From Candidatus Hydrogenedentota bacterium (GTDB lineage: Bacteria > Hydrogenedentota > Hydrogenedentia > Hydrogenedentales > SLHB01): a DNA stretch of 27,038 bases. Shown piece by piece: positions 1-27,038 of this stretch. Position numbers and translations under genes: made by a program. The stretch spans positions 1-27,038 of the forward strand of contig JAWXCN010000191.1 in NCBI GenBank assembly GCA_034408725.1, given 5' to 3'. Position 1 is the stretch's first letter. Each line of letters starts with the position of its first letter. The notes below the pieces were generated by a model, which was not told the origin of the DNA, ran no database searches, and was given only the letters and a program-made list of their open reading frames with translations.

Positions 1-36
1 ATTCGTTCGATATGAAGTTTGGAAATCAGACCTTAC

Positions 37-68
37 ATCCCCCTAAATCCCCCTTCAAAGGGGGACTT
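37..68. repeat. Short C/G-run hairpin element (TCCCCCT-TCAA-AGGGGGA) resembling a small dispersed repeat
   Basis: ATCCCCCTAAATCCCCCTTCAAAGGGGGACTT; 7-bp stem at 48-54/59-65; single copy in the window. Confidence 0.35.
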
Positions 69-326
69 TGAAGATCGGATTATGCGTGTGACTTTTGCCC
101 GGATTTGGGATTTAGTATTTTTTCGCGCGCTTTGGCAATCGCGAACTGGGCCACAATTCCGGCATTTATCTCCATCGCACTCATTTACATTGTAACTTGC
201 TGTGCCTCGCACGTTTCCGGTCCATTGAATGCGAGCGCCACTCCTTCGTCATGATCTCCGAGTTTCAATGGTAGCAAACAGAACAAAGGCTGGCGCTACC
301 CCAGCACAGTCGAAGGAGCGTTGGAT

Positions 327-821
327 ATGCGTACGTACATCTTGGCAGCCCTCACAGTTGCGCTGGTTTCAGCGCCGGCCTGGGCAGACCGCACAAGCGT
401 TCCGGTGCGCACAGGCTCCACGTCAGTCCATTACAATGATGGCAATGTCGCGGTAAAACATGGACATGGCAATAAGCACGGAAGCGGTCATGGCCCGGGA
501 TTCATCCCGAGCACGCGACCCGGCCCAGGTTATACGATCCAGCCGTATCCCGGCGGCCACAATCATGGGCATCGTCACGGTCAGCATTGCCGCTGGATGC
601 CTGGCCACCATGAGACGTTCTACCGTCAGGTTTGGGTCCAGGGTCATTACGAAAACCGGTACGTGCCCGCGGAGTATCGCAAACAGATTTATAACGGCGT
701 TGCGCAAACGGTATGCGTCCGTGAAGCGCACTACGCGCAGATTTGGGTGCCGGGACATTACACCACAGTGACCGATCGCCGCTGGTGCGAGGGCTACTGG
801 ACCTGCCACCGCCATTGGTAA
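327..821 (+). CDS. Secreted His/Gly-rich protein with YXWGXW-like (WxPGHY) repeats
   Basis: AAGGAG at 313-318, 8 nt before ATG 327 (preferred to TTG 321); signal peptide MRTYILAALTVALVSAPAWA; repeats WMPGHH, WVQGHY, WVPGHY, WCEGYW. Confidence 0.75.
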   Translation: MRTYILAALTVALVSAPAWADRTSVPVRTGSTSVHYNDGNVAVKHGHGNKHGSGHGPGFIPSTRPGPGYTIQPYPGGHNHGHRHGQHCRWMPGHHETFYRQVWVQGHYENRYVPAEYRKQIYNGVAQTVCVREAHYAQIWVPGHYTTVTDRRWCEGYWTCHRHW

Positions 822-838
822 CGCTCATGACTTGTTCA

Positions 839-876
839 AAACCGGCCCGCGGCGAACTCGTGCCGCGGGCCGGTTT
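839..876. terminator. Probable bidirectional intrinsic terminator between convergent genes
   Basis: 15-bp perfect stem AAACCGGCCCGCGGC / GCCGCGGGCCGGTTT with an 8-nt loop, flanked by A and T tracts. Confidence 0.8.
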
Positions 877-1403
877 CATTTCTTTTTATCGAACGAATCC
901 TTGATGCGCTTTAAGTGTTCGCGGGCATCGTCACCCAGCCGATCTTCGAGAAAGTTCGTGGAAAACTTCTCGTAGTTCGCGCGCATATGCGAGGTGCTGT
1001 TGGTTAGCGTCTCCTCCACGATGGTGAGAAAATGTTCCGGGGACATCACCAACGAGCCGAGTCCGCGGCAGAGATCGCGAATCCCGCGATCTCCGGTGAC
1101 GACAACAATTTCGCGGCGGTTTGCCGCGGAGTATACATACCGTTCGATCACCGCGTCGGCCGTGAGGTGCGCGGGAGAATAGATTACTTCGAGGCCCGGC
1201 GCGCCGGGGGAGGGGGCATGTTGTTGGGCGTTCTGTCCGCGGCCGTCAAACACAATCGTCGCGGGTTCGCCCGTGGTCCCGGAATAGCGAGATACACGCT
1301 CGACAAGGGCGTCGCGCGCGGATTCAAAATCGGTTCGCGTCAGTTGCAATAAACGCGGACACTGGTAAATGACGTTGTAGCCGTCGATGTAATAAATTGG
1401 CAT
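876..1403 (-). CDS. NYN-domain (YacP/Rae1-like) ribonuclease
   Basis: PIN/NYN acidic motifs IDGYNVI, IVFDG, TADAVIE, VVTGDRGI; 175 aa. Confidence 0.85.
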   Translation of the reverse strand: MPIYYIDGYNVIYQCPRLLQLTRTDFESARDALVERVSRYSGTTGEPATIVFDGRGQNAQQHAPSPGAPGLEVIYSPAHLTADAVIERYVYSAANRREIVVVTGDRGIRDLCRGLGSLVMSPEHFLTIVEETLTNSTSHMRANYEKFSTNFLEDRLGDDAREHLKRIKDSFDKKK

Positions 1404-1423
1404 GTGACGTTGCGAGCTTTGCG

Positions 1424-2110
1424 TCAGACGACACTGCGTTCCGCGTCGACCTTGGACTTGAAATTTAGTAACGCCTCGCCCAGGCGCGAGCTTCCCTTGA
1501 AAATGCTTGAGCTGCCGAGCACAAAACTGCGCGCGCCCGTGTTCGCAAGTAGCGCGGCGTTTCGCGCGTTGATGTTTCCGTCCACTTCGATTGTAATGCG
1601 TCGTTCCCGGTATGCGGCGTTTTCGTGCAGGATGCGCACGCGTTCGAACGAGTTTTTGATGATGGTCTGGCCGGCGTATCCGGGATCAACGGTCATCACG
1701 AGCACGCGGTCTACGGAATCCATCAGGAAATCCAGTTTTGTCAGCGGCGTTGCGGGATTGATGGCGATGCCGGGAGACGCGCCGGTCGCGCGGATTTGCG
1801 CGAGGGTGCGGTGCGCGTGGGGGCACGTCTCGACGTGGATGGTAATGGCGGAACACCCGGCTTCGGCGAAGCGTTCGATATATGGTTCCGGTTTCGTGAT
1901 CATCAAATGCGCATGGAACGGCAAGCGGCACACGCGCCGCGCGGCTTTGATCAGGTCGAAGCCCAGCGTAAAGTTCGGCACGAACAGACCGTCCATGATG
2001 TCGAAATGGAGTTCGTCGCAGCCGCCCTGCTCGAGCGCGCGGAGATCATCTTCCAAACGGGCAAGATTCGCGCACATGACTGATGCGGCATATCTGAGTT
2101 TGTCGTTCAC
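1424..2110 (-). CDS. Ribulose-phosphate 3-epimerase family protein (AlsE-like features)
   Basis: HFDIMDGLFVPN, HLM, IHVE, MTVDPGYAGQ, EVDG motifs of the Rpe/AlsE barrel; GTG start. Confidence 0.88.
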   Translation of the reverse strand: MNDKLRYAASVMCANLARLEDDLRALEQGGCDELHFDIMDGLFVPNFTLGFDLIKAARRVCRLPFHAHLMITKPEPYIERFAEAGCSAITIHVETCPHAHRTLAQIRATGASPGIAINPATPLTKLDFLMDSVDRVLVMTVDPGYAGQTIIKNSFERVRILHENAAYRERRITIEVDGNINARNAALLANTGARSFVLGSSSIFKGSSRLGEALLNFKSKVDAERSVV

Positions 2111-2176
2111 GGAATTCCAATCTCGGTTAATTTTCCGGGCATACTAACATGGACGGCCTGGCCGGAGTCGCGCGAA

Positions 2177-2318
2177 GCGCCTTGGAGTGCGGTAGCGGAG
2201 TCCGCTTCGGACGCAGTTACCGCTTTCGATTCGGATTGCTGGGGGGCTCGAGTGTTGCGTGGCGCTGATGGTCGCTTGAAGTAAAAGCGGTAGCTACCGC
2301 TACCGCACCCCAAGGCGC
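2177..2318. repeat. REP/REPIN-like inverted-repeat element
   Basis: Outer arms GCGCCTTGGAGTGCGGTAGCGG (2177-2198) and CCGCTACCGCACCCCAAGGCGC (2297-2318) match 21/22 as inverted repeats; inner TACCGCTTT (2218-2226) pairs with AAAGCGGTA (2284-2292); related half-copy at 20978-21006. Confidence 0.7.
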
Positions 2319-2326
2319 GGGTTATG

Positions 2327-3241
2327 TTAGTTCAGGAAGTTTTCGACTGCTTCCAGCGTGGGCATGGCGGCTTGTGCGCCGTGGTTCAATGTGGCTAGAG
2401 CGCCTGCGGCGTTTGCGAATCGGACTGCTTCGAGCGCGGACACTGTCCCCCACTTCAACGCGAGCGCGGCGGTAAACGCGTCGCCCGCGGCGACCGTATC
2501 TACCGCATCAACCTTGAACGCGGGGACGTGCAGCCATTCATCGGCATTCATGTACAGCGCGCCTTTGGCGGCCATCTTCACAACAACATCGCGCGCGCCG
2601 CGCTCGATCAGTTGCGTGGCCGCTTGTCGCGCCTGATTGATCGACGCCACTGGTAAACCGGTCATCGCTTCGGCTTCGGTTTCATTCGGAGATAGGACTC
2701 CCGCGAGTTCGAGAATGTTGTCGGGCACGGATTGCGCGGGGCCCGCGTCGAGGATGGAGAGCACGCCGGCATTACGCGCAGCGCTCAGTACGGCCTTGAC
2801 TGTTTCGATTGGAATTTCGAGTTGAAGCATCACCACGTCGAACTGTTGAAGGTTACGCGTGAACGCCGCGACATCTTCCGGCAACAGGCCGTTGTTCGCG
2901 GCGGGTGTGACGACGATTGAGTTTTCTCCCGAATCTGCGACTTGAATCACCGCTGTGCCGGTGGGTTCGGCGGCGTGCGTTTTAAGGAACCGCAGATCGA
3001 TTCCTTCTGCTGACAAACTTGCCCGCTGCATCTCTCCGAACACATCGGCGCCGACGCATCCCGCGAAACTCGTCGCCGCTCCGAGCCGCGCCGCGGCCAC
3101 GGCCTGGTTCGCGCCTTTGCCGCCGGTAAATGTGGTGAAAGAATGACCGATGAGGGATTCGCCGGGCTTGGGTATGCGCGGCACGCGCGTCACCAGATCG
3201 ATGTTCGCACTGCCTACGACGAGAATACGACGCGAGGACAC
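2327..3241 (-). CDS. rbsK: Ribokinase (PfkB family)
   Basis: VVGSANIDL, GGKGANQAVAAARLG, PNETEA, DTVAAGDAF motifs. Confidence 0.9.
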   Translation of the reverse strand: MSSRRILVVGSANIDLVTRVPRIPKPGESLIGHSFTTFTGGKGANQAVAAARLGAATSFAGCVGADVFGEMQRASLSAEGIDLRFLKTHAAEPTGTAVIQVADSGENSIVVTPAANNGLLPEDVAAFTRNLQQFDVVMLQLEIPIETVKAVLSAARNAGVLSILDAGPAQSVPDNILELAGVLSPNETEAEAMTGLPVASINQARQAATQLIERGARDVVVKMAAKGALYMNADEWLHVPAFKVDAVDTVAAGDAFTAALALKWGTVSALEAVRFANAAGALATLNHGAQAAMPTLEAVENFLN

Positions 3242-3359
3242 TCTGTGACGCTCCTAAAAAACAACCAAGTTGGTGGAGAGCATAGTCAGAATCGAGCGCA
3301 AAGGGAAGTTGCTCACCATTATTCTGAGCTAATGCGGATTTGCATGATAGAGTTTAGGT

Positions 3360-5099
3360 ATGCGCATTCTCTGGACCTATCTGAAACCGTATAAATGGAC
3401 CGCCGCGCTTTCGTTGTTGTTGGCGGGGATCAGCCAAGTGCTGTTGCTGGTGGACCCGATCATTTTCGGGAAGATTATCGACGACTACGCGGCGCAGCGG
3501 GGCGTAAAAACGGATTCGGAACTGGTTTCGGGCGTGTTGAAGTTGCTGGCGCTTGCGGTGGTTGTGGCGGTGTTGGCGCGGTTGACAAAGGCTGTGCAGG
3601 AATATGTCACGCGGCTGGTGGTGCAGAAGTTTGGCACGAAGATTTTCAATGATGGATTGCGGCAGACGTTGCGGTTGACGTATCAACAGTTTGAAGATCA
3701 GCGTAGCGGCGAGACGTTGGCGATACTCTTAAAAGTGCGGACGGACACTGAACGCTTCATCAACACGTTTATTAACATCCTGTTCTCGTCGCTTGTTGGA
3801 GTTGCATTTCTGACGTGGTACGCGGTGACCAAGCACTGGGCGCTCGTGCCAGTGTTCCTGTTCGGCTTGCTTGGTTTGGGCGGATTGACGGGGCTGTTGA
3901 GCCAGAAAATAAAAGGCCAGCAACGGTTGATCGTGCGCGAGACCGCCAGAAGCTCCGGATTTATTACGGAATCGCTGCAGAATATTGGATTGATCAAGAG
4001 CCTGGGGTTGACATTCCCTGAAATCCGGCGGTTACAGGCGCAGACAATCAAAATATTCGCGCTGGAAATGGAAAAGGTGAAGCGCATCCGGCTGCTGTCG
4101 TTCTTGCAGGGAAGCATGCTGAGTTTATTGAAGCTTTCTGTTTTGTTCACGCTGTTGTGGCTGATCTTTCGCGATGTGCTGACCACCGGCGAATTGATCG
4201 CCATGCAATTCATATCGGTTGCGATTTTCGCCCCTCTACAGGATTTGGGCAACGTCATTCTCGCGTATCGCGAGGCGGAGGCATCGCTGCACAATTTCGG
4301 CCGGCTGATGCAAAAGCCCGTTGAACGGCGACCCGAATCGCCGATCGAGATTGGGCTGGTGAATCATTTGCGGTTTACGAATGTGGTGTTCCGGCATAAA
4401 GGAGCGACGCAAAATTCTCTTGATGGCGTTTCGTTCGAGGCGAGTCTAGGCGATACGATTGCATTCGCCGGGCCTTCGGGTTCGGGTAAATCGACGTTAG
4501 TGAAATTGCTGGTCGGTCTATACCAACCGGATAGCGGCGAAGTATTTTACAACGACATCTCAACCAAGGACATCCGATATAACCAGGTGCGGCGGCAGAT
4601 CGGTTTTGTGACGCAGGAAACGCATTTGTTTGCGGGGACAATCCGGGAGAACCTGCAGTTTGTTCAACCCGAAGCGACCGATGTCGAGATTTTGGAAGCA
4701 CTCAGGCAGGCGTCGTGCGATGAGTTGTTGGCGCGATCGCCCCTGGGAATCGATACGGTCATCGGCGAAAGCGGGGTAAAACTGTCGGGCGGAGAGAAGC
4801 AGCGCATTTCGATTGCGCGAGCGTTGATCCGGCAACCGAGGCTGCTGATTTTTGATGAAGCGACTTCCGCGCTGGATTCCTTGACGGAAGAGCAGATTAC
4901 CGAGACGATTAGGGAAATTTCCGCGAAGAAGGAACAGATTACGATTCTGATTGCGCACCGGTTGTCGACGATCATGCACGCGGACAACATCCATGTGCTC
5001 GAACGCGGGCGGATTGCGGAAAGCGGGAGTCACGACGCGTTGGTCACGCAGAACGGCCTGTACTACGCGATGTGGCGCCAGCAGATCGGGGAGCGTTGA
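3360..5099 (+). CDS. ABC exporter, fused permease and ATP-binding domains
   Basis: N-terminal TM helices; Walker A GPSGSGKST, signature LSGGEKQR, Walker B LLIFDEATSALD, IAHRLST. Confidence 0.93.
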   Translation: MRILWTYLKPYKWTAALSLLLAGISQVLLLVDPIIFGKIIDDYAAQRGVKTDSELVSGVLKLLALAVVVAVLARLTKAVQEYVTRLVVQKFGTKIFNDGLRQTLRLTYQQFEDQRSGETLAILLKVRTDTERFINTFINILFSSLVGVAFLTWYAVTKHWALVPVFLFGLLGLGGLTGLLSQKIKGQQRLIVRETARSSGFITESLQNIGLIKSLGLTFPEIRRLQAQTIKIFALEMEKVKRIRLLSFLQGSMLSLLKLSVLFTLLWLIFRDVLTTGELIAMQFISVAIFAPLQDLGNVILAYREAEASLHNFGRLMQKPVERRPESPIEIGLVNHLRFTNVVFRHKGATQNSLDGVSFEASLGDTIAFAGPSGSGKSTLVKLLVGLYQPDSGEVFYNDISTKDIRYNQVRRQIGFVTQETHLFAGTIRENLQFVQPEATDVEILEALRQASCDELLARSPLGIDTVIGESGVKLSGGEKQRISIARALIRQPRLLIFDEATSALDSLTEEQITETIREISAKKEQITILIAHRLSTIMHADNIHVLERGRIAESGSHDALVTQNGLYYAMWRQQIGER

Positions 5100-5146
5100 T
5101 TCGTGGTGTGTCGTCTGCGAGTGCGGGCGCACAGGAGCGATAAGCG

Positions 5147-6058
5147 TTAACGGTTTTGCAGCAATTCTTGCTTGAGTTTCTTTGACTCCTCAAGCTGCTC
5201 CGGCGTCAATTCTTTTTCCATCGATTCAATCATGCCCATTGCGCCTTCGCTGCCGTGTTCCGCGGCGATACTGCACCAGGCGTGCGCGCGCACGACGTCT
5301 TTCTCGACACCATTGCCGCGGAGGTACATCCACGCCACGCCGCTCTCCGCGTCCGCGTCTCCCTGGTCCGCGGCCTTTTTAAACCAGTTGAACGACTCCG
5401 CAAGGTCCTTCTCGACGCCAACACCGCCGAAATACAACTGGCCCAGGCGAATCTGTGCTTCCGCGACGCCCTGATCGGCGGCTTTGCGATACCATTTCGC
5501 GGCTTCGACGTCATCTTTGGATACGCCGCGGCCCTGCGAGACCATCCACGCAAAATCCATCTGGGCTTGGGCGTGACCCTGGTCCGCGGCTTTACGATAC
5601 CATTCGACAGCGGCGGCCAAATCCTGCTTCGTGCCCAGCGGCACGCTGTGCATCTCGGCCAGCGCATATTGCGCATCGGCAAGTCCTTGTTCCGCCGCCT
5701 TGCGATACCAGTCCAACGCTATCGGGAAATCCTGCGCAACGCCTTCCCCTTGGTAATACATCGCGCCGAGCCGGTACTGGGCGTCAGCGTTTCCTTTCCC
5801 GGCGGCGAGGTGGAACCATTTCGCGGCTTCGCCTAAATCTTTTGCGATTAGTTTGCCTTCCTGGTAGGCAGTGCCCAATTGGAGTTCGGCTTTGGGGTCG
5901 CCTTCGAGTGCGCCGGTTCGGATCGATTCGATAGTTTGGGCATCCGTGAGCAGAATGGAGTGCTTGAGATCGTCGTTGACATCCCCCAAAAGCGCAGGCG
6001 ACATGGACACGACGGCAAGGCAGATTGGTAAAACCGATTTCTTCAAAGCGGCGATCAT
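5147..6058 (-). CDS. Secreted Sel1-like (SLR) repeat protein
   Basis: N-terminal hydrophobic signal; about 6 repeats of the AQxxLGxxYxxGxGVxxDxxxAxxWYRKAAxQG type. Confidence 0.92.
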   Translation of the reverse strand: MIAALKKSVLPICLAVVSMSPALLGDVNDDLKHSILLTDAQTIESIRTGALEGDPKAELQLGTAYQEGKLIAKDLGEAAKWFHLAAGKGNADAQYRLGAMYYQGEGVAQDFPIALDWYRKAAEQGLADAQYALAEMHSVPLGTKQDLAAAVEWYRKAADQGHAQAQMDFAWMVSQGRGVSKDDVEAAKWYRKAADQGVAEAQIRLGQLYFGGVGVEKDLAESFNWFKKAADQGDADAESGVAWMYLRGNGVEKDVVRAHAWCSIAAEHGSEGAMGMIESMEKELTPEQLEESKKLKQELLQNR

Positions 6059-6405
6059 GTTTTTGCCCGCGCGTTCAGCTTCCGCTTTGCAGTGCGCATC
6101 CCGCCCCTCGACTTTGCGGAGATGGGTTCAAAACCGACCACCAGTTGGACATCGAGTTCACGAGCCACTCGCCGGAGCATTCGCAGTGAATGGCCTTCGT
6201 ATTCCGTTGATTCCAACCGGCTGATTTGTTGCTGAGTCGTTCCAGTGCGCCGCGCAAGTTCCTTTTGCGACAAACCTGTCTTCTCGCGAATTCGCGCCAG
6301 TTGGAGAGCTACATCCCATGCCTTGCCAGCTTCATCAAAACGCAGGGCAAACTCGGGGTCTTTGAGCTCATTCTCAAGATAGCGATCGAAATTTGTTTTG
6401 CTCAC
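6055..6405 (-). CDS. XRE-family HTH antitoxin (HigA-like)
   Basis: IREKTGLSQKELARRTGTTQQQISRLES HTH; its GTG start overlaps the toxin TGA stop. Confidence 0.88.
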   Translation of the reverse strand: MSKTNFDRYLENELKDPEFALRFDEAGKAWDVALQLARIREKTGLSQKELARRTGTTQQQISRLESTEYEGHSLRMLRRVARELDVQLVVGFEPISAKSRGGMRTAKRKLNARAKT

Positions 6406-6760
6406 TTCCTATTCCTTTCTTGCCAATCCAGCATCCTCGCGCGCGCGACTTTCAGATCATCCACCGGGATTTTTCGGGCTTTATGGCGAACCCCATGCAC
6501 TGCAATGATTCGACGTCCATTCGCGAAGAAGAAGAGCACGCGTGTGTTCAGCACGCCTACATGCCGCAACTCGTAAAGCCCTTCTCCGAGCGCCTTTGAC
6601 AAAGGGGATGATGGTAACCACGATTCCGAAGTTTCACGAGTCCAGCGAGTATGGCAGCGTGGTCGTCGCAATTGCTTCGCTATAAGTCCTGCAAAAAATC
6701 CTGGGCTGGACATTTTCCACCCGTTGTTTCGTAAAATAATACTGTAAAAGCGTTTGTCAT
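6402..6760 (-). pseudogene. RelE/Gp49-like type II toxin, inactivated by a premature stop and a frameshift
   Basis: From ATG 6760 reads MTNAFTVLFYETTGGKCPAQDFLQDL*RSNCDDHAAILAGLVKLRNRGYHH (TAG at 6682-6680), then shifts frame in the C4 run at 6607-6604 into PLSKALGEGLYELRH...RVLFFF...IIAVHG...ARARMLDW. Confidence 0.8.
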
Positions 6761-6763
6761 GCA

Positions 6764-6799
6764 ACACCAAATTTAGTGTGATTCGGTTCATAGATTCAA
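6764..6799 (-). promoter_or_regulatory. Putative TA promoter with overlapping palindromic operator
   Basis: Minus-strand TTGAAT (6799-6794), 18 nt, TAAATT (6775-6770); imperfect palindrome ACACCAAATTTAGTGT (6764-6779) just upstream of ATG 6760. Confidence 0.4.
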
Positions 6800-6908
6800 T
6801 CGCTTATCACTATCGTGGTTTGTGTCAGCCGTGTCAATTCATTGTCCCGGAATAAACAAACTTGGACTTGGCTTAGTACAATGGAGACATCGGGATAGCG
6901 AGAAAAAT

Positions 6909-9881
6909 ATGTCGTCTGTTCAATCATTAAGCACCACTGATGTGGAGCAGGAAACTCAGCGATACGCCGCTGTATTGTGGGACCATGTCCAGCGAGATGC
7001 GACCCGTTTTGGTGTGGGCGGATTGACGGGCGGTCTGGTCGATTGGGCGATGCACGACGAAGGGCGTAAGGCGGCGCTGTTGCGGTTGATCGATGTGCTG
7101 CCCGCGCTCGATACCGCCGGGGAAGTCGCGGAGCATATTGAAAGTTATCTCGCGGACGATGCGCATACGCTTCCCGCGTATCTCCGGCTTCCCGTGAAGT
7201 TGGCTGCCCAAGCGCCGTTTCAGGCGGCGCTCACGAGTACGTTCCGTTCGCAGGTGCGGCGCATCGCGCGGCGTTTCATTGTTGGAAGCGACGTGGACGA
7301 TGCGCTGCCGATTTTGCGCGCGCAGTGGGATGCGGGCTTCGCGTTTACCGCCGACCTGCTCGGCGAGAAAACACTGACACCGTCCGAGGCGGACGCATAC
7401 GAACGAACCTATTTGCGAATGATCGACACGCTTTCTGTCGAGGTTGCGAGTTGGTCTCCGAACCATATACTCGAATCCGATGCAACCGGTGCGATTCCGC
7501 GCGCGAATGTTTCGGTGAAATTGTCCGCGCTTGATCCGTCGTTGTCGCCGCTGGACCCCGAAGGCGGGGCGGGGCGTCTTGCCGCGAAGCTGGCGCCGCT
7601 GATGGTTCGCGCAAAAGAACAAATCGTTTTCGTGAACTTCGACATGGAAGACTGGGCGCTGCGCGAGATCGTGATGCGCGCGTTTGAACGGTGCGTCACC
7701 GCGGAATCGCTGCGGGCATGGCCGCACGTGGGGATCGTGATTCAGGCGTATCTGCGTAGCGCGATGGACGACGCGGAACGATTGTTGGAACTTGTCCACA
7801 AACGTGGCGCGCCCGTCACTGTCCGATTGGTCAAGGGCGCCTATTGGGATTATGAAGTGGCCATTGCGGAACAGGATGGCACGCCTTGTCCGGTTTACCT
7901 TGACAAGGAATCGACCGATGCAAACTTCGAGGAGCTCAGCGCGTTTCTGCTCGAACACGCGGATGAGTTGCGCCCCGCGTTCGCCAGCCATAACCTGCGA
8001 TCGTTGACACACGCGATTGTGCGGGCGAAGTCATTGAACGTGGATTCAAACGCGTTCGAGATTCAAATGCTCTATGGCATGGCAGAGCCCGAGCAACGGA
8101 CGTTGCGCGATTTGGGCCATCGCGTGCGGCTGTATTCGCCCATCGGTGAACTGATTCCCGGTATGGGCTACCTCGTGCGGCGTCTTCTTGAAAACACTTC
8201 AAACCAGGGCTTTCTACGGCAAGCCTATCGGGAGCGATTGGACATGAACGAATTATTGCGGCGGCCACTGTTTCAGAAAGCGCCGAGGGAAACTCAACCG
8301 GCATTCACCAACGCGTCCCTGCTCGATTTTTCCGATCCGGTTGCGCGCGAAAAATTCGCGGGCGCGTTGTCGTCGGTATCGTCAACTTTTCCCATCATAA
8401 CGCCCATCGTGATTGATGGCGAACATGTGCCGACTTCGCGGCAATTGGATCGGGAATGCCCGCACAATTCCGCGCTTCACGTCGCCCGCGTGGCATTGGC
8501 ATCGCGCGAGGATGCGTTGCAGGCGGTGTCAGTGGCCAAGCGCGCGTGGCCTGAGTGGTCCGCGCGGACCATTGAAGAGCGGGCGGGTATGCTCGATACT
8601 TTGGCGGACCGCCTTGAGAAGAATCGCAACGATCTTGCCGCGATCGAGGTATATGAAACAGGGAAACCTTGGCGGGAAGCGGATGCGGACGTTGCGGAGG
8701 CGATCGATTTCTGCCGGTACTATGCGCGGCAGGCGATGGTTGAGTTGGGTCCTCGCGCACTCGACTCACCCACTGGCGAAACAAATGTGCTGTTTCACGT
8801 AGGGCGCGGACCCGCGGCGATTATCGCGCCGTGGAATTTTCCGATTGCCATTCTCTGCGGCATGACGACGGCGGCGTTGGTGGCCGGGAACACTGTGTTG
8901 ATGAAGCCTTCGGAACAATCCAGCGCCTGCGCGTATGCACTGTTTCAACATATGCAAGCCGCGGGGTTTCCAGGCAACGTGATTCATTTTCTACCCGGAT
9001 CAGGGGAAGAAGTGGGCGCGGCGCTTGTCGCTCATCCCGATGTCACGCAGATCGCGTTCACGGGGAGCAAGGAAGTCGGATTGTCAATTCTCAAACAAGC
9101 AGGAACCACCGCGCAGGACCAAACCCAGGTTAAATCGGTGGTCTGCGAAATGGGCGGGAAGAACGCGATCATTGTGGATGAAGACGCGGATCTTGACGAA
9201 GCGCTCGCGGGCGTGCTTTCGAGCGCGTTTGAATACGCGGGCCAGAAGTGTTCGGCGTGCTCGCGGTTGATACTTGTCGGCGCGATTGCCGAGCGTTTTA
9301 CCCAACGCTTAATCGAGGCGTGCGGACGTCTGCGTGTTGCGCCTGCCGATGACCCCGCTTGTGACGTTGGACCCGTGATCGATGAAACGGCGTACACGCG
9401 CCTCTTATCCGTTATCGCGAATCCGGGGCCCGGGGCCGAGTTGCTGTACATGAAAACGGATTTGCCAAATGGCTATTTCGTCCCTCCGACCGTGTTTCGC
9501 GTAAAAGACCGCAATCACCGGCTCATGCAGCAGGAGCTTTTCGGGCCGGTGCTGACGGTGTTCGATGCGATGGATTTCGACGAGGCGCTCAAGGTCGCGC
9601 TCTCGACGGAGTTCGCATTGACCGGGGGATTGTATTCGCGCAACCCGAAACACATTGCGATTGCCCGAGAACGATTCCGTGTCGGCAATCTGTATATCAA
9701 TCGGGGGTGTACGGGGGCAAAGGTTGGCCGACAACCCTTTGGCGGGTTTGGGATGAGCGGAAGCGGAACCAAGGCGGGCGGTCCGGGCTATCTCCCCCGC
9801 TTTGCCGTGCCCCGGTGTGTTACGGAGAATACGATGCGGAAAGGGTTTACGCCGGGGATGGACGGGGAATCGGGCGAGTAA
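6909..9881 (+). CDS. putA: Bifunctional proline dehydrogenase / P5C dehydrogenase (short PutA, no RHH domain)
   Basis: PRODH motifs VRLVKGAYWD, FASHN, QMLYGM, YLVRRLLENTSN; ALDH motifs PWNFP, FTGS, EMGGKN, GQKCSACSR, ELFGP; ATG 6909 preferred to GTG 6822, start uncertain. Confidence 0.93.
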   Translation: MSSVQSLSTTDVEQETQRYAAVLWDHVQRDATRFGVGGLTGGLVDWAMHDEGRKAALLRLIDVLPALDTAGEVAEHIESYLADDAHTLPAYLRLPVKLAAQAPFQAALTSTFRSQVRRIARRFIVGSDVDDALPILRAQWDAGFAFTADLLGEKTLTPSEADAYERTYLRMIDTLSVEVASWSPNHILESDATGAIPRANVSVKLSALDPSLSPLDPEGGAGRLAAKLAPLMVRAKEQIVFVNFDMEDWALREIVMRAFERCVTAESLRAWPHVGIVIQAYLRSAMDDAERLLELVHKRGAPVTVRLVKGAYWDYEVAIAEQDGTPCPVYLDKESTDANFEELSAFLLEHADELRPAFASHNLRSLTHAIVRAKSLNVDSNAFEIQMLYGMAEPEQRTLRDLGHRVRLYSPIGELIPGMGYLVRRLLENTSNQGFLRQAYRERLDMNELLRRPLFQKAPRETQPAFTNASLLDFSDPVAREKFAGALSSVSSTFPIITPIVIDGEHVPTSRQLDRECPHNSALHVARVALASREDALQAVSVAKRAWPEWSARTIEERAGMLDTLADRLEKNRNDLAAIEVYETGKPWREADADVAEAIDFCRYYARQAMVELGPRALDSPTGETNVLFHVGRGPAAIIAPWNFPIAILCGMTTAALVAGNTVLMKPSEQSSACAYALFQHMQAAGFPGNVIHFLPGSGEEVGAALVAHPDVTQIAFTGSKEVGLSILKQAGTTAQDQTQVKSVVCEMGGKNAIIVDEDADLDEALAGVLSSAFEYAGQKCSACSRLILVGAIAERFTQRLIEACGRLRVAPADDPACDVGPVIDETAYTRLLSVIANPGPGAELLYMKTDLPNGYFVPPTVFRVKDRNHRLMQQELFGPVLTVFDAMDFDEALKVALSTEFALTGGLYSRNPKHIAIARERFRVGNLYINRGCTGAKVGRQPFGGFGMSGSGTKAGGPGYLPRFAVPRCVTENTMRKGFTPGMDGESGE

Positions 9882-9936
9882 ACGTCGGTTCCAGATCACG
9901 GTTTATGGCATAAGGGGGAAGTTTCGGTGTAAACTT

Positions 9937-9992
9937 AGGAATAAGAATCGATTACGATTACGATGATGAGCGCGAGCACGAGCACGAACGAG
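9937..9992. repeat. Degenerate hexamer tandem repeat
   Basis: AGGAAT AAGAAT CGATTA CGATTA CGATGA TGAGCG CGAGCA CGAGCA CGAACG, intergenic, period 6. Confidence 0.55.
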
Positions 9993-10024
9993 TCAGGCGA
10001 TTGGAACACGGGTAGTTAGACTGT

Positions 10025-11227
10025 ATGAGCGCGGGAAACTCCAACGAGCAGGGAACAATCACCCGGTTATACCGAGGGTTGACCCATCTTTATACGGAAC
10101 TGCCGTACCGGTTCTCGAAGCAGGCGTATTCGTTGCCGACGTTTCATTATTATTTCGAGATCACGCGACGCTGTAATCTGCGTTGCAAGATGTGCCAGTA
10201 CATTGATTGGCTTGAGACCGTGCCGACGCGCGAGCAGGCTGATGGCGAACTCACCACGCAGGAGTGGCTGGATGTCGTTGATCAGACCGGCCGTCTCAGC
10301 TTCATTACGTTTACGGGCGGCGAAGTGTTTGTGCGCAAGGATTTCATGCAAATCTTCGAGCACGCCTGCTCGAAGCGGCGCGTACACTTCATCTCGAACG
10401 CGACCATGCTCACCGAGGAACGCGCGAAACGGTGCGTTGAACTTGCGCCGAAGAAGCTGGGCGGACGCGGTTTCAACTTCGCCGGCGTGTCGCTGGACGG
10501 GACGCGCGAAATTCACGATGTGATCCGCGCGCAAAAAGGCGCGTACGACAAGAGCATCAAGGGAATCGAGGCGCTGGCGCGGTTCCGTGAAGCGTCGGGC
10601 AAGAAAGCGCCGCTGATCCACATTAATACGGTGATTCAGGACGAGAACCTGTCGTGTCTCGCGGAGATGCCGCGCGTCGCGAAAGAGGCCGGTGCGAATG
10701 TATTGAACCTTTTGACGGAAACGCGGGTACACGACATTCCAGAATTGGGCCGGGTCGATCCGGGCACCCTCACACGCAGCGATTTCCGCCAGCCGAGCAT
10801 TGAGCGCGCGCGTCTTGAAAAGACTTTACGAGAGACATTGGACAACGCGAAAGCGCTCGGCATCGAGGTGCGCATGCCGCGCATGCCGTTCGAGGAAGTG
10901 ATCAATCACTACGATCAGGGGTATGACCTGAAGAATTTTGGGTGCCGCGCCATCTGGTCAACGCTCATTGTTGGCGCGAAGGGCGGCGTGTACCCCTGCT
11001 GGATTCAGAAGGTCGGCAACGTCCGCGAGCACACGCTCAAGGAACTGCGCAACAACGAAATCACGCGCCAATTCCGCCAGCGCCGTCGCGAGAGTGGGTT
11101 TGCGGTGTGCCGCGGGTGCTGCGAGATTGAGTACCAGGGGAAAGCGAAAAACGGCAAGCATGGAGAGCCAGCGGCCGCCGATACTTCCGCGCCCCATACC
11201 GACACCGGGGCTTTCGCTGTAAAGTAA
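10025..11227 (+). CDS. Radical SAM protein with SPASM/twitch domain
   Basis: CNLRCKMC (CxxxCxxC), FTGGE, VSLDG; C-terminal C..GGVYPC..GN..CRGCC. Confidence 0.9.
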   Translation: MSAGNSNEQGTITRLYRGLTHLYTELPYRFSKQAYSLPTFHYYFEITRRCNLRCKMCQYIDWLETVPTREQADGELTTQEWLDVVDQTGRLSFITFTGGEVFVRKDFMQIFEHACSKRRVHFISNATMLTEERAKRCVELAPKKLGGRGFNFAGVSLDGTREIHDVIRAQKGAYDKSIKGIEALARFREASGKKAPLIHINTVIQDENLSCLAEMPRVAKEAGANVLNLLTETRVHDIPELGRVDPGTLTRSDFRQPSIERARLEKTLRETLDNAKALGIEVRMPRMPFEEVINHYDQGYDLKNFGCRAIWSTLIVGAKGGVYPCWIQKVGNVREHTLKELRNNEITRQFRQRRRESGFAVCRGCCEIEYQGKAKNGKHGEPAAADTSAPHTDTGAFAVK

Positions 11228-11340
11228 AGTGCGTTGGGCCGGGCCTTGTCCCTCACTATGCATGGCGCGCCATGTACTATCACCGATGCTTGCGCGTTTC
11301 GCGCCTTCCCATATACAGTGCTGCTTCACAGGAGACCGGA

Positions 11341-11781
11341 ATGTCGTTGAAGGACCAGATTCAGGACGAGATAAAGCGCGCCATGAAGGACAAGAATCAG
11401 GTGCGCCTGGAATGCCTTCGGATGGTGAAGGGCGCACTTTTGATGAAGGAAAAAGAATCGGCGGACCCGCTGACGGACGAAGTGTCCATCGCGACCGTGC
11501 GCGGGGAGATTAAGAAGCGGCAACAGTCGCTGGATATTTTCCGCGATCTGGGCAAGACCGCCGAGGCGGAAGCAACCGAGCAGGAAATCGCGATCATCAA
11601 CGAATTCCTGCCGCAACAGTTGTCCGAGGCCGATCTCGACGCGCGCGTGCGGGAATACCTCGCCGCGCATCCGGAGTTGAACCATGCGGGGAAGCTGACC
11701 GGCGCAATGAAGAAAGAACTCGGCGACCTCGCGGACGGCAAGATGTTGAACGAAGTGTGCAAACGGGTAGTCGGAGGATAA
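11341..11781 (+). CDS. GatB/YqeY domain protein
   Basis: AGGAGA before ATG 11341; MSLKDQIQDEIKRAMK..LRMVK..EIKKRQQS..EIAIINEFLPQQLSE..ADGK. Confidence 0.9.
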   Translation: MSLKDQIQDEIKRAMKDKNQVRLECLRMVKGALLMKEKESADPLTDEVSIATVRGEIKKRQQSLDIFRDLGKTAEAEATEQEIAIINEFLPQQLSEADLDARVREYLAAHPELNHAGKLTGAMKKELGDLADGKMLNEVCKRVVGG

Positions 11782-11786
11782 ATCAA

Positions 11787-12212
11787 GTGCGATGCTTGGC
11801 CGCGACCCTTGCGATGTTACTCGTATTTGCAGGCTGTGGCCCGTCCGGACCAACGCCGGTGGAAACGTCCGAGACGTCTACAGCGGTCAAACCGGTCCCG
11901 GCGGCCAAAGCCCCGCTTCCCGCCGATGTTCCTGTTCCGGCAGAACTCGCGAACCGATCCGATTCAACGGTTGCGGGAAGTGACTATCACGTGGTCCAGG
12001 GCCAACTGGCGATGCCCATGGGCGATGCCATCGCCACCGTCCGCAAGCAAGCCGCCAGCACGGGATGGGTGGAAAAGCCGCAACAAGGGGCGGCGCCCGT
12101 GGCTTCGGTCACGACACATACCTTCACGAAGGATTCGCGCCAGCTCACCGTTACTCTGGCGATGGTGGACCCTACTTCCACCAGTGTGAACCTGATGACG
12201 GGTCCGCAATAA
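11787..12212 (+). CDS. Hypothetical lipoprotein
   Basis: GGAGG at 11773-11777 before GTG 11787; hydrophobic leader ending in lipobox FAG/C; Pro/Thr-rich linker. Confidence 0.7.
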   Translation: MRCLAATLAMLLVFAGCGPSGPTPVETSETSTAVKPVPAAKAPLPADVPVPAELANRSDSTVAGSDYHVVQGQLAMPMGDAIATVRKQAASTGWVEKPQQGAAPVASVTTHTFTKDSRQLTVTLAMVDPTSTSVNLMTGPQ

Positions 12213-12249
12213 GACATTTCTCCCCGCCGTTCTATTTGTATGTGGTGCA

Positions 12250-12278
12250 TTGCCTTTTTCAAAAATTCAATATATAGT
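12250..12278 (+). promoter_or_regulatory. Putative sigma70 promoter P1 of the pilus operon
   Basis: TTGCCT (12250-12255), 17 nt, TATAGT (12273-12278). Confidence 0.5.
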
Positions 12279-12311
12279 AGCCAGATAGGATTACACTACC
12301 ATATATTGAAT
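12265..12311. promoter_or_regulatory. Tandem NrdR-box-like palindromes, 31 bp apart
   Basis: attCAATATATAGTag (12265-12280) and ctaCCATATATTGaat (12296-12311) compared with consensus acaCwAtATaTwGtgt; together they form a 17-bp inverted repeat with 1 mismatch. Confidence 0.6.
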
Positions 12312-12368
12312 TCTATTGATATTATTCCGCAAATTCCGCACAACCAACAAGTTATATCTTCAAATTAC

Positions 12369-12377
12369 TGTGAATAA
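12369..12377 (-). promoter_or_regulatory. Consensus DnaA box
   Basis: TGTGAATAA is the reverse complement of TTATTCACA (fits TTWTNCACA); single 9-mer in AT-rich DNA. Confidence 0.4.
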
Positions 12378-12389
12378 AAGATTTACGAC

Positions 12390-12418
12390 TTGTTCTCTAT
12401 TGACCTATCTGGTACAAT
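12390..12418 (+). promoter_or_regulatory. Putative sigma70 promoter P2 (extended -10)
   Basis: TTGTTC (12390-12395), 17 nt, TACAAT (12413-12418), preceded by TGn. Confidence 0.5.
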
Positions 12419-12464
12419 TTCGCTGCTAGCCGGAGCAACCGGTTAGAGAAGGATTCGGTTCAGA

Positions 12465-14981
12465 ATGTTGAGTTGGCGGCGCGACAAAAAAGATGAGGCC
12501 GGTGGTGCGACTGCGCCGCCAGCGGAATCCCACCCGCCAACTGTGACGGGAAAAGCCGCGCCGGCGCCTCCTCCCGCTTCGACCGCGACGGCGCCGCGTC
12601 TGGGAGAGCTGCTGGTCCAGGAAGGCGTCATCACGGCGCAGCAGCTTCACGAAGGGTTGACGAAGCAGGCAGAGACCGGCAGTTTCATCGGACACACTCT
12701 GGTTGAACTGGGTTTTCTGAACCAGTCGACGCTCGTTTCGTTTCTCGTGAAGCAATGCAAGATTCCGCACATCAGTCTGCTGGATTACAACATAGGGGAA
12801 GATCTTTTTAAGCTGGTCTCCCGCGAGCTGTGCTTGAAGCATCGCCTGCTGCCGATTGACAAGCTTGGCAGAATTCTCACGATTGCAATGGTTGATCCGT
12901 TGGACGCCGATGCGCTCGAGAAAGTGCGCGAATCCTGCCCCGAACTAAAGATCAAACCGATTCTATGCACGTGGGCGCATTACGAACAGGTGTCGCGCAG
13001 AATATTTGCCGACACGTCCGCGCCTTCCGCGGAAGTTTCCATGGGCACGTTTGGGTTGTCGTCGAAGAAAACATCCATCGCGCCAGCGGACAAGACACAG
13101 GCGGATGCAGCGGTTGCGCAATTGGTGAAAGAGGCGACTGCGTCAAAGCCCATGCAAGAAACGGCAGGGGCGCCGGCAAAAGCCGACACACCGCCGCCGG
13201 CCGTGCGCGAGAGCGCGGCGGCAGCGCGCATGGAGTTGCCGGACGCCATATTTGATCGCTTCGGCGATCACATGCGCCTGGCAATAACGGAATCACTCAG
13301 TCCGTTAATCGCGGACCAACAGAAACTGATCGCGTTGCAGCTTGAGACGACGAAAGGAAAACCTGCCGATCTGGCGCGGGACATCGCGGCAAACATGCGC
13401 GCGGCCCTGCAAGAGTCTCTGGCGACGGTATTGGAAACCCATTCGCGCCTGGCTCCGCAGTCCGCTCCGCATCAACAGATCGACACCGGACTTCTCGCGA
13501 AAGAGCTTGGGGAAAGCGTGCGCGCGGCGATGCTCGATTCCGTATTGCCGGCACTTCAGCTTGGCGACGGTGGCACACCAAAAGGTCAATCACCCGTAGC
13601 GGGCATAGATGCGAAAACGCTTGCAAGGGAATTGGGCGAGAGCGTTCGCACCGCGGTAGCAGAGTCGATAGCGCCGTTAGCGAAGCCGTTGAATGGCGGG
13701 GAATCGCGCGCAGCCAAGTCCGCGTTTGACATGCCGGACCTTGCGAAGGAATTGACGGCGGGCGTGCGGGACGCGGTAATGGAAGCCATTGTTCCACTGG
13801 TCCAGGCACAGAAAGCGACGGTGCAAGCGGGGGCGCGCGCGCCGGAAGAAATCGCAAAGCATTTTGCGCAGCACATCAATCGCAGCATGGCGCAACTGTC
13901 CAAAGAATTGCGCGAGAGCATCGAATCGCGCGCGCCACAGACGCCGGTGGATAGCTTCTCGGCAGCCATAGCGTCGACAATTGAATCCGCGAATGCGAAG
14001 CAGAACACGCGCATGGCGGAATTGACCAATAGCACCAAGGACGCGTTGCTGGCGGTGCGCGAAATGCTGGAGGCGATGCGCGCGCGCGAAGCAGAACCTC
14101 TCGCGGTACCCGCGTCAAATGTTTCGCCGTTCCCTGGGTTGCGCGCGGCTGAACCGGTGCAAGCCATTGCGGTCCCGCATTTCGATCCGATGGACGAGAT
14201 CGGTCTCGGAGCGGAAGCGGATGATCGCGTTCGGGAGGCGCTGCTTTCGGGGCGGTTGCAGCGATCTTTCTCATTCGATGCTTTTCTATCGGGCGCGGCC
14301 AACACGTTTACACTGTCGGTTGCGCGCGCGGTCACGGAATCGTACTCGCGGGAGTTCACCCCGTTTTACATCTACGGGGACGTTGGCGTTGGAAAGACGC
14401 ATCTGTTGCAGGCCATTGGGAACGATCTGCTTGCGCGCAACCCCGACCTGCGCGTGGCGTATATGACGGGGCTTCGCTTCGTTAGCGCGTGTGAACGCGC
14501 CGCGCGCGATCAGGAGTTGGAACGGTTCCGCGAAACTTTTGCGCACTGGGACGCGTTGCTGTTTGACGATGCGCAAAGCGTGAGCGAGCACAAGCAAGCG
14601 CAGGATGAATTGCGCACGGTGCTCGGAGTATTGACGCTCGAGGGCCGGCTGGTAGTCGTTAGCGCGGACCGCGCGCCCGACCATTTGCCGGACACTTCGC
14701 ACCAGTTGGTTTCGCGGTTGGCGTCGGGAATCGTTTCGCGGCTCCATGCGCCGGACATGCCGACACGGCTTGCGATACTGCAACGGCACACCCGATTGTT
14801 GAAAGCGAAAATAGCGGACGACGTGTTGTCGTTGATCGCGGCCCGCGTGCCCACCGACGTTCGCAAGATGACCGGGGCATTGCGCAAGGCGCTTGCGTTT
14901 GCGCAGGTTTCTGGAACGGACGTAACGCACGCGCTTGCGGAAGAAATTCTGAGTCATCTCGCCACAACCGAAGCGGCGTAA
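12465..14981 (+). CDS. MshEN/T2SSE_N - helical repeat - DnaA/Hda-type AAA+ fusion protein (no DnaA domain IV)
   Basis: RLGELLVQEGVITAQQLHEGLTKQ MshEN motif; IAMVDPLD T2SSE_N; C-terminal FSFDAFLSGAAN, PFYIYGDVGVGKTHLLQAIGN, DALLFDD, SADRAP, LVSRL, TRLAIL, DVRKMTGAL collinear with DnaA domain III; protein ends right after it. Confidence 0.88.
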   Translation: MLSWRRDKKDEAGGATAPPAESHPPTVTGKAAPAPPPASTATAPRLGELLVQEGVITAQQLHEGLTKQAETGSFIGHTLVELGFLNQSTLVSFLVKQCKIPHISLLDYNIGEDLFKLVSRELCLKHRLLPIDKLGRILTIAMVDPLDADALEKVRESCPELKIKPILCTWAHYEQVSRRIFADTSAPSAEVSMGTFGLSSKKTSIAPADKTQADAAVAQLVKEATASKPMQETAGAPAKADTPPPAVRESAAAARMELPDAIFDRFGDHMRLAITESLSPLIADQQKLIALQLETTKGKPADLARDIAANMRAALQESLATVLETHSRLAPQSAPHQQIDTGLLAKELGESVRAAMLDSVLPALQLGDGGTPKGQSPVAGIDAKTLARELGESVRTAVAESIAPLAKPLNGGESRAAKSAFDMPDLAKELTAGVRDAVMEAIVPLVQAQKATVQAGARAPEEIAKHFAQHINRSMAQLSKELRESIESRAPQTPVDSFSAAIASTIESANAKQNTRMAELTNSTKDALLAVREMLEAMRAREAEPLAVPASNVSPFPGLRAAEPVQAIAVPHFDPMDEIGLGAEADDRVREALLSGRLQRSFSFDAFLSGAANTFTLSVARAVTESYSREFTPFYIYGDVGVGKTHLLQAIGNDLLARNPDLRVAYMTGLRFVSACERAARDQELERFRETFAHWDALLFDDAQSVSEHKQAQDELRTVLGVLTLEGRLVVVSADRAPDHLPDTSHQLVSRLASGIVSRLHAPDMPTRLAILQRHTRLLKAKIADDVLSLIAARVPTDVRKMTGALRKALAFAQVSGTDVTHALAEEILSHLATTEAA

Positions 14982-14999
14982 CATGGGGGAAATTCGAGC

Positions 15000-16721
15000 G
15001 TGCCACCAAAGATAGCGAAGCGGCGCCTGGGCGACGTACTGATTGAGCAGGAGCTCGTCACGCAGGAGCAGTTGCAGGAAGCGATCGTGCTTCAGCGGCA
15101 ATCCGGACTCAGCCTGGCGTCGATTCTCGTGTCGAAGAAATACCTGAGCGAGGAAGACCTCGTCATCACATTGAGCGAACAGCTCGGCATTCCGCACATC
15201 CGCGTGATGAACTACAACATTCCGCAAGAAGTGCTGAATGAAGTGCCGGAATCGCTCGCGCGCCAGTATCAAATGTTGCCGGTGTCGGTGACGGGCGACG
15301 TGCTTACACTTGCGATGGGTGATCCGCTGAATATCATGGCGCTCGATGATTTGCGCATGTTGACGAGTTATGAGATCGAGCCGGTGGTCGCGGTGCAATC
15401 CGAGTTGGTTGACGCCATCAATCGACATTACGGGGGTAAACAAAGCGATGCCCTGTACGACGAACTGATGGACGCCTCCAAACAGGATGGCGTGCAGGTT
15501 GTCGAGAAAAAGGACGAGATCGAAGATCTCGCGCACGCCCAGGCGGAAGCGCAGGACGGCCCTGTCATCCGGCTGGTCAATCTCATTCTCGTGGGCGCGC
15601 TTGAGAATCGCGCGAGCGACATCCATGTCGAGCCCTATGAGAAGTCGCTGCGGATTCGCTATCGCATTGACGGAATGTTGGAAGAGCAGAAAAACCCGCC
15701 AAAGAACGTACAATCCGCATTGATTTCGAGGTTGAAGATTATGTCGGGACTCGACATTGCCGAGCACCGGCTTCCGCAGGACGGACGATTCCGCATCAAG
15801 TTCCGGGGCCACGAGGTGGACTTTCGCGTGTCCATTCTTCCGTGTTACCACGGCGAGAAGGTCGTGATGCGCGTATTGGACAAAAGCTCGCTGTCGCTTG
15901 ATCTCGACACGCTGGGTTTCGCGGACCAACCGATGGACGCTTTCCGGGAGGCGCTTGCGCTCCCGTTTGGAATGATTCTTCTGACAGGCCCGACGGGTAG
16001 CGGTAAAACGACGACGTTGTACAGCGCGCTGCATAAATTGAACGGGCCCGACACGAACATTATCACCGTCGAAGACCCGGTTGAATATGAATTGTTTGGC
16101 GTGAACCAGGTGCAGGTGAAATCTGAAATCGGGTTATCGTTCGCAGCGGGGTTGCGCAGTATTTTGCGCCAGGACCCGGACGTCATAATGGTCGGTGAAA
16201 TTCGAGACGAGGAGACCGCGGACATTGCGATTAAGGCGGCGTTGACAGGCCACCTCGTGCTGAGCACGCTGCACACGAACGACGCGGCCAGCGTTTACAC
16301 ACGTTTGATCGACATGAACATGGAACCCTTCCTGGTGCAGTCGTCGGTGGGGCTTGCCGCGGCGCAGCGGCTGCTTCGGCGGGTTTGCGTGGAATGCAAA
16401 GAACCGATTCGCGTGCCCGAAGAAGTGCTCGAGCGGATACAGTTTCGCAATAATCCCGGTGGCCCTCCGCCACGCTTCGTGCGGGGACGCGGCTGTTCGA
16501 AGTGCAAGGATACCGGTTACCGGGGCCGGCTTGCGGTGATCGAAGCGATGCCGAACTATCCGGATTTGCAGGAACTCATCATGACGCGCTCGCCTTCAGC
16601 GGACATCAAGCGGACGGCGATTCAGTGCGGCATGGCGACATTGCGCCAAAACGCATTGGAGAAGGCGGCCGAAGGCGTGACGACAATCGAGGAAGTGCTG
16701 CGCGTATCGGCGGCGGACTAA
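15000..16721 (+). CDS. pilB: Type IV pilus assembly ATPase (PilB/GspE family)
   Basis: ASDIHVEP, RLPQDGR, GPTGSGKTTT, TVEDPVE, LRQDPDVIMVGEIRD, LSTLHTND, CVEC..CSKC zinc motif. Confidence 0.92.
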   Translation: MPPKIAKRRLGDVLIEQELVTQEQLQEAIVLQRQSGLSLASILVSKKYLSEEDLVITLSEQLGIPHIRVMNYNIPQEVLNEVPESLARQYQMLPVSVTGDVLTLAMGDPLNIMALDDLRMLTSYEIEPVVAVQSELVDAINRHYGGKQSDALYDELMDASKQDGVQVVEKKDEIEDLAHAQAEAQDGPVIRLVNLILVGALENRASDIHVEPYEKSLRIRYRIDGMLEEQKNPPKNVQSALISRLKIMSGLDIAEHRLPQDGRFRIKFRGHEVDFRVSILPCYHGEKVVMRVLDKSSLSLDLDTLGFADQPMDAFREALALPFGMILLTGPTGSGKTTTLYSALHKLNGPDTNIITVEDPVEYELFGVNQVQVKSEIGLSFAAGLRSILRQDPDVIMVGEIRDEETADIAIKAALTGHLVLSTLHTNDAASVYTRLIDMNMEPFLVQSSVGLAAAQRLLRRVCVECKEPIRVPEEVLERIQFRNNPGGPPPRFVRGRGCSKCKDTGYRGRLAVIEAMPNYPDLQELIMTRSPSADIKRTAIQCGMATLRQNALEKAAEGVTTIEEVLRVSAAD

Positions 16722-16805
16722 GCATCGAAGAACAACAGGCGAACGTCCATCGCGAAGATGGAGAACGCAACGGCGGCACGCCACGCGCATACTGGGGAGA
16801 GCGAG

Positions 16806-17879
16806 ATGGTTGAAATCAGCATTCGTGAATTGTTGCAGAAATTGACCGAGCAAGGGGGAAGCGATCTGCACATCGCGGTGGGAAGCCCGCCGGTCATCCG
16901 GTTGCACGGGCTTCTGGAGCCCATGAACGAATACCCACGCTTGACGCCCGAAGATTCCCAGGAAATTATCTATAGCGTGATGAACGAGGAACAGATCGCC
17001 TCGTTTGAAACCGAACGCGAACTGGACATGTCGTTTGGAATCGAGGGCCTCAGCCGGTTTCGCTTGAACGTCTATCGCGATCGGGGTTCTGTTGTGGCCG
17101 CGTTTCGCGCGATCCCTTTCGAGATTCGTTCGTGCGAAGAGTTGGGGTTGCCGAAAATCGTGGCGGACATGGCGTATCGCCCGCAGGGTTTGGTGCTGAT
17201 TTGTGGACCGACCGGTAGCGGAAAAACGACGACATTGGCGGCGATTCTGGACAAGATAAACCGGGAACGCCCGCTCCATATTATTACCATTGAAGACCCG
17301 ATTGAGTATTTACACCAGCACAACGTCGCCACGATCAACCAGCGTGAAGTGAACGCGGACACGAAGTCGTTCGCAGCGGCATTGAAACGGGTGTTACGGC
17401 AGGACCCCGACGTCATCCTCATCGGTGAAATGCGCGACCAGGAAACGATCTCGGCGGCTATCACCGTGGCGGAAACGGGTCACCTGGCGTTCGCGACGCT
17501 GCACACCAACGACGCGCTGCAAACGATTAACCGTATTGTCGACGTGTTTCCACCCAACCAGCAGGACCAGGTTCGAACGCAGTTGTCGTTCGTGCTCGAG
17601 GGCATTTGCGTGCAGCAACTGATTCCACGGTCAGACGGAATGGGCCGCGCGATGGCGCTTGAAGTGATGATTCCGAATACGGCAATCCGGTCTCTAATCC
17701 GCGAGCAAAAACTCCAGCAGATTCCCTCGATGATCGAGATCGGGACCGGCGAGGGCATGATGACCATGAACCAATCGCTATTCCGGTTGGTGAAACGCAA
17801 CGTAATAACGATGGACATGGCGTTCAAACGCAGTTCCGATCCCGAAGGGCTGCGCCGGTTGCTGGAAAAGGGATTGTGA
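16806..17879 (+). CDS. pilT: Type IV pilus retraction ATPase
   Basis: GSDLHI, GPTGSGKTTT, TIEDPIE, LRQDPDVILIGEMRD, ATLHTN, AIRSLIRE; GGGGAG before ATG 16806 (alternative start 16758). Confidence 0.93.
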   Translation: MVEISIRELLQKLTEQGGSDLHIAVGSPPVIRLHGLLEPMNEYPRLTPEDSQEIIYSVMNEEQIASFETERELDMSFGIEGLSRFRLNVYRDRGSVVAAFRAIPFEIRSCEELGLPKIVADMAYRPQGLVLICGPTGSGKTTTLAAILDKINRERPLHIITIEDPIEYLHQHNVATINQREVNADTKSFAAALKRVLRQDPDVILIGEMRDQETISAAITVAETGHLAFATLHTNDALQTINRIVDVFPPNQQDQVRTQLSFVLEGICVQQLIPRSDGMGRAMALEVMIPNTAIRSLIREQKLQQIPSMIEIGTGEGMMTMNQSLFRLVKRNVITMDMAFKRSSDPEGLRRLLEKGL

Positions 17880-19492
17880 GTGCACCGCCTTCCTCCCACG
17901 CCGCGCGCGGGGGCGTGGTCGCCGGCCCAGCCTGGCAACCCGCCACGGGCATTATCCGGCTCGCGCTGTTGTGCGTGTTCGCGATCGGAACGTTTCTCAT
18001 CCATGACTATGAGCAGACCGAACAGGCATATCTGTTCGCATTCTACTGCTTCGGGTTTGCGAGCACTCTTGGCCATTTGATTGCGACGCGGCGGGGCAAT
18101 CCCGCGCGCCCCTTGTTGACGTGGGCGCAGGTACTTGTCGATTTCAGCGTAATCGCGGCAACGGTAAGTTTCACTGGCGGAGCGCAAAGCCATTTTGCAT
18201 TCCTGTTTGTCATCGCGATTCTCGAGGCGGGAATTCTGCTGGGAGTTTTACAAGGATTTCTCGTCGCGACGCTTGCGGTGTGCGTCATGGCGGTGCTGGT
18301 GCTCACGTCACATCCCCCTACGTGGGCGGCACGGGGTTATGACGAAACCACGGTGACGGCGTGGTACGGCTTTCTCGTGCAGGCGCTTGCCTATTATTTG
18401 ACCGCGGCGATTTCGGGATACTGGAACCAGCAACTGCACCGCCAACAACAGTTTCAACGCGAAATTCTCGATAACATGAACAACGGGTTCATCATTGTTG
18501 ACCTCGGGGGAATTGTGACGGTGGCGAACAAGGCGGCCGAGCGGATTCTAAACATCAGCGAAGCCGAGGCGCTGGGCAGGCCCGTGCAGGAAATTTTGCG
18601 CGTGGCTTCTGGAGAGGAATGCCCCGTCGTGACGGCGATTCGGGCCGAACGCGATTTTACGCGGTACGAGTATATTGGACTTGTATTTCCGCACAACGCG
18701 AAACTGCTTGGCTTGAGCACGAGCCGCATTTTTGACTGGCGTAAGCGTCTGACGGGAATCATTGCGTCGTTCAGCGATCTCACCGAACTTGAACAAATGC
18801 GCGACGAGGTGACGCGGCACGACCGGCTGTCGGTGACCGGCGAGCTTGCGGCGGGGCTCGCGCATGAAATTCGCAATCCGGTCGCGGCGATACGCGGGGC
18901 GGTGGACGAACTGATGGACAGCCTAGACAAGCCGCTGTTGGTCACTAAACTGGCGACTATCGCGATGCGCGAATCGGACCAGTTGAACGCGATCGTTTCC
19001 GACTTCCTGGATTTCGCGCGCAAACCGCGCGTGCGACAGGACGTGTTTGATGTGTGCGGCCTAGTCAAGGAGGTCGTTGATGGGACCGAACGGAAATACG
19101 CGGACGCCGCGAGTCTGCGCGTGACGGCATTGACGCCGGACGCGATGTTCCCCGTGTCCGGTGATCGCACGCAGATTCGGCAGGTATTTGTGAACCTTGC
19201 GAAGAACGCCGTTGAAGCGATGCACGAGCAGGGGACGCTGAACGTTTCGGTGCAACCGGGCGCGACATTTGTGGAAGTGCGGTTCGATGACGAAGGCCCC
19301 GGCATCGAACCCGACAAGGTTGCGCGCATTTTTGAGCCTTTTTATACTACCAAAGAACATGGCGTCGGCATGGGATTGGCCATTTGTCTGCGCATTATCA
19401 CGGCACACGATGGCACCATCCGCGCCGAATCACGCGAAGGGGGAGGCGCGTCAATGAGCGTGCGCCTGCCGCTGGTCCGCACCGAGGAGTAA
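17876..19492 (+). CDS. pilS: PilS-like membrane sensor histidine kinase with PAS domain
   Basis: About 6 TM helices, PAS, H-box LAHEIRNP, N-box NLAKNA, DEGPGI, FEPFYTTK, GVGMGL; GTGA overlap with pilT; symbol rests partly on synteny. Confidence 0.82.
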   Translation: MSAPPSSHAARGGVVAGPAWQPATGIIRLALLCVFAIGTFLIHDYEQTEQAYLFAFYCFGFASTLGHLIATRRGNPARPLLTWAQVLVDFSVIAATVSFTGGAQSHFAFLFVIAILEAGILLGVLQGFLVATLAVCVMAVLVLTSHPPTWAARGYDETTVTAWYGFLVQALAYYLTAAISGYWNQQLHRQQQFQREILDNMNNGFIIVDLGGIVTVANKAAERILNISEAEALGRPVQEILRVASGEECPVVTAIRAERDFTRYEYIGLVFPHNAKLLGLSTSRIFDWRKRLTGIIASFSDLTELEQMRDEVTRHDRLSVTGELAAGLAHEIRNPVAAIRGAVDELMDSLDKPLLVTKLATIAMRESDQLNAIVSDFLDFARKPRVRQDVFDVCGLVKEVVDGTERKYADAASLRVTALTPDAMFPVSGDRTQIRQVFVNLAKNAVEAMHEQGTLNVSVQPGATFVEVRFDDEGPGIEPDKVARIFEPFYTTKEHGVGMGLAICLRIITAHDGTIRAESREGGGASMSVRLPLVRTEE

Positions 19493-19498
19493 CCCGCC

Positions 19499-20887
19499 GT
19501 GGCACTGCACCAACGCGTTCTGGTTGTTGACGACGAATCGAGCATGCGCGAATTGCTCGAGATCGTATTGTCGAAGGACGGCTATGAAATCGTGACTGCA
19601 TCGAACGTGACCGATGCAATCGCGGTGCTATCCAAAGAAGCTTTCGATGTTGTGCTGACCGACTTGCGCATGGGGACCGAACGCAACGCGGGGATGACGC
19701 TTCTGGAATGGATTAACGAAAACAGCGCGACCACTCCCGCGCTCATGATGACCGCGTATGGCAGCGTGGAAACCGCGATTGAAGCGATGAAACGCGGTGC
19801 TGTCGATTACATCATGAAACCGTTCAAGAACGAAGAAGTGCGAATGCAGGTGCAGCGCGCGATCGAGCAGCGCAACCTGAAGCGGGAAAACGTGGCGCTC
19901 AGAAAAGACCAGGCGAGCCGGGGCAAACTGGACAATATGGTCGGTAAAAGCAAACCGATCGAAGAACTGCGCGACATGATTCGCAGGGTTTCCAACCTGC
20001 CGAGCACCGTGGCCATTCACGGTGAAAGCGGCACGGGCAAGGAACTGGTCGCGCGCGGAATCCACACGTTGAGCGCGCGCTCGTCAAAACCGTTTGTTGC
20101 GGTGAACTGCGGGGGCTTTCCAGAAAACCTATTGGAAAGCGAGTTGTTCGGGCACAAGAAGGGATCGTTCACCGGCGCGTACGATGACAAGGAGGGGCTG
20201 TTTGTCGTGGCCGATGGTGGCACGATGTTTCTTGACGAAGTTGGCGAAATGCCGCTGTCGCTCCAGGTGAAGCTGCTGCGCGTGCTGGACAACAACATCG
20301 TTTTTCCGGTCGGCGGCACACAAGGCATCAAGGTAGACGTGCGGATCATTTCCGCGACGAACCGAAAGCTGGACCAGATGGTGAAAGACAGCACATTCCG
20401 CGAAGACCTGTTCTACCGCCTTAACGTAATTCCCATCCAGGTGCCCTCCCTGCGAGAACGCCCGGACGACATTCCACTGCTGATCCGGACGTTTGTGGCG
20501 GCGCACGCCGCGAAAATGGGGCGCGGCGCCATTCAAATTGCGCCCGAAACGGAAGCTGCCTTACAAGCTTTCACTTGGCCGGGAAACGTGCGCGAGCTGA
20601 TGAACGTCCTCGAACGCGCTGTCGCTTTGTGCCACAACGACCGGCTTGAAATCACCGACTTGCCAACATACATTCGCGAGCATGTTGGCGCGCCAGCGGC
20701 GCTGATGCCCGCGGTGCCCTCCAGTGGGTTCGATCTCGAAAAATATGTGGCCGAGATCGAGACGACGCTTATCCAGCAGGCATTGCAGAACACGAAGTAC
20801 TCGCAAAAACGCGCTGCGGGCTTGTTGGGGTTGACCGCGCGATCATTACGATACCGGCTGAAAAAGTACGGCATGGAAAGCGATTAG
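19499..20887 (+). CDS. pilR: PilR/NtrC-family sigma54-dependent response regulator
   Basis: Receiver VVDDE..TDLRM..KPF; GESGTGKELVA, ESELFGHKKGSFTGA, FLDEVGE, WPGNVREL; Fis-type HTH ending RSLRYRLKK. Confidence 0.85.
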   Translation: MALHQRVLVVDDESSMRELLEIVLSKDGYEIVTASNVTDAIAVLSKEAFDVVLTDLRMGTERNAGMTLLEWINENSATTPALMMTAYGSVETAIEAMKRGAVDYIMKPFKNEEVRMQVQRAIEQRNLKRENVALRKDQASRGKLDNMVGKSKPIEELRDMIRRVSNLPSTVAIHGESGTGKELVARGIHTLSARSSKPFVAVNCGGFPENLLESELFGHKKGSFTGAYDDKEGLFVVADGGTMFLDEVGEMPLSLQVKLLRVLDNNIVFPVGGTQGIKVDVRIISATNRKLDQMVKDSTFREDLFYRLNVIPIQVPSLRERPDDIPLLIRTFVAAHAAKMGRGAIQIAPETEAALQAFTWPGNVRELMNVLERAVALCHNDRLEITDLPTYIREHVGAPAALMPAVPSSGFDLEKYVAEIETTLIQQALQNTKYSQKRAAGLLGLTARSLRYRLKKYGMESD

Positions 20888-20977
20888 CGCAGACAACCGT
20901 TACGACGACAAGTTGATTGGCGATACTGATTTGACTGCTCGGCGGTTCTTGGTACGCCTTCCGCTCCGCCGGAAGCG

Positions 20978-21006
20978 AAAGCGGTAGCGGCTTCTACCGC
21001 AGTCCA
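20978..21006 (+). repeat. Second, half copy of the REP-like element
   Basis: AAAGCGGTAG-CGGCTT-CTACCGC-AGTCCA compared with AAAGCGGTAG-CTACCG-CTACCGC-ACCCCA at 2284-2312. Confidence 0.6.
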
Positions 21007-21057
21007 TATTCTGCGATAAATACTGACGTGGTCCGTGAATGCGGCGTTTCGCGCGGT

Positions 21058-21087
21058 TGGACAGGTTGCCTGACCGTTTGTTAGACT
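21058..21087 (+). promoter_or_regulatory. Putative sigma70 promoter for tRNA-Pro
   Basis: TGGACA (21058-21063), 18 nt, TAGACT (21082-21087) with TGn extension. Confidence 0.4.
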
Positions 21088-21112
21088 TCGTTGTACCAGC
21101 ACATTTTCCGGT

Positions 21113-21191
21113 CGGGGCGTAGCGCAGTCCGGTTTAGCGCACTTGCCTGGGGGGCAAGGGGTCGCTGGTTCGAATCCAGTCGCCCCGACCA
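21113..21191 (+). tRNA. tRNA-Pro(GGG)
   Basis: Acceptor CGGGGCG/CGCCCCG plus ACCA; D-arm GCGC/GCGC; anticodon stem CTTGC/GCAAG with GGG at 21149-21151; T-loop TTCGAAT. Confidence 0.97.
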
Positions 21192-22756
21192 TTTTTCATT
21201 TCTGCCACGGGTGGACAATCGTTGTAAACGCTTGCACATGCAGGCATTTCGCGCTTGGTCTCACGCTTTCCCGCGTCGCGTTGTACAGGGGCACTTCTGC
21301 TAGTAATTGACTCTAAACGTATAGAATTGCCGGGAGTTGGTGTAATATTTGGTGTAATAGAATCAGCGGCGACTGCCTCGGCAATCTTCTCTTCGTCGTC
21401 CGCGGGCAAGTCCGGCAATCTCGTAACTGCGGCGAATCCGTCGACCACACCGAGGTGCGTATATACGTTCGCCGTGATTTTGGGATCTGAATGGCGCATT
21501 AGCGCCTGAGTCTGCTGCAGCGGAACTCCAGCCCTCGCCAACATCGTCCCAAACGTGTGGCGCAATGCGTGCACGTCTACCGTCCTGCCATTGGAATCGC
21601 GCTTAGCGATACCAGCAAACTTAATGTCGAGGTCGAAAACCCGCGTCAACTTTTCCGGTAAGGTGAATAGCCGTACTTGGGGGTCCAACGTGACTGGAAT
21701 CGGTGCTTTATTATTGGAGGCGGTTGTCCTCGCGCTTTTAAGTTTGACATCGAGATATTCACGCAAGGCACAAATCAAGTCCACCCGTAGAGGAATGTGC
21801 GCACCTCGTCTGGCTTTCTCATTGGCAGCGCGCAACTCGATGAAAGGCGACTCCACATCTAAATTCAACTGCCCCACCGTAATACTCCGAAGTTCTCCGT
21901 ATCGCATACCGGTATAGGCTAAGACACGGTAGACCAGTGCGCGCACTCTACCGGTTGTCGCCAGGTGTTCGGCCGTGGCAGGACTTAGTTTTGCTGACTT
22001 TGTTCCTCTGTTCCCGGTGCGTCGGCGGTCGAGTGGGCGCCGCTCGGCACTTTCAATAAGCGATTTGAGCTCAACGAGAGTCAGCGCCCGGCGTTGACGG
22101 ACGGGATCTATGCTTTCATTGAAGGTTACCACGCCGGCAAATGGGTTCGAATGTAGCCGGTTCATTGAGACCAGCCAATTGCAGAATGCCTTTGCGGCTT
22201 TAATTCGCGCGTTTACAGCTCGAGCTTTCTTGCCGTGATTGCGCAGACGTTCGATCCATTTATCCAAATCAGCGCGATCAAGGTCAGTCAGAACCATCCA
22301 ATCGCAATCATCCTTCATTGAAATGAGGTATTTGCCGCAGGCCTCAACGTGCCCGGCGGTCACGCCACGGACTCGTTGTGCCTTCTTGTATTCCTCAAAA
22401 AGCTCGGTCAATTGACGGGCACCCTGATTTGCCAGATTGCGCTCTCTAGGTGTCACGGCACCGATCCGTTGACGTTCCGCGTCACGCTCCAAGTCCGCCA
22501 ACACCGATCGCGCCGCGTCCATAGTCTTGCAGCCAGTCGGGCGTTCGACATAAATATTGTCGGGCCCACGAAATTTGGCGTAGTAGTAGGCGCACTCATG
22601 AATCAGCTTCCATTTTTCGGCTACCAACTTGGCGGGCTTACGGTGAGTCTTTCCCGCGGCATCGGACCAAACGGCAAATGCTTGTCCCTTATGTTCAGCG
22701 ATCTTTGCACCTGGCGGAAGCGCACGTGTGTTTCTTCGTCGAAATACACTACCCAT
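21134..22756 (-). CDS. int: Tyrosine recombinase (integrase); its C-terminal tail overlaps the att arm and the tRNA
   Basis: Catalytic residues in TGMRYGEL, EKARR, HALRH, MRHS, NVY; TAA stop at 21136-21134 lies inside the tRNA D-loop. Confidence 0.92.
   Translation of the reverse strand: MGSVFRRRNTRALPPGAKIAEHKGQAFAVWSDAAGKTHRKPAKLVAEKWKLIHECAYYYAKFRGPDNIYVERPTGCKTMDAARSVLADLERDAERQRIGAVTPRERNLANQGARQLTELFEEYKKAQRVRGVTAGHVEACGKYLISMKDDCDWMVLTDLDRADLDKWIERLRNHGKKARAVNARIKAAKAFCNWLVSMNRLHSNPFAGVVTFNESIDPVRQRRALTLVELKSLIESAERRPLDRRRTGNRGTKSAKLSPATAEHLATTGRVRALVYRVLAYTGMRYGELRSITVGQLNLDVESPFIELRAANEKARRGAHIPLRVDLICALREYLDVKLKSARTTASNNKAPIPVTLDPQVRLFTLPEKLTRVFDLDIKFAGIAKRDSNGRTVDVHALRHTFGTMLARAGVPLQQTQALMRHSDPKITANVYTHLGVVDGFAAVTRLPDLPADDEEKIAEAVAADSITPNITPTPGNSIRLESITSRSAPVQRDAGKRETKREMPACASVYNDCPPVAEMKNGRGDWIRTSDPLPPRQVR
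21337..21359. repeat. Direct repeat, putative integrase arm-type sites
   Basis: TTGGTGTAATA at 21337-21347 and 21349-21359, about 150 bp from the tRNA 3' end. Confidence 0.6.
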
Positions 22757-22851
22757 AACCCATTCACCCTTCTTTCAAAGATTAATAGGCCTAGCCTACT
22801 TTTTGACTTTCTTCGTTTGCAATTTTTTGGCTTGATGTCGGACTCGACGGC

Positions 22852-22924
22852 CGAAGATGTTCATGGGTCTCGAAGATGCTCATCACACTCATCTGGGCAC
22901 CTTCGACTCTTCTAATCATCTTCG
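22852..22924. repeat. Four iteron-like 12-mers in two facing pairs; putative element replication origin
   Basis: CGAAGATGTTCA (22852) and CGAAGATGCTCA (22871) on +; CGAAGGTGCCCA (22905-22894) and CGAAGATGATTA (22924-22913) on -; 19-bp period in both pairs; AT-rich tract adjacent. Confidence 0.6.
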
Positions 22925-24732
22925 ACGTTTGTTTGCGTTTTTACACGTGGCTCTGGGAGTCTCCAGACCCAGTGCTGATTCGATTTGCCCGGTTGTCCAC
23001 GTTTCTCTGCGATGACCCCCATCGTGGATTTCGCTCTACGCAAAGTCGCGATTGCGATGCCATTTTCCTGTGCTTGCGCCTTTATTTCATTTGCAGGACC
23101 TGGGAGGGCCTCAGCAAGAAACTCGCACGCGGCCGCGAGCTGTGATTCCACTTCGTAGGTATCAGGAGTGAGAAGTTGCGCAGCCGTGTGTGCCGTCTCA
23201 CCTTGCCAGTCTATTACCGGCGTTCCCACGTTCGTCACTTCGACGACGAACGCCAACGATTTTGGGAATGTTCCAACGTTTGTCTTCGACACCGCCAGCA
23301 CGCGCCGTTCGGGATTGTCGGGGTCTTTCGCAATAACCAATCCCACACGTGCCGCTGCTATGATGCCGATACTCCCACCGCCGCGGTACAGCGGATTCGG
23401 CCCGCACGTCTTGTTCAGATGTCGAACGATCAATATTGCGACGCCGGTTTCCTCGGCAAGGCATTTCAGTGCATGCATCGCTCGGCGTACCTCTTGGTCG
23501 CGGTGGGCATTGATACTGCCCGAGAGGAAGGCCATGAGCGGGTCGATAACCAAGAGGTTGGCGTCGCACTCGCCAATTGCCTCTTTTATCTTATCAATAT
23601 CAGTTGGAATTGAAATCGGGGATTCTGCCTTACCGCCAGGCGCAGAGGTGGAAATAGTGCATACGCGCGAGAGGTCTGCGCCGGCTGCTTCAAGTCGAGG
23701 ACGGATTGTGTCCGCCTCGCCGTCTTCCGCGTTAAGCATTACTACTGAACATGGTGGGCATCCTTCGCGCCCGCCTGGAAAACACCGCCCAGTCGAGAGT
23801 CGCGCACTGATGTCAATGGTGACGAGACTCTTACCTACCGCTGGGTCGGCATCGAGTACGGTAATTTTTCGCCGAGCGAGAAAGCCGCGCCACAGCCAAT
23901 CCACTTTTTCGGAGGCGATATCGCAATACCTTATTAGTCGTGATGATTTAGACGGCCACGGATGCCACAAGCGGGAAGTTTCCGCGATTTCCAAGAGCGC
24001 CTCACGTGTGCCACCACCACGAAGCCAATCGGTAACATCACCTTTTGGAGGCACGTTGACAAGCGACACAACACGAACGCTTTGCGCGATGCCACGAAGC
24101 GATTCTGCGACGAACTCAGCGTGCTTCTTCCCGGGCTCATCGTTGTCCGGCAGAATGACGACATCGGCTCCCCGGAGCGATTCACTCAGCGCGTCAGTCC
24201 ATTTGCCTGCTCCGCCCGAATTGCAGGTCGCAATAAGGCCCAGTGATTCCAAACTGAGAACGTCTTTTTCCCCTTCTACGAGGAAGATTCGATGGCCATT
24301 CTGGATTGCCTTATTCACCGCCGACCAGCGAAAAATGACCCTTTCCACTCCGTTAAGATTCCACTCCCAACCTCCGTTCCCGTCGGGTCGGCGCTGTCGA
24401 AATGCTTTGGGTCTCTGTCGGATCACCTGATAGAGCATGTTTCCAGACAAATCCGTGTAGTCATAAGCCTCCTCGATATTGCTCTTGCCACGGGGAAACG
24501 TGTATTCCTCATGCAATGGCGTAGATACGCTCTGACCATTAAATGCGGCAACAATGTCTTTGAACTTACATCCAGCGTAGCAGTGGATCAGGGCTTCGCC
24601 ATTTCCAGCACGGTCTATGCTAAGTGATGGTTCATGATCGTCATGAGCTGGGCAGAGCGCGAGGAACCCTTTGCCAGCAGGACGAGCTTCACGCAGGCGC
24701 GGGAGAAGGTCATCAAACTTAAGATATGACAT
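22912..24732 (-). CDS. Primase-helicase (Zn finger, TOPRIM, RepA/AAA_25-type ATPase)
   Basis: CPAHDDHEPSL..HCYAGC; LVEGEKD..PDNDEPG; Walker A ADPAVGKS, AEDG, Walker B LLVIDP, IVRHLNK. Confidence 0.88.
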   Translation of the reverse strand: MSYLKFDDLLPRLREARPAGKGFLALCPAHDDHEPSLSIDRAGNGEALIHCYAGCKFKDIVAAFNGQSVSTPLHEEYTFPRGKSNIEEAYDYTDLSGNMLYQVIRQRPKAFRQRRPDGNGGWEWNLNGVERVIFRWSAVNKAIQNGHRIFLVEGEKDVLSLESLGLIATCNSGGAGKWTDALSESLRGADVVILPDNDEPGKKHAEFVAESLRGIAQSVRVVSLVNVPPKGDVTDWLRGGGTREALLEIAETSRLWHPWPSKSSRLIRYCDIASEKVDWLWRGFLARRKITVLDADPAVGKSLVTIDISARLSTGRCFPGGREGCPPCSVVMLNAEDGEADTIRPRLEAAGADLSRVCTISTSAPGGKAESPISIPTDIDKIKEAIGECDANLLVIDPLMAFLSGSINAHRDQEVRRAMHALKCLAEETGVAILIVRHLNKTCGPNPLYRGGGSIGIIAAARVGLVIAKDPDNPERRVLAVSKTNVGTFPKSLAFVVEVTNVGTPVIDWQGETAHTAAQLLTPDTYEVESQLAAACEFLAEALPGPANEIKAQAQENGIAIATLRRAKSTMGVIAEKRGQPGKSNQHWVWRLPEPRVKTQTNVEDD

Positions 24733-24744
24733 GGCTCGCTCCTG

Positions 24745-24984
24745 CTATCGCCGGATCGGGGGGCAACCATTCGATACCCATTGATTAAGAACTTCTCGGT
24801 TCCAACGGACAAGACCGCCTATGCGGTTGGGGGAAGGCATGCGACCAGAGTCCGACATCCTGTACACATGTCGGACCGAACAGTTGAGTAAGTTCGCAAC
24901 TTGCTTCACATCTATCAACAGCGCAGCATGCATTGTTGATTGCGATGGCTTGTCCTGTCCGTGGATCATTACATTTGCGTCCAT
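24745..24984 (-). CDS. AlpA/excisionase-type small HTH DNA-binding protein
   Basis: LIDVKQVANLLNCSVRHVYRMSDSGRMPSPNRIGGLVRW..LNQW; AGGTAGGG before the ATG. Confidence 0.85.
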   Translation of the reverse strand: MDANVMIHGQDKPSQSTMHAALLIDVKQVANLLNCSVRHVYRMSDSGRMPSPNRIGGLVRWNREVLNQWVSNGCPPIRR

Positions 24985-25197
24985 AGTCCCTACCTTTGTT
25001 TCGTCAGTTGCGAAATTGCGACCGACGAAAAATTATGTAGGGCGCGAAGGAAGGATTAATTCATGGAATTTATCCCTTGGGAATTTATCACGAGCTCTTG
25101 ACAGGAAATGACGAACTGGCGAAGGTTTTGACTAGGAAAGACTCGATGGCGTGATTAAATAAAGATGTTGACAACATGCCCGATAGTCGCCGCCTAA

Positions 25198-26058
25198 CTA
25201 CGGCTTCGATTTCTTCTTATGCACCCAGTTGAGGGCATTTTGAACATTCTTGAACGACGGCGACACTCCGTTCGGCAGCTGGTAGGTTTGACGGAAGCCG
25301 TTATAAGTAGGCCGGCTCTTGTCAGCACTATACACCTTCCATTTTTTGGCAATATCACGATATTGTTGCTCTTTTACATCCGTAAGTGAAGGATGCCCGC
25401 GCTTTTTTCTTTCACAAATGGCAAAATGCCTTTCGTCCACCGCCTTCCGGAAACACTTCAAGAGCTCCTTCACCCATGCGTCACCTATAAACCAATACTT
25501 CGATTCGACGAGCCAAGCAACGAAATCGGTTGGGGTTACACAATATGGTTTCTTCTTGGGCTTTGCAGGAAGCTTGCCGATTGACACAGCAAACTCGGCC
25601 TCCGCTTTTAGGTATGGATGGCATTCGACCAGCGAGTTTTCACCGCTGCGGTCATATACTCCCCTAACAGGCAGAAATGTGTTCATGGATTTATAACTTA
25701 AGTATAGGACTGGCAAGAAACATCGGACCAATGTATCCAATGAGTGTTCTATATGGCGATTATCATAGAATACTCTGAACTTATCAGGGATTCGTGTATC
25801 AGGTTCGGCAAGAACATATGTGTACAATTCTCCTTTTATTTTTATCGGTTTTGGCGTTACAAATATCCGTCCTACTATAGGGACAAGCCATATAGTTCTG
25901 GTTTTATGGTCTATTCGGGTCTCAATTCGCGCGTCGAGTACAGGCAGGATGTTCTGCCACTGAGGTCCTTCATTGGTAGCAGGAGGGGATGTCGGGTTGG
26001 ATTCAGCTTTGGATTTGAGGTTTTTGATTCTACGACTTTCTGGGTCAGATTTTGCCAT
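25198..26058 (-). CDS. Hypothetical basic protein, possible C-terminal DNA-binding domain
   Basis: 286-aa open frame in AT-richer DNA, co-oriented with the element; Lys-rich; no family recognised. Confidence 0.65.
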   Translation of the reverse strand: MAKSDPESRRIKNLKSKAESNPTSPPATNEGPQWQNILPVLDARIETRIDHKTRTIWLVPIVGRIFVTPKPIKIKGELYTYVLAEPDTRIPDKFRVFYDNRHIEHSLDTLVRCFLPVLYLSYKSMNTFLPVRGVYDRSGENSLVECHPYLKAEAEFAVSIGKLPAKPKKKPYCVTPTDFVAWLVESKYWFIGDAWVKELLKCFRKAVDERHFAICERKKRGHPSLTDVKEQQYRDIAKKWKVYSADKSRPTYNGFRQTYQLPNGVSPSFKNVQNALNWVHKKKSKP

Positions 26059-26214
26059 GTTCGAGACTCAATGGGTTACGATGATTCAGTGAAAACTCCA
26101 GTCTTGCCGGGCCATGACATGTTACGACTTAGATGTCTGATGGCGCAAGGTTGCAAAATCCGGATAACCGTTCTTCGGCAGTCAGAAAGCACGCGTGACC
26201 GCCTTATAAAGCAG

Positions 26215-27038
26215 GTTTCAATCCACGCTCCCCGCGTGGGGAGCGACGACGAAGAGACGGCCCAGCGCGAGTGGGCCGAGGTTTCAATCCACGCTCCCCG
26301 CGTGGGGAGCGACCAACCGCTCACGTACCGATTCAACCGCCAGCGTGTTTCAATCCACGCTCCCCGCGTGGGGAGCGACCGAAGGCGAAGCGGGTGTGTC
26401 CGAGATGTGAGCGCGTTTCAATCCACGCTCCCCGCGTGGGGAGCGACGCCCTAGCGTCACTATCATATCCGCCATTTCTTTGGTTTCAATCCACGCTCCC
26501 CGCGTGGGGAGCGACATATCCATTCGGTTTTTGTGGTCGAGGTCAACCCGTTTCAATCCACGCTCCCCGCGTGGGGAGCGACCGGAACGCATCGATAACG
26601 GCGGAACGCTCGATATGTTTCAATCCACGCTCCCCGCGTGGGGAGCGACCGCGCTCGTGAGTTTCGCCACTGTCGCCTGTGTAGTTTCAATCCACGCTCC
26701 CCGCGTGGGGAGCGACCCGCGCCTGCGGTTAGGCGTGGAATTGGCTATTGTTGTTTCAATCCACGCTCCCCGCGTGGGGAGCGACCCACCAGGGCCAAGT
26801 GTCTAAGTTCGAGGATGGAGTTTCAATCCACGCTCCCCGCGTGGGGAGCGACCGAGTGCGGACTTCAAGCCCTCGGTCTGTTTGGCGTTTCAATCCACGC
26901 TCCCCGCGTGGGGAGCGACACGTGCCCGCCGTTCTCGCGCAACGCTTGACAGTTTCAATCCACGCTCCCCGCGTGGGGAGCGACCGTGGCCGCGCCCGTG
27001 CGGTAGATCGTCCCGCGCAGTTTCAATCCACGCTCCCC
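26215..27038 (-). CRISPR. CRISPR array with type I-C-like 33-nt repeat GTCGCTCCCCACGCGGGGAGCGTGGATTGAAAC; 12 full repeats, 1 partial, 12 spacers of 32-36 nt; cut by the window end
   Basis: Identical repeats start at 26215, 26281, 26347, 26415, 26483, 26550, 26617, 26684, 26753, 26820, 26887, 26952 and 27020 (partial); 8-bp hairpin CGCTCCCC-ACGC-GGGGAGCG; 3' ATTGAAAC handle sets the minus orientation. Confidence 0.98.

Follow-up and report, generated by a model that had tools for sequence, protein, structure and literature searches.

A conserved gene joining a MshEN domain to a DnaA-type AAA+ module upstream of pilB in Hydrogenedentota

The locus and its distribution

The DNA analysed (the window) comprises positions 1 to 27,038 of contig JAWXCN010000191.1 (assembly GCA_034408725.1), from a Candidatus Hydrogenedentota bacterium. 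On the + strand, a gene with an ATG start (12465..14981) encodes a protein of 838 aa in which a MshEN domain, a linker with repeats and a DnaA-type AAA+ module are joined (the fusion protein). It is followed on the same strand by pilB (15000..16721, GTG start; type IV pilus extension ATPase with MshEN and T2SSE domains), pilT (16758-17879), pilS (17876-19492) and pilR (19499-20887), all assigned with Pfam. The stop codon of the fusion gene ends at 14981 and the GTG of pilB lies at 15000, leaving the 18 bp that the original prediction had placed between them.

The gene is preceded by an AT-rich intergenic region (12213..12464, + strand) whose sequence shows promoter-like sites and, just ahead of the ATG, a stretch rich in purines. 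Two sigma-70-like sites (12250-12278 and 12278-12307) are consensus matches only, and promoter-like sites were found only upstream of the fusion gene. A sigma-54 promoter, as expected for PilR targets, was also sought; no sigma-54-like site with up to 2 mismatches was found in 12213-12464, and the 6 such sites in the whole window are below chance (14.6). Terminator-like sites on the + strand lie inside pilB (16142-16156) and inside pilS (18709-18726), and none of those listed lies between genes of the series fusion gene-pilB-pilT-pilS-pilR. Judged from sequence, the fusion gene is likely co-transcribed with pilB, pilT, pilS and pilR. A crude prepilin-motif pattern, run over the window and over the + strand at 13 related loci, turned up no pilin gene; matches to the pilus parts T2SSF and PilM lie elsewhere in the window's genome.

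Synteny was surveyed across the phylum. Eighty loci were examined, 74 of which held the 3' end of the fusion gene and 66 that end plus at least 2 kb beyond. In all 66, which span 15 families, pilB starts 16-145 nt (median 72.5) downstream of the fusion gene, and the adjoining PilB is 60-91% identical to that of the window. Where at least 6.8 kb of downstream DNA was available (53 loci), the order pilB-pilT-pilS-pilR was kept in 43, in support of the position that had been proposed for the gene at the head of a pilus operon.

The search for homologues of the fusion protein returned 238 at E<=0.001, and the 120 of these that were listed all carry both PF05157 and PF00308. Matches to the N-domain at E<=1e-25 were found in 129 of 135 genomes of Hydrogenedentota (85 of the 86 high-quality ones). 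At E<=3.4e-33 there were 124 of 135, the best paralogue in the window's genome being weaker (1.4e-29). The middle tier of PF00308 matches (129-207 bits) occurs in 37 of 41 high-quality genomes. A profile search (A1) over the phylum gave 133 of 135, which is an over-count since canonical DnaA also passes E<=1e-60; the N-domain search was therefore relied on.

The gene is tiled, with zero differences, by metagenome contigs from other runs, covering 12290-14105 (X3 record 10), 13669-14200 (X4 record 20), 14163-14611 (X2 record 6) and 14586-16510 (X2 record 7), although the whole gene is spanned by no single other-run contig. The concern stated with the original prediction, that the fusion is an assembly chimera or is not conserved, was rejected on the strength of this tiling, of the conserved loci and of the presence of both domains in every listed homologue. 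Split forms were also considered. The 10 best MshEN-less matches among shorter proteins are 42-85% identical, most of them on 1-5 kb contigs, and appear to be fragments. Two short proteins lie on longer contigs, P0130 with 434 aa on one of 17 kb and P0154 with 175 aa on one of 25 kb.

A conserved three-part protein

The fusion gene encodes a conserved three-part protein, in which a MshEN domain of the c-di-GMP-receptor type is followed by a variable linker with repeats and then by a complete AAA+ module of the DnaA type. This anatomy, read originally from the letters, was borne out by Pfam, NCBIfam, the positions of the motifs and an AlphaFold2 model. In the Pfam scan, aa 99-169 matched MshEN (PF05157) with 55.6 bits against a cut-off of 23.1, and aa 598-757 matched Bac_DnaA (PF00308) with 141.3 bits against 23. 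As had been expected, the 13 families found at E<=1 include neither Bac_DnaA_C (domain IV, PF08299) nor DnaA_N (domain I, PF11638), and the protein ends 4 residues past the lid helix. The T2SSE ATPase domain (PF00437), for which the neighbouring PilB scores 461.7 bits, is absent from the fusion protein. In the model (mean pLDDT 64.8), the MshEN domain (aa 45-182) and the AAA+ domain (aa 590-834, pLDDT about 90) are folded, aa 1-44, 184-260 and 543-585 are disordered, and aa 260-542 form low-confidence helices (pLDDT 40-70).

The protein begins with a conserved peptide, MLSWRRDKKDEA (12465..12500, + strand), followed by a Pro/Ala-rich disordered stretch to aa 44; the pLDDT of aa 1-41 is about 30. 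The start ML[SGN]W is found in 61 of 120 listed family members (40+13+8).

MshEN ranks among the principal receptor domains for c-di-GMP. Its 53-residue motif (two halves of 24 residues with a spacer of 5 between them; 12597..12755, + strand) was matched by the NCBIfam model NF053729 at aa 45-97 (55.9 bits, cut-off 38), in exact agreement with the coordinates predicted from the sequence. The first half (aa 45-68, RLGELLVQEGVITAQQLHEGLTKQ) fits the 24-residue motif RLGxx(L/V/I)(L/V/I)xxG(L/V/I)(L/V/I)xxxxLxxxLxxQ, as given in PMC5013675, at every position. In the second half (aa 74-97, FIGHTLVELGFLNQSTLVSFLVKQ) only the first position is off (F for R), the I for L at the second being a like residue. 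The description of the motif as canonical calls for one correction, in that the second half opens F-I-G and not R-L-G; the Phe is invariant in 27 of 27 aligned members and lies outside the set of R, K, P or N that the same authors allow at the first position of a relaxed motif II. The motif aligns gaplessly to V. cholerae MshE (5HTL), and at 16 of 17 tabulated MshE positions the commonest residue of the fusion family is identical or like, the exception being R38 (F in 27/27). The four motif-defining glycines (PMC5013675) are kept in 27/27 (G11), 23/27 (G18), 27/27 (G40) and 21/27 (G47) members.

The MshEN_C subdomain (VKQCKIPHISLLDY ... LPIDKLGRILT.AMVDPLD ... KPILC.W.H; 12756..13010, + strand), in which the PF05157 match lies, is the most conserved part of the family and holds the majority of invariant columns in alignment A1. 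The N-domain as a whole is homologous to those of V. cholerae MshE (5HTL, E 4e-17) and M. xanthus PilB (3JC8, E 1.6e-20), with which it shares the two-half motif and MshEN_C, including the D108 equivalent. It differs from them in that its output is a DnaA-type AAA+ module and not T2SSE, in the Phe that opens motif II in place of Arg, and in the linker of about 400 residues that separates sensor from ATPase. NfrB models match aa 43-149. The window's genome has 7 GGDEF matches, so that c-di-GMP signalling exists there. We infer that the N-domain of the fusion protein is able to bind c-di-GMP.

MshEN is described in PMC5013675 as a portable N-terminal c-di-GMP input, fused to NfrB-type glycosyltransferases, REC, HD-GYP, CheA, CheX, cyclases and kinases. 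The main text of that paper names no AAA+ output of the DnaA type; further architectures are listed in its Supplementary Table 4. A literature search on the MshEN-DnaA AAA+ architecture found no paper, which supports the original guess that it was uncharacterised.

The linker (13011..14231, + strand; 19% Ala) is made up of disordered segments and low-confidence helices in the AlphaFold2 model. It contains four tandem repeats of ~41 aa, starting at aa 303, 344, 386 and 426 (nt ~13359-13859); the repeat motif occurs 4 times against 0.06 expected (500 shuffles, maximum 2). Family members range from 548 to 1202 aa in length, and the variation is mostly in the linker. No Pfam family matches it, and no usable relatives were found in the ESM Atlas (best feature score 0.75, TM at most 0.37).

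The AAA+ module and the replication reading

To our knowledge, the DnaA ATPase core has been known only from replication initiation and the control of initiation. In the fusion protein, a DnaA domain III (AAA+ with lid; 14253..14966, + strand) was delimited with phmmer and Foldseek. All the AAA+ motifs named in advance were found, on the + strand: Walker A GDVGVGKT (aa 638-645, nt 14376-14399), Walker B LLFDD (aa 698-702, nt 14556-14570), sensor I SADR (aa 733-736), the arginine finger R751 (nt 14715-14717) in SRL (aa 750-752) and the sensor II residue R800 (nt 14862-14864) in VRK (aa 799-801). No variation was seen among the 27 aligned members at G638, G641, G643, K644, D701, D702, R751 or R800, and R751 aligns with the arginine finger of B. 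subtilis DnaA, R264. Residues 597-832 align gaplessly to B. subtilis DnaA (phmmer, E 6e-41). Against DnaA domain III structures (B. subtilis 8BV3/8BTG; T. maritima 2Z4R) the gapless region of ~235 residues shows 32-33% identity and TM 0.91-0.92 (8BV3: TM 0.92, rmsd 1.9 A). Unlike DnaA, the fusion protein is without domains I and IV, falls under the cut-off of the DnaA equivalog TIGR00362 (230.9 bits against 343.9), does not keep most ssDNA-contact residues and belongs to a lineage apart from the phylum's DnaA.

These features bear on a replication link, in which the AAA+ module would co-assemble with, cap or inactivate DnaA-ATP under c-di-GMP control and so couple surface behaviour to initiation, in the manner of Hda or of a dominant-negative DnaA lacking its DNA-binding domain. 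The complete domain III with invariant Walker motifs, arginine finger and sensor II, and its near-identity in fold to that of DnaA, agree with such a link. So do R689 and E715, invariant in the family and equivalent to B. subtilis R202 and E228 (residues taken from PMC10721633). The window's genome also has a DnaA to act on: the check for a separate dnaA turned up a full-length protein of 462 aa on contig C270, whose C-terminal region looks like domain IV on inspection.

The fusion protein resembles Hda/HdaA in being a DnaA-like AAA+ protein with an arginine finger and no DNA-binding domain, yet it has 838 aa and a sensor domain against the 233 aa of E. coli Hda, and the similarity is weak (phmmer against PDB Hda, E 8e-4; fold TM 0.67-0.74). 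Its scores are far under the cut-offs of the Hda equivalogs TIGR03420 (88.5 against 194.8), NF005982 (38.1 against 268) and NF051883 (25.7 against 300). Hda carries an N-terminal beta-clamp-binding motif of the type QL[SDPAE]L[FPLI]. This motif was found in none of the 120 listed family members, either in its strict form anywhere or in a loose form in the first 40 aa; the first 20 aa of E. coli Hda, used as positive control, match both forms. Membership of the Hda family was therefore rejected.

The AAA+ module shares only 33-36% identity with the DnaA of its own phylum, a distance similar to that from E. coli DnaA (31%). In a tree that took in 12 of 30 phylum DnaA rows, the Hydrogenedentota DnaA form their own clade (99/92) among the DnaA of other phyla, and the fusion proteins lie outside it, with the caveats that the branch uniting all 25 canonical DnaA has a support of only 63/39, that the test of whether the fusion proteins are monophyletic gave no more than a failure to reject (p-AU 0.31) and that long branches (E. 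coli Hda, a third paralogue and P0100) disturb the deep nodes. Origin as a recent duplicate of the phylum's dnaA was thus unsupported. The third paralogue is a DnaA-like AAA+ module fused to a coiled coil, which by our count brings the DnaA-type ATPases of the phylum to three and implies that the module has been re-used in more than one context.

Gene position also speaks against a replication link. In the single-contig genome G034 (5.11 Mb) the fusion gene lies at 0.40 Mb and dnaA at 4.87 Mb, in G069 (7.93 Mb) they lie at 6.92 and 2.25 Mb, and the constant neighbour is pilB and no replication gene. The Hda-like replication factor preferred in the original prediction was accordingly not upheld, and we regard a replication link in general as decidedly unlikely; if it were true, it would give initiation a direct second-messenger input. 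Very unlikely, too, is a bridging role, in which at high c-di-GMP the AAA+ module would form mixed filaments with DnaA or cap it while the MshEN end was held at the pilus motor, so that attachment directly gated replication. Such a link from c-di-GMP to initiation through a DnaA paralogue would be unlike any known control of initiation.

The module might otherwise handle nucleic acid at the pilus, for example by receiving or protecting ssDNA from pilus-dependent transformation in a DnaA-type ssDNA channel. According to PMC10721633, DnaA domain III forms an ATP-dependent spiral in binding ssDNA, and PDB 3R8F is among the Foldseek matches of the fusion AAA+. The AlphaFold2 model also contains the two-helix initiator-specific insertion (helices at aa 669-681 and 685-693). 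However, the positions that contact ssDNA in B. subtilis are mostly not kept in the 27 aligned members. The N187 equivalent is R (14), S (7) or G (4), the I190 equivalent is A (11) or E (5, including the window's protein), and the E183 and E223 equivalents are variable; the I190A substitution abolishes ssDNA binding by B. subtilis DnaA (PMC10721633). Competence genes are absent from the window, and a role of this kind seems most improbable.

Proposed relation to the PilB motor

A complex of full-length PilB and aa 1-185 of the fusion protein was predicted with a contact score of 0.59 in three runs, the best of 3 controls giving 0.01. At least 62% of contacts are shared between the three runs, and the pLDDT of the partner is at least 69. 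Of 80 solved complexes, 58 came up to the mark applied to the score, as did 2 of 110 mismatched pairs; among those reaching it with a score <=0.60 were only 7 of the 80 solved complexes, together with both passing mismatches. Since the partner is homologous to the N-domain of PilB, the score may also reflect likeness to solved PilB/PilF assemblies. Contact of the N-domain with PilB is thus weakly predicted.

In the neighbouring PilB proteins the motif glycines are kept in 15/29 (G11), 9/29 (G18), 0/29 (G40) and 22/29 (G47). Loss of the c-di-GMP motif from PilB was nevertheless unsupported at the profile level, since the PilB N-domains pass the NCBIfam motif model in 8 of 8 cases tested (45.5-61.8 bits, cut-off 38), and only the residue-level observation was kept. 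That the fusion protein might supply c-di-GMP sensing for a PilB with a drifted motif is a weaker idea still than the role at the motor set out below.

The nearest working analogy, without homology, is FimX (with PilZ) of Pseudomonas and Xanthomonas, a distinct protein that binds c-di-GMP and, by acting on the N-terminal domain of PilB, controls pilus assembly and motor placement (PMC11656802). FimX differs in sensing through a degenerate EAL domain and in having no AAA+ module, and the contact of the fusion protein with PilB is only predicted, and weakly. Neither AAA+ nor DnaA is mentioned in that review of PilB cofactors.

Three genomes (G007, G016 and G017) have neither a fusion N-domain nor a PilB above 45% identity; as the genes are neighbours, this joint loss may represent one deletion. 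Genome G038 (84% complete) holds pilB fragments 70-71% identical to the window's pilB with a divergent 158-aa ORF upstream, no fusion gene upstream of the fragments and no N-domain match at E<=1e-25. The factor would therefore be dispensable in at least one lineage.

Retention of pilB without the fusion gene would suit a general c-di-GMP effector without a role at pili, its AAA+ oligomer working on another target, for instance as a signalling scaffold, and its place before pilB being a frozen accident of the gene's origin. MshEN-type open frames number 11 in the window's genome and differ in their outputs; they include a MshEN-HDOD protein whose N-domain is closer to that of the fusion protein (45% identity) than is that of PilB (33%), and the coiled-coil-fused paralogue illustrates re-use of the ATPase module. 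A gap of 16-145 nt kept in every one of the 66 loci would be hard to maintain in 15 families unless joint expression were useful, and the weakly predicted contact with PilB also points the other way; we consider a general effector rather unlikely.

The constant place before pilB makes pilus regulation, rather than replication, the most likely role, and together with the weak predicted contact it favours the second alternative of the original prediction, that an ATPase of initiator type was repurposed at the pilus. Part of the adjacency may stem from a shared origin of the two MshEN domains and not from joint function. We give about an even chance to the fusion protein being a phylum-specific, c-di-GMP-sensing accessory factor of the PilB motor that self-assembles in an ATP-dependent manner. 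In such a factor, the MshEN domain would bind c-di-GMP, and the AAA+ module would bind and hydrolyse ATP and assemble head to tail through the arginine finger, as DnaA does. The oligomer would carry a number of MshEN domains, each on a flexible linker, and could engage PilB, or the site at the pilus base where the homologous N-domain of PilB docks. Pilus extension or motor placement would thereby be tuned to the level of c-di-GMP. We know of nothing in pilus biology that would require an ATPase of the DnaA type, so the role of the AAA+ module at the pilus is pure inference.

One protein thus joins a MshEN domain to a DnaA ATPase core, and nearly the whole phylum keeps this fusion beside the gene of the pilus motor. 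If the protein acts at the pilus, an initiator-type AAA+ module would have been re-used outside DNA replication, and a new kind of PilB cofactor would join a short list (FimX, PilZ and few others). Whether the pilus or replication is the target, the N-domain (for c-di-GMP) and the AAA+ module (for assembly) are testable constructs, with PilB and DnaA as candidate partners.

The C-terminus of the fusion protein is a conserved Ala-Ala (14973..14978, + strand), present at the end of 109 of the 120 listed family members. It might be read as a protease tag, and may mark the fusion protein as a protease substrate.

Domain architecture and residue conservation

The fusion gene (12465-14981, + strand) is an ORF of 838 residues. 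A Pfam scan of the protein placed MshEN at aa 99-169 (55.6 bits) and Bac_DnaA at aa 598-757 (141.3 bits), and neither DnaA domain I nor domain IV was found, as the original prediction had expected. The 53-residue c-di-GMP motif model of NCBIfam was matched by aa 45-97 (55.9; cut-off 38). When compared with solved structures, the N-domain matched PilB, PilF and MshE, and aa 597-832 were aligned without gaps to domain III of B. subtilis DnaA (E 6e-41). An AlphaFold2 model (input of 27 family members; mean pLDDT 64.8) consists of a folded MshEN domain (aa 45-182), disordered stretches (aa 1-44, 184-260 and 543-585), low-confidence helices (aa 260-542) and a confident AAA+ domain (aa 590-834). Inside the linker, four tandem repeats of about 41 residues were detected (0.06 expected from shuffles).

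An Hda-like role had been proposed for this protein, and is not supported. The protein scored under the cut-offs of both NCBIfam equivalog models (Hda, 88.5 vs 194.8; DnaA, 230.9 vs 343.9), and Hda was matched among solved structures at E 8e-4 only. The AAA+ model was superposed by Foldseek on DnaA domain III with TM 0.92 and rmsd 1.9 Å, and on Hda with TM 0.67-0.74 and rmsd 4.7-4.9 Å. A clamp-binding motif was found in none of the 120 family members listed among the 238 matches. The C-terminal Ala-Ala (window 14973-14978) occurs in 109 of the 120 listed members and an N-terminal ML[SGN]W (window 12465-12476) in 61. We take the Ala-Ala end to resemble ClpXP recognition tags.

Conservation was scored at 17 positions of V. 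cholerae MshE that are treated in PMC5013675; at 16 of these the commonest family residue is identical or similar. G11 and G40 have invariant equivalents, each leucine position of the two hydrophobic triangles is occupied by L, I or V, and D108 is kept in 26 of 27 members. Only R38 departs from this: all 27 members have Phe there, whose ring could stack on guanine as arginine does. The MshEN motif described as canonical exceeds the NCBIfam cut-off, but its motif II opens with Phe and not Arg. On the domain, motif, fold and pilB results, the observation of the fusion protein was confirmed in all but this residue.

In the AAA+ part, Walker A (G638, G641, G643 and K644), Walker B (D701 and D702), the arginine finger (R751) and sensor II (R800) are kept in 27/27 members, and at the sensor I Asp position 20 members have D and 5 have N. 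Such conservation suggests that ATP turnover and head-to-tail assembly are under selection. Of the B. subtilis DnaA residues described in PMC10721633, those gripping the ssDNA of the DnaA-trio (N187, I190, E183 and E223) are mostly not conserved in the family, the I190 equivalent being Glu in the window's protein; the equivalents of R202 and E228 are invariant.

Distribution, novelty and origin

Among 5.8 billion protein clusters searched, 238 homologues were found, mostly from Candidatus Hydrogenedentes, with the source names 'ATP-binding protein', 'DnaA/Hda family protein' or 'chromosomal replication initiator protein DnaA'. Both Pfam domains were present in 120 of the 120 listed, and contigs of other metagenome runs tile the gene with zero differences; an assembly chimera or a non-conserved fusion was rejected on these grounds. 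A scan at one genome per species gave 84 relatives, from which 80 loci were retained. Five of them, labelled Rhodothermaeota, FCB group, Nitrospiraceae (two) and 'metagenome', belong to genomes of the phylum set (135 genomes, Hydrogenedentota by record titles), since the contig numbers and coordinates of the matches coincide. The N-domain was matched in 129/135 of these genomes at E≤1e-25 (85/86 high-quality ones) and in 124/135 at E≤3.4e-33, a level at which the best paralogue in the window's genome is weaker (1.4e-29). PF00308 matches formed three tiers in 41 high-quality phylum genomes: canonical DnaA (215-250 bits; 40/41), the fusion (129-207 bits; 37/41) and a third paralogue (33-73 bits; 31/41).

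Full-text literature searches found no relevant publication on MshEN together with DnaA, and none combining c-di-GMP, DnaA, AAA+ and type IV pilus or the Pfam names MshEN and Bac_DnaA; judged from the listing, none was on topic for Hydrogenedentes with type IV pili. The main text of PMC5013675 describes MshEN fusions to REC, HD-GYP, CheA, CheX, cyclase and kinase and contains no DnaA fusion; its supplementary tables may include such an architecture. Accordingly, we regard the fusion as an uncharacterised MshEN-type receptor whose output domain is new; it could as well be called a new DnaA-type paralogue. As the phylum is represented here solely by metagenome and enrichment assemblies, bench work would have to be heterologous.

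Sequence identity of the AAA+ part is 33-36% with the phylum's DnaA and 31% with that of E. coli. In maximum-likelihood trees, in which the deep branching order lacks resolution and long branches call for caution, the DnaA sequences of the phylum form a clade with 99/92 support among the DnaA of other phyla, the fusion proteins fall outside it, and the third paralogue (11 sequences) forms its own clade (100/100). The fusion N-domain shares 45% identity with an MshEN-HDOD paralogue but only 33% with PilB. The gene therefore did not arise simply by fusing a copy of the pilB 5' end with one of present-day dnaA.

Pairing with pilB and proposed function

In the window, pilB lies 18 nt 3' of the fusion gene, as had been reported, and is followed by pilT, pilS and pilR. 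The 3' end of the fusion gene was present in 74 of the 80 loci, 66 of which extend at least 2 kb further; pilB starts 16-145 nt downstream in all 66. Where at least 6.8 kb was available, the order pilB-pilT-pilS-pilR was found in 43/53 loci; in nine of the remaining ten pilB is present, with pilT, pilS and pilR under the thresholds used, and in the tenth pilR alone is missing. Upstream genes are common to the closest relative only.

Six phylum-set genomes gave no N-domain match (G007, G016, G017, G119, G038 and G123), and PilB was checked in the first five. No PilB above 45% identity was found in G007, G016 or G017, and G119 gave only a partial match (53%). In G038, pilB fragments (70-71% identity) have a different, divergent upstream gene. 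The fusion gene and pilB are thus usually retained or lost as a pair, yet pilB can persist alone.

Most likely, the fusion protein is a c-di-GMP-responsive, ATP-dependent oligomer that would act on the motor for pilus extension or on the site where it docks, because the pairing with pilB is constant, the sensor-type N-domain is homologous to the pilus-base-facing part of PilB, and the conserved ATPase-module residues are those for assembly. The original interpretation finds partial support: the results favour an association with pili and do not support an Hda-like role. When full-length PilB was modelled in complex with aa 1-185, the prediction scored 0.59 (best of three controls, 0.01), with at least 62% of contacts agreeing between runs and partner pLDDT of at least 69. 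The mark for such scores was reached by 58/80 solved complexes and 2/110 mismatches, with a score of 0.60 or less in just seven of the former and both of the latter. The model lends weak backing to PilB contact by the N-domain, and its pass may be explained by the likeness of this domain to PilB's own.

Sensing of c-di-GMP may have shifted from PilB to the fusion protein, whose four motif glycines are the better preserved. In the adjoining PilB (window 15000-15200 and 28 related loci), G40 is replaced by A, P, S or Q and R38 by S, N, T or G in 29/29, and G11 by Pro in 14/29; however, PilB N-domains passed the NCBIfam c-di-GMP motif model in 8/8 cases. For an oligomer acting on the pilus motor, the nearest working analogy would be FimX/PilZ acting on PilB. 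A 2024 review on PilB cofactors (PMC11656802) mentions neither AAA+ nor DnaA.

Other genes of the genome and window

The window's genome encodes a separate DnaA of 462 aa (its C-terminal part looks like domain IV by eye), as well as several T2SSF platform genes, PilM, seven GGDEF matches and 11 open frames with an MshEN-type N-domain. One of these frames encodes the MshEN-HDOD protein of 471 aa (contig G000:C7, L085:562-1977, - strand), in which the closest paralogue of the fusion N-domain is found. Many phylum genomes carry frames of 410-640 aa with an N-domain 50-58% identical to that of the fusion. The third DnaA-type AAA+ paralogue (contig G000:C22, L003:281-2239, + strand) runs off its contig; behind its N-terminal Bac_DnaA-like domain (51.7 bits; Walker A GDEGCGKT), coiled coil extends for at least 480 residues.

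Two ORFs of the window have no Pfam family: one of 151 aa (11757-12212, +), found only in the closest relative's locus (43% identity), and one of 286 aa (25198-26058, -). Directly 3' of pilR is a tRNA-Pro (GGG; 21113-21191), into which the 3' end of a tyrosine-integrase ORF (21134-22756, -) extends; this ORF adjoins a Toprim/AAA_25 primase-helicase-like ORF (22912-24732, -). The region 21113-24732 resembles an integrative element that has inserted at tRNA-Pro.
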